IMG/VR virus record: IMGVR_UViG_3300032250_000184
Location: 8,708 to 72,707 of that record
Reading direction: 5' to 3' (one strand)
Length of the DNA stretch: 64,000 nucleotides
From: a virus
Taxonomy: Duplodnaviria > Caudoviricetes
This document shows, piece after piece, positions 1 through 64,000 of the stretch (positions within the stretch are counted from its first letter, which is position 1; each line of letters opens with the position of its first letter). Under the pieces are notes generated by a model. It made no database searches. It saw nothing but the letters and a program-made list of their open reading frames with translations, and was not told the origin of the DNA. Both the position numbers and the translations under genes were made by a program.

Positions 1-231
1 ATATAATTTTCGAATCTCTGTGGAAAGTTGACATAACGATATACCTGGTTTTGTATCAGGAATTTTATAATTCTCAGGCATATCTTTGATTTTCCATTTA
101 CAATCTGGATGAAAGGTAAACTGTAGAACATCCACCAATGTCTTGGACAGATTCCTCTCAATTACTGCCATTCTTTCTTTTTTGTTTTTAGCTTCTTCAA
201 ACTCATCAAATACTTCGTAAATATTTTTCAT
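1..231 (-). CDS. Conserved T4-like hypothetical protein downstream of RNase H (truncated at window edge)
   Basis: ATG at 231 overlaps rnh stop; open frame MKNIYEVFDEFEEAKNKKERMAVIERNLSK... runs off position 1. Confidence 0.75.
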   Translation of the reverse strand, partial: MKNIYEVFDEFEEAKNKKERMAVIERNLSKTLVDVLQFTFHPDCKWKIKDMPENYKIPDTKPGISLCQLSTEIRKLY

Positions 232-1079
232 CAGAATTCCTCAATTACATCCATTAAATTCTTTAGTTTATGTTCTATAAAATAGTTCAATAACTTTTGG
301 CGAGATGCCGGTTTTGTTTCATCATATGTATTTATAATTTTCTCTTTAATCTCTTTTGGAATTAAAGTCAAATCAATAAGAGTGGCATTTCTAGAATAAT
401 TAGTTTTATCCGTTTCACTATACTCAGACACATCTTCTTTTAAATACTTATCCAAAACTCCTTTGGTGATTGGTTTCTGTCTTAGGTCACGGACAAAACA
501 ATCAGACGGTGAAAACATATTAGGAATGCCGTCACCTTTATCACCACGAATAATCTTTTCTTTTAATTCAAGAATTGGATCGGTTGATTTAATAAACTTC
601 TTTTGTGCCGGATTATACTGTTTTACATTTTCACCATAGTGTTGTAGTTGCAGAAAGTCTCCATCACTCGATAGAATCAAAACCTTTTCGTGTTTTGCAT
701 ATATTGGCACCAATGTACCAATAATGTCATCAGCTTCAGCTCCTTCAACATCGATTACTTTGTAAGGAAAGTTTTCACGGAGTTCTGATTTGAATTTGGC
801 TAACATATCAAAAATCATATGCCAATCTAAATCCGACTTTTCTCTGGTTTTCTTACGACCTGCTTTATAGAATGGAAAATATTCTTTACGCCAATACTTG
901 CGATTATCACAACATAAAACAACATCACCATAATCCTTACGGAAGTTTCTGATGTGCATACGGAGAATATTAAGAATCAGGTGTCGAACTAGACTTTCAT
1001 CCAGTTTCAACCCTTTTTGATTTGAAATCTGTGCCATTAGGCCAGATAGCAGTACTTGATTTAAATCCACGAGAATCAT
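231..1079 (-). CDS. rnh: RNase H / 5'-3' exonuclease (T4 Rnh family)
   Basis: N-terminal MILVDLNQ, EADDIIG, SSDGDF, GDKGDGIPN motifs of FEN/T4 RNase H. Confidence 0.93.
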   Translation of the reverse strand: MILVDLNQVLLSGLMAQISNQKGLKLDESLVRHLILNILRMHIRNFRKDYGDVVLCCDNRKYWRKEYFPFYKAGRKKTREKSDLDWHMIFDMLAKFKSELRENFPYKVIDVEGAEADDIIGTLVPIYAKHEKVLILSSDGDFLQLQHYGENVKQYNPAQKKFIKSTDPILELKEKIIRGDKGDGIPNMFSPSDCFVRDLRQKPITKGVLDKYLKEDVSEYSETDKTNYSRNATLIDLTLIPKEIKEKIINTYDETKPASRQKLLNYFIEHKLKNLMDVIEEF

Positions 1080-1112
1080 AACAAACTTTCAATAGTTTCT
1101 AAAGACTACATC

Positions 1113-1442
1113 CTACATTGTTTTCTTCATTGTGTCAAGCAGTTTGTCTATGATTTTGTGTGAAGTGGTAGTTTTTTTTGCAATTATACCATAAAAACCA
1201 CCTGGTATTAATCCAGAGATATATTCAAGGGGATCGGCAAGTATTGCCTCAAACGAATCCAAGTCACCGTAGGCGTCTTTCTCAGTCTTACTATCTCTGA
1301 ACAAGACAATATGATAAGTTAAACCTAGTTCGCTTCCGCCAATTGGTTCGCCTTTGTTGGCGTACTCTTGTCCTACAATTGCAATTTCGTTATCGGTATC
1401 ACCAGCTAAGAAAGTTAAAAAGTCAAAGCTCTCTTGTTTCAT
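1113..1442 (-). CDS. Hypothetical protein
   Basis: ORF; start placed at MKQESF (1442) to reduce overlap with neighbour. Confidence 0.6.
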   Translation of the reverse strand: MKQESFDFLTFLAGDTDNEIAIVGQEYANKGEPIGGSELGLTYHIVLFRDSKTEKDAYGDLDSFEAILADPLEYISGLIPGGFYGIIAKKTTTSHKIIDKLLDTMKKTM

Positions 1443-1866
1443 TGGTTTTAAGAAGTCTAGCATTATAGTCCTTGATGTGTGATTTTCTCACCCTTACCAT
1501 AATCCAAGTATTGTAGTAATCGTCCGTTTCCATGACGCCACGGACGAATTGTTCTTTTGCTTCAAGATAACCACACTCACCCTTAGATTGGCAAAGATGT
1601 AATATTTCACGATTAAAATTGTCGTGACCTAATTGTAACACATCTTGCTTCAGTATGTCACTACTTCCGTAGTAAGTTTGCCAATCACTTGGTACTTTTA
1701 TCTTTTTCTTTTTACCTTTGACTTGCTTGGTTTTGGCAGAATAAAAGAATTTCTTGCCTATGTATTTTTTACCATTCGTCAGATTAGTTATCTGATACAC
1801 GAACCCGTAATTATTACCAATCAAGTCTTCCGTAAAATCGATGCCATTATATTGCCAAGACATCAC
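1423..1866 (-). CDS. GIY-YIG family nuclease, stand-alone type
   Basis: GFVYQITNLTNGKKYIGKK ... YYGSS GIY-YIG signature. Confidence 0.8.
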   Translation of the reverse strand: MMSWQYNGIDFTEDLIGNNYGFVYQITNLTNGKKYIGKKFFYSAKTKQVKGKKKKIKVPSDWQTYYGSSDILKQDVLQLGHDNFNREILHLCQSKGECGYLEAKEQFVRGVMETDDYYNTWIMVRVRKSHIKDYNARLLKTNETREL

Positions 1867-2126
1867 TTGTTATTCTTAACATTCAATTTGGATATTTCTT
1901 TAACTGTTATATTCTTCATTCCGTGTTTATTGGCATGAGCTAAAGCTAATTCATGTGCGTGTTTATCGGATTTAGCCGGGCCAGACCAATCAAATCTTGT
2001 TCTATTTACGCCAGTAATGTTTTGAGCGTTCATACGCACATGATATTGATGGTCATTATCTTCCTCATTTTGTAATTCAATTTTTTCACCTAAAAGTGTT
2101 TTTATGATAGTTGTTCTAAAATCCAT
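1863..2126 (-). CDS. Hypothetical His/Lys-rich protein
   Basis: GGAGA RBS ahead of ATG at 2126 (MDFRTTII); 4-nt overlap with next gene. Confidence 0.65.
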   Translation of the reverse strand: MDFRTTIIKTLLGEKIELQNEEDNDHQYHVRMNAQNITGVNRTRFDWSGPAKSDKHAHELALAHANKHGMKNITVKEISKLNVKNNK

Positions 2127-2137
2127 GTTATTCTCCG

Positions 2138-2145
2138 TATAAATA
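2138..2145 (+). promoter_or_regulatory. T4-type late promoter TATAAATA for the plus-strand endonuclease
   Basis: Exact TATAAATA about 60 nt upstream of ATG 2204; gp55 is encoded in the window. Confidence 0.7.
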
Positions 2146-2203
2146 GGTGTATGTCGCCGGACTGGCATCCGCACATACTCTAATACGAAAGGACCGTGTC
2201 AGC

Positions 2204-2737
2204 ATGAATATTTATCATTTCATTTATAAGACAACCCATATCAACGGAAACTACTATTATGGTAGACACACCACTACAAACCTAGATGATGGTTATATGG
2301 GCTCAGGAACTTGGGTACGAAAAATAAGAAAACTGGATAACCTAACTAGAGAAATTATAGAATACGCAAATTCCGTTGAATCACTTAAAGATTTAGAGCA
2401 AAAATACTTGGATGAACATTTTGGTAATCCAAGATGTATGAATCGTAGAAAAAGTTCTTGTGGTTTTGATAGTGAAACTAATCCTATGAAAACTATGAGA
2501 ATCAACAAAGGTTCATTCAAAAAAGGTCACAAGCCAGTATTTTCACCAGAAAGTAATAAGAAAAAGAGTTTAACTAAAATGGGAAAAAATAATCCTATGT
2601 TTGGTAAAGCAGAAGCTTCAAAACACTTAAATATATCCAACGAACAATGTCGTTACTGTGGTATAATTACAACAATAGGAAACATTGGTCGTTGGCACAA
2701 TGATAGGTGTAAGTTAGTCCCAATCTCCAGTATCTAA
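2204..2737 (+). CDS. Seg-like GIY-YIG homing endonuclease with NUMOD3-like tail
   Basis: FIYKTTHINGNYYYGRH...YMGSG; KGHKPVFSPESNKKKS and KNNPMFGK; AAAGGA RBS before ATG 2204. Confidence 0.85.
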   Translation: MNIYHFIYKTTHINGNYYYGRHTTTNLDDGYMGSGTWVRKIRKLDNLTREIIEYANSVESLKDLEQKYLDEHFGNPRCMNRRKSSCGFDSETNPMKTMRINKGSFKKGHKPVFSPESNKKKSLTKMGKNNPMFGKAEASKHLNISNEQCRYCGIITTIGNIGRWHNDRCKLVPISSI

Positions 2738-2899
2738 ATCATCATCATCTTCTTCGACACATTCTTCCGTCAGTTCCTCTATTTCTGAACCACAGAATGG
2801 ACAATATTCCGGTAAATCTTGAGATACTTCTTCTTCCATAAATTCTACACTATATTGTGATTCACAGTTGAGGCAATCGCCTGAAAGTACTTTGTTCAT
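2714..2899 (-). CDS. Small zinc-ribbon protein
   Basis: CLNC...CPFC and acidic tail; follows nrdB. Confidence 0.75.
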   Translation of the reverse strand: MNKVLSGDCLNCESQYSVEFMEEEVSQDLPEYCPFCGSEIEELTEECVEEDDDDLDTGDWD

Positions 2900-2908
2900 A
2901 CTGATTCC

Positions 2909-3895
2909 TTAATGAGCCCAAACATCACCCCAATCTCCTGATAAAGAACCTTTTGCATAGTCGGTTGCTCTATTCTCAAAGAAGTTTGTATGTGTTGGTG
3001 CGTTAATCATTTCTTCTACCCATGGTAGAGGATTTCTTTTCACTTTAAACACACCTTTGAGTCCTAAAGAAATCAATCGGCGGTCTGCAATATAACGAAT
3101 GTATTTTTTGACATCTTCAGCAGATAAATCTTCCATGGCACCCATCTTGAAAGCCAGGTCAATAAATTTATCTTCTAATTCTACCATGCGTTCTGCAATT
3201 GTATATAGACGACCTTTCAGTTCATCATTCCAGATTTCTTTGTTTTCTTCGATATATGTTCTGAATAGTTTAACCATATTCTCGGTATGTTGTGTTTCAT
3301 CAACAATCGACCAAGTTACGATTTGACCCATACCTTTCATTTTACCGTGGCGTGGGAAGTTGAGTAACATAATGAATGATGAGAATAACTGCATACCTTC
3401 AGTAAATGCCGAGAATACAGCAATATGTGTAGCAGTATTTTCTTTCGTGGTATTTTGACCAGAGATATTCATAACATAATCATGTTTTTCTTTCATCTCT
3501 GCATAGGCCATAAACTCATTGTAGGTTGTGTCTGGAAGACCTAAGGTTTCGATTAAGTGTGAATACGCAGCAATGTGTAACGCTTCTCTTGCGGCGAACC
3601 CCAACAACATCATCCTAATTTCTGGTTGTGGAAAATAAGGAAGATAATTATTAACATAACCACCAGCAACGTCAATGTCTCCTTGGGTAAAGAATCGGAA
3701 GATATGTGTAAGGAATTGTTTTTCTTCTTTAGTAAGTTTCTTTTTCCAATCTTTGACATCTTCCAACATTGGAACTTCGGTATGTAACCAATGAGATTGC
3801 TCATGCTTAAGCCATGCATCATAAGCCCAAGCGTAATTAAAAGGTTTAAAGTAAGAGCGTTCATCTGTTAACCTCGAATCTGTTTTTTTAATCAT
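2909..3895 (-). CDS. nrdB: Ribonucleotide reductase class Ia beta subunit
   Basis: FFTQGD, EALH, EGMQLFSSF, DETQH di-iron ligands, NFFENR. Confidence 0.95.
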   Translation of the reverse strand: MIKKTDSRLTDERSYFKPFNYAWAYDAWLKHEQSHWLHTEVPMLEDVKDWKKKLTKEEKQFLTHIFRFFTQGDIDVAGGYVNNYLPYFPQPEIRMMLLGFAAREALHIAAYSHLIETLGLPDTTYNEFMAYAEMKEKHDYVMNISGQNTTKENTATHIAVFSAFTEGMQLFSSFIMLLNFPRHGKMKGMGQIVTWSIVDETQHTENMVKLFRTYIEENKEIWNDELKGRLYTIAERMVELEDKFIDLAFKMGAMEDLSAEDVKKYIRYIADRRLISLGLKGVFKVKRNPLPWVEEMINAPTHTNFFENRATDYAKGSLSGDWGDVWAH

Positions 3896-4529
3896 TTTCT
3901 TTTCTTTCGTACATTACTGTGTTTGTATCTCCGAGAGCCCACTTAGGATCAGTTTCAACCGACCAACGTTTGGTTGCAACTTTAAAGTCAGGCATCTTCA
4001 ATTGTTTTGGGTTACTACTAGGTTCTAATACTATCATTCGATTGTTGGGTTGAGCGGCAAATTGTCCATTATCCAACTTAATAAAGTTATAAGATTTATG
4101 ATCTTCTACATCTTCAGAAAAACCAGTATCTAAAGTGTTGAAGTCGGGATGAGCTGAATCCACAGTAAACATATATTCACCATAAGCCCAATCACCACTT
4201 TTTAATTTAATTTTGCACTTCATCGATTGCAACTGTGCTTTTTTTATTACTGTGATATCATAAGACAAACAATCCCAAAGTTGTAGATAATCTAACGGTA
4301 ATGGTTCACCTTCAATTGGTTTCCAACAATAGGCATGTAAAGGAAGTTTATCGTATAATGCACCATAATTATTCAAATATGATTCAATACGAAATGCTTG
4401 ACCTCTTAATGATTTGATACTTATCCACCAGCAAGGTTCGAGTTCTTCATGACCTCTTTCAAAGTCATAGAGAAATTCTTTACGAATAAAACACTTTACT
4501 GGTGGTAAGTTAGCAACTATGTGTGACAC
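3888..4529 (-). CDS. Conserved hypothetical protein between nrdA and nrdB
   Basis: Probable GTG start at 4529 (SHIVANLPP) just after nrdA stop; 8-nt overlap with nrdB. Confidence 0.7.
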   Translation of the reverse strand: MSHIVANLPPVKCFIRKEFLYDFERGHEELEPCWWISIKSLRGQAFRIESYLNNYGALYDKLPLHAYCWKPIEGEPLPLDYLQLWDCLSYDITVIKKAQLQSMKCKIKLKSGDWAYGEYMFTVDSAHPDFNTLDTGFSEDVEDHKSYNFIKLDNGQFAAQPNNRMIVLEPSSNPKQLKMPDFKVATKRWSVETDPKWALGDTNTVMYERKEND

Positions 4530-4530
4530 A

Positions 4531-6315
4531 TTAACCTTCGCAAGCAATACAATCGTTACCTTGAGCAATCTGTGTCATATCTAGCTCTTTGATAACATTT
4601 CTTTCAATCTTCTTAGATACTTTATCTGCCTTACCAATCTTTTCGGAACGGCAGTAGTAAAGTGTTTTCAGTCCTTTTTTCCATGCCATAAAATGAATAG
4701 CATGAATATACTTGATGTGTGCATCTGGTCTAAAGAATAGGTTTAATGATTGAGCTTGGTCGATATATGCTTGTCTGTCACTAGCCAATTCAATTACCCA
4801 TCTTTGGTCAATCTCCATGGATGTTTTGAATACATCCTTTTCGTGTTGGTCCAAAATGTCTAAGTGTTGGCAAGAACCATCGTTAGCAATAATGCTAGAC
4901 CAAGTATCGTTATAATCCAATTCATCTTTTGTTTTCTCTTTAATAATTTTATCCAACCAACGATTCTTATTTAAGAAAGAACCGGATAAAGTATCTTGTC
5001 TATATGCATTTGCACGGTAGGGCTCAATAGAGGGAGAAGTGTTTCCCATGATGATAGAAGAAGAAGCATTGGGAGCAATAGCCATAAGATGACTGAACCT
5101 ACGACCAGTGCCTTCCGCATCGGGTGCTTCACCTCTCTCTTTTCCCAGTTGAATGTTAGCGGCATCTAGTCCCTCTCGAATTGATTTGAAGATTCTGTTA
5201 TTGGCCACTTTCGCCATAACACCCTCAAAAGCGATTCCGTTACGCTGTAGATAAGCATGAAACCCGAGAGCACCGATGCCAATAGAACGCTCTCGTTGAG
5301 CGGAGTATTTGGCACGAGAGATAGCATCAGGAGCGTTATCAATAAAGTAATTGAGCACGTTATCGAGCATTTCAGCAACGTCTTTAAGAAATAGTTCATT
5401 ATTTTTCCATTCATCATAAGTTTCCAAATTTAAAGAAGATAAACAACATACTGCCGTTCTTTCTTCATTCGTAGGCAGAATGATTTCAGAACACAGGTTT
5501 GATTGGTGAACTTTCAAACCTTTAACTTTCAACCATTCTGGTAAATGGTTGTTACTTGTATCGATGTAATGAATGTATGGTTCACCAGTATGCATACGTA
5601 ATTCTAGAATCATTTGCCATAACATCTTTGCAGATACAGTTTCACGAACTTCTTTAGATGCTGGATCGATTAAATTCCAAGAATCATCAAATTCTGGATC
5701 CAACATGGCCTGCTCAATGATATGCATGAAGTCATCTGTGATATTAATACCATGATGTAAATTCAAACAACGCTGGTTTGGATCACCAGTCGGCTTACGC
5801 ATTTCTAAAAACCCAATAATGTCTGGATGAGAAATGTTGAGGTAAGCAGCATAACTACCACGGCGAGTACGGCCTTGGCGATAGGCCAAAGAAGATGCAT
5901 CATAGATTTTGAGGTGAGGCATGACACCAGTAGATTTATCGTCTGCTGAACGAATACCAAAGCCAATACCAACACCACCTCCAAGCATAGAAAGCCAATT
6001 AGTTTCTGATAGATTATCAACTAGTCCTTCAGCAGTATCTTCAATATAATTAAGGAAACATGATATAGGCATGCCACGCTTACTACGACCAAAAGAGAGA
6101 ATGGGAGTAGAATAAGAGAGCCAATGCTTGCTACTATATTCGTAAAGTCTTTGTGCATGTTCTTTATTACTTCCAAATGATTTTGATACAAATGCAAATC
6201 TATGTTGCGGTGATGTTTCATCTTCCTTCATGTACGATTCTTGTAATCGTTTAATTCCTAATTCATCAAAAAGTTTATCTCGTTCTAAATCTATATTAAT
6301 GCCTAGGTATTCCAT
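4531..6315 (-). CDS. nrdA: Ribonucleotide reductase class Ia alpha subunit (short, no obvious ATP-cone)
   Basis: STPILS, ISCFL, SNLCSEI, APNASSS, LYY and C-terminal CIACEG. Confidence 0.95.
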   Translation of the reverse strand: MEYLGINIDLERDKLFDELGIKRLQESYMKEDETSPQHRFAFVSKSFGSNKEHAQRLYEYSSKHWLSYSTPILSFGRSKRGMPISCFLNYIEDTAEGLVDNLSETNWLSMLGGGVGIGFGIRSADDKSTGVMPHLKIYDASSLAYRQGRTRRGSYAAYLNISHPDIIGFLEMRKPTGDPNQRCLNLHHGINITDDFMHIIEQAMLDPEFDDSWNLIDPASKEVRETVSAKMLWQMILELRMHTGEPYIHYIDTSNNHLPEWLKVKGLKVHQSNLCSEIILPTNEERTAVCCLSSLNLETYDEWKNNELFLKDVAEMLDNVLNYFIDNAPDAISRAKYSAQRERSIGIGALGFHAYLQRNGIAFEGVMAKVANNRIFKSIREGLDAANIQLGKERGEAPDAEGTGRRFSHLMAIAPNASSSIIMGNTSPSIEPYRANAYRQDTLSGSFLNKNRWLDKIIKEKTKDELDYNDTWSSIIANDGSCQHLDILDQHEKDVFKTSMEIDQRWVIELASDRQAYIDQAQSLNLFFRPDAHIKYIHAIHFMAWKKGLKTLYYCRSEKIGKADKVSKKIERNVIKELDMTQIAQGNDCIACEG

Positions 6316-6336
6316 ATATTTGCCTCATTGTTATTT

Positions 6337-6984
6337 TTATTTGACGAATTCTTTAATCATTGGAAAGATTGGTTCGATTGCATCTACGCAAGCTAAAGCA
6401 ATTTCTCGATGTTCCTTTTGTGTTTCTACTCCACTACGAAGCTGTATATAGTGAACCCACGACCGTAGAGTTCCATTCATATACAACCTTGATACTGTAA
6501 TGCCTTCAGGTAAAACCGCACGAGCTTGTTCTTTTGCAATACCGTGTTCTAGTGCCCAACGATAGGCTCTTTCGGCTGCCACAATTACATAATCTTGTTG
6601 TGTTTCCCAATTCAATTGCAAACCAACATCTTTCGTTTCAATACTATTTTGTCGGTTCTTTTCATCTTGTAATCTTGCTTCCTTGAATTCAAATCCTAAA
6701 TCTGCAACAGCATATCTCTGAGAGAACTCCTGGAATGAAAAAGAACGGTGCCGCAATATTTGTCTTGCAATGTCACGAGTTGTTTCAATCTCCAAACATA
6801 TACTCACCATTTCAAGTGGTGACCAATGTTGGTGTTTAATAAGATATCGAATTAACTTCTCACTGGTTTCATGGTTTGCTTGATTACTCGGATTCGAAAC
6901 TCTTGCACAGAAGGCAATAAGTTCGGTCAAGTTTTCAGCAAAGTGTTGAGCTGGCTGTGTGTATGATAATAATTCCACCTTCAT
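6337..6984 (-). CDS. thyX: Flavin-dependent thymidylate synthase
   Basis: RHRSFSFQEFSQR signature, HWSPLE. Confidence 0.95.
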   Translation of the reverse strand: MKVELLSYTQPAQHFAENLTELIAFCARVSNPSNQANHETSEKLIRYLIKHQHWSPLEMVSICLEIETTRDIARQILRHRSFSFQEFSQRYAVADLGFEFKEARLQDEKNRQNSIETKDVGLQLNWETQQDYVIVAAERAYRWALEHGIAKEQARAVLPEGITVSRLYMNGTLRSWVHYIQLRSGVETQKEHREIALACVDAIEPIFPMIKEFVK

Positions 6985-6988
6985 AATT

Positions 6989-8002
6989 TTATACTTTCTT
7001 CCAATTCACAAGTTCTGCTTTTGCTCTCAAATTAACGAATGTGTATTTACTTATAATGTCTTGAATTTCATCTGGTGAGAATCCATCCAGTATCATATCG
7101 TTAATGTCTTTAGATTCAATCATTTCTGGCCAAATCACTACATGATAATGTTTTTCTATTGCATCATCAATTTTTTTAATGATCTCTTTATTACGAGGTT
7201 CATTATCAAATACTAGCACTACTTTACTCTTGTCGTATATGGATGTAATTGATTCCAAGTTACTGTCTGCCGTAGCAACAGCATTGTCTAAGAACAGGCT
7301 GTCAATAGGACCTTCCACTACATATATCGTCTTGTCCTCGTCTATCCTATCAGAACCAAAGACTTTATGGTTATCATCATGCAACTTGATGGTGATGTAT
7401 CTAAGTTTGGATTCTCCTAACGCTCGCCCCTGTATTGCGACCAGATTTTTCTCTTGGTCGTAAAACGGAATAACGAGGCGTGGGTCATTCTTGTGAAGTC
7501 CATCTTTCTCAATCCCAAGATTTTGTATGAAGGCTGCGAAATCTTCCGCAAAGTATAGTTGCGAGTAAAAGGTCTCCGGAATCCTTCTTTGCTGAACATA
7601 GACTTTAGCAAAATGCGCTTCTGGTAACGACTCGATTGATGGAAGTTCCAAGGCCTTTTTGAAGATGGGCGCTGGCGACTTATACTCCTCGAAATTTGGC
7701 TCACTATGGTTGGATTTGTTATTGTCTCCATTTTTATATCTTTCAAGTGAATATTCTTTAATGAGTGTAGGATCAACTCTATCTAAAAAGTTATAAAAAG
7801 AACAGGATGCACCACAGTTATGGCACATATAGAAGTAGTCATTCTTTTTGCGAAAAATATAACCACGACACTTTGTTTTATTCTTTTGAGAATCTCCACA
7901 TAAAGGACACCGAAAATTATAAAGGTCGTCTTTCTTTTGAGAAAACCTTTGTAGTTTTGGTGAAATGCGGAGTAGGAAAGTTCTGTCAATAAAGACACTC
8001 AT
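6989..8002 (-). CDS. 61: DNA primase (gp61)
   Basis: CPLC...CHNC zinc finger; TOPRIM VEGPIDSLF and FDNE. Confidence 0.93.
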   Translation of the reverse strand: MSVFIDRTFLLRISPKLQRFSQKKDDLYNFRCPLCGDSQKNKTKCRGYIFRKKNDYFYMCHNCGASCSFYNFLDRVDPTLIKEYSLERYKNGDNNKSNHSEPNFEEYKSPAPIFKKALELPSIESLPEAHFAKVYVQQRRIPETFYSQLYFAEDFAAFIQNLGIEKDGLHKNDPRLVIPFYDQEKNLVAIQGRALGESKLRYITIKLHDDNHKVFGSDRIDEDKTIYVVEGPIDSLFLDNAVATADSNLESITSIYDKSKVVLVFDNEPRNKEIIKKIDDAIEKHYHVVIWPEMIESKDINDMILDGFSPDEIQDIISKYTFVNLRAKAELVNWKKV

Positions 8003-8032
8003 GATATATTCAATTCAAATTGTGGTAAAAAA

Positions 8033-8461
8033 TTATTTAGCTATATGAAGTATTGTATCAAGATTTACATGAGAAATCAAGTAGGAGATTGCAATTATAC
8101 CACCGGCAACCATCCACTTCCACTCCAAAAGCTTATCCAAAGATTCTTTTTCTTTTTTATTGTGGTCTGACATATCTTTTCTTATGGCTTTGAATTCTTC
8201 CATAATCTTTTCATTGGAATCTTCCATCTTTTGCAACACGGTATCAATTCTACGATCAATTTCTTTGATATCTTTATCGGTTTCTATTCTACGCTGGTCC
8301 ATGTCAGCATACACCTTTGCTATGTGTCTGTCGTGTTGATCCACGAGTTTTTCGATAACAATATCCATTTTATTACATAAAGCGGATAATGTCAATACTT
8401 GGGTCTTTAAAACACCAATGTCTACTTGTACATCGACCATTTCGTTAAAATCGGATGCCAT
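8033..8461 (-). CDS. Coiled-coil protein with C-terminal hydrophobic helix (lysis cassette)
   Basis: Heptad-rich body, WKWMVAGGIIAISYLIS segment; adjacent to endolysin. Confidence 0.6.
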   Translation of the reverse strand: MASDFNEMVDVQVDIGVLKTQVLTLSALCNKMDIVIEKLVDQHDRHIAKVYADMDQRRIETDKDIKEIDRRIDTVLQKMEDSNEKIMEEFKAIRKDMSDHNKKEKESLDKLLEWKWMVAGGIIAISYLISHVNLDTILHIAK

Positions 8462-8462
8462 A

Positions 8463-9071
8463 TTATGTTCCTAAAATATTCAGCGCTTTTCTATAATTCT
8501 CTTCCCTCTCAGGCAAACCAATGTATCCGCCATTAATCACTTTAGTCATTACCTTAATATCACCGACATCTGCATATGAGTTGAGTTTATTGTTCTTCCA
8601 GAATAAACAAGCCGCCTCAGCTGCGCCTTGTTTGGTTTCTAGATACCTAGTTACTTGTTCTAAGTCCATTCCAACAGTATCGGCAAACTTTTGATAGTTA
8701 TATTTGCCTGTTAATTGAATTAGACCTCTACCTCTGTATTTCCATCCATCTCCACTCAATTCATCACCATTGCCTAAACGATTAGCATAAACAAAATTAG
8801 CAATCATCTCAGGTTGTCTAGCATACTTATTTGCTAGTTCTGGTGATGTAAATCTTTTTGGCCAAGTCATCACTAAACCTTTGGCGCCATAATTTAAATT
8901 TTCTATTAGTTTCTCAAAATGTCCAGATTCATGTGAACATTGAGCTATAAATGCAGCAATCCTCTGTGGAGAGTCTATATTATATTTAGGCAATAAATTG
9001 TTTAGAATTTCAGCCCATTCAATAGAATCTTTTTTTATTTGTAATTTTTGTAACATCTCAGAAGTAATCAT
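8463..9071 (-). CDS. Endolysin, glycoside hydrolase family 19
   Basis: FIAQCSHESG, YRGRGLIQLTGKYNY, TKVINGG GH19 motifs. Confidence 0.9.
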   Translation of the reverse strand: MITSEMLQKLQIKKDSIEWAEILNNLLPKYNIDSPQRIAAFIAQCSHESGHFEKLIENLNYGAKGLVMTWPKRFTSPELANKYARQPEMIANFVYANRLGNGDELSGDGWKYRGRGLIQLTGKYNYQKFADTVGMDLEQVTRYLETKQGAAEAACLFWKNNKLNSYADVGDIKVMTKVINGGYIGLPEREENYRKALNILGT

Positions 9072-9442
9072 AATCTTCTTTCAAATTCTTCGTCTGTGCG
9101 ACCCATTCTTTTAATTGGTGTTTCTTCGCCATCACGGTCTTTAATGTATTTTCCAATTAATGCATTTGCTACCCACGCACCCATATATCCTATAAAATAC
9201 CATTCGTCTAGTCGATCAGTTACTATGAGGTAAATGAATCCCCATGTACTAACAATCCACGCACCAAACCTAGAAAACTTTCTTTCATTCAATTTGCCGT
9301 TAATGGAAATCAAATCAATTAAGCTTATTGAACTTTTTTGATCCACATTTAGTTTCCACAAATAAAGTGTACACACCAACACAATTATTGTTAATATGAT
9401 ATACATTACATCTATAGAGTTGAGTGTGTTGAAAAGGCTCAT
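9068..9442 (-). CDS. Putative holin
   Basis: Three hydrophobic segments and charged tail, between spanin and endolysin. Confidence 0.6.
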   Translation of the reverse strand: MSLFNTLNSIDVMYIILTIIVLVCTLYLWKLNVDQKSSISLIDLISINGKLNERKFSRFGAWIVSTWGFIYLIVTDRLDEWYFIGYMGAWVANALIGKYIKDRDGEETPIKRMGRTDEEFERRL

Positions 9443-10023
9443 TGAACCTCTCCAAATATCTTCTTTTGATTTTTATACCACTCTTGCCAACCTTTTACTT
9501 GTTCAACGAGTTTGTAGTAGGTTGCGTTGTTGTTGTTGACTGTGTTGAGGAGTTCAGAGATTGTAATTTCTGAGGTTCCCGTAATAGTGTTGATGGTGCT
9601 GTCGGGAAGTTCTGCTTGACTGGAACTGTTGAACAAGCTAACAGAAGCATTGGACAAACGACAGCTATCAGTAGCATACTTATTGATTGCACTTTTAATT
9701 TCATTTTGTTTATCCTTAATAATATTTTCTTTTTCAACGATTGTTTCAACCAATATGGTGTTCACTTGTGCAGATTGTGTTTCAGATTGAGCAATTTTAA
9801 CTTCCAATTCTTTTACTTTGAGTAACCATGAATTGTTATTGCTGTTAGCTCCTTCAATCCAAATACCAAACACCAATACAATAATTGAAATGATTTGGAT
9901 GGGTAATTTATATTGACTAACGAAAGGCATGAAACTGAAGAACCAACTGACAATAATACCCAACACACCTGCGATGACCATCAGGTGAATTACAAAATTA
10001 GGTACCCAATTCAACAACCACAT
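9439..10023 (-). CDS. Putative i-spanin (Rz-like)
   Basis: N-terminal TM helices, coiled coil, C-terminal CRLSNA...WQEWY; contains a nested lipoprotein ORF. Confidence 0.7.
   Translation of the reverse strand: MWLLNWVPNFVIHLMVIAGVLGIIVSWFFSFMPFVSQYKLPIQIISIIVLVFGIWIEGANSNNNSWLLKVKELEVKIAQSETQSAQVNTILVETIVEKENIIKDKQNEIKSAINKYATDSCRLSNASVSLFNSSSQAELPDSTINTITGTSEITISELLNTVNNNNATYYKLVEQVKGWQEWYKNQKKIFGEVQ
9495..9704 (-). CDS. Putative embedded o-spanin lipoprotein (Rz1-like)
   Basis: MKLKVQ...LLLACS lipobox, Pro/Thr/Ser-rich mature part, nested in another frame of the i-spanin. Confidence 0.65.
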   Translation of the reverse strand: MKLKVQSISMLLIAVVCPMLLLACSTVPVKQNFPTAPSTLLREPQKLQSLNSSTQSTTTTQPTTNSLNK

Positions 10024-10024
10024 A

Positions 10025-10699
10025 TTACTTAACCGGTTTTCTTTTAATCATATCCATGAGTACGGCACTCTTTTTTCTTCTTGGTAAATAAACTCCTGGC
10101 TCACCACCTTTACCGCCTGTTCCGGCAATTGCGCCGCCACCGACCACATTCGTTGGACCAACAGAACCACCCATTGCACCATCTTCACTAACTGTTTCTT
10201 CGGTTCTCCATCCGCCACCCATTGCTTTGTATTTTTTCGATGCCCATCCATTTGCATATGCGGATGGGTATACTGCAAATTTAGATTTGGCAGCTGCCTT
10301 AGCACGAGCCCACTTTTCTGGACTTGTTGGTACATTCTTTTCATCAATAGATTCAACTTCTTCTGGTACGCAATTAGGTACCATGCGATTGCCTTTTTTC
10401 TTCAGGCCTTTGGCTGTATATCCATCCCAACAGGCTTCATCGACTTCTTCTGTCTTTACATTGATTGGTGCACCACGGCGCTCTGGATTAGGATCCTCTC
10501 TGCGCTTTCTTTGAGCAGCAGAAGCACGAGCTTCTTTGCCTATTGCATGAGCTTTTGCTTGAGGTAAACACTTTGGTTTACCTTCACCTGGTTCTCTTGC
10601 ACAATCACCTTTAATATTACCTTTAGTGTCCATGCGAACCCACTTCTGTTTAAACCATTGTCTTAAATCTTCATCAAGATATTGTTTAAATGTTTTCAT
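10025..10699 (-). CDS. Internal head protein / basic multidomain polyprotein
   Basis: Starts MKTFKQYLDE (T4 capsid-targeting-like) at 10699; basic modules separated by EEVDE, ESIDE, TVSE linkers. Confidence 0.65.
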   Translation of the reverse strand: MKTFKQYLDEDLRQWFKQKWVRMDTKGNIKGDCAREPGEGKPKCLPQAKAHAIGKEARASAAQRKRREDPNPERRGAPINVKTEEVDEACWDGYTAKGLKKKGNRMVPNCVPEEVESIDEKNVPTSPEKWARAKAAAKSKFAVYPSAYANGWASKKYKAMGGGWRTEETVSEDGAMGGSVGPTNVVGGGAIAGTGGKGGEPGVYLPRRKKSAVLMDMIKRKPVK

Positions 10700-11019
10700 C
10701 AACAATTCCACTTTCTTAAAGCTTTGTTGATACGGCTATCTGGATCATTTGCGGTTTTGGCTGAAGTTAATCTTTTCTTCATGCCACCCATACGAGCACA
10801 AAATGATTTTCTACGATTAGCAGATTTTGAACCTGGTTTTAATTTGGATGGTTTTGTTGTAACGGCCATAGACAACTTTGAACCAGGATTTTCTCTGCGA
10901 TAAGATGCAATACCTTTACGATTTAAACCACCTTCTGGATCTTTGCCGGCAGATCGTTGCCAAGCTGGAGATTTCTCATCCAAATAATCTTCTTCTAGGA
11001 ATTGTTTAAATGTTTTCAT
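10699..11019 (-). CDS. Small basic internal head protein (DUF6321-like)
   Basis: MKTFKQFLEE leader; KSPAWQR...RRKSFCARM...ALRKWNC. Confidence 0.7.
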   Translation of the reverse strand: MKTFKQFLEEDYLDEKSPAWQRSAGKDPEGGLNRKGIASYRRENPGSKLSMAVTTKPSKLKPGSKSANRRKSFCARMGGMKKRLTSAKTANDPDSRINKALRKWNC

Positions 11020-11402
11020 ATTCGTCTAAGTATCTCTGCGATATTATTATCTATTGGAATTTCTGCAACTGGAATGTTTTTACCTTTAACACCGTAAACC
11101 ATTTCAGGAACTATATTCAAATAAGACAAAAAAGTTTTCAAAATATCATAATCTCTTTCGTCTATTTTATAGAACAATATTCTTGCCGTGTGTTCTGGTC
11201 CAAAAACATTATTCAATAAAATAATGTGATTCAATATCAATCTCTCTTTAAGAGATTTTGTAATCTTATATCTACGAAACAATCGTTTTAAGTACTTTGT
11301 TCGTTTGATATCACTTTCAAATTCAGACATGATACAATGTGGTGCATTATAGCACTTAACTGCATATATCATAAAATTGTCGTCATTCAAATCATCAAAC
11401 AT
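11016..11402 (-). CDS. Conserved T4-like hypothetical protein
   Basis: Clean ORF with 4-nt overlap to the next gene. Confidence 0.7.
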   Translation of the reverse strand: MFDDLNDDNFMIYAVKCYNAPHCIMSEFESDIKRTKYLKRLFRRYKITKSLKERLILNHIILLNNVFGPEHTARILFYKIDERDYDILKTFLSYLNIVPEMVYGVKGKNIPVAEIPIDNNIAEILRRI

Positions 11403-11416
11403 ATTATTCTTATTAT

Positions 11417-11438
11417 AAAATGGGAGCCGAAGCTCCCA
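11417..11438 (-). terminator. Intrinsic terminator with UUCG tetraloop
   Basis: Minus strand TGGGAGC-TTCG-GCTCCCA then TTTT. Confidence 0.8.
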
Positions 11439-11459
11439 TATATTCAGTTTAAACTACTA

Positions 11460-12140
11460 TTAAACTACATCCAACTTAGCAGGTGTTGAGTTTGCTGTAG
11501 CTTCTGTGCCTGTTGCAGATACAACAACACGATAGTACCAATTATCAGCATTAGTAAATGTAGGTGTTACTACCAATGCAGCGGATGTACCACCAGAGTA
11601 TGTTGTATTTGCTGGTGTACCGTTAGTTACAGTCGAGTATGTATTGCTGATACCGTTAGCGGCAAACCATTGGTATGTCAACGGAGCTGCTGTATTGCCT
11701 TCGGTGATACTCGCTGTTACACGGAATGTAGCTGTATTACCAACTGTCAAGTTAGCAGTATTGCTGCCTGGTTGCGAACTGATAGTAATTGTGGCGTCTG
11801 GATAAACTGGACTTGTGTTATCAGTAATCATATCACTCATAGCAACCAAAACTTCTTGTGTAACACGACCTGCACGACCACCAGTACCGACTGTGCGTAA
11901 TACCCACCCTGTATGTGCGCCTTGAGCATTGACATCAGCTTCAAATTTATCTACACCGAATATACCAACAGCGGTATTAGCAAGACGGACACCGCCATTT
12001 GGCAATGCATCTTCCCAATATCCTACAGTAGTATTTTGAAACAAATTAGCCGTATTGACTCTTGTTGGTGCAACCTTGACTGCGGCCGTAGACCACAACG
12101 GTGTGTTAGCTGCGTTATCGTAATTTCCCCATGCTGGCAT
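11460..12140 (-). CDS. Virion structural protein with C-terminal Ig-like domain
   Basis: Thr/Ala-rich; ITISSQP...LTYQW...YYRVVVS Ig pattern; late promoter ATAAATA at 12172-12178. Confidence 0.7.
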   Translation of the reverse strand: MPAWGNYDNAANTPLWSTAAVKVAPTRVNTANLFQNTTVGYWEDALPNGGVRLANTAVGIFGVDKFEADVNAQGAHTGWVLRTVGTGGRAGRVTQEVLVAMSDMITDNTSPVYPDATITISSQPGSNTANLTVGNTATFRVTASITEGNTAAPLTYQWFAANGISNTYSTVTNGTPANTTYSGGTSAALVVTPTFTNADNWYYRVVVSATGTEATANSTPAKLDVV

Positions 12141-12170
12141 TTTATTCTCCTTAAATAGCCTTGTTTTTGT

Positions 12171-13601
12171 TTATTTATCTGTTTTCGTACTGCTGTTTTT
12201 GTTATTAGGACTTGATGGTTTTCTCATTACAGGATCAATTTCGAGGGTATCTCTAGTTTGACCCGTTAGTGTCTTGCCACCCTTCAACACCATAGCTGCT
12301 TGGTTATTTTCGTCACCATCAACTTGTACCTTTTCGACCTTTGGTTTCTTACCATAGGTTGCTACGGACTTATCTTCTTTTTCATGGTCGTAAAGTTCTT
12401 CTTTGACCATCTTGTGTTTCTTATACAAAGATTTAATCATTCGAGCAGACTTGGACATTTCTTTTTTACGAGAATAGGTGGGTTCTCTGTCATCAGCTTG
12501 AGTTCCCATATCAAAGGCTGTCTGAGTTGCTGCCTGCGGATCTTGATAGACATCTTCACCCATAGGTTTTACACCTTGTTTGCGTTGAAGATATCCCATC
12601 AGACCTTTTACACGTTTCTTGGCAATTGCATTGGACTTGGCATGTAAATCAGCAAAACCTTTAGACATATCTTTACCTGGTTCAGCTGCATCACGATTTG
12701 TTTGAGCAGTTTTAAGACTTGTTCTAGACTTATCTCTGTAAGAATCTAAAGTCGATTTTGAAATTTCATCAATCTGTTCAACATCTTCAATCACCCAAGG
12801 AACTTCTTCTTTCACTTTCATTTCATCTTTTCTTTTACCAAAAGTGCTATGAACGAGTTTATCTAACTTTTTATGAAATGAAGTTTCTTTTGTTTTGCTT
12901 ATACCATCAGATTCTTTAACAACAGCATCGTGTGGATATTTTTCAGCTGAACTTTTTCCATCTCTAACAACATGCACAGATTGGTTATCTACTTTGGTTA
13001 CTTTACCTTTTTGTTTACCAAAAAATTTAGAATTGACCGTAACAGAATCACCAACTTTATGTGTCTTTGCTAATTTATTGAGTGAGTCGATAAACTTTTG
13101 ATCCGCTTCATTAACTTCAGATTCTTCTTTGTTTAGTTGTTTTTCTAAACGGTCAATAGAACCTTTCATATCTTCTTTACCAGCAGCATGACGAGCTTTC
13201 ATTTCTCTCTCGATGTCATCGTGCTTTCTTGCTCTTTCTGCTGCAGCTTGACGAAACTTATCTAAAGCAGTACCTTGAATAGTTTTGGCTTCATCGACCT
13301 GCACTTCTTCTCTTTGAGCTTTCATCTTATCTCTTGTAACAGAAGAAACATAATCAGCAGGATCATCAAATCTATGGTCTCGTTTCCATTTGGAAAATTC
13401 AGCAGATTTAGCGTGTGAAATTTTTGTATCTCTACTTACAAATTCAGGATTGATTCCTCTTGATTTTAAGTAAGAGGATAAAAATCCAGCTTCACCTTCT
13501 GTGATTCCGGCACGGGCTGACCATGGTTCATTAGGATCGGTGCCAAAGGTGGGTTTTAGTTCACCTTTGATAATCACCTTTAGTTTTTTAGCTAAACTCA
13601 T
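12171..13601 (-). CDS. Internal head polyprotein-like protein
   Basis: Basic blocks separated by EEVQVDE, ESEVNE, EDVEQIDE linkers. Confidence 0.6.
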   Translation of the reverse strand: MSLAKKLKVIIKGELKPTFGTDPNEPWSARAGITEGEAGFLSSYLKSRGINPEFVSRDTKISHAKSAEFSKWKRDHRFDDPADYVSSVTRDKMKAQREEVQVDEAKTIQGTALDKFRQAAAERARKHDDIEREMKARHAAGKEDMKGSIDRLEKQLNKEESEVNEADQKFIDSLNKLAKTHKVGDSVTVNSKFFGKQKGKVTKVDNQSVHVVRDGKSSAEKYPHDAVVKESDGISKTKETSFHKKLDKLVHSTFGKRKDEMKVKEEVPWVIEDVEQIDEISKSTLDSYRDKSRTSLKTAQTNRDAAEPGKDMSKGFADLHAKSNAIAKKRVKGLMGYLQRKQGVKPMGEDVYQDPQAATQTAFDMGTQADDREPTYSRKKEMSKSARMIKSLYKKHKMVKEELYDHEKEDKSVATYGKKPKVEKVQVDGDENNQAAMVLKGGKTLTGQTRDTLEIDPVMRKPSSPNNKNSSTKTDK

Positions 13602-13609
13602 CTTGTACC

Positions 13610-14977
13610 TTAACCGTTATTACCAGGAGCCTTACCCAGCATTTCTGTTTTAACACGTTTCATTGCTGATTGAGCCAAATCTTTTGCACGACTCATTGGT
13701 GTGTGTTTTGCACCAGATTTATCTGTCGTTACTTTATCAATTTTTTTGTATGGACCATCAAAAGGAGGTTGGTCTGCATTTGTTACAAAAGGAACATTAT
13801 CTGTTTCTGGCTGTTTGCCTTCGTTAGTTTCTTTTTTACCTGCCAAGAAACGGCCAAAGTTTTTCAAGTCAGACTTAACTGTGGGTTTTTTACCCATATC
13901 TTTTAAATAAGATTTGTCTGCAATGTCTGTATTCTTTGGTGGAGTTGCCTCATCCAACTCAACTTCTTCTTTACGAACAATGCCTGCTGGAGGAATTGAT
14001 ACCAAACCACCATGGCCAACATGTGGGTCACGAGCAGTCATGTTCATTGGATCAGAGTTTGGGATCCTATTTTTTGTTTCAGCCGCTTCTTTATCTTTAG
14101 CTGAAACTCTTACTTTGAATTGTTTAAATGTGTTTGACATACCACCCGGCATACGACCAGCAACGGTGTCTGTTGTTACAGGATAACTATCATCTACCGA
14201 CTCATTGCGTTTCTTTGCATAGTAAGCTGCAAGTGCCATCTTTTGACGCTTCTTAACTGATTTACCAGCAAATTTAGGATTATCCGAATGAACAAAATCA
14301 CTAATCCAATCACCAGCAGTTGCATCTTTAGATAGCACTTCATTGAGTTCAGCTTCAAACTGAGCTTCTTCTTCGATGTAGTTTGTGATTAGTCTATCTT
14401 TGAAAAATTCTTCTTTCTTGACTTTTTCTTTCTCAACACCAACCAGTTGTTTAGTTGTAGGACCTTTGATTTTATCAATATCCTTCTTAACTTGGTCACG
14501 GCGTGCTTTAGCTGAATCACCATAAGAAGATCCATAAACTTTCATGCCTGTAGTCGTAGCTACTTTTTCAGCTTCGTCCAATTCAGTTTCTTCACCACGC
14601 AACTTAGCCAAATCACCAGCATCAATTTCATCTTTTGGATGATTGAGTTTAGCAATCTTCTTTTGTTTTGGTGATAGTTCTTCTTTATGCATCTTATCTA
14701 CATGCTTACTGACTTCACCATCTTTGCCGTGTAATCTTTTTTCGTGCTTTTTCACTTCATCTTCACAAGAAGCTTCTTTTATTTCTTTACCGTATGAAAC
14801 TTCTTCACCTTGAACTTTAACAGGATATGTTTTGCCTTTAAACGAAAACATTTTTTCGCCTTTGGTGTGAGCAGCATAAGCGGCTTTGCGTAGACCTGTT
14901 TCTTCCAAGTCGGCTTCGTCCATACACTTTTTAACTGCTTCAGCAATTTCATCCATCTTTAACTTATTGACAAACAT
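13610..14977 (-). CDS. Internal head polyprotein-like protein
   Basis: Basic blocks separated by ADLEE, EETELDE, AELNE, EEVELDE linkers. Confidence 0.6.
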   Translation of the reverse strand: MFVNKLKMDEIAEAVKKCMDEADLEETGLRKAAYAAHTKGEKMFSFKGKTYPVKVQGEEVSYGKEIKEASCEDEVKKHEKRLHGKDGEVSKHVDKMHKEELSPKQKKIAKLNHPKDEIDAGDLAKLRGEETELDEAEKVATTTGMKVYGSSYGDSAKARRDQVKKDIDKIKGPTTKQLVGVEKEKVKKEEFFKDRLITNYIEEEAQFEAELNEVLSKDATAGDWISDFVHSDNPKFAGKSVKKRQKMALAAYYAKKRNESVDDSYPVTTDTVAGRMPGGMSNTFKQFKVRVSAKDKEAAETKNRIPNSDPMNMTARDPHVGHGGLVSIPPAGIVRKEEVELDEATPPKNTDIADKSYLKDMGKKPTVKSDLKNFGRFLAGKKETNEGKQPETDNVPFVTNADQPPFDGPYKKIDKVTTDKSGAKHTPMSRAKDLAQSAMKRVKTEMLGKAPGNNG

Positions 14978-14978
14978 T

Positions 14979-16964
14979 TTATTTCTCCTGTTTTTTGTCT
15001 TTTATCCAACAATCTGGTATTTTACCGTGCTTCTTTACAAAATCGTTATGTAAATCTTTTCCTGTTATGTTTTCATCTTTGGCGATTTTCATCATCAATT
15101 TATGTATTGTGTCATAATCAGTATTTTGTAGTTTTTTTAAACCACTTTCTAATTTTTCTACATGATCCTCTTTAATGGATTTCTTTTTCTTGGTAATAGC
15201 CACACCAATATTTCGCTCTGCATCTTTGTAAGACTGCATGGGTTCAAAATTTGTCGCACCATTCAGAACACCACCTACTCCCATATCCGATATGGAAGTA
15301 TCATTCTGAAATCCTTTGTATTCTTTAATTGTTTTTCTAAAACTATTAAATTCTTTTTGTTCTCTGTATGTTACATCGCCTAGACCGGACATGGGATATA
15401 CTGTTCCCTGCTGGCGTGTATCGAATTCTGGCCCCACACCCGTGGTGTTTCGTAGTCTTTGACTTACTGTTGGAGCATCCGAATATCGTTTTTTATTCTT
15501 TACTTTGTCTTTGTCTTGGGAGAAGTTGGCTTCTTTTGGGACTGGGTTGATCGTGAGCGTGGGTTTGCTTTCTTCGCTGTAGGTGCGGAAGATGTAGGTT
15601 TTTGTTCTTTTTGGTGCGTCCCACTTGATGTCGTCTGCGTTGGGGTCTCCTGCACGATTGTCGGCTGGGATACTGTCAAGACCGGCGGCTTGGAGTCCTC
15701 GGTTGGTTTTGATCTGAATAAATTTATTAGCGCTTTGAACATTTCTTTCTTCCTTAATAATATCAAGTTTATCACCTATATTTAACTTACCGTGGTTTTC
15801 GAGCCATGATAATGATACTTCATTATAGGATTTATTTTCTATAAATGCATTTATATTTATGTAGGTATTTGTGATATCTTGTTCAATTGATTCCAATGAA
15901 CCAGTATTGTCAATTTGTATAAAATCACCAAAAGATTCTGAAAAAAGTCTTTTGTTTTTCTGAGATTGTGACCACTTGTCATATCTAATCGATTCGACCA
16001 TCATCCTAGACAGTTTGGTGTTTCTTTCTTGACTAATTTCGTTTGTTGTATTGACAAACACCATCATTGTGGAATAACCTAATTCTTCCAGTTCTTCTTT
16101 AATATGGTTAATCTTATCAATATTATCTGCTGGTCCATTAATGATTAAAGGACCACGATTTCGAATGGACTCTCTACGGAAATCGCTTGTCTTTTCTGCA
16201 AGTTTCTGTTTATCAGCAAGGTAATCAAAGGCTTGCGTAGCATTCAATTCTACCGCTCTCGATTCTGCAATGGCTTCACGAATAATAACATCTTTGCCTG
16301 AACCAGGTCCACCAGTAACAAAGATAGCTTTGAATAGTCCACGATTGATATTTTCGTGTATTCCCATGCCTTTACGAGTATCATGATAGAGTTCTTTTGC
16401 TTGGTGGTCGGCAACATGACCAGGAACACCTTTTTTGAATTCTTTATAATTACCTGAAGCCGCATGACTACGCATTTTGGTGCCTGACATACCTTCAGAA
16501 CCCTCTGCATCAGGATCACGATGGCCTGCGGAATGTACAGTAATTTTCTTAAAGTTGTATAATGCACCTTTGTGTGTGCCATTATATTGGTGCAGTTTTT
16601 CTTTCATTTCTTTAACACGGTCAGAACCAACGACCATGTGTAAATGAGTTACGCCAGCCTTATGTAACTTCTCTGCGTGATGTAAGAATGTTGGATGTTC
16701 TTTTGAGGACGACTCAATGTGAGTGCCTGGAGAGTATCTTTTGAGATGTTTGACCTTGGTTTCACCAGATAGTGGATTCTTCTTAGAATCCTGTGAGTGA
16801 GAAACCACAACAGAATGACTGGCTTTATTTTTATCAGCGACTTCTTTTACTTTGTCGATTAACTTTAAATGACCTGTGGTTGGTGGATTCATCCGACCAA
16901 AGGTCATTACATGGTGTTTTTCGCCTTGTTTTGTTTCTTCGACTAACTCTAAAAAAGATTTCAT
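14979..16964 (-). CDS. Cytidylyltransferase-like (HxGH) nucleotidyltransferase fused to a P-loop kinase
   Basis: TFGRMNPPTTGH, VVGSDR, MSGTKMR; second domain IFVTGGPGSGKD; MKSFLELVEE leader. Confidence 0.8.
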   Translation of the reverse strand: MKSFLELVEETKQGEKHHVMTFGRMNPPTTGHLKLIDKVKEVADKNKASHSVVVSHSQDSKKNPLSGETKVKHLKRYSPGTHIESSSKEHPTFLHHAEKLHKAGVTHLHMVVGSDRVKEMKEKLHQYNGTHKGALYNFKKITVHSAGHRDPDAEGSEGMSGTKMRSHAASGNYKEFKKGVPGHVADHQAKELYHDTRKGMGIHENINRGLFKAIFVTGGPGSGKDVIIREAIAESRAVELNATQAFDYLADKQKLAEKTSDFRRESIRNRGPLIINGPADNIDKINHIKEELEELGYSTMMVFVNTTNEISQERNTKLSRMMVESIRYDKWSQSQKNKRLFSESFGDFIQIDNTGSLESIEQDITNTYININAFIENKSYNEVSLSWLENHGKLNIGDKLDIIKEERNVQSANKFIQIKTNRGLQAAGLDSIPADNRAGDPNADDIKWDAPKRTKTYIFRTYSEESKPTLTINPVPKEANFSQDKDKVKNKKRYSDAPTVSQRLRNTTGVGPEFDTRQQGTVYPMSGLGDVTYREQKEFNSFRKTIKEYKGFQNDTSISDMGVGGVLNGATNFEPMQSYKDAERNIGVAITKKKKSIKEDHVEKLESGLKKLQNTDYDTIHKLMMKIAKDENITGKDLHNDFVKKHGKIPDCWIKDKKQEK

Positions 16965-18151
16965 TTTCTAACTTTTAATAAATTTTGTTTAGCAAATTCA
17001 GCACGGTTAACCAATTTGGTTGGTTGATTGTCGTGATGAACTACGAAACCTTCAGGTTTAGACTTTTTACCTTCAATATGGTGTTGGTAATGTCCCTCAT
17101 GTGTTTCTAATGATTTAACCAAAGCGTTTTTGGCTTGGTGTAAATGGTGATGCATTGACAATAAGTTTCCATAATGTGCTTTGTGTTTTTCAACATGAGA
17201 GATTTCAGACTCTCCCTGTTTTGTTTTTTCTGATTTGGATTTATCAGTTTTAACTTTTGCAGCCATTTTAGAATGAACATCATGTAAGTGTTCTTTAAAA
17301 CCTTTTACACTAGGCACTTCATCGTGTCTTACTGTCTTGTTTATGTATGTCGATAGGTGGCCAGCTTCTCCACTATGATTTTTGTGTATAGAATCATACA
17401 TTTTGTGGCCATGGGTATCATGAATTTCTTTGGCGGCCGCCATATGTTTCTGAAAGTGTTTCTCGTTCTCGGCTGAGTGTTTAACTTTACTTGTATCATG
17501 TTCAGCACCATGGATGTGTACATCCGGATGTTCTTTAAACTTACTCATATCAACATGAGGTGTATTGTGTTTCAAGTCGTGACTATATTGAGTGTGAACC
17601 ACGACACCAACTTTAGACTTTTTAATCTTGTCAGCTTCTTTACCTTTAGCGGTATATGTGATGGTATTTGGTGTGAAAGAAACATCACCTTTAGCTTCTG
17701 CTAGATAACCCTCGTGTAGTGTTTTGGTATCTGCATGGTGCATCAAGTCGCCTTGAAACACTCCTTGTTTAGGTGTTACTTTTGGTAGATGTTTGAGAGC
17801 GTGTTTGAGTGTTTTTGCTAATCCTGGTGCATGGCCATGATTTCTATCAATATCAGCTTCTGTGTGGTTAATCTTTGGATTCTTATTGAAAGCCGATTTG
17901 GTCGCAACAAAGAATTTATTATTCTTAGGATGATGACCAAAAACAATCGATGGTGAACCATCATATTTCATTGTCAGATTGGTACTTTTATGTCCACCAG
18001 TCATGTGTGCGTGGGCTTTCATCAAAGCTGCATGGGCGTGTTCAAAACCAGAATGTCCATGCATTAAAGGTCTATCTTCAGCATGATGAATGTGTTTAAG
18101 TTCAGAACCTGTTTCAGATTCTTCTTTTAAGAATGACTTAAATGATAACAT
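16961..18151 (-). CDS. ATP-dependent ligase-like nucleotidyltransferase (DUF6267-like)
   Basis: Motif I KYDGSP, FQGDLM, motif IV-like PEGFVV, KLVNR; MLSFKSFLKEE leader. Confidence 0.7.
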   Translation of the reverse strand: MLSFKSFLKEESETGSELKHIHHAEDRPLMHGHSGFEHAHAALMKAHAHMTGGHKSTNLTMKYDGSPSIVFGHHPKNNKFFVATKSAFNKNPKINHTEADIDRNHGHAPGLAKTLKHALKHLPKVTPKQGVFQGDLMHHADTKTLHEGYLAEAKGDVSFTPNTITYTAKGKEADKIKKSKVGVVVHTQYSHDLKHNTPHVDMSKFKEHPDVHIHGAEHDTSKVKHSAENEKHFQKHMAAAKEIHDTHGHKMYDSIHKNHSGEAGHLSTYINKTVRHDEVPSVKGFKEHLHDVHSKMAAKVKTDKSKSEKTKQGESEISHVEKHKAHYGNLLSMHHHLHQAKNALVKSLETHEGHYQHHIEGKKSKPEGFVVHHDNQPTKLVNRAEFAKQNLLKVRK

Positions 18152-18196
18152 TGATTTCCTTACTAGATTTGCAACACACTTTGGTTGCCGTTCGCT

Positions 18197-18204
18197 TATT
18201 TATA
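18197..18204 (-). promoter_or_regulatory. T4-type late promoter TATAAATA
   Basis: Exact consensus 46 nt upstream of the ligase-like gene. Confidence 0.8.
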
Positions 18205-18275
18205 CAACTTTTGGATTTATACAGCTAAACTATAGAAAGATTGGGTTCGATACATAGTGCATCAAATGTTGTCTT

Positions 18276-18989
18276 TTAATTCCATTTTGTATTTTCAAAA
18301 TCCAACCAATAGTTTGACATGATACCTTTTCCTTGTAATAGATAGAATGGTAAAGTATGAATCAATCCTCTACTGGAGTTGTAGTATAACATATCCTTAG
18401 GTCCTCTGTCAAGCGCCCATGCAAAATGACTAGAACCAGTATCACCACCTACAAATACCTCGGCTGTGGTAATGTGGTAATAATTCTGAACAAAGTTGGT
18501 AGAATACCGCCAGCCTTCAAATGGGCAACCTTCTGTTGGCTCACCTTTTTTACAGATTATTTTCTCATAATCTTTATATTCATCAGCACTAAATTTTTCA
18601 ATTAATTTTGGTAAGAGTTCTTTAGGCCAATTTCGATATGTGTTATATGGTGCATCAAACAATGGAAAAATAACAATCTTCTTCTCCATTTGAGCATCGT
18701 TAGGTATTTTTACCAGGTCACCAGAGATATCTCTAAAGTCCCAAACATTGACCTTTCTCCAAGGTAAAGACTCCGCACCTTCTTCTTTGGAGAAATAGTT
18801 AGTCATCTTCAACATTATCTCATAAAATGTTTGACAATGTGTGTCTGAGCTAACATTTCCTGGTTTCAAATGAAACTGTATTGTAGGATTGTTATTTGTT
18901 TTTCTGATGTGTTCCAATACATTGGCAACAGCAATCATATCACCATTACGAATTGTACCAAAGGTGTCTGGTTCAATGTTAATGATCAT
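18276..18989 (-). CDS. GT9 (heptosyltransferase)-like glycosyltransferase
   Basis: C-terminal FVGGDTGSSHFA resembles the GT9 DTGxxH motif. Confidence 0.6.
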   Translation of the reverse strand: MIINIEPDTFGTIRNGDMIAVANVLEHIRKTNNNPTIQFHLKPGNVSSDTHCQTFYEIMLKMTNYFSKEEGAESLPWRKVNVWDFRDISGDLVKIPNDAQMEKKIVIFPLFDAPYNTYRNWPKELLPKLIEKFSADEYKDYEKIICKKGEPTEGCPFEGWRYSTNFVQNYYHITTAEVFVGGDTGSSHFAWALDRGPKDMLYYNSSRGLIHTLPFYLLQGKGIMSNYWLDFENTKWN

Positions 18990-19717
18990 ATTGTGATATC
19001 CTTCACATGAATCAATTTCGATTTACGATTACCATAATAGTGTCGTTTAAAATCGAACTCAACCGGATGGCCATCCCAAGTTCTCATATCTTCGTCCCAA
19101 CCAACGATTGTTTCTTTATTCATTAGGTCAGCAATAATACCAATACCTGTAAATGTAGTAATAAATGGATTAGGATTCTGTTTGATAAGATTGCAATTAT
19201 ACATTAATGTCTTTGAGTAGTCCATGTATACAACTTTGTCATCATCAAGATTTGCACCATTCTCAATTACATTGGTGTATCGTCTTGCATCAACATTAGG
19301 ATCTTGTTTTGCGGACCACCTATCACCAATAATAGTTTTATTACGCAAATCATCAATAAGCATTGGGAAAACTTTAATCTCAAAGTCATCATCAACTTGA
19401 AACAACATTCTATAATTGTCATTTACCCAATTCTCATAACGACAGGTCTCAATAGGACGATTCGAATCTTCTTGGTCCATGCGTGTCCATGAACTAATAG
19501 TCATAACATCACCAAAAACAAGTAAATCATCTGAGAAATCCACATCCCCAATCATTGGTTGATATTTTAGAAACTCTTTGATGCCATTAAACTTACGCAT
19601 TTCTGGTCTAATGATAAGGTGAATTTTCTCATTCTTGTATTTTGAGATACCGGATATTACAGGTAATGCATTACAGAAATCACCAAGATTGGCCGTGCAA
19701 TCAATTTTAATCTTCAT
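18986..19717 (-). CDS. Glycosyltransferase-like protein (GT9-like N-terminus)
   Basis: NLGDFCNALP resembles the GT9 N-terminal LGD motif; cluster context. Confidence 0.5.
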   Translation of the reverse strand: MKIKIDCTANLGDFCNALPVISGISKYKNEKIHLIIRPEMRKFNGIKEFLKYQPMIGDVDFSDDLLVFGDVMTISSWTRMDQEDSNRPIETCRYENWVNDNYRMLFQVDDDFEIKVFPMLIDDLRNKTIIGDRWSAKQDPNVDARRYTNVIENGANLDDDKVVYMDYSKTLMYNCNLIKQNPNPFITTFTGIGIIADLMNKETIVGWDEDMRTWDGHPVEFDFKRHYYGNRKSKLIHVKDITI

Positions 19718-20504
19718 TATATTCCTTAAAAGCTACAAACCAATCATCACCAGAAACTCTGTGCAACTCAAAGATTTCAGGTTTTTGTAAGTATGACATC
19801 AACAACAAAGTCTGGTCATCATCAATCAAGTCATTCTTAATTAATTCAGTAATGCTATGGTAAACTAAGGCTTCGAGTGTGGGCCACATATCCTTACTAG
19901 CAACAATACATGGACCTGTAATGTGTACATCATTGTTTGCAATAATATCTTGAATGTATGTACCATCAACATAATCTTTGATATTAAAAAAATGAATCTT
20001 CTCTTTATCAAAATTATATTTCCACTTCTTTACACCATTGAGTGTTGATGCATCACGGCAGTAGCCAAAATCTAACCAAGCGACCAAATCGGTTTTTATG
20101 AGTTGGCTCTGTAAAGCTCTTGTAACAAAGGACGACTTTAAAGCATTTACTACGACATAATCAGCGTTCCAATATTCTGGATTGCGTACTTGCATGGGAT
20201 TTATTTTAGATTGATATTCTGGATTCTTTTGTACTTTAGAAACTTCTCCTTTAAGTTTTTCAAAAGATTCATTAAAATCAATAATGAGTATTTCGGTTGG
20301 CCTATTTTGCCTCAAAAATCGTATATCATCAGAAAATTCTTTAGATGTATATACAACCATTGGATTTTCTAACTTGGCTAAGTGGCCAAATCTTTCCAAA
20401 TAGGTCTTACTTGTTCGTTGCAGATAGTGTGGTAATCCTTTTTCTGGAGTCCAATCACCTCTGCCAATATCAAAGAAAGCAGTTACAATTGTTATTTCAC
20501 TCAT
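19707..20504 (-). CDS. WlaTC/HtrL family glycosyltransferase
   Basis: IVTAFFDIGRGDW, AWLDFG, DDDQTLL. Confidence 0.75.
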   Translation of the reverse strand: MSEITIVTAFFDIGRGDWTPEKGLPHYLQRTSKTYLERFGHLAKLENPMVVYTSKEFSDDIRFLRQNRPTEILIIDFNESFEKLKGEVSKVQKNPEYQSKINPMQVRNPEYWNADYVVVNALKSSFVTRALQSQLIKTDLVAWLDFGYCRDASTLNGVKKWKYNFDKEKIHFFNIKDYVDGTYIQDIIANNDVHITGPCIVASKDMWPTLEALVYHSITELIKNDLIDDDQTLLLMSYLQKPEIFELHRVSGDDWFVAFKEYNED

Positions 20505-20506
20505 GA

Positions 20507-21280
20507 TTATTCTGTTCTAAATGTAAGCACTTCATCATCGGCTGGCCAATAATATTTTTTATAGTTGTTGATAATTTCAATATGTTCAGGTTGTTCTTCT
20601 ACAAACTTATCAAAATCAAAACCCTTCTGGTGATGATGTGTGTCTGTCATATAAGGATTCTCTGTGTAATCTTTTCCACAAAACATATAATAAGATACCA
20701 TAAAACAATCCATCCAACCTATTGTGGGATAATGATTGTCTTGAATATAATCCCATTGTTCATTGATATAGTTTGTTATTTTTGTATAATTCTTTAAGAA
20801 AGTCTTAACATTGTATATTGACCCTCCACCACCACCATAAAAATCTGTTTTAGGTCTTACACCAGAGAATCTCTCCATCATGTCTAAAACGGCCTCAGGA
20901 AAACGATTACCGTGACTTATTTTGTGGCATGACATTTCCCATTCATCGTGAACTGTAATTGGTTTTTTAATCCATACATCATCTTCTACCATCATGATGT
21001 GTGATGTGCCACAATTCTCAGCTGCATGGTGAAATCGTTTTAACCACAACAATACTCTTTCTTTTCTGTATCCAAATGGTTGTGATGGATAACCAAGTTT
21101 TTCATCAAAGTAATTATAATCTAATTTATATTGTTTGGCAATATCCGACAAATCATCTGCCGCATCCGATCCTAAAAAATAGTAAGCATCTGGATGGTAT
21201 TGTCTAATGTTACTAACAACTTTTTCTGTTGAAATCTTTTTACCAGCAGAGGCTAAGTGTAGAAATGATATAGATGCCAT
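20507..21280 (-). CDS. GT-A fold glycosyltransferase-like protein
   Basis: MMVEDDVW acidic motif; start at 21280 by TAATG coupling. Confidence 0.55.
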   Translation of the reverse strand: MASISFLHLASAGKKISTEKVVSNIRQYHPDAYYFLGSDAADDLSDIAKQYKLDYNYFDEKLGYPSQPFGYRKERVLLWLKRFHHAAENCGTSHIMMVEDDVWIKKPITVHDEWEMSCHKISHGNRFPEAVLDMMERFSGVRPKTDFYGGGGGSIYNVKTFLKNYTKITNYINEQWDYIQDNHYPTIGWMDCFMVSYYMFCGKDYTENPYMTDTHHHQKGFDFDKFVEEQPEHIEIINNYKKYYWPADDEVLTFRTE

Positions 21281-22281
21281 TACATCAACCTGTCTTTCCA
21301 TGTTTTAGGTGTCTTGTCGGAGATTATTTCTAATGGGTAAGAATAATCAAACTCTTTAGGTCCCTTTTTCTTAATATAGTCCACAGTTTCTTGAATGGAC
21401 TTTTCTAATGTAGTTTTGGTCTCATACTGTAATAACCATCTGGCTTTATCGGCAGAACAATCAGCATGTTTAACTTCTCTTGGACGGTCAGGCATATGAA
21501 TTGCTGCACCATCGAATCCTGTTTCTTTTGCAACCAATACTGCCAACTCTTTGATTGAGATTGTACCATCGTCAGGACCAATATTGATAATCTCACCAAC
21601 AACCTTTGGATCCAATGCCATCTTCTCCAAACAGTTGATACAGTCAGCAACATAAGAGAAACAACGGGTTTGATTGCCATCGCCATAGATGATTGCAGGT
21701 AGACCACGGAGATTACGATTGGCCATGATACTCATTACATTACGGAAAGGGTCATCAAACTTTTGGCGAGGACCAACGATGTTATGTGGTACAGCAATGT
21801 TCCATTCCATGCCATGAGTTTCAGCAAGAATTTTTAATACATCTTCACCACCAACTTTAGCGACACCATATGGGTCTACTGGTTTGGGTGCCATATCTTC
21901 TGTGAAAGGATGTGGTTGATTGCCGTATCGTGCCATCGAAGTGCAATATACAAATCGTTTTACTTTATTCTGAACAGCCGCAGAGATTGTTGCAACAGAA
22001 GCTTCAAAGATATTTTTTGTAATGAAACTAGGACTGAATACTGATAGTCCTTCATGTGCAGTTGCAGCTGAGTGTATAACAACATCACAACCTTGCATGA
22101 TGTAAGTCATTTTTTCAATGTCACAACAGTCTACAACATAGAGTGTTGCTTTTTGGGGAACATTATCACGATAACCACCAATTAAAGTGTCGTTACCAAC
22201 AACTTCATGTCCCAATTCAATCATTCTATCTGCAAGGTGACTACCTAAGAAACCTGCAATTCCTGTAATAAAGATTTTCAT
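21280..22281 (-). CDS. NAD-dependent sugar epimerase/dehydratase (extended SDR)
   Basis: ITGIAGFLGS, STMARYG-like TSMARYG, YGVAK, HNIVGP. Confidence 0.92.
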   Translation of the reverse strand: MKIFITGIAGFLGSHLADRMIELGHEVVGNDTLIGGYRDNVPQKATLYVVDCCDIEKMTYIMQGCDVVIHSAATAHEGLSVFSPSFITKNIFEASVATISAAVQNKVKRFVYCTSMARYGNQPHPFTEDMAPKPVDPYGVAKVGGEDVLKILAETHGMEWNIAVPHNIVGPRQKFDDPFRNVMSIMANRNLRGLPAIIYGDGNQTRCFSYVADCINCLEKMALDPKVVGEIINIGPDDGTISIKELAVLVAKETGFDGAAIHMPDRPREVKHADCSADKARWLLQYETKTTLEKSIQETVDYIKKKGPKEFDYSYPLEIISDKTPKTWKDRLM

Positions 22282-22808
22282 TATACTCTCTTTAAAATTG
22301 TTAAACCGTTGTTATTGGTTCGTCTTTCAATTAATTGCCATTCAGGATGCGAATCCATAAATTCTTGAATTGCTTGCCAAATTCCTTTTCCACCAAATTC
22401 ACCACGGTCAGCAAATAATGTGGTGTCATGGAACAACAAATATTTTTTAACTTTACCTGCGTGTAGTTCTAATTCTTTTTGTACCTGTTCATAAACATGT
22501 AGACTGTCTACCAACATCAAATCGGTTTCTTCAATTTGAATATTTCTTGTATCAGCAATATGTAGTGTTACATTTCGGCCAGCATTTCTTGCTTGAACAA
22601 AGAAATCAACAATTCCAGGTTGTGGAGAGTATTCATAACTATGTAACTCAACATCATGTCGTAAGAAAGCTCTAGTGCTTTGAGCCCAACCAACACCAAG
22701 TTCGGTTACATGATTGCATTGCGATGTTAAATCGGATAATACTGGTAAATGTTCATGTATGTCGGTAACTCTTATACACGCATCTTGATATTCTTTTTCA
22801 AAGTCCAT
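22281..22808 (-). CDS. Class I SAM-dependent methyltransferase (Methyltransf_24-like)
   Basis: VTELGV, DLMLVDSLHVYEQ, LFHDT. Confidence 0.75.
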   Translation of the reverse strand: MDFEKEYQDACIRVTDIHEHLPVLSDLTSQCNHVTELGVGWAQSTRAFLRHDVELHSYEYSPQPGIVDFFVQARNAGRNVTLHIADTRNIQIEETDLMLVDSLHVYEQVQKELELHAGKVKKYLLFHDTTLFADRGEFGGKGIWQAIQEFMDSHPEWQLIERRTNNNGLTILKRV

Positions 22809-23665
22809 TATGTTGTCCTAAATGTAATTAAATCTTCTTGTCCGTATTTTTTCTCAACAAACTTTTTCCATTCAGGTACTCGGTCATATTGATGCACAAT
22901 ACAGAAAGGTTGTCCCAAAGATGTCTTAACAACACCTTCCTCAAATTTAGGCTCAGCCTCCAGTAGATGTGGCCTAAACTGTTCTATTTTGGATGGATCT
23001 ACTGTTGTTCCTGCCTGACATGCCCATCCATCCAATTGATATGCAAAATAAGTAATGTCACTATATGGTACAGTATTGATTAATACATTGTAGACCGCTT
23101 GGTCAACGATAGGAATTGGTCGGTTGGTGGCATTAGTGAAGATGTTGAATACTAAGTCTTTAACATACTCCGATTCACCACCAATCGTTCCTACATTGTA
23201 AATTGTATTGTCTTTGAATAGACTGTGTACATACGGACCATAGGCTTGCATTAAGTTCTCATTACCCCAAGGCTCATCTTTGTATCTCATACCTTCTGAA
23301 CCGGCAACCAATTTACAAGAACCTAAATTGTTTTCTAACCATTGAAATGGATTCTTTTGAAAATATACATCTTTAACATCTGTGGTAACCACATATCGAT
23401 ATTTGTTATAGTTTGTTCTTAGATATTCGTATATGGAAAGAAAACGAAGAACATGCACAGGAATATTTGCTTGTGGCATATCAACTAAAGTGAAATTTCT
23501 CTTTATTAGTTCATCTTTAGTTTCTTGTGAAGCATTACCAACAACCATTACCTTTTCGATGTTGTCTGAACCATACAGTTCATCAATCGATTCAACCCAA
23601 GGCTTTAGTTGATTGTAATTGTAATTTGTAAATGCACCAATGATTAAATCTTTTTTGCTCGCCAT
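22808..23665 (-). CDS. Glycosyltransferase-like protein
   Basis: TTDVKDVYFQ, NVGTIGG, DQAVYN, HQYDR. Confidence 0.65.
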   Translation of the reverse strand: MASKKDLIIGAFTNYNYNQLKPWVESIDELYGSDNIEKVMVVGNASQETKDELIKRNFTLVDMPQANIPVHVLRFLSIYEYLRTNYNKYRYVVTTDVKDVYFQKNPFQWLENNLGSCKLVAGSEGMRYKDEPWGNENLMQAYGPYVHSLFKDNTIYNVGTIGGESEYVKDLVFNIFTNATNRPIPIVDQAVYNVLINTVPYSDITYFAYQLDGWACQAGTTVDPSKIEQFRPHLLEAEPKFEEGVVKTSLGQPFCIVHQYDRVPEWKKFVEKKYGQEDLITFRTT

Positions 23666-24360
23666 GGGAAAACTCCATTATATTTTTCATTCATTATCTT
23701 ATTACCATTCTGAAAGAATTCTGCTGTAACAGAACCTTGACCACCGTCCACTCTATAACAAGTTGTGTATTCACCAGTGCAATAGAACTTGGGAAAATGT
23801 TTAGTGATTGCCTGTAGAAAAACTCTATCTTGTCCCCAACCACCGTGCCAAACACTTGCAATTTTTGTTGCCACATCTGTTTTTATAAAATAACAATTAG
23901 TATCTATGTGATGATGGCCATGATATGTTGGCCAAATACCTAAAGATTCACAGTCATCAAAGGTGACCAGTTTTCCTTGTTTGTTGTATATCTGTCGTAA
24001 CGAATAACACCAGTCTAGGTTTGATTTTTGAATTGTGTCAATACACTCTTTAACATGTGATCGATGTAACCAATTATCTTGATCCAGATAAGAAACATAT
24101 TCAGTATCAACTAGGTGGGTAAATGCAGCATAGACACGGTGACCATAGAAACCTTTGGCACCGACATTGATGGGTAATGAACAAATTCGTACTCGTTCAT
24201 CATTTAGAGTTGAATCCAATACTTCTAATGTTTTTTCTACATTCTCATCACCATCAATTACAACGTAACATGTGGTAGGATGACTTTGATTCAGAACAGA
24301 TTCGACAGCAAGTTTAACTTCTGGTGATCCAGTAGTTGGTATAATCACGGTAGCAGACAT
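23644..24360 (-). CDS. Glycosyltransferase family 2
   Basis: VIIPTTG, VVIDG, YLDQDNW DxD. Confidence 0.85.
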   Translation of the reverse strand: MSATVIIPTTGSPEVKLAVESVLNQSHPTTCYVVIDGDENVEKTLEVLDSTLNDERVRICSLPINVGAKGFYGHRVYAAFTHLVDTEYVSYLDQDNWLHRSHVKECIDTIQKSNLDWCYSLRQIYNKQGKLVTFDDCESLGIWPTYHGHHHIDTNCYFIKTDVATKIASVWHGGWGQDRVFLQAITKHFPKFYCTGEYTTCYRVDGGQGSVTAEFFQNGNKIMNEKYNGVFPWRAKKI

Positions 24361-24363
24361 AAT

Positions 24364-24645
24364 TTAATCCCTAGTTAATTTCAATATTCTTTCAATTTGT
24401 TTTTCAATAATCGGTTTACGATTAGGCCAATATATGTATTCTTTGTCTCCAGTCGAATACAACTTCTGAAGAAAAGGAATAATCATCTTTTCCACTTCTT
24501 GTAATCTAACTTTATAATCATCAGCCGTTTCAGCTGTCTTATTGATAACAGCATTGTATTCTTCTTCACTTACAGCAGAAAAACCAAAGTCATCTTCAAT
24601 GCCAGCATACTCTTTTGCGAGTTTATCAAAATCAATTAATCCCAT
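24364..24645 (-). CDS. Conserved hypothetical protein
   Basis: Compact ORF in operon (DDFGFSAV...IYWPNR). Confidence 0.65.
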   Translation of the reverse strand: MGLIDFDKLAKEYAGIEDDFGFSAVSEEEYNAVINKTAETADDYKVRLQEVEKMIIPFLQKLYSTGDKEYIYWPNRKPIIEKQIERILKLTRD

Positions 24646-24653
24646 GGTGTACC

Positions 24654-25754
24654 TTAACTATATTTAATGAATATACTACTGTTTGATGTTGCTGAAGAAC
24701 CATATCCATACAACCAACTAAGAACTTGATCTAATTTTTTAGCTTGAGATACAGTATAAACATAATCTACACCTATATATTTTGACATCCACCAGGTTTT
24801 ATCTTGTTTCTGATAACTCTTGGCCTCAGCAACCAATTCATCAATTTTCTTTTTAGATCCAGTTAAACTCTTAAACATCATAGCAAAGTTTTTAAAAGTC
24901 GCTTCGGTTGGTCTATCAATTTGACTTTGAAATTGTTGTGGTATCATTAGTTTATTTTGTGGCACACCAGATTCAATTGCAGCTCTCATTACAAGTCCGC
25001 CTCCAATTTTACCGCCGGCCGCAGTTTTACCTTTGATTTCACCTTGCCATGAACTTGGTACAGGACGACTTGAGAAATTTCTTAATTGAATCTCTCCTGA
25101 TCCTTTACCTGGAGCATTAAATTGTAAATAGATGTCTTTAGAGTCGAACATATTTTGGCCCAACTTAACACCAGTGAATTTAGCAATAACAGGTTTTCCA
25201 TTATTAAAAATTTCAGAATGTGGTTGACCTTTAGGCACTTTTTTGAGTGAAATTCCAATCAAGTTTGTTTTTGCGAATTCATTATAAATGTATAAATTGT
25301 ACTCACTCAAAGTTTTAAATCCGCCTTTAAAATTAAATCCTTTTTTTATCATCCAAATATCCGCTGGATTCCATTTGTCATCACCAGTGATACCACTATC
25401 TTTTCTGAATTTACCAAATTCACTATAAATTAAACCAACGATTCTTCCACCACGATGAAAAGTAAATTTCTGTGAAGAACTATCTGGTACATCACGAAAT
25501 ATTTGATTGGCAGTAACAATGACACTATGAAACCAATCGTCATCTAATGTCGCCAAACAAGATTTTAGTGTTCTATCACAATCAGCATCCTTAGTTGTCT
25601 TTTCGGTAACTTCAGATATATCGGTCAAATCTCTACCCAAATATTGTCTGGTTGCACAGGTATAAGCCTGTAGTGATTCAGCTAAGGCAGTCACTTCAGA
25701 TCCGGCACCAGAACCCATTGTAGGTGCATTGTTTACTTTTGTAGGAATTTTCAT
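24654..25754 (-). CDS. Putative PD-(D/E)XK restriction-endonuclease-like protein
   Basis: AESLQ helix, DKWNPADIW, GISLKK core pattern; fold assignment is inference. Confidence 0.5.
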   Translation of the reverse strand: MKIPTKVNNAPTMGSGAGSEVTALAESLQAYTCATRQYLGRDLTDISEVTEKTTKDADCDRTLKSCLATLDDDWFHSVIVTANQIFRDVPDSSSQKFTFHRGGRIVGLIYSEFGKFRKDSGITGDDKWNPADIWMIKKGFNFKGGFKTLSEYNLYIYNEFAKTNLIGISLKKVPKGQPHSEIFNNGKPVIAKFTGVKLGQNMFDSKDIYLQFNAPGKGSGEIQLRNFSSRPVPSSWQGEIKGKTAAGGKIGGGLVMRAAIESGVPQNKLMIPQQFQSQIDRPTEATFKNFAMMFKSLTGSKKKIDELVAEAKSYQKQDKTWWMSKYIGVDYVYTVSQAKKLDQVLSWLYGYGSSATSNSSIFIKYS

Positions 25755-25755
25755 T

Positions 25756-25813
25756 TAAATACTCAATAGTTGTTTAAGAGTATTTATTATACACACCTAC
25801 CGGATAATGTCAA
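25756..25813 (-). promoter_or_regulatory. Overlapping sigma70 promoter, late promoter and RBS-covering inverted repeat
   Basis: TTGACA 25813-25808, TATAAT 25791-25786 (16-nt spacer); ATAAATA 25787-25781; arms TAAATACTC/GAGTATTTA. Confidence 0.6.
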
Positions 25814-26903
25814 TATTTGTGTCGTTGGTCCATATCTCAAGTGTTGTGCGGAGACGACCTTCTGTTTTCAATGTATCATAACGGTTACTGGCTTTCTGTT
25901 TCCACCATTGTATCACATTTTCCAATTCATGTTTATGGTAGTTTTCACCAGGTAAAAGAGTATCCGTTTTACAGGTTACATAATCAACCATGTTCTTAAA
26001 ACCATAATCTGAAATATAGTATCGTTTCTGTTCTGTCAACTTTTTAGCATTTTCAATCGTTGTATCAAATGCAGACAGTTCATCTGTACCTTTCAATGCA
26101 GCTCTGGTTAAAGATATCATCTTCATAGAGATTTTTAGTTTACGACTAGAAATTCCATCATCAACAAACTTTCCAATTTTTGATTCAACAAATGCAACCA
26201 AATCTGAATAAGGTTTACCATGCATCATAGGCAAAAAATCTGATTCTGTCAAGCCTTTATATCGAATATATGGTTTCATGCCATCATATTGTGAAGATGC
26301 CTTTGTTGAACCATACAGACTTGTGGTCTCAAATAAACACATATTCATATTGTATTTTTTGTTTACCAGTTCTCTTACTGTGTGACTGGTGCAGATTGCA
26401 GCCAGTAGTTTGCCACCAAGATAATTGAAACCAAATGGTTGTGCTGGTACAATAACAAACCCCATCATTGCGGAGTCATTGAATCGTTTACCCCACTCAG
26501 GTTGTTGCGTAAACACTTGTCCAAGCATTTCATTTCGTGGTCGACAGTTGATGACAGGTGAACCTAACCGAATGAAACCTACGAACTTTCCTGAGTTCTT
26601 TTCTTTAACGGCAAGTTTTAATTGACGACCAACAGGTGCAATATTGATATGTGAACTGGTAATACTCAACAATGTTTCCCATGTATCACTTGGAATTTCC
26701 AATACTTCTAGATCCATATCGTTTGGATGCATTGAAAAATCGGAGAATAAATCTTCTTCAATTGGAAATAATGGGTTGATTGAGATTTCAGAAAGAGAGG
26801 CTAGTTTCTGGTCACGCATATAATCATCGATGCGAGCAAAGTTACCAAAGTAATCTTGGAACACCTTAGCAACATGAATACCATCTTCTTTACTTAACAT
26901 CAT
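25797..26903 (-). CDS. DUF4338 / DruA-like protein (paralog 1)
   Basis: GRQLKL, GFIRLGSP, IVPAQPFGFNYLGGKLLA, ETTSLYG, SQYDG. Confidence 0.7.
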   Translation of the reverse strand: MMLSKEDGIHVAKVFQDYFGNFARIDDYMRDQKLASLSEISINPLFPIEEDLFSDFSMHPNDMDLEVLEIPSDTWETLLSITSSHINIAPVGRQLKLAVKEKNSGKFVGFIRLGSPVINCRPRNEMLGQVFTQQPEWGKRFNDSAMMGFVIVPAQPFGFNYLGGKLLAAICTSHTVRELVNKKYNMNMCLFETTSLYGSTKASSQYDGMKPYIRYKGLTESDFLPMMHGKPYSDLVAFVESKIGKFVDDGISSRKLKISMKMISLTRAALKGTDELSAFDTTIENAKKLTEQKRYYISDYGFKNMVDYVTCKTDTLLPGENYHKHELENVIQWWKQKASNRYDTLKTEGRLRTTLEIWTNDTNIDIIR

Positions 26904-28282
26904 ACTTTAAAGCCTTCAAATTTCTTTTCATGTTTAATTTTGTTGTGAGCACCAATACCAGAATGGCCAGCATCAGCAATACCCATTTGTGCAGACTGTT
27001 CGATATCAAACAATTTCATCTTTGCACGGTCAACACCAAGAGTGAATCGTTTATGAAATGTTGGATCATTGTATCGATTCTTCAGTTGTTTCACCATAAT
27101 CTGGCCAAGTTCTTCCAGTTCTTCGGAAGAAATCAAAGCAAACATTAAGTCGGCGGTTGCAGGTAACCCGAATGACTCACTCGTATCTTCCAAACCAGGA
27201 TCGCTCGATGTAAATCCACTCCTTGTAGTCTGTGTAGCAGATACAATAGGAACATTATGTTCAACCGCAAGGCCCCTAAGTTCTTCTGCGATTGACTTAA
27301 CGTAAGTGTAAGAGTTAATATTCGCACCAGCCTTAATACGAGAAGAACAACAGATATTAAGATAATCAATAAAGATAATGTCAGGTACGAAAGACCTTTT
27401 GAGATTGAGTTCATTTAATAAAGTTCTGAAGTGTGTAACGGAAGCAGAAGCTGTTGGGTATTCTTTAATGATAAGTTTGCCGGTACATTTCTCACGAACT
27501 CGAGCAACCTTCTTGTCATATAAATCTTTAGGTAGTTCCATCAAATCATCAAGTGAAACATTCAATAAGTTTGCATCTATTCTTTCAGCAATCTTTTCTT
27601 CAGCCATTTCAAGTGTAATATATAACACATTTTTTCCTTGAACCATAGCACCGGCAGCAACATGACACATAAACAAAGATTTACCAACGCCAGTACCAGC
27701 AAGAGCAATATTAAGGGTTTTGGTAGGTAGTCCTCCCTTTGTAATTTTGTTAAAATATTCCAAATCAAAGGGTATTCGTTCTTCTTTTCTATGGTAAAAT
27801 TCATATCGTTCATCTGAGTTTTCTAAGTAATCATGCCCTACGGAGTTGTCGAAAGAAATGGCCAAAGCATCCGATAATATCTTGGGAATCGCACCTTTGT
27901 CATTTGTTTTATCTTTACCATCGAGAATTGAAATAGACCCCAATACTGCATTGTATATCGCCTTCTCTTGGCAAAACGATTCGGTTTTGTCAACAAGCCA
28001 TTGAATCTTGGTTTCTGTTTGGCCATTAGCTTCGATTTCTTTAAGATAAGATTCACATCTCTTAACTTCGTCATCCGTGAGATTACGCCTTTCTTTGACG
28101 GCAATACCAATTGCTTCAACCGATGGCGCAGCATTGTAAGTTTCCGTGAACGATGTAATCTCATTAAATAACGTCCTCTCTACACTATCACTAAAATATT
28201 CCGTCTTTAAAAATGGTAAAACTTTCCGTAGAAATTCTTCATTATAAATCAGGGTTTTTAATATCGTCTGTTCCAGTTTCAT
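26900..28282 (-). CDS. 41: Replicative DNA helicase (gp41)
   Basis: AGTGVGKS Walker A, IFIDYLN, SATQTTR, KQLKNRY. Confidence 0.96.
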   Translation of the reverse strand: MKLEQTILKTLIYNEEFLRKVLPFLKTEYFSDSVERTLFNEITSFTETYNAAPSVEAIGIAVKERRNLTDDEVKRCESYLKEIEANGQTETKIQWLVDKTESFCQEKAIYNAVLGSISILDGKDKTNDKGAIPKILSDALAISFDNSVGHDYLENSDERYEFYHRKEERIPFDLEYFNKITKGGLPTKTLNIALAGTGVGKSLFMCHVAAGAMVQGKNVLYITLEMAEEKIAERIDANLLNVSLDDLMELPKDLYDKKVARVREKCTGKLIIKEYPTASASVTHFRTLLNELNLKRSFVPDIIFIDYLNICCSSRIKAGANINSYTYVKSIAEELRGLAVEHNVPIVSATQTTRSGFTSSDPGLEDTSESFGLPATADLMFALISSEELEELGQIMVKQLKNRYNDPTFHKRFTLGVDRAKMKLFDIEQSAQMGIADAGHSGIGAHNKIKHEKKFEGFKV

Positions 28283-28562
28283 CCACTATTTCCTGCTCAA
28301 TATTATTTGACATCAATTCGACAAGCAAATCACCTAGGTAATCTTTAAACTTGCCATCTTTCTCCAGTTTCTTAGGAGTATCTACGGTGGATTCTAACAC
28401 ATCGTAGGCGAAAAGTAAATAGATTTGTTCATTTTCTTCTTTGAACTTTACCTTACCATATTTGAATAGGGTGTCTTTATATGGTCCTTGCAATAATCTG
28501 ATGTTTACCGCAGTATTATCATCTTTAGGATAGATGAAACAATAATCAATACCTTCTGTCAT
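28242..28562 (-). CDS. gp40-like protein
   Basis: Size and position between uvsX and 41 as in T4. Confidence 0.5.
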   Translation of the reverse strand: MTEGIDYCFIYPKDDNTAVNIRLLQGPYKDTLFKYGKVKFKEENEQIYLLFAYDVLESTVDTPKKLEKDGKFKDYLGDLLVELMSNNIEQEIVDETGTDDIKNPDL

Positions 28563-29635
28563 TATTCGGATCCATTTATAGTTTCAACTTCATCAAACAA
28601 GTTTTCACTACCACCTTGCATGATTTCACCAGAAGCAATCTGATATTTGTCGGTCACAAATTTTTGAAACTTTTTGTTTTTCAAGATTGGCATCCAGAAA
28701 GTGGATGTATCGGTTTCTTTGATACGATATTTTTTATCTTCAATGACACCATCTTCATCTACTTTCGAGTACCAGCCATTAGAAGGTTTAACAACAAATC
28801 CACCATCGAGTGCAATATCAAGTAACCCACTCCAACGGCTAATACCACCATCAAAAGATACAGAAACGGGGATTTTTGATTTTTCTTTGACATATCTGGA
28901 TTTCTCCACATTGATTATGAAATTATAACCAACAACTTCTGTACCTTCTTTTTCTTGTTGGCGACCAAGGATAAAGATGTTATCGGCAGAATAGTAAGAA
29001 CCTGTACCACCGCCAACGATATCTTTAGGAAACATACCAATTTCTTTGTAAGTATGATTAACTACAATCATTGGAATATCTTTCATTGTCAGATGAGGTG
29101 TTACCATTCTGAATAATGATTTGACTTGTTTTGCACGGGACATATCTGCAACAGATTTGCCTTCGAGTGCATCATCAACTTCTTTCTTAGATGCCAAGTT
29201 ACCAATTGAATCAATGATGATAATCAATTTATCATTTCGTTCTAAACTTGTCAACTGTTGCATTATATCAAACTTCAATTGTTCAATGTCGGTAAGTGGT
29301 GTATGTAGAACTCTGTCAGTATCAATACCAAAAGAATCAAAGTAGGATTGTGGTGTGCCAAATTCTGAATCATAAAAGAGTAAAGCGGATTCAGGATATT
29401 TGTCAAGATATGATTTGGCCATCAATAATGAAAATGCAGTTTTAAAATGTTTGGATGGACCTGCCCACATTGTAAGACCTGGTGTCAAACCACCATCGAG
29501 TTTACCACTTAGTGCCACATTAATGATTGGCACCGATGTTGCAATCATATCCTTCTGTGTGAAGAATTTTGATTTGGATAGAATGGCCGATTCTTTGATA
29601 CTACTATTCTTTTTGATTTTATCTAATATACTCAT
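28562..29635 (-). CDS. uvsX: UvsX RecA-like recombinase
   Basis: GPSKHFKT, LFYDSEFG, IIDSIGNLAS, GGGTG. Confidence 0.96.
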   Translation of the reverse strand: MSILDKIKKNSSIKESAILSKSKFFTQKDMIATSVPIINVALSGKLDGGLTPGLTMWAGPSKHFKTAFSLLMAKSYLDKYPESALLFYDSEFGTPQSYFDSFGIDTDRVLHTPLTDIEQLKFDIMQQLTSLERNDKLIIIIDSIGNLASKKEVDDALEGKSVADMSRAKQVKSLFRMVTPHLTMKDIPMIVVNHTYKEIGMFPKDIVGGGTGSYYSADNIFILGRQQEKEGTEVVGYNFIINVEKSRYVKEKSKIPVSVSFDGGISRWSGLLDIALDGGFVVKPSNGWYSKVDEDGVIEDKKYRIKETDTSTFWMPILKNKKFQKFVTDKYQIASGEIMQGGSENLFDEVETINGSE

Positions 29636-29657
29636 AATTCACCTTTTTAAAAAACCA

Positions 29658-30632
29658 TCATTTATTTTTTTCTTTAAAAGCAAGTTCTGCTTTCTCATCA
29701 TATTTACTTATATCTTCTATTTTGTTGGATTTTCTGTTAGGAAATCCTCGTTTCTGAGTCAACGGAGGAATCGTTTCGTCACTAGTGGCATCAATGACGA
29801 TCTCCTCAGTTTTCGATTCAATATCCTCCTCGATTGAAGTGATGTTTTCTTTGGGTATTTCAATCTTATCGTCCGGCCGTTCTTGAATGTCTTGAATTGC
29901 TTCAACACCGAGCTCAGTAGTTTCAGGTACCGAAACGGGAAGTGAAACCTCTGGTTGTTCATCTTTTTTCCTCATTGACATATTCGCTGCTATTAATAAT
30001 AACACAGCTAGAGGGTCAAATACAACCATAATTAACATGATTACCAACCGAACAGCCTTATCTAAACCGTTTTCATCATCAGTACCATAAATCATATCAC
30101 CAATATACTTAATAGGACCAACTTCTGCCTCAAGCTTATTATTCTCTTTTAATAATGGTAACTTTTGTTTATTAAGTTGTGATAATTCTTTTTGAGTATC
30201 TTGAATCTGTTTATCTAAACGATTACTGGCTGTCGATGGATCTTTTGCACGAGCCAACAAATAATCCAACCGTTCTTTTACAATCTTCTCTTGTTGTAAA
30301 ATGGTTTTAATTTCAACTGAATTAACACCGGCATCCATTGTAGAATCGATGTGTGCCTTAGATAAGAAACCAAAAATACCCATACTAGTGATTATCATTA
30401 GAACCACAACGGAGAATGTTAGGTAAGATTTTAACAGTATTGGACAAGTTTTCCAGTTACGATATAACCATGATGCAGTAACCAATTTACTCATTTCCAA
30501 AACAGAACCCATGAAAACGATTGGCCAAAAAGCACCAGTAAAAATTGCAGCCAATCCAATAATAGAATAATAGGCTGCAATACCCGAAAGTAATAAGGCT
30601 GAAAGTAGTGTTAAAAATATCATGGGTGTCAT
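29658..30632 (-). CDS. Membrane protein with coiled coil
   Basis: Several N-terminal TM helices, coiled coil, further TM, acidic tail. Confidence 0.7.
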   Translation of the reverse strand: MTPMIFLTLLSALLLSGIAAYYSIIGLAAIFTGAFWPIVFMGSVLEMSKLVTASWLYRNWKTCPILLKSYLTFSVVVLMIITSMGIFGFLSKAHIDSTMDAGVNSVEIKTILQQEKIVKERLDYLLARAKDPSTASNRLDKQIQDTQKELSQLNKQKLPLLKENNKLEAEVGPIKYIGDMIYGTDDENGLDKAVRLVIMLIMVVFDPLAVLLLIAANMSMRKKDEQPEVSLPVSVPETTELGVEAIQDIQERPDDKIEIPKENITSIEEDIESKTEEIVIDATSDETIPPLTQKRGFPNRKSNKIEDISKYDEKAELAFKEKNK

Positions 30633-33166
30633 GAAAAGAAATCCTCTATTGAACTAGTTTTTTCTGTTGACCACTTCATACAATCTAAAATAACTTTGAT
30701 AGGTTCAAGAAATGCTTTGTCGAATTGCATATCATAATCGATGTATTCTTGCATTTCAAATTCTTTAGGTAAACGAGAAGGATAAGATATGACTGTATCT
30801 TTAAATGGATTTGGCATTTTTAAATAAGTAAACTTAACTTTTTCACCTTCTTGTATTAGTGGATACTTTTTGGTGAGATTCAATCGTTTTAGATTCGTAT
30901 TATAGATAATCGCACCCTTAACATGAATTGGTGTGCCTTTCTTGTAAAGATGTACCGCATCAGAATAGGTATTTAGCCCATTTAGTCCACGAGGAAAAGA
31001 TATTTCTTCTACAGGCAGAGTTTTAAATTCTGCTCTGAAATCTGCAATGAACTTATGAATATCTTCTTGTGTTCCGTTTACCATTAATTGAATTGCCTGT
31101 TTCATCTTCTCACGAATGGCAGAAGGTGTGGACGATTTAATCATCTCAAGACCCATCACCTTCATCTGCGGCTCGTTATACTGCACACCCTCATTATTGT
31201 ATACATTTAGAATGTAACGCTTCTTGGCCGTCCAAATACCTTTATTGGAAAGGCCTTCTCGTTTCATCTGCATTTTTTGGTCATAAGCATGAACATACGT
31301 AGCAAGCTCTTGATAACTTTTGTCAATAAAAGGTTGTAACTTATCTTCACAGACCTTGTCCATGAAGGCGATAACTTGTTTAATGTCAGTCTGGTTTGGA
31401 TACACCTTCTTAACAAGTTCACCAAGGTGGAGATAAATCGAATCTGTGTCAGAGGCGATAACATAATCTTCTTCCGTTTTCAATAAGTTGTTCATGTATT
31501 GGTTAATCTTATTTTCGATCCAACGAATACTTAATTGTCCAGCAGTTGTAACACCCAAAGCCATTCTTAGGTCATAAAATCTAAAATATTGAGAACCAAG
31601 AGCACCGTAAGCAGAGTTAAGAGAAACTTTTTTGGCGAGCTGAATATTGTTGTACTTAGCGATTCGTTTTTCGATTTCGTATTTTTTCGATTCATCTGTT
31701 TCATTTTCATACTCCTGTTTTGCAGCCAACATCATCTTTTTAAACTTACTTCTATCTTGATACATTTCTTCCATCATCTTAGGTAAGAAACCTTGAATGT
31801 CTGTACGAAAGAATTGTCCGTTTGGAGTGAGTGTAACATTCTCTAAACCAGATGTATCAACCGATTTAGTTAGGAGTTTTTCGACCGAAACACCTTGTGA
31901 TAAAACATTCCTCATCTCTTGAGTATAATCTTCAGGCTCGATCAAAGTTTCTGGAGAAATATTATATTGCATCATCAGGTGTGGATAGAGTGAGTTCAAA
32001 TCGAAACTAGCAACCCAATCATGTAGTCCTGTCTTTGGTGTTTTAACATATGCACCCTCAAACATTCCATCTTTTTCTTTTACTTCTCTTGGTGGAACAA
32101 TAATGTTTTTCTCACGCAAGTAGGAATAAGTCATTGCATCCCACATGCGAGTCTGTGCAAAAATATCTTCATAGTTGGATTTTGTATCGTAGGCCAGAGT
32201 TACACCTAGTTCCAACAGTTTCAACTTTTCTTCAAGACGAACAATCAATTCAACGTCTTTAATGTTATACTCAATAAACTTTTGATAGTTTAAACGATAT
32301 AGTGCATGTAGATTATCATATTCATCATAGGCAATCTTACCTTCACCCAGCTCGACTTGTGCAATGTTATCTAAACGATAAGATTCTTGTGACTTACCAC
32401 CTGGCGCATACCATTTGTATAGTTCAATATAATCAAGTGATGCAACACCAACAATGTCGTAAGCGATTAACTCACGGCCATTGATTCGGGTCTTTCTTTC
32501 GGTAAGATATTTCCAAGGAGACAAGGTTTTGGTTTCATCTTCACCTAGAATTTTACGGAAACGATTGATGATGTATGGTATGTCAAAGAACTTGGTATTC
32601 CAACCAGTAAGAATATCAGGACACACTTTTGTCCAGAGTGCCATGAATTGTTTGCATAAAGAATATTCATCTTTACACTTCACATAAACTTCTTCACCTT
32701 GTGTAACATACTCACCACAACCAAACACATAAGTTTTACCGTTAAGGTATTTTACCGCAATTGCTGTGATGGGTTCGTTTGCTTCATAAGGATCAGGAAA
32801 TCCATTCTCGGAACCAACCTCGATATCGATTACAGCAATTAAGACTTTATCTTGGTCATAGTCAACCATGCCTTGGTGTTGGTCGGCAATGTAAGCATAT
32901 TCAAATCGTGTTTGGCCATAGACTTTAGAAGCACCAGACACACCTTCAAACTGCTTGATGTAATCTCTTGCCTCTTTAGTTGTACCAAATACTTTTTGAT
33001 CTAGATAATCACCAGTGAGTGTGGTGAAATTAGTAACTCGTTTGGATGGTAGAAAAAGAGAAGGAGAATACTCAATTCTTTGCTTTACTCTCTTACCATC
33101 TATAATACCACGGTAGAGAATGTTACTACCAAAACATTGAACATTAGTATAGAATGATGAACTCAA
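30629..33166 (-). CDS. 43: Family B DNA polymerase (gp43), uninterrupted
   Basis: DIEVGS exo, SFDLNSLYPH, KVSLNSAYG, SDTDSIY. Confidence 0.97.
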   Translation of the reverse strand: MSSSFYTNVQCFGSNILYRGIIDGKRVKQRIEYSPSLFLPSKRVTNFTTLTGDYLDQKVFGTTKEARDYIKQFEGVSGASKVYGQTRFEYAYIADQHQGMVDYDQDKVLIAVIDIEVGSENGFPDPYEANEPITAIAVKYLNGKTYVFGCGEYVTQGEEVYVKCKDEYSLCKQFMALWTKVCPDILTGWNTKFFDIPYIINRFRKILGEDETKTLSPWKYLTERKTRINGRELIAYDIVGVASLDYIELYKWYAPGGKSQESYRLDNIAQVELGEGKIAYDEYDNLHALYRLNYQKFIEYNIKDVELIVRLEEKLKLLELGVTLAYDTKSNYEDIFAQTRMWDAMTYSYLREKNIIVPPREVKEKDGMFEGAYVKTPKTGLHDWVASFDLNSLYPHLMMQYNISPETLIEPEDYTQEMRNVLSQGVSVEKLLTKSVDTSGLENVTLTPNGQFFRTDIQGFLPKMMEEMYQDRSKFKKMMLAAKQEYENETDESKKYEIEKRIAKYNNIQLAKKVSLNSAYGALGSQYFRFYDLRMALGVTTAGQLSIRWIENKINQYMNNLLKTEEDYVIASDTDSIYLHLGELVKKVYPNQTDIKQVIAFMDKVCEDKLQPFIDKSYQELATYVHAYDQKMQMKREGLSNKGIWTAKKRYILNVYNNEGVQYNEPQMKVMGLEMIKSSTPSAIREKMKQAIQLMVNGTQEDIHKFIADFRAEFKTLPVEEISFPRGLNGLNTYSDAVHLYKKGTPIHVKGAIIYNTNLKRLNLTKKYPLIQEGEKVKFTYLKMPNPFKDTVISYPSRLPKEFEMQEYIDYDMQFDKAFLEPIKVILDCMKWSTEKTSSIEDFFS

Positions 33167-33167
33167 T

Positions 33168-33479
33168 TTAGCCTGTAATTAAAGATTTGGTTGGCGGAAG
33201 AACGATACCAGAACCAAAAATTTGATTGTAGTTTGTAATAAAATCTTCCGCAGGAACATAGGAGTATACTACATTCTTCTTAGCTAAGGCAACCAGTGCA
33301 TTTGATTTTTGTTCGGCATGAATGGGAAACGGTGCGAATCCAACAGAGGGTTGGCCATCTTTACCACGAACCACGGCAATACCAACAGGATTAACTATTA
33401 CAAATTCGGTTTCAGATTCAGATTCAACTTCTCCAAGAACATCTTCACCGGTTATTAATTTAAGTGCTAAAACTTTCAT
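33168..33479 (-). CDS. Small conserved protein (Sm-like pattern)
   Basis: MKVLALKLITGEDVLGE; GGAGA RBS; longer track ORF starts inside a tRNA. Confidence 0.7.
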   Translation of the reverse strand: MKVLALKLITGEDVLGEVESESETEFVIVNPVGIAVVRGKDGQPSVGFAPFPIHAEQKSNALVALAKKNVVYSYVPAEDFITNYNQIFGSGIVLPPTKSLITG

Positions 33480-33500
33480 TATACTATCTCCATTTTTGAT

Positions 33501-33574
33501 TGGTTGCGGATCCTGGAGTCGAACCAAGAACTGAGGATTATGAGTCCTCTGTGATACCTTTTCACCAACCCGCT
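33501..33574 (-). tRNA. tRNA-CAT, initiator-like (fMet)
   Basis: Cloverleaf, loop CTCATAA, A1.A72 mismatch, ends CCGCA-ACCA like fMet; anticodon stem lacks three G-C pairs. Confidence 0.85.
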
Positions 33575-33581
33575 ATATTTT

Positions 33582-33821
33582 TTAACCGTAAATAAAAATT
33601 ACTTCGTTGATAGGAACAACATATTGTTCATCTTCAACTTTTACCGCTTTGTTCCAATTTAAGAGCAACTCATCACCAATTGAAACCTCATCGACTTTAG
33701 GACCAAGAGCAACAACTACAGCTCGATCAGGTTCTTCTGTCCACTTTAAAATGATTCCAGACTCGGTTTGTTTTTCTGCTGCAATTCGTGTTACAATAAT
33801 GTTATCTCTTAACGGTTTCAT
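33582..33821 (-). CDS. groES: GroES/Cpn10 co-chaperonin (short)
   Basis: MKPLRDNIIV, TESGII, VVVALGP, V.IGD. Confidence 0.88.
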   Translation of the reverse strand: MKPLRDNIIVTRIAAEKQTESGIILKWTEEPDRAVVVALGPKVDEVSIGDELLLNWNKAVKVEDEQYVVPINEVIFIYG

Positions 33822-33848
33822 AATTACCTTTCATGTGAATTTGATGTT

Positions 33849-34205
33849 GCATTGTTGAGAATACTGTTTCGTGTTTAAAAGATTCTGGCCTGTGCTGGTT
33901 AACCCAGTCATTGCACGGATCTTTCCTCAATCGCATCGTTTACTCGGCATCAGCGTTCCGATATTTCCCAGATTTTGGGCTGACTTAACAAGGATAGTTC
34001 ACTTCCCTAACAGTTGGGATTGCTTACTCTTTCGCTCACATTCTCAACAATGCTCTCTGTCCCTAAACAGAGAACTTTGTGTCTTGTTACTTTTGGACGA
34101 CAATCCTCAGGCCTGAATGAGGATACTCGGACACGGCCATTCGTCTTTGTATTTTTAGCCTGTTTGTGCATAACAGAATAGGGATTATCTGTCATAGGCA
34201 TGGCA
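33849..34205 (-). ncRNA. Unidentified structured RNA between tRNA-Gly and groES
   Basis: Perfect 14-bp long-range stem 34053-34040/33862-33849 plus several hairpins; no credible ORF. Confidence 0.6.
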
Positions 34206-34213
34206 CCTCTGTT

Positions 34214-34287
34214 TGGAGCGGGATGTCAGAATCGAACTGACAACGAAAGGTTGGAAACCTTTAGTTTTACCATTAAACTAATCCCGC
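34214..34287 (-). tRNA. tRNA-Gly(TCC)
   Basis: Cloverleaf, loop TTTCCAA, U73, CCA. Confidence 0.95.
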
Positions 34288-34288
34288 A

Positions 34289-34423
34289 TTAATCTTTATC
34301 TTTTCTTGCTTTTTTCTTTGCTTCTAATCTATCTAATAAATCTAATAATTCTTGTTTTGTTAATGTTCTACCCCAGCTAGATGTTGTTGTGTTTGCTTCA
34401 GGAACATCTTTAACTTTTTTCAC
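34289..34423 (-). CDS. Small hypothetical protein (44 aa)
   Basis: GTG start; MKKVKDVPEANTTTSSWGRTLTKQELLDLLDRLEAKKKARKDKD; below track cutoff. Confidence 0.5.
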   Translation of the reverse strand: MKKVKDVPEANTTTSSWGRTLTKQELLDLLDRLEAKKKARKDKD

Positions 34424-34426
34424 GAC

Positions 34427-34642
34427 TTATTCTGTAGCTACTGGCTCTGCACTTTTGCCAAAAGTTTGTGTTTGTAAACGATTTGCAATAGCTCTTTTAA
34501 TTTTAGAAATGTGTTTCTTACGAGCACTATCTAACAATTTTGTTAATTGAGCAATGTTCAAAGGACCTAAACGTGGCTTGCCAGTTTTGGTCAACATAGG
34601 ATTTGCTTTACGAGTTTTTTGATTTGAACCTTTTCCTGCCAT
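34427..34642 (-). CDS. Small basic protein
   Basis: AAAGGA RBS; Lys/Arg-rich 71 aa. Confidence 0.7.
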   Translation of the reverse strand: MAGKGSNQKTRKANPMLTKTGKPRLGPLNIAQLTKLLDSARKKHISKIKRAIANRLQTQTFGKSAEPVATE

Positions 34643-34668
34643 AATATTTTATCCTTTAAACTAAAATT

Positions 34669-34735
34669 TGGAGCGGTGGTCTGCTATGCTCAGATAATTC
34701 AAGAGGGTATCTCAAATCGTACTATTACACACCGC
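34669..34735 (-). ncRNA. Degenerate tRNA-Gly-like RNA (67 nt, ACC anticodon-like)
   Basis: GCGGTG/CACCGC acceptor, U73-CCA, mini D arm, loop ATACCCT, T loop AGCATAG. Confidence 0.65.
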
Positions 34736-34803
34736 ATATCCTGCTTACCGGTTACAGGGTCACTTAATGACGGAAGTTTTGCTGTTTCACAACAGTAAAT
34801 CTA

Positions 34804-34851
34804 ATTATATACTTATCTATGATGTTTGTCAATAGATAATGTGGTACACTT
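34804..34851 (-). promoter_or_regulatory. Consensus sigma70 promoter with upstream 12-bp box and dyad over -35
   Basis: TTGACA-17-TATAAT; AAGTGTACCACA at 34851-34840; TTATCTAT/ATAGATAA inverted repeat. Confidence 0.8.
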
Positions 34852-34925
34852 GGTGGGCCAAGATAGAATTGAACTATCACTCCATCGATTATGAGTCGAT
34901 TGCTTTACCATTAAGCTACTGGCCC
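34851..34925 (-). tRNA. tRNA-CAT (Ile2 or Met)
   Basis: Cloverleaf, loop CTCATAA, CCA; Ile2 assignment is inference. Confidence 0.9.
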
Positions 34926-34926
34926 C

Positions 34927-35001
34927 TGGTCCGGCTAGCAGGAATCGAACCCACATTAAGGGAGTAGAAATCCCCTGTATTATCCATTATACTATAGCCA
35001 G
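34927..35001 (-). tRNA. tRNA-Arg(TCT)
   Basis: Cloverleaf, loop TTTCTAC, CCA. Confidence 0.92.
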
Positions 35002-35128
35002 AATTATTATAGTGAAGCCACACCAAGGTGAAATGAACTTATTAGTAAATCCTTGGAAATACCACAGAGGTTCCGGCTTACCAATCCCGACCTGTTAAGG
35101 TTTAGGTGTGCTTCACTATAATAATTCT
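35000..35128. repeat. 24-bp inverted repeat enclosing about 80 nt
   Basis: 35000-35024 pairs with 35105-35128 with a single bulged C. Confidence 0.8.
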
Positions 35129-35246
35129 TTTTAGATTTCTCTAATCGTCTTATAGCTTTGTTACTTTTTTTATGACTCCCAGCTTTACGAAACAATGCCA
35201 ATTTGACAAGATAGTTTCGTGGTTGAGGAGTATTTTTCTTCTTCAT
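35007..35246 (-). CDS. Small basic protein whose C-terminal half runs through the inverted-repeat element
   Basis: AAGGAGA RBS; MKKKNTPQPRNYLVKLALFRKAGSH; stop codon lies in the 3' arm. Confidence 0.6.
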   Translation of the reverse strand: MKKKNTPQPRNYLVKLALFRKAGSHKKSNKAIRRLEKSKKNYYSEAHLNLNRSGLVSRNLCGISKDLLISSFHLGVASL

Positions 35247-35264
35247 AATACTCTCCTTAAAAAA

Positions 35265-35339
35265 TGGTGGTAATGAGTAGATTCGAACTACTGACCTACT
35301 CCGTATGAAGGAGTTGCACTACCGCTGTGCTACATTACC
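35265..35339 (-). tRNA. tRNA-Met(CAT), probably elongator
   Basis: Cloverleaf, loop TTCATAC, CCA. Confidence 0.9.
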
Positions 35340-35340
35340 A

Positions 35341-35431
35341 TGGAGCTCGTTGTGTAAACGGGACGGCAAACTCCGTTGTTGTTCGGCCGAGAGGATCACC
35401 CAGCCCAATCATTACACTTGATACAACAATC
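35341..35431 (-). ncRNA. 91-nt CCA-terminated non-cloverleaf RNA
   Basis: Fills the Tyr-Met gap almost exactly; 7-bp acceptor-like stem, 6-bp extension, two hairpins. Confidence 0.55.
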
Positions 35432-35516
35432 TGGTGGGGAATACTGGGATCGAACCAGTCGTGCCGCAAGGCGGCGGATTTACAGTCCGCTGAATCACCA
35501 TTGATTCTTCTTCCCC
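35432..35516 (-). tRNA. tRNA-Tyr(GTA)
   Basis: Long variable arm, loop CTGTAAA, CCA. Confidence 0.93.
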
Positions 35517-35522
35517 AAAACT

Positions 35523-35599
35523 TGGCTCCCTAGCGTGGGTACGATCCACGGACCTTCTGATTAACAGTCAGACGCTACTACCAACTGAGCTACTAGGGA
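35523..35599 (-). tRNA. tRNA-Asn(GTT)
   Basis: Loop CTGTTAA, G73, CCA; atypical T loop ATCGTAC. Confidence 0.9.
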
Positions 35600-36237
35600 A
35601 TATTCTTAATTACTCTACCTTTTTTCCAACCTTCAGGTATGATATCGTTCTTTTTAATTCTAATACTTTCAATTCCATTTGTGATCCACATTGTACCATA
35701 TTGTGAATTGCCTAAACCTTTTTGGTGAATACTGTTTTTTTCACCTATTTTTTTCTTGGATTCTTCTTTGTGTTTTTTACCTATCCAAGAGTAAGTATCT
35801 TTCCACGTTCTTAACAAACCTTTTTTGTGTAGTTCTTTGGATTGTTTTCTATTTCTTTCAATATATTCTTCACGAAATTTTGAATCTTCATTTAATCTTT
35901 TTATTAAAGCATCACTACCTAATTTACCAATTCGTTTTCGTTGTTCGTCTGTTATATTTTTGTTTATAAAATCAAAACCACCATCACCACCTTTTTTCAA
36001 GTTGTATGTGTGTGGCCCAATTTCAACCAATTCTTTTTCTTTCTCAAACATTTCTTCGGCTGAAGAAGCTTCAAAAATAATTTCTTTAATAAAACTATCT
36101 ACACCATATTTTGATATAGCTCGTTTTAAATATTTACCGGAACCAAAATAACCATCATTTTTGTCTCTGGTTTTATGACAACCGATATAAATCTTATTGT
36201 TAATAGTATTTGTTATCTTATATACAAGGTAAAACAT
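35593..36237 (-). CDS. Seg-like GIY-YIG homing endonuclease in the tRNA cluster
   Basis: YLVYKITNTINNKIYIGCH...YFGSG; HKEESKKKIG NUMOD3-like; WITNG. Confidence 0.88.
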   Translation of the reverse strand: MFYLVYKITNTINNKIYIGCHKTRDKNDGYFGSGKYLKRAISKYGVDSFIKEIIFEASSAEEMFEKEKELVEIGPHTYNLKKGGDGGFDFINKNITDEQRKRIGKLGSDALIKRLNEDSKFREEYIERNRKQSKELHKKGLLRTWKDTYSWIGKKHKEESKKKIGEKNSIHQKGLGNSQYGTMWITNGIESIRIKKNDIIPEGWKKGRVIKNIP

Positions 36238-36281
36238 ATTTTCTCCCAATTATATAATATATATAAAAGTTCGATATTGTA

Positions 36282-36352
36282 TGCTCTGTGAGAGAATCGA
36301 ACTCCCATATCAGGATTACAAATCCAGCGTAATACCATTATACTAACAGAGC
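36282..36352 (-). tRNA. tRNA-Thr(TGT), no encoded CCA
   Basis: Cloverleaf, loop TTTGTAA; discriminator A followed by TAC. Confidence 0.88.
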
Positions 36353-36356
36353 CTAG

Positions 36357-36431
36357 TGGTACACGATACCAGAATCGAACTGGTCTTACCGCCGTGAAAG
36401 GGCGGTGTCCTAACCGATAGACGAATCGTGC
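36357..36431 (-). tRNA. tRNA-Glu(TTC)
   Basis: Cloverleaf, loop CTTTCAC, CCA. Confidence 0.93.
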
Positions 36432-36444
36432 ATCTAAGTAAAAC

Positions 36445-36473
36445 ATTATACATCAATCCACACAATAAGTCAA
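36445..36473 (-). promoter_or_regulatory. sigma70 promoter internal to the tRNA array
   Basis: TTGACT-17-TATAAT just before tRNA-Glu. Confidence 0.75.
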
Positions 36474-36497
36474 GCGGCTGTTGTATGGAAACAACAC

Positions 36498-36572
36498 TGG
36501 TCGGAGTAGAAAGAATCGAACTTTCGAAATCTCGCTCCCAAAGCGAGTGACATACCACTTGCCGATACTCCG
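36498..36572 (-). tRNA. tRNA-Pro(TGG)
   Basis: Cloverleaf, loop TTTGGGA, CCA. Confidence 0.93.
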
Positions 36573-36590
36573 TTTAACTTTACAATAACC

Positions 36591-36664
36591 GGGCATCCCG
36601 TGAGAGAATCGAACTCCCGCCAAGGCGTTTGGAGTGCCTTGTGCTACCATTACACCAACGAGAA
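36591..36664 (-). tRNA. tRNA-Trp(CCA), ends CCC rather than CCA
   Basis: Loop CTCCAAA, G73, T1.T72 mismatch. Confidence 0.85.
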
Positions 36665-36666
36665 CT

Positions 36667-36753
36667 TGGCGGAAAGTATTGGGATCGAACCAATGCACCC
36701 ATTTCTGAATGACGGTTTAGCAAACCGTTGCCTTGCCACTCGGCCAACTTTCC
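36667..36753 (-). tRNA. tRNA-Ser(GCT)
   Basis: Long variable arm, loop TTGCTAA, G73, CCA. Confidence 0.93.
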
Positions 36754-36759
36754 GTAATC

Positions 36760-36847
36760 TGGAGGAAGATGTGAGATTCGAACTCACGGACCTATTACAG
36801 CCTCTAGTTTTCAAGACTAGTGCAATCGACCACTCTGCCAATCTTCC
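36760..36847 (-). tRNA. tRNA-Ser(TGA)
   Basis: Long variable arm, loop CTTGAAA, CCA; U73. Confidence 0.92.
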
Positions 36848-36849
36848 TT

Positions 36850-36926
36850 TGGTGGAGGTGACAGAGAATCGAACCTGCGACCTACTGCTTGCAAAGCAGC
36901 CGCTCTACCAACTGAGCTACACCCCC
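36850..36926 (-). tRNA. tRNA-Ala(TGC)
   Basis: G3.U70 pair, loop TTTGCAA, CCA. Confidence 0.93.
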
Positions 36927-36961
36927 AAAAACAAAAAACCCAAGATGTTTAGTCTTGGGTT
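36927..36961 (-). terminator. Intrinsic terminator (attenuator) immediately 5' of tRNA-Ala
   Basis: AACCCAAGA-ctaaaca-TCTTGGGTT then TTTTGTTTTT. Confidence 0.85.
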
Positions 36962-36986
36962 CGTATAAACTTTGTTACTTAAAAAT

Positions 36987-37061
36987 TTACAAACGAACCC
37001 CTACCTGCCACCCTGCGGCTGGTGATGTATAATTGGATGGGCTTGTAAATATATTTTTCAT
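36987..37061 (-). CDS. Leaderless leader peptide MKNIFTSPSNYTSPAAGWQVGVRL
   Basis: ATG is 7 nt after the -10 box; last codons overlap antiterminator strand GGGTTCGT. Confidence 0.65.
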   Translation of the reverse strand: MKNIFTSPSNYTSPAAGWQVGVRL

Positions 37062-37067
37062 TGTTCT

Positions 37068-37096
37068 ATTATATAGGATCTTTTTTGTCTTGTCAA
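37068..37096 (-). promoter_or_regulatory. Consensus sigma70 promoter of the tRNA operon
   Basis: TTGACA-17-TATAAT. Confidence 0.85.
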
Positions 37097-37109
37097 GCAA
37101 TTTTATTAA

Positions 37110-37607
37110 TTATTTCCAACCAAGCGGTTCTATTTCTATTGGTGAGTCAGGATCAACAACATGGTCAAATACTTCCCACAACTTTTCTTTTACTGCAAAC
37201 TTTGTAAACAATCCAGATTGCATCCCGTAAGCTTCTACTTCCCATGGTTGGAACCAATAATCTGGTTCCAAAACTTTACTACCTTTCCATCGAGTAAGAT
37301 TTATATTAACATCACCATGTACATACTGTTTAATATGTACCATCTCATGACTTAGTGTTTTTAATATCTCAGCTGCACCAATACCTGGATGTAATTCTAT
37401 TTCAAATTGTCTTGGTTTATTACTACGACTAAACTCTACAACTGAAGCATATCCGTGTGCATTAATTTTTGAACTGAACTTAATTCTTAAAAAAATGTTT
37501 TCCAACATCCTAGGTGTCATTAAAGATTCTGCGTAAAACAGAGCAGCCCTTTTCACATAGGGACGGAAACGTTGTTTATCGGGACAACCGACTATACTTA
37601 ACTGCAT
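37110..37607 (-). CDS. HExxH zinc metallopeptidase-like protein
   Basis: LSHEMVHIKQY, PWEVEAY; AAGGAGA RBS before ATG 37607. Confidence 0.75.
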   Translation of the reverse strand: MQLSIVGCPDKQRFRPYVKRAALFYAESLMTPRMLENIFLRIKFSSKINAHGYASVVEFSRSNKPRQFEIELHPGIGAAEILKTLSHEMVHIKQYVHGDVNINLTRWKGSKVLEPDYWFQPWEVEAYGMQSGLFTKFAVKEKLWEVFDHVVDPDSPIEIEPLGWK

Positions 37608-37670
37608 TTTAGGTCTCTCCTTAGTAAATTGACCCAATAATTGCATTAATCCGTTGATACTCACACTGCT

Positions 37671-37754
37671 TATTTATGACCAACACACATTTCACCAGGT
37701 GAAATTACTTCTGTATTTGTTCTATTATTATATCACATTTGGTCAAAAAGTCAA
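37671..37754 (-). promoter_or_regulatory. sigma70 promoter, 17-bp palindrome and late promoter
   Basis: TTGACT 37754-37749, TATAAT 37732-37727; ATTTCACC-A-GGTGAAAT 37689-37705; ATAAATA 37677-37671. Confidence 0.6.
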
Positions 37755-38139
37755 GCCCCTGTGAATCCCTGTAGGAATCACGGTAATATACCTTTTTGAT
37801 GCCTGCGGTATATATTTGTTTAGCACAATCAATGCAAGGTGCATGGGTCAGGAACATCATGGAACCATCTCCAGACTCGGAACTCTTGGCCAACTTAGCG
37901 ATGGCATTGGCCTCAGCGTGAATCACCTCAGGTTTGGTTTTTGAGAATACCGTATCATCTGATAGTACGGTATAGTTTTCACATTCATTTGTCCAACCAG
38001 CAGGCATTCCATTATAACCAATAGAGATAATTCTATCTTCTTTAACTACAATCGCACCTACCTGTAACCGTTTGGCTGAAGATAATTTGGCAAACCTTTC
38101 GGCCACGTCCATGTAGGCATCAATAAATTTTTGTTTCAT
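37705..38139 (-). CDS. cd: dCMP deaminase
   Basis: IGYNG, HAEANAI, PCIDC. Confidence 0.92.
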   Translation of the reverse strand: MKQKFIDAYMDVAERFAKLSSAKRLQVGAIVVKEDRIISIGYNGMPAGWTNECENYTVLSDDTVFSKTKPEVIHAEANAIAKLAKSSESGDGSMMFLTHAPCIDCAKQIYTAGIKKVYYRDSYRDSQGLDFLTKCDIIIEQIQK

Positions 38140-38732
38140 CGTTTTGTAAAACTTTCAATAATTCTAATAAATGACCATACATTATTCCTAATGGATGAAT
38201 CATAAAGTGCCATCTGTTCTAATACAGCATCTTCAATTCCAGCACTAAATTGATTTTTCGAAATTTTAATTGTGGCTTCTTTTTCGAAAGAATCTAAAGT
38301 AACAATCGTCATGTTATTCTTTTTGGCAATATGTTGTATCGTTTTATTCTCCGACAAACAATGCATGAATAATGATTCCGAACCCATTGCTCTGGCCCAA
38401 ATAGCACCACGATTAAACAATTCTTGGCCAATTTTTTGATCACGATAATCAGGACTAACCGTTAATCCTAATTCAGCAGATTTTGTTTTTTTGTCGTAAG
38501 CAACATGACAAGAAGCTACAAAATTGCATCCATCTTCCACAACAAACCACATATTCTTAAAACCATAATGTTCGAAAGATTTATCACAAATGTATCTTTC
38601 TATGATATCATCATTAACAATGTTGCCAAATCTCAATCTCCTATCATCACCACGAATGTCATCATAGAAGTGTTTTACCAATCTATCAATGTCCATTTTG
38701 TGTGGAACTAATTTTCTAGGAATCATTACCAA
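38136..38732 (-). CDS. GNAT family acetyltransferase
   Basis: LRFG, AELGLTVSPDYRDQKIGQELF motif A, N...IAKK. Confidence 0.8.
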   Translation of the reverse strand: MVMIPRKLVPHKMDIDRLVKHFYDDIRGDDRRLRFGNIVNDDIIERYICDKSFEHYGFKNMWFVVEDGCNFVASCHVAYDKKTKSAELGLTVSPDYRDQKIGQELFNRGAIWARAMGSESLFMHCLSENKTIQHIAKKNNMTIVTLDSFEKEATIKISKNQFSAGIEDAVLEQMALYDSSIRNNVWSFIRIIESFTKR

Positions 38733-38908
38733 CTCCCATCATCAAACCAAACTCGAATCGTGATTGGTAACAATTCAACAATCAAAGCATCTTGTTCCCA
38801 AGCCTCGTTTGTCTTAAAATACTCAAAACCTATTCTCCAATGAAAAGGATTTAATTTGAGTGTGATATTACATCCAGAATATTTAAACCACTTAATGATT
38901 GATTTCAT
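38726..38908 (-). CDS. Hypothetical protein
   Basis: Short ORF coupled to neighbours. Confidence 0.6.
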   Translation of the reverse strand: MKSIIKWFKYSGCNITLKLNPFHWRIGFEYFKTNEAWEQDALIVELLPITIRVWFDDGSW

Positions 38909-39111
38909 TTCAATCCTTTGAGTGTATATTTTGTGATTTTATCTTTGACCATGGAAGGTATATCTAAGTAAGGCCATTCTAGAAAGAATGGACATCCATC
39001 TTTTCCCCATGAATGGTTGTGTAGATACTTTCTAACCAATACCAAATCGTCTTTGTTACTGGCGTCAAATTCATGACGTTGCATATTTTTAAAATTTTGA
39101 ATTTTATTCAT
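38905..39111 (-). CDS. Hypothetical protein
   Basis: Short ORF with 4-nt overlaps. Confidence 0.6.
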   Translation of the reverse strand: MNKIQNFKNMQRHEFDASNKDDLVLVRKYLHNHSWGKDGCPFFLEWPYLDIPSMVKDKITKYTLKGLK

Positions 39112-39299
39112 TTCACATACTCCACATTATCTTTACGCATCCAAAATGTATGCTGTAGTTTTTGACTAGGTAAATCCTTGACAACAGGAATAAAAGTAAC
39201 ACCCTCAATCTGTTTGGTTTCCCAATTAGAGTAGGTGTAGTAGATATCGGAGTTAGTTTTAGAACGAACTTTTTTGAGTATAGGTTTCACATTTTTCAT
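39108..39299 (-). CDS. Hypothetical protein
   Basis: Start MKNVKP at 39299, just after promoter TTGCCA-17-TATAAT (39334-39306); probably leaderless. Confidence 0.6.
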   Translation of the reverse strand: MKNVKPILKKVRSKTNSDIYYTYSNWETKQIEGVTFIPVVKDLPSQKLQHTFWMRKDNVEYVK

Positions 39300-39358
39300 A
39301 ATATAATTATAACAGAAAGATGAGGGATTGGCAACCAACCCCTCACATTATTACCAAA

Positions 39359-39790
39359 TTATTTAATGGCAATCTTTTTGATGTTATCTTGGGTTTGTAC
39401 CAAAGATTCCAACCAGATTTTTAACATACCATTCATCATTTCTGCATTACCAATTTCTACCTTGTCGGCAAGTTTAAATGTATGTTGGAAATCACGGTTA
39501 GCAATTCCTTTGTGTATAAATTCACCAACTTCAGAATCATCTTCTTTAGCTGCACCAGAAACAATCAGTTTGTTACCGTCCAATGTAAGTTCAATATCAG
39601 ACTTAGTGAAACCAGCAACAGCCATTTCAATGACCCACTTCTTTTCATTTACTTTTCTGATGTTGTATGGAGGGTATTTCTGAAGTTGTTTGGAAGCCAA
39701 TTCATTAATTTCAGCAATATCATCTAAGATATGTGAAAAACCAATTGAGAATGGATCAAACGTTTTGTGAAATTCATTTACTGTGAACAT
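39359..39790 (-). CDS. Small heat-shock protein Hsp20 (IbpA-like)
   Basis: YPPYNI, EMAVAGF, HKGIANRDF, NGMLKI. Confidence 0.93.
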   Translation of the reverse strand: MFTVNEFHKTFDPFSIGFSHILDDIAEINELASKQLQKYPPYNIRKVNEKKWVIEMAVAGFTKSDIELTLDGNKLIVSGAAKEDDSEVGEFIHKGIANRDFQHTFKLADKVEIGNAEMMNGMLKIWLESLVQTQDNIKKIAIK

Positions 39791-39950
39791 ATAGTTCTCC
39801 TTATATTAAGCGAGTTTTTCAAAAGTGATACCCCGAAGGCGTATCTGTTTTACTGGTTACGGTATCCAGCGGCATCGTAGCGTCATGCCCGCTTTAAAAC
39901 GCTTCGTAACTTAGCGGTCCTAAGGTGAAGCCAGTATATCAGTATTTATA
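39791..39950 (-). promoter_or_regulatory. Late promoter and structured hsp20 5' UTR ending in a ROSE-like SD hairpin
   Basis: TATAAATA 39950-39943; multi-hairpin leader; CTCGCTT pairs with AAGGAG with bulged G. Confidence 0.7.
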
Positions 39951-39957
39951 CTAAGAG

Positions 39958-40365
39958 TCAATAAATTCCTGGTTTTTTACCAATACTGTATTTTGGTACT
40001 AATTCCCAATCGTCTTTTTCTTTGTGTGAAAGAATCTTAATTTGCGACAAAAATATTGGTGGTGGAATTTCTATTTGTTGTTTTCTGACAATGGTTATTA
40101 AACCCCAATCTTGCAATAACTTTATAATTGCATTCCTGCGAGATAAATCATTCTCTGTAATTTCGGTTGGTTTACCATCTAGTGCAAACAATTCTTTAAA
40201 GTGAACAATATAATATTGTCCTCTTTTGTGTAGTATATGACACGATTGAAATAGTATCTGGTCTTTTTTAGACGCCACTCCAATACGGGTTAGTGTTTCT
40301 CTAACTTTTAGAAAATCATCCTTTTCACCTAAAGTCACTTCAACTAAATCTGTAATATTAATCAT
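39958..40365 (-). CDS. regA: Translational repressor RegA
   Basis: FLKVRETLTRIGVAS, QSCHILHK, YIVHFKELFALDG. Confidence 0.95.
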   Translation of the reverse strand: MINITDLVEVTLGEKDDFLKVRETLTRIGVASKKDQILFQSCHILHKRGQYYIVHFKELFALDGKPTEITENDLSRRNAIIKLLQDWGLITIVRKQQIEIPPPIFLSQIKILSHKEKDDWELVPKYSIGKKPGIY

Positions 40366-40754
40366 TACTTGTTCACTCCGCCTTTATCTGTTTTTCTTTT
40401 TATTTCAGCGATTTGTTCATCAGTAAGAATTCGTAAAGCCTCTTTAGCCTTCTGGTTTGAGTACCCAAAGTAGGTTTTAACACATTCTATATTCTTGTCG
40501 GCCTCTGATTTCTGCCACGGTTGGAATTTCCGTTTCATAGACCTTACGGTATTTAGAAGATATTGGTATTGAAGGTCTTTATCGACCTCAGGATACAAAT
40601 TCATCTCATTCGCATATAGAACACAATCCATATGATAAGACAAAGCTCTATTGACCACAAAGGGCGTATAGTCTTTGGCGTCTATATCATCATGAATTAC
40701 AGACTTTTTAGTTTGAAGTATGGAAGGTATAATCTCCTTGAATAAATCTGGCAT
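40365..40754 (-). CDS. 62: Clamp loader small subunit (gp62)
   Basis: YTPFVVNRALS, ANEMN; synteny 44-62-regA. Confidence 0.9.
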   Translation of the reverse strand: MPDLFKEIIPSILQTKKSVIHDDIDAKDYTPFVVNRALSYHMDCVLYANEMNLYPEVDKDLQYQYLLNTVRSMKRKFQPWQKSEADKNIECVKTYFGYSNQKAKEALRILTDEQIAEIKRKTDKGGVNK

Positions 40755-41686
40755 TATTTGAACTCACAATCCACCATAATTTCTGTCAAACAGGCAATCA
40801 GATTAATCTCAGCATCAGCCACAAAAGCGGCTTGATATTGATATCGTGCAAGTATAAGAACCAACTGTGGTACAGATTGTGGTTTTAATGATTCATATAA
40901 ACCATCATACAGTTTACGGAAGATTCTGGCTGGATCGTTATCCAGATTATTAGTAACCCATTTACGAGCCGATGCAAAGTCTTTCTCTTTGAGTGCCTTG
41001 ATTAATTCACCAAGTTGTATATCACTAACGGAAGAAAGAATGCCTTTATCGATTGTACCAGAAACGGCATATCGTTGTAGTTCATTTAGAATTCTACGAT
41101 TATCAGGAAAGTGTTTTGTGATAACTGCAGCCACCACCTCTTTGTCGTATGTAACACCTTCTTGTTCTAGAATCCATTCTACTCTCTTAAAGAATTGAGC
41201 AGCCATTTTAGCCTTTTGGCCATTAAGTCGGAAGTCAATAACGGTACAACGAGAATGAATCGGATCAATAATACGATTCTTAAAGTTGCAAGTAAAGATA
41301 AATGAACAGTTTGAGGCGAACTCCTCAATCGCACCACGCAATGCAGGTTGAGTTGAATTAGGATTTAGATAGTCTGCTTCGTCAATGATGATGACCTTAC
41401 GACCACCCATTAAGGAGACTGATGATGCATAGTTTTTGATTTTAGTACGGAGAACATCAATGCCTGATTCGTCTGAACCGTTGATGATGATATAATCACA
41501 ACCAACTTCTTCACATAAGGCCTTGGCGATTGTTGTCTTGCCAACACCTGCACTACCAGATAACAGTAGGTTAGGTATTTCTTTTTTGTTTACATATTCT
41601 TGAAATGTGGATTTGATTGCATCCGGTAGGACGCAATCTTCCACTTTAGATGGTCGATACTTTTCGACCCACAATAAATGTTCCAT
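40754..41686 (-). CDS. 44: Clamp loader large subunit (gp44)
   Basis: WVEKYRP, GSAGVGKTT, IDEAD, SRC. Confidence 0.96.
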   Translation of the reverse strand: MEHLLWVEKYRPSKVEDCVLPDAIKSTFQEYVNKKEIPNLLLSGSAGVGKTTIAKALCEEVGCDYIIINGSDESGIDVLRTKIKNYASSVSLMGGRKVIIIDEADYLNPNSTQPALRGAIEEFASNCSFIFTCNFKNRIIDPIHSRCTVIDFRLNGQKAKMAAQFFKRVEWILEQEGVTYDKEVVAAVITKHFPDNRRILNELQRYAVSGTIDKGILSSVSDIQLGELIKALKEKDFASARKWVTNNLDNDPARIFRKLYDGLYESLKPQSVPQLVLILARYQYQAAFVADAEINLIACLTEIMVDCEFK

Positions 41687-41720
41687 TCAAAACTCCCATA
41701 ATATAATTTACAACATCATA

Positions 41721-41749
41721 ATAATAACACGGACCGAAGTCCGTGTCAA
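41721..41749 (-). terminator. UUCG hairpin overlapping a sigma70 promoter
   Basis: ACACGGAC-TTCG-GTCCGTGT (41746-41727); TTGACA 41749-41744, TATTAT 41726-41721. Confidence 0.65.
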
Positions 41750-41756
41750 GCGATTC

Positions 41757-42746
41757 TTAATTTTCTTCAATTAATTCCACAAGATCATCATCTAAGTCCA
41801 ACAATGAACTATAAGCCTGCAATTGTTTGCCTTTTAAATTCATAACGTAGACAGCAATGCAGTAAGCAATAGATTCATTTGGTATTTTATTTAACCTACG
41901 GTTGGTCAATGAATCTTGTTTCTTTGGAGGATTAACATTAATATATAAATGAAAATATTCTTGAATTTCTCCGAGAGAAATTGATTCATCCACCTCATCA
42001 TTAACATCCAAAAATTTACCTAAACCACACAACAAATAACCTGAAACATTCGGATCATTCTTCCAAGTATTTTGTATAATTTTGGAAGACTCAACAATAT
42101 TTTGGTGTTGAATTTTTTTGTTTTTCCAACAATCTTTTAACTGAACAAAACCTCCTAAAGTTTTATTTCCAGGATTTAGTTCTTCTACATCAAGACTGCA
42201 ATCACGAAGAAAATCCAAAAAATTAAGAGCTTCCGGATCTCTATATTGAATTTCTGCACGGAAGATTTCTTCTTGTTTCATGTTTTCGGTATCTGCATTA
42301 CGCATTTTAAACATTTGTGCTTCATATTCTTCACATTGTTTTACTGTGCGATTTGCAGGATGATAATAGATTGATGCTGGAATTGTTTCCAATTCACAAA
42401 TTCCTGCCATAAAAGCACGGCGGAATCCATCCCAAACATACAAATCACCATTAGGTCTTTTAGCCACATCAATATGACCTGCAGCTTCTTTATTAAAAGT
42501 ACCAGCAGATTTAAGTTTATCAATCAACTTCTTAAAACGCATCTTTCTTTGATATCGAATATCCACCTTTAACTCTTTGATTTGAACCAAAGATGGTGAA
42601 TTATCGTATTGTTTTGGCAATTCGATTTGGTCTAATGTTGTTTGTTTGAAGTTTGTTACAGATTTACCAATGTCCACAAGGTCTTTTAATTTGTAGTCTT
42701 GGTAATTAAGATTGGCCAATAGGCCAGCGGCTTCGCTGAATTTCAT
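41757..42746 (-). CDS. ParB/Srx-like (DGQHR-type) domain protein
   Basis: VDIRYQR, IDVAKRPNGDLYVWDGFRR. Confidence 0.6.
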   Translation of the reverse strand: MKFSEAAGLLANLNYQDYKLKDLVDIGKSVTNFKQTTLDQIELPKQYDNSPSLVQIKELKVDIRYQRKMRFKKLIDKLKSAGTFNKEAAGHIDVAKRPNGDLYVWDGFRRAFMAGICELETIPASIYYHPANRTVKQCEEYEAQMFKMRNADTENMKQEEIFRAEIQYRDPEALNFLDFLRDCSLDVEELNPGNKTLGGFVQLKDCWKNKKIQHQNIVESSKIIQNTWKNDPNVSGYLLCGLGKFLDVNDEVDESISLGEIQEYFHLYINVNPPKKQDSLTNRRLNKIPNESIAYCIAVYVMNLKGKQLQAYSSLLDLDDDLVELIEEN

Positions 42747-42820
42747 TTGTATTTCCTTTTAGATAAAAAGTTTAATTAAGGTGAGATAAATTAATATCTC
42801 ATAATTATATATAAAACATT

Positions 42821-43096
42821 TTACTTAACTTCTGTAATACCTTCAAATAATGCTTCAAATTCTTTAAACTCTGCCACTTCTTCTTGTAGTGATTGATTGT
42901 GTTGTACTTTAGCGATGCGTTTAATAATCTTCTTAGGAATCTTAAAGGTGTCGTAAGCTGCATCCACAATGTCTTTGATTTGACTATTGTGTGCTTCAAT
43001 CTGCCGAGTGGCATGGTTAATTTCTTCAATCACACCTTTGAGTGCCTTTAATTGAACTTCATCAAAAGTTCCAAATTGAGTTGTGATTGTTGGCAT
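42821..43096 (-). CDS. DsbA/GapR-like dsDNA-binding protein
   Basis: 91 aa helical pattern resembling T4 DsbA. Confidence 0.5.
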   Translation of the reverse strand: MPTITTQFGTFDEVQLKALKGVIEEINHATRQIEAHNSQIKDIVDAAYDTFKIPKKIIKRIAKVQHNQSLQEEVAEFKEFEALFEGITEVK

Positions 43097-43284
43097 TAGA
43101 TTTGTCCTTGTATAACACCAACAACATCAACTTGAGATTCTTCCACAACAACATTACCATTTGATAAACCAAGCACAGTTTTACCTTTCATATCACCTTC
43201 AGGCAAAACAAAAACCGCAACGACATACTTTGGATTAATTGCTACTTTCATTTGATTGGTTGCATCTGTAAAATATACTAACAT
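43096..43284 (-). CDS. Small beta-rich protein (FlbD-like)
   Basis: AINPKYVVAV...TVLGLSNGNVVVEES. Confidence 0.5.
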   Translation of the reverse strand: MLVYFTDATNQMKVAINPKYVVAVFVLPEGDMKGKTVLGLSNGNVVVEESQVDVVGVIQGQI

Positions 43285-43286
43285 AA

Positions 43287-43964
43287 TTACCCTTCAAATT
43301 TAGATTCTTTAGATTCTGTTGCTACCCAATATTCGATATCAACATTTTGATTTTTGAATGATGCCAAGCCTTTAGATGAGATTTCAACATTGTATGATCC
43401 TGGAATCATTTTAAGGTTGTCTGTTAAGAACACCATCTTAAAGTTTTTACCATTGCCTTCAGCAACTTCAATTGAGTTTGTGTGTGCTGCATCGTCTTTG
43501 GCGTTGAATGTGGTCAAACAGATTTTGTCGCCTTTAGATTCAACAGCAATATGTGGTGATTGTAGAACAGAAGCGCTCTTTAGAAGGTCACTAAAATCTT
43601 CTTTTGTTAAGGTAAAAGCAACATCAACAGAAGGAATACTTAATTCTTTTTCTGGCGGAGTAACAATCATTTCTTTTGCCGTCATACGATATTTTGTAGA
43701 CTTCTTAGGACCACTTTTGAAAATAACATTCTTGTCACCTTCAAATTCAATTTCAGTATTGTCAAACAGACCATGAACCGATAAGAACTGATTTAAATCA
43801 TAGATACAGAAATCTTGTGGAAATTCATCTTTAAGATTGGCTTTGGCAAGAACTGTCTTACCAGAGGACATCGTTTTGATTGTGTTGCCTTTTTTGAATT
43901 CAATACCAGAATTGATTGTCGAAAAGTTTTTTAATACATCAAGTGTATCTTTGGTTAACTTCAT
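43287..43964 (-). CDS. 45: Sliding clamp (gp45)
   Basis: LKNFSTINSGI, IYDLNQFL, YWVATE; promoter TTGACT-17-TATGAT at 44022-43994. Confidence 0.93.
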   Translation of the reverse strand: MKLTKDTLDVLKNFSTINSGIEFKKGNTIKTMSSGKTVLAKANLKDEFPQDFCIYDLNQFLSVHGLFDNTEIEFEGDKNVIFKSGPKKSTKYRMTAKEMIVTPPEKELSIPSVDVAFTLTKEDFSDLLKSASVLQSPHIAVESKGDKICLTTFNAKDDAAHTNSIEVAEGNGKNFKMVFLTDNLKMIPGSYNVEISSKGLASFKNQNVDIEYWVATESKESKFEG

Positions 43965-44023
43965 TTGTTTCTCCATTATGTAAAGTTGTTACTATCATAC
44001 TACATTCTAAAAAAGAAGTCAAG

Positions 44024-44410
44024 TTATTCTTTGGAATACTTAACATCGTGTTCGTATAAAAACATTAGGCAACACATTGCGTGTGCCAGATGCGGCAATC
44101 CAGACTCTTGGTCCGTTTGCTCACCTTGTTTCCAAGCCCAAAGGTGTCGTTGTAAGGCATCGAAATACCTACGCTTAGAATCAGGTACAAACTGCCAATT
44201 ATCAGGTTCATATTTTTGAGCACCAAAGGTCAATACTTTAACTGTTTCTTCCAATGCTAATGGTGGAAGAAGTCCATACATCAATTTACCACCATCAAAC
44301 TTACGGCCAATATCTTGTGGTTGCGGTACTGCATCTTCATATCCAGGTTGATAAGGAGCTTCTGCAACAATTCTATCACTATTATTTTTATATCCGTAAG
44401 GATTTCCCAT
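44024..44410 (-). CDS. dATP/dGTP diphosphohydrolase (DUF5664-like)
   Basis: GRKFDGGK, FGAQKY..DNW, ALQRH, ESGLPHLAHA. Confidence 0.82.
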   Translation of the reverse strand: MGNPYGYKNNSDRIVAEAPYQPGYEDAVPQPQDIGRKFDGGKLMYGLLPPLALEETVKVLTFGAQKYEPDNWQFVPDSKRRYFDALQRHLWAWKQGEQTDQESGLPHLAHAMCCLMFLYEHDVKYSKE

Positions 44411-45228
44411 CACATTTCTCCGACAAAATTTGCGACAGCTGGCATATCTCCATGAAAGTGATAGGTACCAATGTGTGATGTTTTCATCCAAGGACATAAC
44501 CAGATTGAACCGCCCATCTTACGCCACATCTGACAGAACATATAATCTTCTGATAGGTAACGATCCGAGCCACCACCAGTGATTGATTCTTTTGTATCAA
44601 TGACCGTATCAAAGAAAGCATGAATGTATCGTGATCCATCAAAGTTGGCCTGACCTACATGGTCTGGCTTGTAACGAATAGAAGGATACTGTTTGGTCAT
44701 TTTCTCAAACACATCACGGCGAATCATCATGAATCCAGTACCAATTTCTAGTACTTCAAGTGGTTCTGTAACCGAGAATTGTGCAGTACCTTTAACTGGA
44801 TTGAAAACATAATCACCAGTAACCTTTTCTAAAGTTTGTGGTTCAATATCTGGTTTCTTCTCAACAGCTTTCTTAACTGATTTCCATTTGATTGCCTTCT
44901 TAGGATAAGGACCGCCTGCAACATCTTTATCGAGTGCAAGTAAGGCAATCACATCTTGTGGATTGAAAGAAATGTCCGAGTCCAAGAACAACATATGGGT
45001 ACATTCAGAACGGTGAATAAACTCATCTACAAGATAGTTTCTTGCACGAGTAATTAGTGATTCATTGAAAAGAAATGAAAATTTAATCTGCACACCATAT
45101 TGAAAGCAGAGTCCTTGCAAATCTAAACATGCCTTCATGTATAGTCCGTGATTCATGCCGCCATACATTGGTGTAGCGACAAACAGACTCTTTTTTTGTA
45201 ATTCTTCTTTTTTAATTGAAATTTCCAT
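44410..45228 (-). CDS. GT-A fold glycosyltransferase
   Basis: FVATPMYGG, ESLITRARN, FLDSDI, GTGFM, YLSEDY; GGAGA RBS. Confidence 0.8.
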   Translation of the reverse strand: MEISIKKEELQKKSLFVATPMYGGMNHGLYMKACLDLQGLCFQYGVQIKFSFLFNESLITRARNYLVDEFIHRSECTHMLFLDSDISFNPQDVIALLALDKDVAGGPYPKKAIKWKSVKKAVEKKPDIEPQTLEKVTGDYVFNPVKGTAQFSVTEPLEVLEIGTGFMMIRRDVFEKMTKQYPSIRYKPDHVGQANFDGSRYIHAFFDTVIDTKESITGGGSDRYLSEDYMFCQMWRKMGGSIWLCPWMKTSHIGTYHFHGDMPAVANFVGEM

Positions 45229-45244
45229 TTGTTCTCCGAGAAAT

Positions 45245-45279
45245 AAAAAAAAAGGGGTAACCACTTTCGTGGAAACCCC
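45245..45279 (-). terminator. Intrinsic terminator
   Basis: GGGGT-tt-CCAC-GAAA-GTGG-tt-ACCCC then T run. Confidence 0.75.
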
Positions 45280-45294
45280 CTGCATCAAATCAGA

Positions 45295-45561
45295 TTAGAC
45301 TGATTGAACACGAACGCCATTAGCACGGCATTGTGCTTTGAAAGACTTGCTTGGTGTACCTAAGCGATACACAGTTTGTACTTCGCCGGCAATGTTTTTC
45401 TTGTTGCCGTAGATTGCGTAACCTTCTTGACGCAACTCAGAGATACGAGCAGAAACATTGGTGATACCAAAGCGGCGTTGAGCTTGTTTGGTTGTGAATG
45501 TGTTGTAGCCTTCTGTTTGTGTCAAAGCATTCAACATCTTTTCTTTTGCTGATAATTTCAT
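45295..45561 (-). CDS. Winged helix-turn-helix DNA-binding protein
   Basis: FTTKQAQRRFGITNVSARISELRQEGYAI; GGAG RBS. Confidence 0.75.
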   Translation of the reverse strand: MKLSAKEKMLNALTQTEGYNTFTTKQAQRRFGITNVSARISELRQEGYAIYGNKKNIAGEVQTVYRLGTPSKSFKAQCRANGVRVQSV

Positions 45562-45621
45562 GTAAAACTCCATAGTTTAGTTAATAATAAATCTCGTCAG
45601 ACATCTTCAACGAGTGAACAC

Positions 45622-45669
45622 AGTATAACATTATGTAGTGTGTGTGTCAAGCATAATTGTGGTACACTT
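45622..45669 (-). promoter_or_regulatory. sigma70 promoter with upstream 12-bp box
   Basis: TTGACA-17-TATACT; AAGTGTACCACA at 45669-45658. Confidence 0.75.
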
Positions 45670-45671
45670 GT

Positions 45672-46937
45672 TTATCTGCCAACTTGTGGCAAATACTTGG
45701 CCTTGGTTTCTTCCCAAGACAAGTAAATTAGGTCATCATAGAATAAAGAATCGTAAGAAACAGTATTCTTCTTCTGTAATTGCCTAATTCGACCCTTAGC
45801 ATACTTGGTTTTCCAAATATTGGCAAGGGCTTCTTCACTGGTATCAAACGACTTTACCAGATCAGAATCGGTAATCTCCTTACGGAGAAATTCAAAGGTG
45901 TTGTTGTAGAGAGGACTAAAATAGATACCACGTTGATGTTCGGTGCGAATCAGTTCTTTTGGTATTTGCAGTTTAGAATATGCAAAGTTTAAAGAACGAT
46001 TCTTATGGTCACGCTTAAGTGGAAGTCCTTGTGTATTCTTGGCTTCCCACCACTCAAAGTATTTACGAGTATGATTCTCTTTGATCCAATCAAACACTAT
46101 TTTTTTGGTTGACCTCGATGGTTCGAAAGCCACAGAACCAGAAGAAAAACCCATAGGATTCCAATGTTCAAGACCATCGTACTGCGAGAGGCCTCCAGCC
46201 TTTGTTTTTCCATAGAGTGACGTTGTAGTAACGCCAACAAGAGTGTCTCCATATTGTCTTTTCCAATCTGCCTGAACTGTATCAGATAAACACATCAATG
46301 CCAGTAACTTACCACCCATGTAATTAAAACCTAATGGTTGTAACGGAACGATGGTGGATCCAATTGCGGTGTGATTAATCATGTGTTGCTGTGTCTTAAC
46401 ATCTCTCGACCATCCGATGGCGTTATCTCTTGGAGTCAAGTCCAGAAAGTCTGAGGAGATACAGATAACACCAAGATACTTACCAGTAACTTCATCTGTT
46501 AAAACATAAAATAGATTACGACCAATATTTGAATTGTTCTTCATGGTTGATGAGAATGTGCGAATGGCATTCCAACGAGCTGCATCTTCACCATTAGACA
46601 ATACCATAACCGGTTTTAGTTTTTCATAATCATCAGGAGATTCTGGCACCCAAAAGTTTTTTCTAACTTCTTTAATAAGTTTATCTTGCTCAGGATCAAC
46701 CATTTGTAACTCTGTACCAAATATAGTACTGGCTTCAAAGACAGGATATCTTTCTTTCACTTCACACCATTTTTGATATAGAGTATATTCACGAACATCC
46801 ATTTGTGATGCGTATGTTAAGTCCTTGATGAGGACTTCTTTCATATTTGCTTCATCAATGTGATGAAATGAATTGACAGGATTTTTCTCTTGCCAATCAT
46901 TCCATTGTTTTTCTACATACTCAATTGGTGTTGCCAT
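45672..46937 (-). CDS. DUF4338 / DruA-like protein (paralog 2)
   Basis: IGRNLF, IVPLQPLGFNYMGGKLLA, TTTSLYG, SQYDG. Confidence 0.7.
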   Translation of the reverse strand: MATPIEYVEKQWNDWQEKNPVNSFHHIDEANMKEVLIKDLTYASQMDVREYTLYQKWCEVKERYPVFEASTIFGTELQMVDPEQDKLIKEVRKNFWVPESPDDYEKLKPVMVLSNGEDAARWNAIRTFSSTMKNNSNIGRNLFYVLTDEVTGKYLGVICISSDFLDLTPRDNAIGWSRDVKTQQHMINHTAIGSTIVPLQPLGFNYMGGKLLALMCLSDTVQADWKRQYGDTLVGVTTTSLYGKTKAGGLSQYDGLEHWNPMGFSSGSVAFEPSRSTKKIVFDWIKENHTRKYFEWWEAKNTQGLPLKRDHKNRSLNFAYSKLQIPKELIRTEHQRGIYFSPLYNNTFEFLRKEITDSDLVKSFDTSEEALANIWKTKYAKGRIRQLQKKNTVSYDSLFYDDLIYLSWEETKAKYLPQVGR

Positions 46938-47542
46938 TATTTTTTAATCTTTGCCAAGTTGTTATTCATCTTGTTAACCATCTTCAATATCTTATCTCGT
47001 TTTTTAAAACCACTTTGTAATGCCATTGGTTTTACTTTACTAGTATACACGATTCCATTTAAATGGTCAAGCTCATGTTGAAAACAACGAGCAGACATAC
47101 CATTAAAGGTTGCCTGTTTCCATTCTCCATTAAAGTCTTGGTATGTTACCGCAACTTCTTCTGGTCGTGTGATACTCAATGCCAATAAAGGAAAAGATAA
47201 ACAACCTTCGGCCATATGCACTTCTTTGTGAGATTTCAATACAATACTTGGATTAAAAAATGCCACAAAATTATCACCAGAGCCCATTACAAATACTCGA
47301 TAAGGAAAACCACATTGGTTGGCAGATAATCCATAGCCATTGTGTTTCTTACAGGTTTCAACCAATGAAGAGGCAAACTCCATTGGATTAACTGGTGCAT
47401 TTGTAAAATCAAATTCAGGTAAGACCTGACGAAGAATTGGATCGGTATCTGGTATTAAATCAAATAAAGGAATATCATATGTTGTTGCATAATTGTTATC
47501 CTTTAATGTATCTTCTGTGTTAAAAACAATTGTTTCACTCAT
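46937..47542 (-). CDS. def: Peptide deformylase
   Basis: GYGLSANQCG, EGCLS, QHELDH. Confidence 0.95.
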   Translation of the reverse strand: MSETIVFNTEDTLKDNNYATTYDIPLFDLIPDTDPILRQVLPEFDFTNAPVNPMEFASSLVETCKKHNGYGLSANQCGFPYRVFVMGSGDNFVAFFNPSIVLKSHKEVHMAEGCLSFPLLALSITRPEEVAVTYQDFNGEWKQATFNGMSARCFQHELDHLNGIVYTSKVKPMALQSGFKKRDKILKMVNKMNNNLAKIKK

Positions 47543-49254
47543 TTTGCAATCCTACTGAAATTGTTATGCTTCTCGAATTTAATAACCGACCGAAATTTAT
47601 CAAACAACTGGTCACCTTTGTGTGAGATAACAAACACATTGGTATCTGTTCCCATCTCATGAATCAACTTCAAAAATTCTTCTGTGCCAACACCATCAAG
47701 AGAAGAATCAAATACCTCATCAAGAATTAATAGATTGGTATTAGTACTATTTTTTAACTTAGCAATTTGTCGCCACGTAAACAATAGAGCCAAATCGATA
47801 CGCATCTTCTCACCTTCAGAAAAGTTGGCATACGAGAATTCATCACGGTGCCTAGACTTAATTGTTTCTTCAAACGATTCATTGATGTTGAAGTTTACAA
47901 AGAAGTCCATGGCAGTCAAATACTTATTAATCAATTTATTCATGATAGGTAAATATTGACGAATGATTTTGGTTTTGATGCCAGTATCTTTCAACAATGA
48001 TCCTGCAAACTCATAGTATTGTTTTTCTGTGGCCAGTTCTTCTTGTTTTTTAATTAATGCACCAAGTTCTTCTTTGAGTTCTTTTAACTTGGCATTTTCT
48101 TCTTCAAGACTGTCTTTGTGGTTGGTAAGTTCTTCTACTTCTTTTTGTAATTTTGTAACAAATTTATTGATGGCAGATATTGTTGAGTTGTGTTTGACCA
48201 CTTCATTGTTATGTGCCGTAATGTGTTTAAGTCCGTGTTGTATTTCTTCGATTCGTTTATTTGTTGCCGTAATTTGAGCAGAGATATCCGATAAGGCTGT
48301 AGAGACCTCTGACTTGGTATTATTAAGAACAGAAACTTGGTCGGTTCGAAAAGACTCCGCAATTCCTTGTTTGCAAGTTGGGCAATCAGAGTGTTCTTCA
48401 TAAAAAGTTACCTCTTTATCAATCTTCTTAATGCGTGATTCAAGTTTAGACTCTAGTTGAATTAACTTGGCACTTTTCTTTTGAACTGCCATTTGGTCAG
48501 AAATCTTACTTTGCAATACGGCAATATGTTTCTGTATTAATTCAACATCTCTTTCTAAAGTAAAGATTTGATCAACTGAATCAGCAATCTCTTTACGCTT
48601 CTTGGCAATTTCTTCATCAGAACGACTTTTATGATCTTCAATACTTTGTTTCTGAAAGTTGATTCTTTCTGAAGATATATCCATCTCATATTTGTTTTTG
48701 ATTGAGATGTCTTTGATTGATGACATTTTCTCTTTAACAATTCCGTTCATAGAGGAAAAGATGCCAATGTCCAACAAATCTTCAATAATCAATCTGCGAT
48801 CAGCCGGAGATAATTGCATGAAAGGAACAAACGATGCCGAACCAAGAATAACCACTTGTGTAAATGATTTATAGTTAATCTTGAGAATGAACTTCTCCAA
48901 AAACTCTTGATAGTCTTTTGCCTTGGCATCTTGATCGAGTAGTTTGTCATTAAGATAAACCTCAAACACATTTGGCTTAATACCACGAATTACTTTATAT
49001 TGTTTTTTGCCAATAGAAAATTCAATCTCCACAACACAATCGGATTGGTTGATAGAGTTTAATAATTGTGGTTTGTTTATCTTACGAAACGGTTTACCAA
49101 AAAGACCAAAACACAATGCATCAAGAATCGTGGATTTACCCGCACCATTGTTTCCAATGATGAGAGTATTTGGTGATTTAGTAAAATTTATTTCCGTAAA
49201 GCTTGTGCCGGTCGATAAAAAATTACGCCATCTAACTTTTTGAAAAAATATCAT
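47539..49254 (-). CDS. 46: Recombination endonuclease ATPase subunit (gp46, Rad50/SbcC-like)
   Basis: GNNGAGKS, CPTC hook, FSEGEK, LILDEVFD. Confidence 0.96.
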   Translation of the reverse strand: MIFFQKVRWRNFLSTGTSFTEINFTKSPNTLIIGNNGAGKSTILDALCFGLFGKPFRKINKPQLLNSINQSDCVVEIEFSIGKKQYKVIRGIKPNVFEVYLNDKLLDQDAKAKDYQEFLEKFILKINYKSFTQVVILGSASFVPFMQLSPADRRLIIEDLLDIGIFSSMNGIVKEKMSSIKDISIKNKYEMDISSERINFQKQSIEDHKSRSDEEIAKKRKEIADSVDQIFTLERDVELIQKHIAVLQSKISDQMAVQKKSAKLIQLESKLESRIKKIDKEVTFYEEHSDCPTCKQGIAESFRTDQVSVLNNTKSEVSTALSDISAQITATNKRIEEIQHGLKHITAHNNEVVKHNSTISAINKFVTKLQKEVEELTNHKDSLEEENAKLKELKEELGALIKKQEELATEKQYYEFAGSLLKDTGIKTKIIRQYLPIMNKLINKYLTAMDFFVNFNINESFEETIKSRHRDEFSYANFSEGEKMRIDLALLFTWRQIAKLKNSTNTNLLILDEVFDSSLDGVGTEEFLKLIHEMGTDTNVFVISHKGDQLFDKFRSVIKFEKHNNFSRIAK

Positions 49255-49257
49255 TCG

Positions 49258-49449
49258 TTATGTGGGTTGTTTTACTTGACTTTGTGCTTGTTGTACAACT
49301 TTATCAATAAGTTTTCTACTGATTTTATGTGGCAATTCATCCAATGAAGCTAATAAAATATTAACTTCAGATAAAGTTAATGTTAAATTGAATTCTTGAT
49401 CTACCTTTTCTGTTTCTTTTACTTCTACATCTTGAACATTTTCGTCCAT
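49258..49449 (-). CDS. Hypothetical protein
   Basis: 63 aa ORF with GGAG RBS. Confidence 0.6.
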   Translation of the reverse strand: MDENVQDVEVKETEKVDQEFNLTLTLSEVNILLASLDELPHKISRKLIDKVVQQAQSQVKQPT

Positions 49450-49468
49450 TTTTTTCTCCTTTTGAAAA

Positions 49469-50578
49469 TTAAGCTTGCTCTTGGTTCAATGCCTCAACAT
49501 ATAATTCTTTCATTATAGTTTTCAGCTTTTCATTGTCGATATGTTCTTCTTTAATACTGTCTACATACTTGCCAATAATTGACATGGTATCTTCAGCTTG
49601 ATCCAGCATATCATCTTCCATGCCTTCTGTCAAGTCTGTAAAGTCTTCCGCAATGGTAATATCGATTGGATTAACTTTGTATAAGTTGTCCATAAACTTG
49701 TCAAACAGATAGGGATTAGTTTTGTTGAGTACCACAACTTTAACATAGGTATTGGTATACTTACTCAAATCTTTGCTGGTAATCTCCGTAATGGAGTTTT
49801 CTTTATCATCATAAACAATGCGGTGAAACATTACATTGGGGTTTTTTATGAAAGTAAGATCGTAAGTATTAAGATCAAAAAGATGAAACCCTCTATCGTC
49901 ATTATAATCTTGCCAAGTAAGTTCATACGGATTGCCAAGATAGTGTATGTTGCCATTTGAACTGCGATGATGATAGTGGCCACTAAAAGTAAAATCGAAG
50001 CGTCTGAATAAGTCACTACTTAATCCTTCTAATGATGGCATACCACGATGCATGGCAAAACCTGCAATCTCGAAATGACCCATACAAACACTTGCATCAG
50101 TATCCGATAAGACAAACATTGAATCGTTATAATTTTCTGGACAAATCCAAGGCATCATACAAATAGGATATTTTTCATCATTCAACCAAATTGTGGTTGG
50201 TTTGTCGATGACTGTAATATTGGTATACTCTTGTAATAACAATCGAACCGAGTTTACCTCATTTGTATTTTTAAAGTATGTGTCGTGGTTACCAGCCAAC
50301 ATATAAACTTTGATATTCATATCATACAACCGGTCAAAGAACATTTCTCTGGCTCGTTTGAAGGTAAAAAAGTTAATATATTTTCTACGATCAAAGGTAT
50401 CACCAAGTATTAATACCGTGGTAATGCCTTCTTCTTTTAATTTTGGAAAGAAAGTTTCGCTGTAGAACTTCTCATAATAATCTAAGAAATGAATTGAATC
50501 GTTTCTGGCACCGAAATGTTGGTCGGTAATGATTGCTACTTTAGTTGCGGTCTGGTTTTCTTTTGTCAACATCGTCAT
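49469..50578 (-). CDS. 47: Recombination endonuclease subunit (gp47, Mre11/SbcD-like)
   Basis: DQHFG, GDTFD, GNHD, GHYH; start uncertain (50593, 50578 or 50572). Confidence 0.95.
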   Translation of the reverse strand: MTMLTKENQTATKVAIITDQHFGARNDSIHFLDYYEKFYSETFFPKLKEEGITTVLILGDTFDRRKYINFFTFKRAREMFFDRLYDMNIKVYMLAGNHDTYFKNTNEVNSVRLLLQEYTNITVIDKPTTIWLNDEKYPICMMPWICPENYNDSMFVLSDTDASVCMGHFEIAGFAMHRGMPSLEGLSSDLFRRFDFTFSGHYHHRSSNGNIHYLGNPYELTWQDYNDDRGFHLFDLNTYDLTFIKNPNVMFHRIVYDDKENSITEITSKDLSKYTNTYVKVVVLNKTNPYLFDKFMDNLYKVNPIDITIAEDFTDLTEGMEDDMLDQAEDTMSIIGKYVDSIKEEHIDNEKLKTIMKELYVEALNQEQA

Positions 50579-50702
50579 AATATTTAATTTCAATCACAGA
50601 ATCAATTGGTTGTTTGTTGGCAAACTCTGTTGCCTCGGTTAAGGTTTCAAATCCTTTAAATCGTACAGCCGAGCTCTGTATATAATAACAGACTTTATAC
50701 AT
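50541..50702 (-). CDS. 53-aa hypothetical protein between genes 55 and 47
   Basis: MYKVCYYIQSSAVRFKGFETLTEATEFANKQP...; below track cutoff. Confidence 0.55.
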   Translation of the reverse strand: MYKVCYYIQSSAVRFKGFETLTEATEFANKQPIDSVIEIKYYDDVDKRKPDRN

Positions 50703-50706
50703 TATA

Positions 50707-51261
50707 TCATTCTCCTAAAAACTTTTCAATCCCTTTTGACTTCTTTGCCGTTGCAATATCCTTCTTTGCCTGTTTTGCTTCTTCATAGTTGCCAATAAAC
50801 TCTGCAATGTTATCGTATAGTTCAAACTGTTTTGTGGTACCGTCTTCTAGTTCCATCATTTCCATTTCATCCAATATACCCATTTGTTCTGTGGCTTTGT
50901 ACTTCACATAGGTCTGTTTCTTTTCTTTTGATATTCTTCGTAAAAAGGCAAAGTATACAATCTGTGTAAAGTAAGCAAATGGATTCTTGGACTTGGCAGG
51001 ATCAAAGTTGTCAAAGTACATCAAACAGTTCTCAATACCATCCGACATCATCTCATCACGATAGGTATAGTTAATAAAGTTTGGCTTGTGAGAAAGACCT
51101 TCTGCAATCTTCATAAAGCACTCTCCAATATAGTTTGGAATAGCTGGAGGTGACTTTTTATCTTTAATTGCCTTCTTGCAAGACTCTTTATAGTCCACCA
51201 AAGCTTTCAGAAAATCTTCGTTATTAATGTAATGTTTTTGCTTAGCCATAAAATATACCAT
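50707..51261 (-). CDS. 55: Late-transcription sigma factor (gp55)
   Basis: HYINNEDF, NFINYTYRDEMMSDGIENC, NPFAYFTQI. Confidence 0.96.
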   Translation of the reverse strand: MVYFMAKQKHYINNEDFLKALVDYKESCKKAIKDKKSPPAIPNYIGECFMKIAEGLSHKPNFINYTYRDEMMSDGIENCLMYFDNFDPAKSKNPFAYFTQIVYFAFLRRISKEKKQTYVKYKATEQMGILDEMEMMELEDGTTKQFELYDNIAEFIGNYEEAKQAKKDIATAKKSKGIEKFLGE

Positions 51262-51270
51262 AAAAAGTTG

Positions 51271-51299
51271 TTGACAAAGGGCTTGCCATCGTGTATAGT
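51271..51299 (+). promoter_or_regulatory. Antisense sigma70 promoter divergent from gene 55
   Basis: TTGACA-17-TATAGT on the plus strand. Confidence 0.55.
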
Positions 51300-51330
51300 T
51301 CTCGGTGTCCCCCTTTGATGTTAATATTAA

Positions 51331-51708
51331 TCAATGTAATACCTGTCCTTCTGAATCTTGTAATGCATCCATAATATCTTCGATTTCTTCATCGGTCATC
51401 TCGTCAGAGAGTTCTTTTGCCTTCATCAAAGACTTAATCTTTTCCACAGTATTTAAATAGTATTCTTCAAATTCGGTATTAGGTTCAAACACCGTAAGCA
51501 CATCACAAGATTTAATGGTAATCTCATTCTTTTTAATGAGTTGTACTGGCAACCAATGATGCATTACTAAACCACTTTCAGAACCTCTGTTATTGATGTA
51601 TACTGACATTGGTTCCTCAATTACAATCTCATCAACTGGATTTCTTGAAAGGCAACCAATCACATCTTCTCCGGTTTTTAACCGAACTATCTTTACTATG
51701 CCGTTCAT
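51331..51708 (-). CDS. Conserved hypothetical protein (Sm-like N-terminus)
   Basis: IVRLKTGEDVIG; position between uvsW and 55. Confidence 0.7.
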   Translation of the reverse strand: MNGIVKIVRLKTGEDVIGCLSRNPVDEIVIEEPMSVYINNRGSESGLVMHHWLPVQLIKKNEITIKSCDVLTVFEPNTEFEEYYLNTVEKIKSLMKAKELSDEMTDEEIEDIMDALQDSEGQVLH

Positions 51709-53198
51709 TTCTTGAGTCCTATTTTGTAAGTTTTATAAACAAACTGTTCTTCATTATATATTTTAACTCGTTCAACGAAATGTTTCAAAGTAAAATTCAT
51801 ATGTTTCTTGTATCTTAAATCGTCTGCAATGTCGTAGAGGGTGGCTTTTTCTTTTCCTTCACTCTGTCGTAATCCTCTGCCGATTGATTGTAAGTTCCGT
51901 ACTCTAGACTTTGATGGACTTGCGAATATAATATTGTGCAAGTTTCTAATGTTAATACCAGTACTAAAGGTGCCAAAAGAAGCAACAACAATCGCATCAT
52001 TTTCAATTTCCATTATTCGTCTAACTTCTTCTCTATCCGTAACATCAGTACCACCATGGATAAAGAACACTTTTCTATTACCAATATTCTTGGTGTCTTT
52101 AATCATATCATACAGTATTTGTCCATGTTTGTCAACCATTTGATATAATATCAAAGTATTATTACCTAAGCTAACTGCAAGATTCTTAATGAATTTATTT
52201 CTATTCTCATTTGAAATGAGATACTGTATTTCTTCTTGGTAAGTTGAATCTTTCATTCTCAAACACACATCATCATCGTGTTTAAGTATTAGGCATTTAA
52301 TTTCAAAGTCTGATACCTGTTGTTTATCGATCAACTCTCTTGTAGTTATTACCTTTTTAACTGGACCAAATAATCCTTCTAGTACCAGTTTATGTGTTTT
52401 GGTACCATCTAGAGTGCCTGTAAGACCTATTCTATATTTAGCATTGACACAGGAGGTAAGTATAGTGGTAAGAGATTGAGCTTTGAATAAATGTGCTTCG
52501 TCACCTATGATATAATCAAACTGTTCAAAATATTCTTTTGGAAGTTTATACAAGGACTGCCAAGTGGATATTGTCAACGGTTTGTCTGTGTCTTTTTCTT
52601 TGCCTTGATATATTCTATGAAGATACGGTTCCATATTTTCATTATTATAATCTGCAAAGTCTGAATATAACTGTTCAACCAAAGAAGTGGTTGGAACAAT
52701 AACTAGTCCTTTAAGATTTTGGTATTTGTATAACTGTTGGAATATTAAGTAAATGATTAATGATTTACCTGAAGCTGTTGGTGACAATAACAAACATCTT
52801 CGTTTTTGCATGGCATGAATATATGCCTCTATTTGATGTTCTCTTACCTCAATGGGTTCACCACGAGCATGAACATTTAATTCACCAATAAATTTTTTGG
52901 CATGATAGACTGAATATTCATCTTGTATATCCAAGCCATCTTCATATTCGAATGTATATTCTCTCGATTCACAAAATTGTTCAATGTAAGGTAATAATCC
53001 TCGATACAACATGGAGGTTTGTAAGTTATACAAACGTATTTTTCCATCCCATACTCGATTGCGAAATGCAGGAACAAACTGGTGACCAGGAACAAAAAAG
53101 GTAAAAAACTCCGATAACTCCTGTGCAATGTGTCGTTCACAGGTTATCTTGGCATAGACTTCATCTTTTTTGGAAATTAATATATCATTGTCCGCCAA
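51705..53198 (-). CDS. uvsW: UvsW SF2 helicase
   Basis: SPTASGKS, DEAH, GLTGT, QSIGRGLR. Confidence 0.95.
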   Translation of the reverse strand: MADNDILISKKDEVYAKITCERHIAQELSEFFTFFVPGHQFVPAFRNRVWDGKIRLYNLQTSMLYRGLLPYIEQFCESREYTFEYEDGLDIQDEYSVYHAKKFIGELNVHARGEPIEVREHQIEAYIHAMQKRRCLLLSPTASGKSLIIYLIFQQLYKYQNLKGLVIVPTTSLVEQLYSDFADYNNENMEPYLHRIYQGKEKDTDKPLTISTWQSLYKLPKEYFEQFDYIIGDEAHLFKAQSLTTILTSCVNAKYRIGLTGTLDGTKTHKLVLEGLFGPVKKVITTRELIDKQQVSDFEIKCLILKHDDDVCLRMKDSTYQEEIQYLISNENRNKFIKNLAVSLGNNTLILYQMVDKHGQILYDMIKDTKNIGNRKVFFIHGGTDVTDREEVRRIMEIENDAIVVASFGTFSTGINIRNLHNIIFASPSKSRVRNLQSIGRGLRQSEGKEKATLYDIADDLRYKKHMNFTLKHFVERVKIYNEEQFVYKTYKIGLKK

Positions 53199-53619
53199 TG
53201 AATCTCTCCCAATCGATAAATGACTTTAACTCCCAATGCCGATTCTTTAACTCACCCATGATGGATTCTAATACCGAAACCACTTCTTCATGGTACACCT
53301 TCTTTTCAAGTAACTTAATTAAGTGTGCATCAGCCTCAAGATAGGCATTAATATCCGATTTCAATACAAACTCAAAAGGTTCCCATCCATATTCTTCCAG
53401 TTCTTCTTTGCTTAATCTTCCAGCATAGTAATCTAATCTGATTTTCCTCATGCGTAGATAATCAAAGTGTGCCTTTTTAGAGGCAATCTTGTGTTTGGTA
53501 AGAATGGAGAGATATTTGTTGTGTAGTGTGGGTATGCGAATGAGTTCTTTACCAGGCTCTGTCTGGTCCATTGCCGCATCATTTTCCCAATGTTTTAATA
53601 CTTGTTCTAGATTTTCCAT
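53185..53619 (-). CDS. uvsY: UvsY recombination mediator
   Basis: LHNKYL, YLEAD; upstream of uvsW; promoter TTGCCA-17-TATGAT at 53679-53651. Confidence 0.88.
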   Translation of the reverse strand: MENLEQVLKHWENDAAMDQTEPGKELIRIPTLHNKYLSILTKHKIASKKAHFDYLRMRKIRLDYYAGRLSKEELEEYGWEPFEFVLKSDINAYLEADAHLIKLLEKKVYHEEVVSVLESIMGELKNRHWELKSFIDWERFIGGQ

Positions 53620-53692
53620 AATATTTTCAATAGTCTAACACCAATTTTACATCATAACACAATTCATGTTACATGGCAAGAATTAATGTTAA

Positions 53693-54229
53693 TTAAACTG
53701 GTACAAATTTAAACTGGTCATATACAAAAGTGGCATCTGCCGTAATCACATCATCAGCAGATTGTTTCGTGTCAAATATAATGTCCGATAAAGATACAGG
53801 GAACATATTGGTAAACTCTACACGGAGTATAGGGTTGTTTAAGGCACTCAATACCGTCAATGTGGCATCCGAGTATTGTTGTTTATCACTAGCCATATTA
53901 TTATATTGATTCTGTAATGCGGTTTTTAGATTGCGTTCATCAGTACCATCTGGTGATGCAAAAGAACGGAACCAATCATGCAAGTCTATCCAACTCTGTA
54001 CATCTTCATTGACTAGAAAAGTCATGTTGAAGTTGTTGTATGTTATTTGGTTACCAGGCGAGTATACAACTACACTTGGAAAGTTGATTGGGGCCTGTCC
54101 TACACTTACCCCTGGTATGTTTACTGACTGGCAGAACCATGTGGCATTAGGTATCCGACTGAAGGTCATCAGAAACTTTGTGGGTTGAAGATAGTTATTA
54201 TTTTCAGGTGTTCTAGTTAATACAGACAT
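53693..54229 (-). CDS. 3: Tail completion / sheath stabilizer (gp3-like)
   Basis: NYLQPTKF, FCQSVNIPG, FLVNED..W, FPVSLS; synteny after gene 23. Confidence 0.8.
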   Translation of the reverse strand: MSVLTRTPENNNYLQPTKFLMTFSRIPNATWFCQSVNIPGVSVGQAPINFPSVVVYSPGNQITYNNFNMTFLVNEDVQSWIDLHDWFRSFASPDGTDERNLKTALQNQYNNMASDKQQYSDATLTVLSALNNPILRVEFTNMFPVSLSDIIFDTKQSADDVITADATFVYDQFKFVPV

Positions 54230-54258
54230 GGTATTTCTCTATAATGATATACAGGTAT

Positions 54259-54846
54259 TTAGTCTTGTAATTTAACAGCTTTCCAACCTTTGTGTGAACC
54301 ACGAGATAGGTTACCTTGGTCTAGTTCATTATCTCGACAAAATTTTTGAAGATTTTTAATAACCATCTGTTCGCCTGCTGGACTGGTAACAGACCATTCT
54401 TTGGATAACTTGTCTGCGACCTTTTGTTTCTGTGATTCTGGTTGTTTAAAACCTATACGAGAAAGTCGAAGTTTTTCACGGTCATATATGCCATTGGCCC
54501 ACCGTTCTTTTTGCACTTGACTAATGTGATCTTTTTGTTCTTCAGACCACCAACCTTTATCAAAACCACCATCCAATCCATTTTCACCTTTAAGATTGGC
54601 CCACTCCTTAGATTCAACTATATTGTTTTGTTGTGAGAACTTGGTGGCATATTCTACCAAAGATTCTTCACTATCAAACAATTGGTACCATAAAGTCTTT
54701 ACATGTTCTATACCATGTTTCTTGATGTGTCGTTTCCAGTGTATGCCAGAACCAAGATATTTCACTGGATCGCCTTTGGTGGTCTTACCGAAGTATTTTA
54801 GACCAGTAACGGAATGTTGTTTGATGTATAGATATGTGGTTTTCAT
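54259..54846 (-). CDS. Seg-like GIY-YIG homing endonuclease
   Basis: YLYIKQHSVTGLKYFGKT...YLGSG; late promoter CTAAATA at 54880-54874. Confidence 0.85.
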   Translation of the reverse strand: MKTTYLYIKQHSVTGLKYFGKTTKGDPVKYLGSGIHWKRHIKKHGIEHVKTLWYQLFDSEESLVEYATKFSQQNNIVESKEWANLKGENGLDGGFDKGWWSEEQKDHISQVQKERWANGIYDREKLRLSRIGFKQPESQKQKVADKLSKEWSVTSPAGEQMVIKNLQKFCRDNELDQGNLSRGSHKGWKAVKLQD

Positions 54847-54884
54847 AATGTTAAAATAGTAAAGAATTATATGTATTTAGTCAT

Positions 54885-54910
54885 AAAAAAAGGGAGTCTT
54901 TCGACTCCCT
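54885..54910 (-). terminator. gp23 terminator
   Basis: AGGGAGTC-GAAA-GACTCCCT then T run. Confidence 0.88.
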
Positions 54911-54958
54911 TCTTAAACATCACTCTTTTCGGTGATTTAATGTAATGTAAACAACAGC

Positions 54959-56287
54959 TTACATTAAATTTTTGACCCCGAAAATTCTGTAATACTTGTT
55001 TGTACGAGCATTCAAACCACCTGAACCAGCTCCAAGTCCTTCTGCGAATGGGTTTGATACCATTCCATAACGAGTCTTGAAACCAATCTTTGGTTGGAAT
55101 GTATACTGGTCTACAGCACGAACCATTTGCAATGGAACGTATGGGCAATAGAACAAACCAGCATCGTATGGGCTAGAACCTTTGTAACCGATAGTTACGA
55201 GTTCTTGATTGCTTGTGTATCCACCGAAGTATGGGTCAATATAAACCTTGATACGACCGTGTAACATACCAGCAAATGTGTTGCCTGTGTCATCTACTTG
55301 CAAGTCAGCTTGGAGAGCAGGTGTGTAAGAAAGAACACCAGCCATTGCCATAGCAGAAGCAACGTCAGAAGAAACGATCAACACGTTACCTTTTCCACGG
55401 CGAGTTTGCTTAGCAATTACGTTAGCATCACGCTCGATTTGGAAAATTAGACCTTTGAAACGCTCAACTGACCAACGGCCGTTAGAGTCTGTATCTAAGT
55501 CAAAGAAACCTGCTGTTGTTGTACCATACTGAGCACCTGGAACGGCAACGGTGTAGATTGTACGGATAACTTCACGGTTAATTTCAGCGAGAACTTCTGT
55601 TGAAAGAATGTTGCTCAACTCTGTTTCAGCGTCAAGACCATGGATTGCTTTCAAGTCTTGTGCTAATTCGAGTGAGTACTCAGCTTTCAATGCACGGCTT
55701 TGGGCTGTAACGGTTACTTTCTCGATAGAGAAGGCCATTTGACCAAATTGTGTGTTACCATCTGAACCAAGGTATTCAGCAGTAGCTGTTGGCATTGCAA
55801 TACCAGTTGTGTATGTGTTTGCAGCTAAAGTAGCTGAAACAACAGGGTTTGTACCTGTGTCAGTTGCAGTTGTACCAGCGAAACCGTATGGGTTACCAGC
55901 AGAACCTTTACCAGAGAACATTGTGTTGGCTTCGTTAAAGAATGCCTCTTCTCCAGCTTGGTTAACATACTTAGCACGCATTGCAAAGATCAAACCGGTA
56001 GGACCTGTCATTGGCTGAACGCCAGCAACGTCATAAGCGATAAGATTTGGAAGCGCACGGCGTACCAAAGAAATCAAGATTGGGTCAAAGTTTTGAACAC
56101 CACCAGTTACGTTTGTAGGACCTGGATCAGCTTCGTTCAAAGCAATACGATCTTGACGCATAGCTTGTTGTTGATTTTCCAAAACAAGTGCTGTTACAGC
56201 TTTCTTGTATGGGTCACGAATGGACTCAAGCTCTGGATGCTCCAGAACAGGCTGCCATTTCTTTTGTAGTTCTTCTGTCATATACAT
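54959..56287 (-). CDS. 23: Major capsid protein (gp23)
   Basis: GVQPMTGPTGLIFAMR, SRALKAEYSLELAQDLKAIHG, FQPKIGFKTRYG. Confidence 0.98.
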   Translation of the reverse strand: MYMTEELQKKWQPVLEHPELESIRDPYKKAVTALVLENQQQAMRQDRIALNEADPGPTNVTGGVQNFDPILISLVRRALPNLIAYDVAGVQPMTGPTGLIFAMRAKYVNQAGEEAFFNEANTMFSGKGSAGNPYGFAGTTATDTGTNPVVSATLAANTYTTGIAMPTATAEYLGSDGNTQFGQMAFSIEKVTVTAQSRALKAEYSLELAQDLKAIHGLDAETELSNILSTEVLAEINREVIRTIYTVAVPGAQYGTTTAGFFDLDTDSNGRWSVERFKGLIFQIERDANVIAKQTRRGKGNVLIVSSDVASAMAMAGVLSYTPALQADLQVDDTGNTFAGMLHGRIKVYIDPYFGGYTSNQELVTIGYKGSSPYDAGLFYCPYVPLQMVRAVDQYTFQPKIGFKTRYGMVSNPFAEGLGAGSGGLNARTNKYYRIFGVKNLM

Positions 56288-56311
56288 GGTTATTTTCCTT
56301 ATGTTTGTATA

Positions 56312-57493
56312 TTACTTCATCGTTTGTGAAATAGTTTTTGCATAAATGTTAATTGAAGGATCATCAGAAAGGATTTTTTCTTTCTTTTCTTCTTCTACCA
56401 ACACTTCGTCTAAAGCAGATAAATTGGCAACCTTAACATCAGCCTTGAAATAACTTTCTTTCAAAGTTGTAAGTTTAGTACCAAATTCTTCTTCAGTAGT
56501 AAATTCCACACCCTCTGCGAGTGACTTCATTTTTTCTACCTGAGTCTGCGTAAGGCCTTCACACGCTGCGTAGATAGCCTCAACTTTTTTGGACTCGCTG
56601 AGTTCCTTCTTCATCTCAACAGCCGCTTTGATCTGTTCATTCAAAGCATCTTCTAGTTCTTCAACCTTAGTTGTCAAACCTTCAACGACATCTACCTTTT
56701 CGGCAGGAATGTCAATGTAATGCTCTTCAAACAAACCTTTTAAACCTGTGATAAAATCTTCAACGATTTCGGAACGGAGTCCTTTTTCGATTGCGATTTC
56801 ATTGTCTTTGACCCATTCTTCAACCATATAGTTGAGGTAGTCATCAACCTTGGCAGCCAAATCTTCTTTAACTTCTTCAATGGCAGCTTCAAATTGTTCC
56901 ATCAATTCTGTTTCGGCTTCGGCAATAACTTCTTCTGCACGAGCAATAACAGCAGCTTCAAAAATTGTCGAAGCCTTCTGAACAAATTCTTCCGAAAGGT
57001 TCTCGCCACCTAAAAGGGCATCTAAATCTTCTTTCATTTTTTCCTTGTTCATCATTTTTTTGATCATTTTTTTATCTTCAGCTTCATCTTCATGACCTTC
57101 GTCTTTTTCTTCGGCAAATACATCACCTTCAGATTCAGCTTCTTCGTAAGTTTGAACACCAACAGAACCTTTGTTTAAAGGCATTTGGTTTTTGCCAGTC
57201 TTGCCTTCTGGTTGTTCTACTGTGCCGGATTGTGCTGGCTGGGCAGACAACTTCTTCATTGGCTCAGAACCTACAGGAGGTGTTGCGCCTGGTGCTGTTG
57301 CTGTTGGTGCACCTTTTGTGTAGTCAGGATTAGCGTCAGTTGTTTTGAGTGGTGTGTGACCAACATCTACTTCACTGGTGCCATATGCTACATCGCCAGA
57401 TAATTTGGCTGGTTTATCTTGACCACTTTTTTTGCTATTTACAGTTCCCTGTAAAATATCTTTAGCGGCTTCGGACAGATTAAATTTTCCCAT
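56312..57493 (-). CDS. 22: Prohead scaffolding protein (gp22)
   Basis: Acidic coiled coil, IFEAAV, VDDYLNY; late promoter TATAAATA 57529-57522. Confidence 0.92.
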   Translation of the reverse strand: MGKFNLSEAAKDILQGTVNSKKSGQDKPAKLSGDVAYGTSEVDVGHTPLKTTDANPDYTKGAPTATAPGATPPVGSEPMKKLSAQPAQSGTVEQPEGKTGKNQMPLNKGSVGVQTYEEAESEGDVFAEEKDEGHEDEAEDKKMIKKMMNKEKMKEDLDALLGGENLSEEFVQKASTIFEAAVIARAEEVIAEAETELMEQFEAAIEEVKEDLAAKVDDYLNYMVEEWVKDNEIAIEKGLRSEIVEDFITGLKGLFEEHYIDIPAEKVDVVEGLTTKVEELEDALNEQIKAAVEMKKELSESKKVEAIYAACEGLTQTQVEKMKSLAEGVEFTTEEEFGTKLTTLKESYFKADVKVANLSALDEVLVEEEKKEKILSDDPSINIYAKTISQTMK

Positions 57494-57530
57494 TTTGAAA
57501 ATCTCCTTGATTTATATTGGATATTTATAA

Positions 57531-58175
57531 TTAAAGTTTTTTGACGAGTGATTCCCAAATGCGTAGACTTACTTTCTCTATGTCAGCCTTAGAAGCTTCT
57601 TGAATCATCTTCTTTGCCTGAGTATATTGTTGTTCAGTCCATACACCGTTTACCATCACCCATTCTTTGCCTTCCATGATACCTTGTACGAAAGCATTTG
57701 GAGCAGAAGGGTCTGCTACAATATCCGCCGCTGTGGCCAGATGAAAATCATCTTGAACTATGTTTATACCGTTAACAGATTTAAGAGAACCCATACCACG
57801 GGAGGACACACCAATTTGTGCGCCACCTTCGATAAGACTCTTAACTATGTTACCCATAGGTGTGTCAAGAATTTTTGCTTTGCCTATCCAATCATTACCT
57901 TCTTGACGGAGACCCACAACCATATGTGAAACTCTGTCTAGATTGATAGATGGGGTGTCTGGATGTCCCAGCTCACCAAAGGCACGGTTTTTATTAATAT
58001 ATTGTTCTGTGTATCTTTGCACTTCTTTGGCCATAGTTTCTCTTAGATACTTACGACCATTGCGGTTTACCACTTCTGCTTGCAGAAACGGACCTTCGAT
58101 GAACAAAGTTTTCTTGCCGTCTTTTTCTTCAGCAAGATATTGTAGTGATTCGGTGACTTCTGTAATTAACTTCAT
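57531..58175 (-). CDS. 21: Prohead protease (gp21)
   Basis: GELGHP, VSSRGMGS, DIVADPSAPNA. Confidence 0.96.
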   Translation of the reverse strand: MKLITEVTESLQYLAEEKDGKKTLFIEGPFLQAEVVNRNGRKYLRETMAKEVQRYTEQYINKNRAFGELGHPDTPSINLDRVSHMVVGLRQEGNDWIGKAKILDTPMGNIVKSLIEGGAQIGVSSRGMGSLKSVNGINIVQDDFHLATAADIVADPSAPNAFVQGIMEGKEWVMVNGVWTEQQYTQAKKMIQEASKADIEKVSLRIWESLVKKL

Positions 58176-58567
58176 TATAGTCCCATTGCCTTTCGTTTTC
58201 TTAAAGAAATTTGTCTTTTTCTTAAAGATTGTCTTAATTTACTTCTTCTCTTAAACTTCGACCGTCTTGCAGCCATCTTACGATTTCTGCGTTCTTGTGG
58301 CATCATTCTGGTGAGTTTACCACCACGAATTGTAAAACCTGGTACGGCCGACTTCTTAACTCTCCGTTGGATTTTACCCTTACGGAATCTTACACGAATT
58401 AGTTTTGTTCTACCCATTTTTTGGATATTACCTTCATCTAATTCGTCCACGATTTCTACTTCTACTTGTTCCAACTTCTCAGCAATTAGTTCTTCTATTC
58501 TATCTACAAGAGCTTCTTTTGCCTCTGCTAGGTCACCATAAAAGAGGCAATCTATAAAATCTCTCAT
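58175..58567 (-). CDS. Prohead core protein (gp68-like)
   Basis: Acidic N-terminus, Arg/Lys-rich tail, directly upstream of gene 21. Confidence 0.7.
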   Translation of the reverse strand: MRDFIDCLFYGDLAEAKEALVDRIEELIAEKLEQVEVEIVDELDEGNIQKMGRTKLIRVRFRKGKIQRRVKKSAVPGFTIRGGKLTRMMPQERRNRKMAARRSKFKRRSKLRQSLRKRQISLRKRKAMGL

Positions 58568-59094
58568 TATCGTGGAGTTACACCATATGGAGGATAGTTA
58601 AACGCAGCAGGATCAGTAAACTGACCAGAACTATAGAATTGATTGTTCTTGTGTAACTCAATAATTAATGTGTAGGCAGCATTACCAGTTGTACCAGCGG
58701 TTACAATGGTTACATTACCTGTAGGACCAACAGCGTTATTTGGTATTGCAGGCATTTGATATTGTGGGTTTGTATCACCAGTACCAACACCTAATGCATA
58801 AATTGTGGCATCACTTGTAGTGCCTTGCCATTTTAACTGTACGTGACCAACTTCTGCATCAACATTATAAACAACACGAGAAATTGTAAATGCTGAATTA
58901 GCAAAACCAGGAGCGGTTGTGTTGCCGGTCTGATATGGTAAGTTATTAGCATTTAACGCACCAGACAATGTTCGGGGGTCAATAATAACTGTTAAGTTTT
59001 CATTACCACCGGCGGCATCAAAAATACCAACTCGTTTAATTACGGTGCGTTTATTTGTATCAACTAAAATTTGTGTGCTGTTTGACGTTGCCAT
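58567..59094 (-). CDS. Hypothetical virion-associated protein
   Basis: Thr/Gly/Asn-rich beta protein inside the head module. Confidence 0.6.
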   Translation of the reverse strand: MATSNSTQILVDTNKRTVIKRVGIFDAAGGNENLTVIIDPRTLSGALNANNLPYQTGNTTAPGFANSAFTISRVVYNVDAEVGHVQLKWQGTTSDATIYALGVGTGDTNPQYQMPAIPNNAVGPTGNVTIVTAGTTGNAAYTLIIELHKNNQFYSSGQFTDPAAFNYPPYGVTPR

Positions 59095-59097
59095 TTT

Positions 59098-59334
59098 TTA
59101 TTCCTGTTCGGTTTCTATTTCTTCGTCCATACTACCGGTTGATGACCATTGCATGGCCGTATAAGGTACTGTAACATATTTGTTTATTTTATCCACATAA
59201 TATAATGCAACTCTTTGGTTATTGGGAAACATTCTAACCGATTTCCTTTTCATAATTAAAACGGCCGGAGGATCCATTGAATCTTTTGACTCAGTTTTTT
59301 CACACAAAGAACGAATTTCTTTAAGAGTTTTCAC
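59098..59334 (-). CDS. Small prohead-region protein
   Basis: Probable GTG start (KTLKEIRSLCE), DPPAVLIMKRK. Confidence 0.6.
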   Translation of the reverse strand: MKTLKEIRSLCEKTESKDSMDPPAVLIMKRKSVRMFPNNQRVALYYVDKINKYVTVPYTAMQWSSTGSMDEEIETEQE

Positions 59335-59503
59335 CGTCAGTATCCTGTGGTTGTTCAGATTGTGCAAATAGGTTTTGTGCAATCTCTTGTTTTTTGGCAT
59401 CAATATGTGCGGTTACTTTATCGTGTATAGAGGAATATAAAGCATTCCTAAATTCTACACCATCGTTATCTTGTGCAAAATCAATAATATTTCTTTCTGT
59501 CAT
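59321..59503 (-). CDS. Prohead core protein (gp67-like)
   Basis: About 60 aa acidic protein; ATAAATA repeats at 59547-59557 upstream. Confidence 0.6.
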   Translation of the reverse strand: MTERNIIDFAQDNDGVEFRNALYSSIHDKVTAHIDAKKQEIAQNLFAQSEQPQDTDGENS

Positions 59504-59560
59504 TTTATAAGTCTCCAATTCAATTAGTTATTACAATACTTAGCTTTATTTATTTATTAT

Positions 59561-62500
59561 TTAGAACAGCCCTGGTATTAAACCAACAGTATTAGCTGTA
59601 GATTTAACTAACGATCCTATACTATTGGCTACAGTTATATCTGTTCTAGCAGTATCCCAAGTAGCTTTACCGATAGATACCTTGTCGGATTGGCTAATTG
59701 AGGTTGGTATCGCATCAACACTTGTTTGTGATGCTTTAGTATTCAAGGTAGCCTCTAAAGCCAAACCAGTGCGGATAGTATTTGCGGTTGGTAACGCATC
59801 TACCGATACCTTAATTAAAGCAATATTTGCATTATCTGGTGCAGTGTATCCAGTTGTTGCTAGACGACTTGAAACATTGGCATCCAATCTATTCAAACGA
59901 ACATCAGTAGTTAAAAGAGTATTCGTTGGAATAGCTAAAACATTTGCTTGTAGAGCAAGACCAGCTCGTATACTAGTCTTGTCTGTTTCACTAATCACCG
60001 CAGTTTGCTGAGTCCAAGGTGCTGTCTGCAAAACAATACCTGAACTGTTTTTCTTTACTGGTGTATACGCCGGATTAAGGACATAAACAGAAGCGGCTAC
60101 TTGGAAATATAGCGGAATTAATACACCTAGTACTGACGTACTAGTTATTGAATCATTTACTTTGGCGTAGAACACAGGGGATGTAATTAAAATACCACCC
60201 TGTATGATAGTAAAACCTGCAGTACTTCCAGCAAAGATTGAAACCTGTGCTGGTAATTCGCCATACACGACTGTGTAGTAATGCAATCCATTAAGCACAT
60301 CCGCTGGGGAATAGGCTCGCAAATCTGCTCCTACTGATACTGCAAGTTCTTGACCAACAAGAGCTGTACTTATCTGTGTTGCAATGTAATCTCTATTGTT
60401 TGTAGGTAACGTTGTATCCACATTAGTTTCTGGAATAAGAGATGTAGTAAATGAGTTTAGGTCTGAGGCTGTTGGATAATACAAAGTACGCTGATAACCG
60501 TAAGCTACGGCATAGACAGCAAATGTGTCTCCTGCTCTAACCTCTAAAGTTCTAGCCGTATTCTGCACGACCCAACCAAAGTCTGTAGCACCACCACCAA
60601 CTCTAACAACATAAGTAGATAAAGCAAGGTTGTCGGGTGTTCGCAGAGTTGCAATAGCAACGACAGATACCCTTGAGCCAGCCGTAAAGAACGGTGAAGT
60701 GCCAGCTTTGATTACTTTAACCTCTGCTGTCCCAGCATTACTAATCGTGCCTGTAATCGTGCTATCGGTTATCGTTACAGTATAGGCGTATGGAGCGCTA
60801 TCGTCATAAGTCAAGTTACCTGTGATAACCATACCAGACAAGTCCAATGGAATAGGCTGTATCACATTAGCTGTAATAGCTGTATTACCAAAGTTAGACG
60901 GTAGTATTGTTACAGAACCTGAGCTAAACAATGCGCCTGTAATTGTAGTTCCAGCACTTAGTCTGTCTCCACACCAGATTGATAGTGACGAGCCATCAAA
61001 AATCCATACATCGCCCGTGTCGTTGAGCGTGACTGGATACGAACCAGCAGAAGCGTTGGTACCAGCCTTGGTGATGATTCGTGCGTAAGGAATACCAATC
61101 TCTAGTGTTTCGTAATAGGCTGCATAATCGTACAGCTTATCCATATCAGGCAAGAACTCATAGGCCGCTACTGTAGCTTTGGTTGCCTGAGTGATAAATG
61201 CGTCTGCTACTAAAGTGACTGTAGTTGTTGTACTAGCAACGGCTGGAGAATGTGTACCAGTCTGCGCTGTGTAACCATAGCGAGCCACCTTCCAAGTCCA
61301 TGTACCTGTTTGACCTGTTGTGGCTAGTGTGTAACTTGTATTTGAAGATGCCACATAAGCAACCTGTGTACCAGATCCGTTAGCGATATAAACTTGTGAA
61401 CCAGCGGTTAATCCATTTAGCGTTAAGGCTGTAACAGGTCGAGTAACAACTCTAGTTCCGACTGTTCCGATAGTGCTACCGCTTGTGCTGATGGTGACTG
61501 TACCTGCACCTGCGTTGCTAACTGTTCCACTAATGTTTGTATTTGTTAAAGTTACCGTAGGTGATGAAGCTGTGTTGTATGTCAAATTACCAACAACAGA
61601 AACACCAGTTAAATTAGTTGGTGTAGCTTGTGCGATGTTACCGACAATGTTTACACCGCTCGAGAGTGTACCGCTTAAAGTTACATTTGAATCAATGTTA
61701 CCCTCTGTAATACCACCTGTGACAACGAGTGTATAACTACTGTCAAAAACTGTACCGTTGGTTGTAGTAAATGGATCAGCTTTGGTTAAGTTTTCTAACA
61801 AGCAAAGGTTATCCTGTACTGCTGACCAAATCTGTGCGGCTGAACGACTTTCGCTTACAGTAATAGTTTGAGCAACGTGGTCAACCGCAACGCCTGTTAC
61901 GCCTGAGATATACAAAGGATCGCTGTTGACATCAAGCACTTCATTTTGCGTGATTGGGATGCTAATGGCTGTTTTAAGGTAAGTACCTGTTAAGTTACTA
62001 AATGTCCATCCCGCTTTTCTAGCAACTAAGCGATAATCTACTGGAACAGCATCGTAGTCATACGGCATCGGTACAGATCCAGTATCGCTTGTAAGAGTTG
62101 CGTTACTTTGCAATGATGGATTGTTCGGGTCTGCGTTAAGATAACCAGCAATTAAAGTACCAGTTTGTGCGCCGCTAAATCCAAGTTCTGTTCTATACAC
62201 GGCGGGGTCATAGGCTGCATCAATCGTGACAGGCAGCTTCATGCTCATCACATAGCGACCAGATACCGCAGTCGTGCCAGTAATGCGTAGCTGCAAGTCC
62301 AAACCAACCAACGAGCTGTATCCTGTCAGCGCAGCCCTTGCCGTTTCAAGGCTAGAGTTATCAACAAACGCTGTCCATGCGCCCGTGTTTGCAGTACCCC
62401 AATTTGTCATTCTAAATTCGACAGTCGTTCCTGCGGGGATTGGGTTTGTTCCAGAGCCTAAGTTATAGTTAAAGTCAAACGCTGTGCCAGTAAAGTTTGT

Positions 62501-64000
62501 AATGCCTTTCAACGCAAACACCGACTTGACGATGACCGAATCACCAATGGCAGGGTAGTAGATACGACCCAAGTTGTCTAGCAGTGCGCCACCGCCAAAG
62601 GTGTACATATCAAACGAACTTTGTGCTGAAAAGCCGCCAACATAAACCGAGCCAACACTCTTGGCTGTGTTTGACATCACAATAATAGGCTGCACATCGA
62701 CCAAGTTTGGAATTACCGCAGCTGTTGTTAGTGTCTGGAATATTCGATGCGGGCCAGCAACCATATCCATTTCTACGCCAGATTTTGATGCACCACCAGT
62801 ACCCGCCGTAGTTGCTGTAACTGAATCAATCAGCAACATACGAAACAATCCACCGCTATTATTGATAGAGTTACCAGTCAAATAAGTTTGAGCTGCTGTT
62901 TGTACACGAGGGTTTGTAACAGATATAAATGCGATGATGCTATTTAACCCAGCGTCTGTAACAATGGATGGGACTTGTAATGAACCCGCAATTGCTGAGT
63001 ATCCCTTGTTATGACACACAACGCTTTCGCACGATGAGTCAATGCTAATTAAAGGTCCTCTTGGGACAATACCTCCACCCCAGACTTGTATACCTCTGAA
63101 TGTACTATTGACTGTACTGGTTATTGTTGGGAATGTACTGCCATCAGTAGAGCTGGTGCTATTGCCGTTAGGTAAAGATGCAATAAAAATGTTTTTTACA
63201 TCAATGTTGGTAGTAGCAGCCATAACAAACCCGCCACCAGCCATGTAAAGCCCGTCTACTGGAGTAGCAGATTTAATAGTAGTAAATGCAAAGCTACGAA
63301 ATGCTCCTGTAGTGGCTGCGCCGTTTCGACCCCATTGCCTAGAGCGTAAATTACTGATTACTTGAGCGTTTTGGATGTTGGAAAGGTTATAATTTGTTCC
63401 GAGTATGTTGCCAGAATAATTAGAATTAGCATGAATACTTGAAATACTGCCGCTTCCAAGCATAGAACTAAATGTAACTGTAGCGTTAACTGATGTAGGG
63501 GCTTGCCAGTTAATGCCTAATAGACTCAATGTATCTAAATCATACGTTCCAGCAGAGTTACCGATGAGTGTTCCAAAACAACCAAAGTCTTTAAGTGTTA
63601 AATCAGCGTAGTTTTGAAAATCATTTCTAAACCGCATACCTGTACTGCAAGTTTGTATGTCAATCGTGCCAGATGGGTTACAGCTAAAGCCAGCGTTATT
63701 GATTGTGTTATTGGGCGAGGGAATCCAATAGACTAATGTTCCAATTGGGAAACTTGCTTGGGCTGTAGTGCCGTACTGACCCCTTAATTGTGAGGCTGCG
63801 TTAACGACTGCGCCAGTACGGGTTAAAAAGTGAATACGCTCAATCGTTGTGCTGTTAACCAACAGGAAAGAACCAATCGCTTGGTTGGCGTTGATAGCGC
63901 CGTTGGTTGTTGGTCCAATCGCTGTGGCTAATGTAAATGCCTGTGCGCCTGTGCCTGTGATGGCTGTTGCAAGCGTAGTCTGTTGCAAAGCAGAGTTAAA
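59561..64000 (-). CDS. Very large Thr/Gly/Ser-rich virion or adhesin-like protein (5' end beyond window)
   Basis: At least 1475 codons, frame stays open to the edge; beta-strand repeats; higher GC than flanks. Confidence 0.75.
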   Translation of the reverse strand, partial: FNSALQQTTLATAITGTGAQAFTLATAIGPTTNGAINANQAIGSFLLVNSTTIERIHFLTRTGAVVNAASQLRGQYGTTAQASFPIGTLVYWIPSPNNTINNAGFSCNPSGTIDIQTCSTGMRFRNDFQNYADLTLKDFGCFGTLIGNSAGTYDLDTLSLLGINWQAPTSVNATVTFSSMLGSGSISSIHANSNYSGNILGTNYNLSNIQNAQVISNLRSRQWGRNGAATTGAFRSFAFTTIKSATPVDGLYMAGGGFVMAATTNIDVKNIFIASLPNGNSTSSTDGSTFPTITSTVNSTFRGIQVWGGGIVPRGPLISIDSSCESVVCHNKGYSAIAGSLQVPSIVTDAGLNSIIAFISVTNPRVQTAAQTYLTGNSINNSGGLFRMLLIDSVTATTAGTGGASKSGVEMDMVAGPHRIFQTLTTAAVIPNLVDVQPIIVMSNTAKSVGSVYVGGFSAQSSFDMYTFGGGALLDNLGRIYYPAIGDSVIVKSVFALKGITNFTGTAFDFNYNLGSGTNPIPAGTTVEFRMTNWGTANTGAWTAFVDNSSLETARAALTGYSSLVGLDLQLRITGTTAVSGRYVMSMKLPVTIDAAYDPAVYRTELGFSGAQTGTLIAGYLNADPNNPSLQSNATLTSDTGSVPMPYDYDAVPVDYRLVARKAGWTFSNLTGTYLKTAISIPITQNEVLDVNSDPLYISGVTGVAVDHVAQTITVSESRSAAQIWSAVQDNLCLLENLTKADPFTTTNGTVFDSSYTLVVTGGITEGNIDSNVTLSGTLSSGVNIVGNIAQATPTNLTGVSVVGNLTYNTASSPTVTLTNTNISGTVSNAGAGTVTISTSGSTIGTVGTRVVTRPVTALTLNGLTAGSQVYIANGSGTQVAYVASSNTSYTLATTGQTGTWTWKVARYGYTAQTGTHSPAVASTTTTVTLVADAFITQATKATVAAYEFLPDMDKLYDYAAYYETLEIGIPYARIITKAGTNASAGSYPVTLNDTGDVWIFDGSSLSIWCGDRLSAGTTITGALFSSGSVTILPSNFGNTAITANVIQPIPLDLSGMVITGNLTYDDSAPYAYTVTITDSTITGTISNAGTAEVKVIKAGTSPFFTAGSRVSVVAIATLRTPDNLALSTYVVRVGGGATDFGWVVQNTARTLEVRAGDTFAVYAVAYGYQRTLYYPTASDLNSFTTSLIPETNVDTTLPTNNRDYIATQISTALVGQELAVSVGADLRAYSPADVLNGLHYYTVVYGELPAQVSIFAGSTAGFTIIQGGILITSPVFYAKVNDSITSTSVLGVLIPLYFQVAASVYVLNPAYTPVKKNSSGIVLQTAPWTQQTAVISETDKTSIRAGLALQANVLAIPTNTLLTTDVRLNRLDANVSSRLATTGYTAPDNANIALIKVSVDALPTANTIRTGLALEATLNTKASQTSVDAIPTSISQSDKVSIGKATWDTARTDITVANSIGSLVKSTANTVGLIPGLF

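Follow-up and report, generated by a model that had tools for sequence, protein, structure and literature searches.

What is a 67-nt, tRNA-like gene doing in a phage that also encodes a normal tRNA-Gly? The locus lies in a 64,000-nt stretch of DNA, called the window, from a 72.7-kb IMG/VR record that is 43% complete. The record belongs to an uncultured T4-like phage, with a DNA polymerase ~51% identical to cyanomyovirus gp43, and the element is located in a cluster of 14 tRNA genes. A preliminary description made from the sequence had reported a degenerate tRNA-Gly-like RNA at this position, and we confirm that observation. Our best overall explanation, to which we assign a probability of roughly 45%, is that the phage transcribes the element independently, as the gene of a miniaturised tRNA-Gly derivative that would act as a glycine carrier off the ribosome.

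All of the sequence features first noted are present on the minus strand, namely G1–C72, C2–G71, U73, CCA, a small D arm lacking GG, and a T loop lacking TTC. The acceptor stem (GCGGUG/CACCGC) has 6 + 1 bp with a U7·C66 mismatch, and the 3′ end consists of U73 and an encoded CCA. The D stem has 3 bp and the loop AUAG, the T stem has 4 bp and the loop AGCAUAG, and the long stem has 7 bp plus a 32:38 pair under the cap AUACCCU, which leaves UACCC as the pentaloop here. This cloverleaf is the unaided fold of the element (MFE −16.6 kcal/mol, z −2.05; 7 of 200 shuffled sequences fold equally well). A covariance model built from relatives, R1, scores the element at 90.9 bits (E 2e-25), well outside what chance would give; in the rest of the window its best match, the genuine tRNA-Gly, reaches 26 bits. 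ARAGORN made no call at the element in its bacterial, relaxed, or mitochondrial modes, nor did Rfam, including RF00005, give a match there at the gathering threshold or at E ≤ 10. ARAGORN likewise called none of 223 family copies. Since the family is missed by both ARAGORN and Rfam, it is probably unannotated in such records.

Table 1. Positions of the tRNA-Gly-derived element and of the surrounding features discussed in the text, numbered from the first base of the window.
Feature	Positions	Strand	Basis or remark
tRNA-Gly-derived RNA, class 1, 67 nt	34669–34735	−	Sequence, unaided fold, model R1, covariation in relatives
Sigma-70 consensus promoter, TTGACA-17-TATAAT	34804–34832	−	12/12 match; dedicated to the element
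Leader between promoter and G1, 68 nt, three small hairpins	34736–34803	−	Predicted fold
Canonical tRNA-Gly(UCC)	34214–34287	−	ARAGORN, Rfam; second-best R1 match
Very basic ORF, 71 aa	34427–34642	−	Starts 26 nt after CCA
HExxH zincin-like protein, 184 aa	37110–37664	−	Gene upstream of the element in most relatives
DruA-type GNAT (DruA-long), 421 aa	45672–46937	−	PF14236, 74.2 bits; conjectural consumer
DruA-type paralogue (DruA-short), 368 aa	25797–26903	−	PF14236, 36.2 bits; immediately after the gp41 helicase gene
GNAT named in the preliminary description	38136–38732

A loose search pattern found relatives in more than 120 IMG/VR contigs among the matches listed, with at least 88 distinct sequences. 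The family members are 65–70 nt long and fall into at least three sub-classes, and the contigs studied closely are T4-like. Tandem arrays of class 1, class 2, and canonical tRNA-Gly genes are frequent. Model R1 was built from class 1 only and misses class-3 copies. This third class was found by a structure-only scanner, for which pairing, a CC pentaloop, and CCA were obligatory while the discriminator and the acceptor sequence could vary; the class carries A3–U70 and still has G1–C72, C2–G71, and U73. Run on 1.8 Mb of shuffled genomes, the scanner gave no matches. A search pattern applied to bacterial and archaeal genome contigs gave at least 120 stretches, only 1 of the 80 listed reaching 20 bits or more with R1. 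These matches are due to chance, and among the matches listed there is no evidence of the family in cellular genomes. Neither class-1 nor class-2 copies had a blastn match in 50,697 GenBank phage records, and our literature search found no description of this phage RNA family.

Comparison of the relatives establishes that the element is a selected structured RNA derived from tRNA-Gly, with a cloverleaf kept by compensatory change. In a MAFFT alignment of 44 class-1 sequences, which is essentially ungapped, 95.8% of cells are paired, compared with 31–57% when the 3′ partner is slid, and double-sided changes occur at 12 of the 21 pairs. Across the classes, 73 distinct rows give 95.4% paired cells and covariation at 17/21 pairs; this alignment was fitted to the covariance model and leans towards it, whereas the MAFFT result is free of that bias. 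The relatives thus clearly do not show the random decay, devoid of compensatory stem changes, against which the preliminary description had set its reading. A decaying tRNA pseudogene is excluded by covariation in all four helices. The element arose beside genuine tRNA-Gly genes: a tRNA-Gly gene lies within 120 nt of 76 of 223 copies, and in the window a normal tRNA-Gly(TCC) is indeed encoded nearby, as first described. Canonical tRNA-Gly is presumed to be the evolutionary source of the element.

We examined which bases the family holds constant. G1–C72, C2–G71, G3–C70, and U73 are the same in 69 distinct copies, CCA is present in 69/69, and C35 and C36 are invariant in 69/69. The first search patterns had fixed the acceptor bases, and the constancy of these bases was therefore rechecked by two independent searches. 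A scan with the internal core only, in which the acceptor was free, returned 77 genuine matches, all 77 with GCGG...CCGC-U-CCA. The further variants from the structure-only scanner all have G1–C72, C2–G71, and U73. The only acceptor identity pairs that change are 3:70 (A–U in class 3) and 4:69 (A–U once), and both stay paired. The element thus has the complete identity set of bacterial (αβ)2 GlyRS (G1–C72, C2–G71, U73, C35, and C36), for which 3:70 and 4:69 are minor determinants, and the claim that GlyRS identity elements are kept extends from this single sequence to the 69 distinct copies and to those found with an unconstrained acceptor.

A co-crystal structure of bacterial GlyRS with tRNAGly shows base-specific contacts to the first four pairs and U73 (PMC9908026). 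Mutation costs 11–43-fold at 1:72, 5–10-fold at 2:71, and 1–4-fold at 3:70, and 105–1500-fold at C35 and 21–41-fold at C36 (PMC9908026). The family's invariant set matches these strong determinants, and the pairs that drift include 3:70, the weakest of the three that were mutated. Host (αβ)2 GlyRS would charge the element with glycine, a step we infer because the bases read by the enzyme are the bases held constant. U73 also shields Gly-tRNAGly from DTD (PMC6097841), which would matter for a species that lacks EF-Tu protection.

The preliminary description had read ATACCCT as an anticodon-like loop. Its sequence and the C35 and C36 within it stand, but a 7-nt loop does not. Bases 32 and 38 form a standard pair in 70/70 cells (AU 39, UA 15, GC 13, CG 2, UG 1), and because they are always paired, and covary, the arm is better described as an 8-bp stem with a pentaloop, N-N-C-C-N. 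In the 69 distinct copies, U is the commonest base at position 33 (47, against 16 with G and 6 with C), so that 22 copies lack U33. All four bases occur at position 34, with A (36) and U (27) far ahead of C (2) and G (1). At position 37, C predominates (49), followed by A (19) and a single U. ACC is the commonest triplet in the family, and base 34 is the sole difference between some near-identical copies. U33, a purine at 37, a fixed base 34, and an open 7-nt loop are all features of decoding, and none of them is kept, in agreement with the loss of translation features initially proposed. The pentaloop may hinder anticodon recognition by GlyRS.

The remainder of the molecule is compact. The D loop is AUAG or AUAGA and the T loop is AGCAWAG or UGCRAAU; G18G19 and T54-Ψ55-C56 are not kept, and G53–C61 and C56 are kept. 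The linker after the acceptor stem is short or absent, the variable region has 1–2 nt, and the T stem is cut to 4 bp in class 1. The lengths of the two helical arms are roughly preserved, with a 3-bp D stem on 7–8 bp of anticodon stem and a 6–7-bp acceptor stem on 4–5 bp of T stem. Such a compact core can still work on the ribosome in tRNAPyl and mt-tRNASer(UCN) (PMC7609411), so that the loss of GG and TΨC is by itself no proof of lost translation, and the case against decoding rests on the anticodon loop and on the canonical tRNA-Gly next door.

This case must be weighed against the view that the element is a working compact tRNA-Gly that supplements the host tRNA-Gly, as tRNAPyl or mitochondrial tRNAs work in decoding. 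The likeness to tRNAPyl and mt-tRNASer(UCN) lies in an acceptor–D linker of 0–1 nt, a GG-less D loop of 4–5 nt, a longer anticodon stem, and a very short variable region, and it extends to the missing TΨC in tRNAPyl; mt-tRNASer(UCN) keeps G18, G19, and TΨC (PMC7609411). Classes 2 and 3 moreover have UCC with A37, and one variant (L206) keeps a canonical UUCGAUU T loop. However, tRNAPyl and mt-tRNASer(UCN) both have a 7-nt anticodon loop and decode, whereas the phage RNA has a 32:38 Watson–Crick pair whose covariation includes G–C, and leaves positions 33, 34, and 37 unconstrained. To our knowledge, no bacterial tRNA-Gly has an ACC anticodon. The element is, moreover, usually accompanied by a gene for a canonical tRNA-Gly (UCC or GCC). 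Taken together, the closed 32:38 pair, the missing U33 and frequent C37, the ACC triplet, the switches at base 34, and the adjoining canonical gene suggest that the element is not used for decoding on the ribosome, and we regard a decoding role as improbable. Judged from these sequence comparisons, it is likely that GlyRS charges the element and that the ribosome does not use it. Its role probably lies outside protein synthesis, as a carrier of glycine or as a decoy.

The signals around the element support the idea that it forms its own expression unit. The consensus promoter first described for it is a perfect match, and a sigma-70-like promoter is present in 94 of 141 distinct upstream contexts of relatives, 80 of these matching at 11/12 or better. 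The −10 hexamer ends 8–9 nt before G1 in 79 of the 94 promoter-bearing contexts, and base −1 is U (T) in 136/141 and in the window copy. The window copy is unusual in bearing a structured leader of 68 nt. This leader is found in only a small subset of relatives (ten copies, four sequence versions), in which the middle hairpin keeps its pairing while its sequence changes. In most relatives the primary transcript would begin at G1 or a few bases upstream of it, and here 68 nt upstream; RNase P would trim the 5′ end, given the U at −1, and the 3′ cut would fall after the encoded CCA.

The same arrangement could be read as a cis-acting signal for processing or stability of a downstream mRNA. tRNA-like punctuation is a known processing device, and the element lies at the 5′ end of its transcription unit with no terminator before the next ORF. 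Punctuation, however, would not need invariant C35, C36, and U73, and what follows the element varies from the 71-aa ORF to tRNA-Gly, other tRNAs, or Cpn10. A cis-acting signal, like the pseudogene with which we group it, is very improbable. We also considered the element specifically as a cis element of the 71-aa ORF and rejected this, as the ORF is missing downstream in 79 of 118 independently found copies; among these assessable, pattern-found copies only 39 have it.

The 71-aa protein has relatives in 50 viral contigs. It has no Pfam or PHROG match, and the ESM Atlas yields only viral hypothetical proteins for it. In loci reached through this protein, the place of the element is filled by diverged versions of it, every one with a promoter of its own, or, in some of these loci, by a genuine tRNA-Gly, tRNA-Tyr, or tRNA-Thr.

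Another possible role is that of a ribonucleoprotein component, in which the RNA binds GlyRS or a phage protein, such as the basic 71-aa protein, and regulates or recruits it while carrying no glycine. Binding alone, with no catalysis, would preserve these identity bases too, and roughly between a third and a half of copies are followed by the 71-aa ORF. The poliovirus IRES is reported to mimic the tRNA-Gly anticodon arm and to recruit GlyRS (PMC3384309). Against such a role, the encoded CCA, U73, and full acceptor stem make an aminoacylatable end, and the 71-aa ORF, with its uninformative database matches, is so often missing downstream. We therefore consider a purely binding RNA rather unlikely, though less so than decoding.

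If the element is a charged carrier that stays off the ribosome, something should consume its glycine. The gene most often found upstream encodes the 184-aa HExxH protein, which lies directly upstream in 99 of 150 loci; here the 14-tRNA cluster intervenes. H106, E107, and H110 are invariant, the AF2 model has a pLDDT of 87.6, and Foldseek gives weak matches to leishmanolysin, YbeY, SPRTN, and Wss1. We rejected this protein as a Mom-like transferase, given its invariant HExxH and its predicted fold, which is zincin-like and not GNAT. Nor is it tightly linked to the element: in polymerase-anchored loci, 8 have the gene and the element, 8 the element only, and 3 the gene only. The separate GNAT that the preliminary description had proposed as a transferase is present in only 3 of 204 element-bearing loci and was also rejected as a partner. 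Among the 22 commonest clusters of neighbouring genes, none is Fem-like.

The two DUF4338-like proteins named in the same description fare better. Both are genuine members of Pfam PF14236 (DruA/DUF4338; gathering cut-off, 27 bits), and DUF4338 is a GNAT domain (PMC10853773). The AF2 model of DruA-long (pLDDT 94) has Mu Mom (8bv8) as its top structural match (Z 9.9, rmsd 4.1, 186 residues), tied with generic GNATs. In a second structure search, Mom again ranked first, of 48,161 (Z 9.4), within 1 Z unit of generic GNATs, and FemA was a weak match (Z 8.0, rank 23). Neither a PDB profile search nor tblastn gave a sequence link between DruA and Mom, and hhalign gave a probability of 1%. On these models, the similarity of DruA to Mom appears to be at the level of the fold only. 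A Mom-family PF25680 gene was found in none of 21 records (the phage's own and 20 relatives, 8 of them at least 90% complete), and tblastn with Mu Mom found nothing.

The proposed co-occurrence of the RNA with DUF4338 genes holds as a count and is thin as phylogeny. The element is present in 7/7 DruA-bearing large records (G001, G003, G004, G005, G008, G026, and G027) and missing in 4/4 records that lack DruA (G006, G007, G010, and G016); DruA-long is in 7/7 and DruA-short in 5/7 of the element-bearing large records checked. However, G006 and G007 are probably one sister lineage, and neither G010 nor G016 belongs to this phage group, as the former has no DNA polymerase match and the latter only a distant one (28% identity), so that 7/7 versus 0/4 amounts to roughly one evolutionary contrast. 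The DruA genes lie 8–18 kb from the element and do not adjoin it. Phold finds DruA-like proteins in six Synechococcus phages, and as no GenBank phage copy of the RNA was found by blastn, DruA does not need the RNA.

The precedent that had been invoked from phage Mu is real: Mom uses Gly-tRNAGly, of any isoacceptor, to attach glycine to DNA adenine (PMC13219725). The likeness to our proposal is that a phage GNAT takes glycine from a charged tRNA-Gly, of which it probably reads the acceptor end only. A second likeness comes from the ssrA islands of Dehalococcoides, where a tRNA-Gly-like locus lies inside mom homologues and is thus physically tied to them (PMC3146451). Unlike in the Mu system, only the DruA-family proteins resemble Mom here. 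A further difference from the scheme proposed for the phage RNA is that every host tRNA-Gly isoacceptor will serve Mom, which does without a private tRNA. By analogy with Mom, the glycyl ester may be consumed off the ribosome, and the likeliest consumer would be one of the phage's DruA-type GNATs, putatively of Mom fold. This last step is a tentative one and, at present, doubtful; it is our leading guess and ranks ahead of a decoy.

As a decoy or sponge, the element would mimic the acceptor end of tRNA-Gly, charged or uncharged, and soak up toxins of host defence that recognise this end, such as FaRel2-like toxSAS pyrophosphokinases or AtaT/TacT-like GNAT toxins, so that the real tRNA-Gly pool is spared early in infection. 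FaRel2 selects tRNAGly through G1–C72, C2–G71, G4–C69, and Pu5–Py68, and toxSAS enzymes act in antiphage immunity (PMC11559606). AtaT acetylates Gly-tRNAGly, and TacT-family toxins acetylate aminoacyl-tRNAs with narrow tRNA specificities (PMC7595197, PMC9177977). The strong, early-type consensus promoter would suit such a role, as would a position in a variable tRNA region that is missing beside the polymerase gene of the closest relative; some loci hold two or three diverged paralogues of the element in tandem, which fits an arms-race locus. Phage tRNAs are known to counter tRNA-targeting defences such as PARIS and retron systems (PMC11559606, PMC12409363), and these are likewise phage-encoded tRNA variants selected by host attack on tRNAs. 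They are, however, functional isoacceptors that escape the toxin and bring decoding back, whereas the element looks non-decoding and could serve as a decoy only. A stoichiometric decoy is also a poor answer to a catalytic toxin, and toxins that read only the acceptor would not select invariant C35 and C36, unless the decoy must be charged. Furthermore, 5:68 is mostly U–A and not the Pu–Py preferred by FaRel2, and for these uncultured phages we know of neither an anti-toxin phenotype nor a corresponding host defence. We therefore view a decoy as unlikely, yet as the strongest of the alternatives to a glycine carrier.

One of the closest parallels to a dedicated glycine carrier is found in staphylococci, where non-proteinogenic tRNA-Gly species occur as extra paralogues beside the normal ones, keep glycine identity, and differ in their D and T loops. 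Their glycine probably goes to a GNAT-fold transferase (FmhB/FemA/FemB) and not to the ribosome. The phage RNA resembles them in being an extra tRNA-Gly-like paralogue with deviant D and T loops and with glycine identity kept. The staphylococcal species, however, are cloverleaves of standard size whose UCC anticodon lies in a 7-nt loop with U33, whereas the phage RNA has 65–70 nt, 3 bp in the D stem, and a pentaloop on an 8-bp stem, is missed by ARAGORN and Rfam, is encoded by a phage, and is seen with no Fem-type gene. Phage T4 itself makes two stable RNAs, C and D (species 1 and 2), which are small, CCA-ended, processed by RNase P, and encoded among the T4 tRNA genes. We know of no function or amino-acid identity for them, and, compared by description only, they are longer (~120–140 nt) than the element.

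Within the literature searched, no virus-encoded non-proteinogenic tRNA has been described before, and the element would be the first if it is charged yet stays off the ribosome. This would mean that phages bring private carriers for tRNA-dependent chemistry in addition to codon-matching tRNAs. The family is also a natural experiment on which features of tRNA-Gly GlyRS needs, and a handle on the function of DruA-type GNATs. More speculatively, and with odds below those we give to a DruA-type consumer for this phage, aquatic T4-like phages may have dedicated non-ribosomal carrier RNAs, miniaturised from tRNA-Gly, that are charged by the host GlyRS, are invisible to the ribosome, and give glycine to DruA-family GNATs, which would modify phage DNA, or another target, with a glycine-derived group. 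If instead the element is a decoy, it would represent a novel form of counter-defence, one directed at toxins that recognise the acceptor end of tRNA. Should the DruA reading be true, it would provide the first biochemical activity for DruA/DUF4338 proteins, including the DruA of the Druantia defence system.

We compared the window with L230, the relative whose DNA polymerase is most similar (98% identical at the protein level). Across window positions 33500-37100, similarity to L230 ends entirely upstream of 33492, and no tRNA genes are present there in L230, indicating that the whole tRNA cluster is a variable insert.

Directly upstream of the element, the 67-nt tRNA-Gly-derived RNA, the gene in 99 of 150 loci encodes a 184-aa protein whose HExxH and PWExEA motifs are invariant. 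Its predicted fold is zincin-like and weakly matches those of leishmanolysin, YbeY, SPRTN, and Wss1. The 198-aa GNAT gene is inserted between the dCMP deaminase gene on one side and small conserved ORFs on the other. Only 3 of 204 related loci carry this GNAT, which marks it as a rare accessory gene. Two small ORFs occupy the interval between the element and the canonical tRNA-Gly(UCC); the family of the 71-aa ORF spans at least 50 viral contigs and has no annotation in Pfam, PHROG, or Atlas.

Features of the element's neighborhood and related RNA copies (window positions unless a record or locus is named)
Feature	Position	Strand	Description
44-aa ORF	34289-34423	-	element/tRNA-Gly interval
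71-aa ORF	34427-34642	-	very basic; element/tRNA-Gly interval
Leader	34736-34803	-	68-nt promoter-to-element gap; three hairpins
91-nt spacer	35340-35431	-	3' end U-CCA; exactly fills the tRNA-Tyr/tRNA-Met gap
SegE-like GIY-YIG homing endonuclease gene	35593-36249		within tRNA cluster
184-aa protein	37110-37664	-	phrog_10499; HExxH and PWExEA motifs
GNAT acetyltransferase	38136-38732	-	198 aa; Pfam Acetyltransf_1, 32 bits
Third-sub-class RNA	G004 26515	-	record coordinate
Third-sub-class RNA	G008 63684	-	record coordinate
Third-sub-class RNA	G026 134117	-	record coordinate
Third-sub-class RNA	G027 44961	+	record coordinate
Intermediate RNA form	L206:1968-2035	+	class-1 loop with canonical T loop

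Folding of the tRNA-Tyr/tRNA-Met spacer was no better than that of its shuffles (z -0.68; 47 of 200 equally good), so the window alone gives this spacer no structural support. For the leader upstream of the element, pairing in the middle hairpin is kept despite sequence changes among the copies compared, and the last hairpin, CCUG-UAACCGGUAAG-CAGG, has the same sequence in 10 copies. The leader may serve as a processing site or constitute a small structured RNA in its own right.

Four copies in large related viral records, 65-66 nt in length and with the loop GUCCA, make up a third sub-class of the RNA; none was detected by R1, the covariance model built from class-1 copies. Their T loops read UGGGAAU, UGAGAAU, or CGGAAAC, and the acceptor stem carries A3-U70 in three of the four, with G3-C70 retained in the G026 copy. 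The form at the related locus L206 shares the AUACCCU loop and small D arm of class 1, yet has a canonical UUCGAUU T loop and the D-loop GG. It looks like a step from a normal tRNA-Gly towards the miniaturized form.

Follow-up and report, generated by a model that had tools for sequence, protein, structure and literature searches.

A probable ribosome-mediated transcription attenuator at the head of a tRNA array in uncultured T4-like phages

The window analysed in this study is a stretch of 64,000 nucleotides that covers most of a 72.7-kb IMG/VR viral record with an estimated completeness of 43%. It belongs to an uncultured T4-like phage, has a G+C content of approximately 36%, and carries genes for a T4-type DNA polymerase and a clamp loader. 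The DNA polymerase is approximately 51% identical to those of T4-like cyanophages, which are the closest cultured phages by that gene. A total of 14 tRNA genes were identified on the minus strand at 33501-36926, preceded by the leader that is the subject of this work (36927-37096, minus strand; leader length 135 nt). The features of the leader and of the tRNA array are as follows, in the direction of transcription:

37068-37096, minus strand: sigma-70-type promoter with -35 TTGACA at 37096-37091, a 17-nt spacer and -10 TATAAT at 37073-37068, scoring 12/12
36987-37061, minus strand: leader ORF read from the sequence, with ATG at 37061, 24 sense codons and TAA at 36989-36987
37034-37051, minus strand: region 1 (leader nt 11-28), predicted by folding to be able to pair with region 2 when free of the ribosome
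36984-37001, minus strand: region 2 (leader nt 61-78), comprising the final four codons, the stop codon and 3 nt more; predicted by folding as the 5' arm of the antiterminator
36957-36973, minus strand: region 3 (leader nt 89-105), 3' arm of the antiterminator, inferred from folding and covariation
36927-36962, minus strand: intrinsic terminator, inferred from folding and covariation, with a stem of 10 pairs at 36962-36936 and then a T-run to 36927
36498-36926, minus strand: first tRNA block from tRNA gene calls, Ala(tgc), Ser(tga), Ser(gct), Trp(cca) and Pro(tgg)
36445-36473, minus strand: internal promoter-like site between tRNA-Pro and tRNA-Glu, scoring 11/12 in promoter scoring
33501-36431, minus strand: rest of the array from tRNA calls, Glu, Thr, Asn, Tyr, Met, Arg, a tRNA with anticodon CAT (probably Ile2), Gly and an initiator-like Met

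The 33501-36431 part of the array also contains a homing-endonuclease ORF as well as small RNAs and ORFs, scattered among the tRNA genes. The internal promoter-like site at 36473-36445 could feed the tRNAs beyond tRNA-Pro independently of an attenuator, so that strict control by the leader would be limited to the first five tRNAs (Ala, Ser, Ser, Trp, and Pro). The CAT tRNA at 34851-34925 has an acceptor stem with the pairs C4-G69 and C5-G68, and the only E. coli sequences that it matched (E = 0.6) carry a tRNA-Ile annotation; its assignment to Ile2 is thus only weakly supported.

Among the sites in the scanned 7 kb, just one more reached the promoter score of 12/12. Six bases lie between the -10 box and the ATG at 37061, which begins 7 nt after the box, so the usual +1 would land on the A of this ATG. 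The leader mRNA is probably leaderless on that account, with the +1 being inferred and not mapped. Near its end, the ORF carries GGGTTCGT (37000-36993), which is perfectly complementary to ACGAACCC (36964-36957), and this antiterminator core is continued by a further stack of 9 bp, which includes the stop codon and lay beyond the helix originally described. As GAACCC forms both the end of the antiterminator 3' arm and the first six bases of the terminator stem, the antiterminator and the terminator are mutually exclusive. The T-run of the terminator ends at 36927, and tRNA-Ala begins at 36926. A first-pass annotation of this DNA had claimed a TTGACA-17-TATAAT promoter, a 24-codon ORF from the ATG at 37061, a helix of the two complementary segments overlapping a terminator, and a U-tract reaching tRNA-Ala, and all of these elements were found at the positions given above.

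Predicted energies were -17.2 kcal/mol for the antiterminator hairpin at 37000-36957 and -12.7 kcal/mol for the terminator. Folding also revealed a trp-type 1:2 pairing of nt 11-28 with nt 61-78, which the first-pass annotation had overlooked. When the full-length leader was folded free of ribosomes, it was predicted to adopt the 1:2 pairing together with the 3:4 terminator, with a fold z-score of -3.2. At nt 106 the minimum free energy structure was the antiterminator, while the full-length leader gave the terminator, and the folding outcome without a ribosome remains ambiguous at the level of prediction. A search of 32500-38500 against Rfam at a permissive threshold (E <= 1) returned tRNAs only and left the leader unmatched, by which a T-box riboswitch and known sRNA or leader families were ruled out. 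ARAGORN and the Rfam tRNA models likewise called no tRNA or tRNA-like fold within 36927-37096. A relic tRNA T-arm was rejected as an explanation, since no tRNA fold was obtained for the leader, which is maintained as an ORF.

Relatives of the leader were located by synteny. The 184-residue gene upstream of it (37110-37664) has 393 relatives in viral contigs, of which the best 80 were examined. In most of the best 80 of 393 relatives, a tRNA array follows the homologue of the upstream gene, and a subset of these 80 has a recognisable leader homologue with an ATG after a -10 box, the end motif, the helix and the terminator. The ORFs of these leaders have 21-33 codons, and within the lineage of the window, termed lineage A, ORF lengths differ from that in the window by whole codons. 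The stop codon stays within the antiterminator arm. The -10 box lies 5-7 nt before the ATG throughout the lineage, while the -35 box was retained in some relatives only. In an alignment of 22 lineage-A sequences, 100% of the cells were paired in both helices, with one covarying pair in the antiterminator and two in the terminator. One relative (L068/L084) has the G:C pair of the helix changed to U:A on both sides; its leader is rich in Leu and its array starts with tRNA-Leu. The 1:2 duplex was predicted in 22/22 members with a modest mean z of -1.6, the ATTTAC core of region 1 was conserved in two different reading frames, and one compensatory change on both sides of the duplex, the only one seen, occurred in L084. 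Sequestration of region 2 by region 1, as modelled here, is probable but not proven.

A metagenome scan added only a handful of further lineage-A variants. When the leaders of the window and of two other clusters were compared by BLAST with 50,697 cultured-phage records, no homologue was detected, and the single weak match, to a Streptococcus phage, was attributed to chance. The motif was also absent from the cyanophages S-CRM01, S-PM2, and S-RIM50. Within these limits (50,697 records by BLAST and three cyanophages by motif), no cultured carrier of the GGGGTT(C/T)...(G/A)AACCC family described below was found.

The wider family was identified by scanning viral contigs with the bare RNA motif GGGGTTC, gap, GAACCC, gap, GGGTTTTTT, a query without any tRNA feature. 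After tRNA T-arms and a few unrelated matches were discarded, 65 elements in 31 peptide clusters remained. A second scan, in which the seventh pair of the helix was left open (the variant core), added 17 clusters among the matches listed, giving about 48 peptide clusters in viral contigs. The family core was defined as GGGGTT(C/T) ... (G/A)AACCC, and the contigs are those of uncultured T4-like phages (IMG/VR). Every curated element has an ORF of 21-52 codons with its stop 7-28 nt after the start of GGGGTTC. The ATG lies 3-9 nt after a -10-like hexamer in 16 clusters, and nine others have a Shine-Dalgarno leader. A same-strand tRNA occurred within 1 kb in 56/60 assessable elements (28/29 clusters), at a median distance of 179 nt, and the remaining four elements had arrays at 1.2-2 kb or reached the contig end. 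In bacterial genomes, which served as a control, the identical motif matched 72 tRNA T-arms and 49 other sites, and 0/49 of the latter had a downstream tRNA. The distance from the conserved Trp codon to the stop varied from 3 to 18 codons among clusters, by which nascent-peptide arrest at this Trp was rejected as the main explanation.

The reading frame of the leader is maintained across this family. In the 31 cluster representatives, the leader frame, which had been picked for its openness, had 0 stops in 1104 codons, while the two alternative frames had 77 and 95 stops. The ORF was open in all 31 clusters and in the 17 clusters among the matches listed in the second scan. Although the frame was so chosen, an open frame of at least 21 codons ending in region 2 in every independent cluster is far beyond chance at this base composition. 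In the variant-core scan, a short ORF ending in region 2 was present in 34/38 elements followed by tRNAs and in 12/60 without tRNAs, among the matches listed. Leader peptide sequences were poorly conserved. Depending on the family member, GGGGTTC falls in any of the three frames, which places its conservation at the level of the RNA and not of the peptide.

The helices were conserved by pairing. Beyond the six forced pairs, the 2:3 helix had a mean of 2.0 more pairs, compared to 0.99 +/- 0.18 when partners were swapped between clusters, and the maximum in 5000 permutations was 1.66. Some family members have 12-13 contiguous antiterminator pairs. Where the seventh pair was not C:G, the tRNA-associated, ORF-bearing elements among the matches listed had U:A in 27 cases and G:C in 2, with 5 unpaired; in elements without a downstream tRNA and without an ORF, the seventh position paired in 37% (also among the matches listed). 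Family-wide, region 2 was predicted to pair with the first codons of the ORF in 18/31 clusters.

The leader of the window was compared with its own array over codons 2-18, using random 17-codon windows from the phage's own ORFs as the null. Strictly cognate codons were present for 9/11 non-Met anticodons (P = 8e-4 for at least 9), all five anticodons of the first block had an exactly cognate leader codon (P = 7e-4), and 12/17 codons were cognate (P = 2e-3). The five tRNAs of the first block account for eight leader codons. It had been stated initially that 15 of 16 codons at positions 3-18 specify amino acids carried by tRNAs of the array; 14/16 are firm, and the fifteenth counts only if the CAT tRNA is Ile2. 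As the codon match in the window was noticed post hoc, more weight is placed on the relatives.

Among 23 cluster representatives, a mean fraction of 0.635 of the codons before region 2 had an amino acid served by the element's own array, compared to 0.568 +/- 0.014 with permuted arrays (p = 5e-5), and codons within region 2 showed no clear excess of array match in the same representatives (p = 0.06). Relative to the long ORFs at each locus, Stouffer z was 4.1 for amino acids and 4.7 for codons. This proteome-relative excess comes from a minority of clusters, and no enrichment over the own proteome was seen in several of them (L178, L143, L170, and L147). Given an amino-acid match, synonymous choice favoured cognate codons modestly, with 309 observed and 290.5 expected (z = 2.8). 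On these sequence comparisons, the match between leader and array is clear for amino acids and weaker for codons. The result was replicated independently in the variant-core set, with 0.612 compared to 0.516 +/- 0.017 (p = 2e-4; 17 clusters among the matches listed, with ORFs called automatically).

The match was strongest for the tRNAs closest to the leader. For tRNAs 1-3, 99% of amino acids were present in the own leader compared to 86% in permuted leaders (p = 2e-4), followed by 95 and 87% for ranks 4-6 and 92 and 85% for ranks 7-10, respectively. Beyond rank 10, there was no excess over permuted leaders.

Within lineage A, 17 distinct leader-array pairs gave 0.553 compared to 0.443 +/- 0.024 (p = 5e-5). 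This value is inflated by shared ancestry to an unknown degree, and permutation tests remove ancestry incompletely. Ala codons occurred in four leaders with tRNA-Ala and in one without, while Pro codons occurred in seven with tRNA-Pro and in three without; the tRNA without the codon was found in 0 cases for both. The same held more widely: whenever a lineage-A array had a tRNA for Ala, Pro, Ser, His, Tyr, Asn, Thr, Trp, or Cys, its leader had a codon for that amino acid. Lys, Ile, and Phe codons at the N-terminal end were matched by no array tRNA anywhere in lineage A, although for Ile the CAT tRNA of the window may be Ile2, on weak support. Two sister leaders illustrate the joint change of leader and array: L183 has Ser, Tyr, Gly, and Glu codons together with the matching tRNAs, while L205 has four Leu codons instead. 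A tRNA-Leu was predicted from the Leu-rich leader of L205 before its array was inspected, and the prediction was confirmed by an array of Leu, Trp, Thr, Asn, and Met. The Leu codons of L205 are CTA and TTA, while the anticodon of its tRNA-Leu was called as cag by ARAGORN.

Exceptions occurred as well. The L195 leader has no Leu codon, yet two Leu tRNAs and one Arg tRNA lie downstream, and L119 and L192 retain Pro and Ala codons without those tRNAs. L115 and L196 have one common leader and different arrays, and such exceptions may reflect recent array turnover.

Taken together, the following sequence-level features of an attenuator are present: a conserved short ORF, a terminator, an exclusive and covarying antiterminator, an ORF end within the antiterminator arm, and codons cognate to the array, mainly at the level of amino acids. 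The first-pass annotation had read the leader as an attenuator of this kind, and had named hairpins kept without the ORF or the codon match in relatives as grounds for refutation. In the relatives, ORF and helices were retained and leader composition changed together with tRNA content, all of which supports that reading. We consider it likely, with some reservation, that the element is a ribosome-mediated transcription attenuator of the trp/his/ilv type heading a phage tRNA operon; the +1, translation, termination, stalling, and the direction of the response are inferred.

Under such a mechanism, transcription would begin on the ATG or immediately beside it, and the 24-codon leader would be translated by a ribosome that follows the RNA polymerase. 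With fast decoding, the ribosome would reach the last codons or the stop codon within region 2, which blocks the 2:3 pairing so that the 3:4 terminator forms. Transcription would then end at approximately 36927-36935, before tRNA-Ala. When a cognate charged tRNA is scarce, the ribosome would stall at roughly codons 2-17 and cover region 1, leaving region 2 free. The stronger 2:3 antiterminator would then form first and the polymerase would enter the tRNA genes. As the stall-sensitive codons are mostly read by the nearest downstream tRNAs, the arrangement would amount to negative feedback on their supply, with induction upon depletion. The quantity sensed would be the total decoding rate of the array-matched codons of the leader, by host and phage tRNAs together. 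Inferred from sequence alone, slow decoding of those codons would thus probably raise tRNA production in these phages.

Classical attenuators have runs of regulatory codons, whereas here each amino acid is represented by just one to three codons, and the sensitivity may be low for this reason. Only 9 nt separate the Trp codon from region 2, a distance that we take to be borderline for leaving region 2 free, based on ribosome footprint and helicase data. About equal belief and doubt attach to a broader proposal, a phage tRNA-homeostasis circuit in which the leader samples the codons of the block, any slow codon opens the terminator and the whole block is replenished. Its triggers may be early infection, host codon mismatch, phage-induced decay of host tRNAs or host anticodon nucleases, and the terminated RNA of approximately 130 nt might also act in trans. 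The link to anticodon-nuclease defence or starvation, which had been put forward in the first-pass annotation, is speculation by inference only.

Three other explanations have to be weighed against the sensing of array-matched codons. The same attenuator could report general translation capacity (ribosomes, initiation factors, leaderless coupling or host shut-off), with the likeness of leader and array due to inheritance and composition. Several clusters are indeed not enriched over their own proteome, permuted leaders already match at a baseline of 0.85, the excess is small at the level of codons, there are only one to three codons per amino acid, and exceptions such as L195 exist. Evidence against a general sensor comes from the pairing-specific signal in three separate tests (clusters, lineage A, and replication) and from the proximity gradient, from the sisters L183 and L205, which differ exactly as their arrays do (Ser, Tyr, Gly, and Glu compared to Leu), and from Ala and Pro codons that occur only where tRNA-Ala and tRNA-Pro exist or recently existed. 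Such a sensor is regarded as unlikely, though it deserves to be kept in mind.

The leader ORF could also be an ordinary small early gene, whose terminator ends the gene while the tRNAs are expressed by read-through or from other promoters without any sensing. Cassettes of a strong promoter and a terminator around tiny ORFs are typical of the hyperplastic regions of T4-like phages (the PeSL literature), and internal promoters within the array would suit such an arrangement. Against it stand poorly conserved peptides with RNA motifs conserved across frames, a stop that always lies in a covarying helix competing with the terminator, a nearly exclusive association with tRNA arrays, and a composition that tracks the array, and we give this explanation very little credence. 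Marginally less is given to the hairpins being a processing, stability, protein- or ligand-binding element of the pre-tRNA, such as an RNase site or a factor-dependent antiterminator, with the ORF irrelevant. In favour of such an element, RNase P would remove the terminator hairpin, which directly adjoins tRNA +1, and GGGGTTC resembles a T-arm strand. An irrelevant ORF is hard to reconcile with a frame that is open in every cluster and starts 5-7 nt after a -10 box or behind a Shine-Dalgarno sequence, and the leader has neither an Rfam match nor a called tRNA-like fold.

The attenuator reading can be compared with known systems. The textbook enterobacterial attenuators (trpL, hisL, thrL, ilvL/ivbL, leuL, and pheL) have a short translated leader, 1:2, 2:3, and 3:4 pairings, and a helix selected by ribosome position; the phage leader resembles them in its short ORF and its 2:3 and 3:4 helices, with a 1:2 pairing that is probable and selection by the ribosome that is inferred. 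Their regulatory codons are also cognate to what the operon supplies, and those of thr and ilv are multi-amino-acid as well. In contrast, the phage leader would control tRNAs and not biosynthetic enzymes, and has approximately ten amino acids, each one to three times, where the enterobacterial leaders have runs of one or two. The phage family is further set apart by being phage-borne and mostly leaderless in appearance, by a stop codon inside the antiterminator arm, and by a terminator that abuts tRNA +1. In the textbook pheST-type synthetase attenuation of E. coli, a leader peptide serves the decoding machinery and senses charged-tRNA supply, as is proposed for the phage leader, but it controls a synthetase instead of tRNA genes and relies on a single amino acid (Phe codons). 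T-box riboswitches are also transcription attenuators, in which terminator and antiterminator helices compete under the influence of tRNA status; however, they bind uncharged tRNA via a specifier loop and need no ORF, whereas the phage leader has a conserved ORF as the proposed sensor. The leaderless polycysteine short ORFs of mycobacteria control downstream expression by the translation rate of a leaderless ORF, which is also what is proposed for the phage leader. They differ in reading a single amino acid, in their cysteine-related genes, in being cellular and in their RNA architecture.

The full-text literature, with most subscription journals not covered, yielded no account of phage tRNA genes being controlled by a leader peptide. 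What is new here is that tRNAs are the inferred regulated product, that the roster is broad (approximately ten amino acids) and that the start is mostly leaderless, while the class of mechanism itself is known. How phage tRNAs contribute to codon supply, to host shut-off and to the evasion of defences that cleave tRNAs is being actively studied, and to our knowledge the regulation of phage tRNA genes is essentially unknown. As many natural variants exist in which leader and tRNA content change together, the hypothesis is directly testable with reporters. The family also offers a way to predict which tRNAs share one transcription unit, and synthetic biology could draw on it for a compact sensor that reports decoding speed. 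If the attenuator reading is true, this leader would be the most multivalent attenuator known, with approximately ten amino acids read, and tRNA synthesis in these phages would be demand-driven, extending classical attenuation to tRNAs as the regulated product.

Agreement between the leader and the tRNA genes behind it was followed in individual relatives of the attenuator, the promoter, leader ORF and hairpins ahead of the tRNA array. In one of them, L094, the leader lacks Trp and carries many Ser, Ile, Gly, Thr, Arg, Phe, Asn, and Cys codons. The 16 tRNAs of its array serve exactly these eight amino acids and likewise include no tRNA-Trp, giving a match of 79% vs a background of 44% (P = 3e-5). 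In two further relatives, the terminator and the first tRNA called by ARAGORN are separated by a tRNA-His (L064:3657-3740 and L195:343-430), and His codons are present in both leaders. Neither tRNA-His was called by ARAGORN itself; both were recognized because they are 90-95% identical to the tRNA-His that was called at another locus, L083. The leader of L262, 25 codons long, consists nearly exclusively of Ser, Leu, Cys, and Tyr, and the tRNAs behind it are Cys, Cys, Tyr, Tyr, Leu, Leu, Leu, and Ser. This family member is located on a very large phage contig (476 kb), and its core pair is G:C.

Within the window, the following features were identified in the array, all on the minus strand:

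36445-36473, minus: promoter-like site TTGACT-17-TATAAT (11/12), between tRNA-Pro and tRNA-Glu
35593-36249, minus: GIY-YIG-type homing-endonuclease ORF (phrog_314 match, E = 1e-40)
34832-34804, minus: second promoter with a promoter score of 12/12, driving the tRNA-like RNA
about 34736-34670, minus: tRNA-like RNA, CCA-ended, about 70 nt
34642-34427, minus: small basic ORF of 71 codons, after the tRNA-like RNA
33501-33574, minus: CAT-anticodon tRNA, initiator-like, with an A1/A72 mismatch

Because of the site between tRNA-Pro and tRNA-Glu, the array probably comprises more than one transcription unit. The -35 region of the attenuator promoter (37080-37100, minus strand) reads TTGCTTGACA and also resembles the T4 MotA-box (TGCTT), a resemblance in sequence only. 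The homing-endonuclease ORF interrupts the array between tRNA-Thr and tRNA-Asn. ARAGORN made no call for the tRNA-like RNA. In many relatives (e.g., L026, L030, L035, and L047), the module of promoter, tRNA-like RNA, and small ORF directly follows the 184-residue gene, the position taken by the attenuator in the window.

Two CAT-anticodon tRNAs occur besides the initiator-like one, bringing their number to three. Judged from its sequence, that at 34851-34925 is probably a lysidine tRNA-Ile2, since it carries C4-G69 and C5-G68 and its sole E. coli matches are annotated as tRNA-Ile (E = 0.6). That at 35265-35339 resembles an elongator Met.

Many tRNA genes have a terminator behind them with the 5' flank GAACCC, complementary to the T-arm strand GGGGTTC of the same tRNA; such junctions were seen at L088, L116, L125, L140, and L169 and at 72 bacterial loci (L312 onward). 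Region 2 of the attenuator, the antiterminator 5' arm carrying GGGGTTC, could have derived in evolution from a tRNA-plus-terminator junction of this GGGGTTC/GAACCC type.
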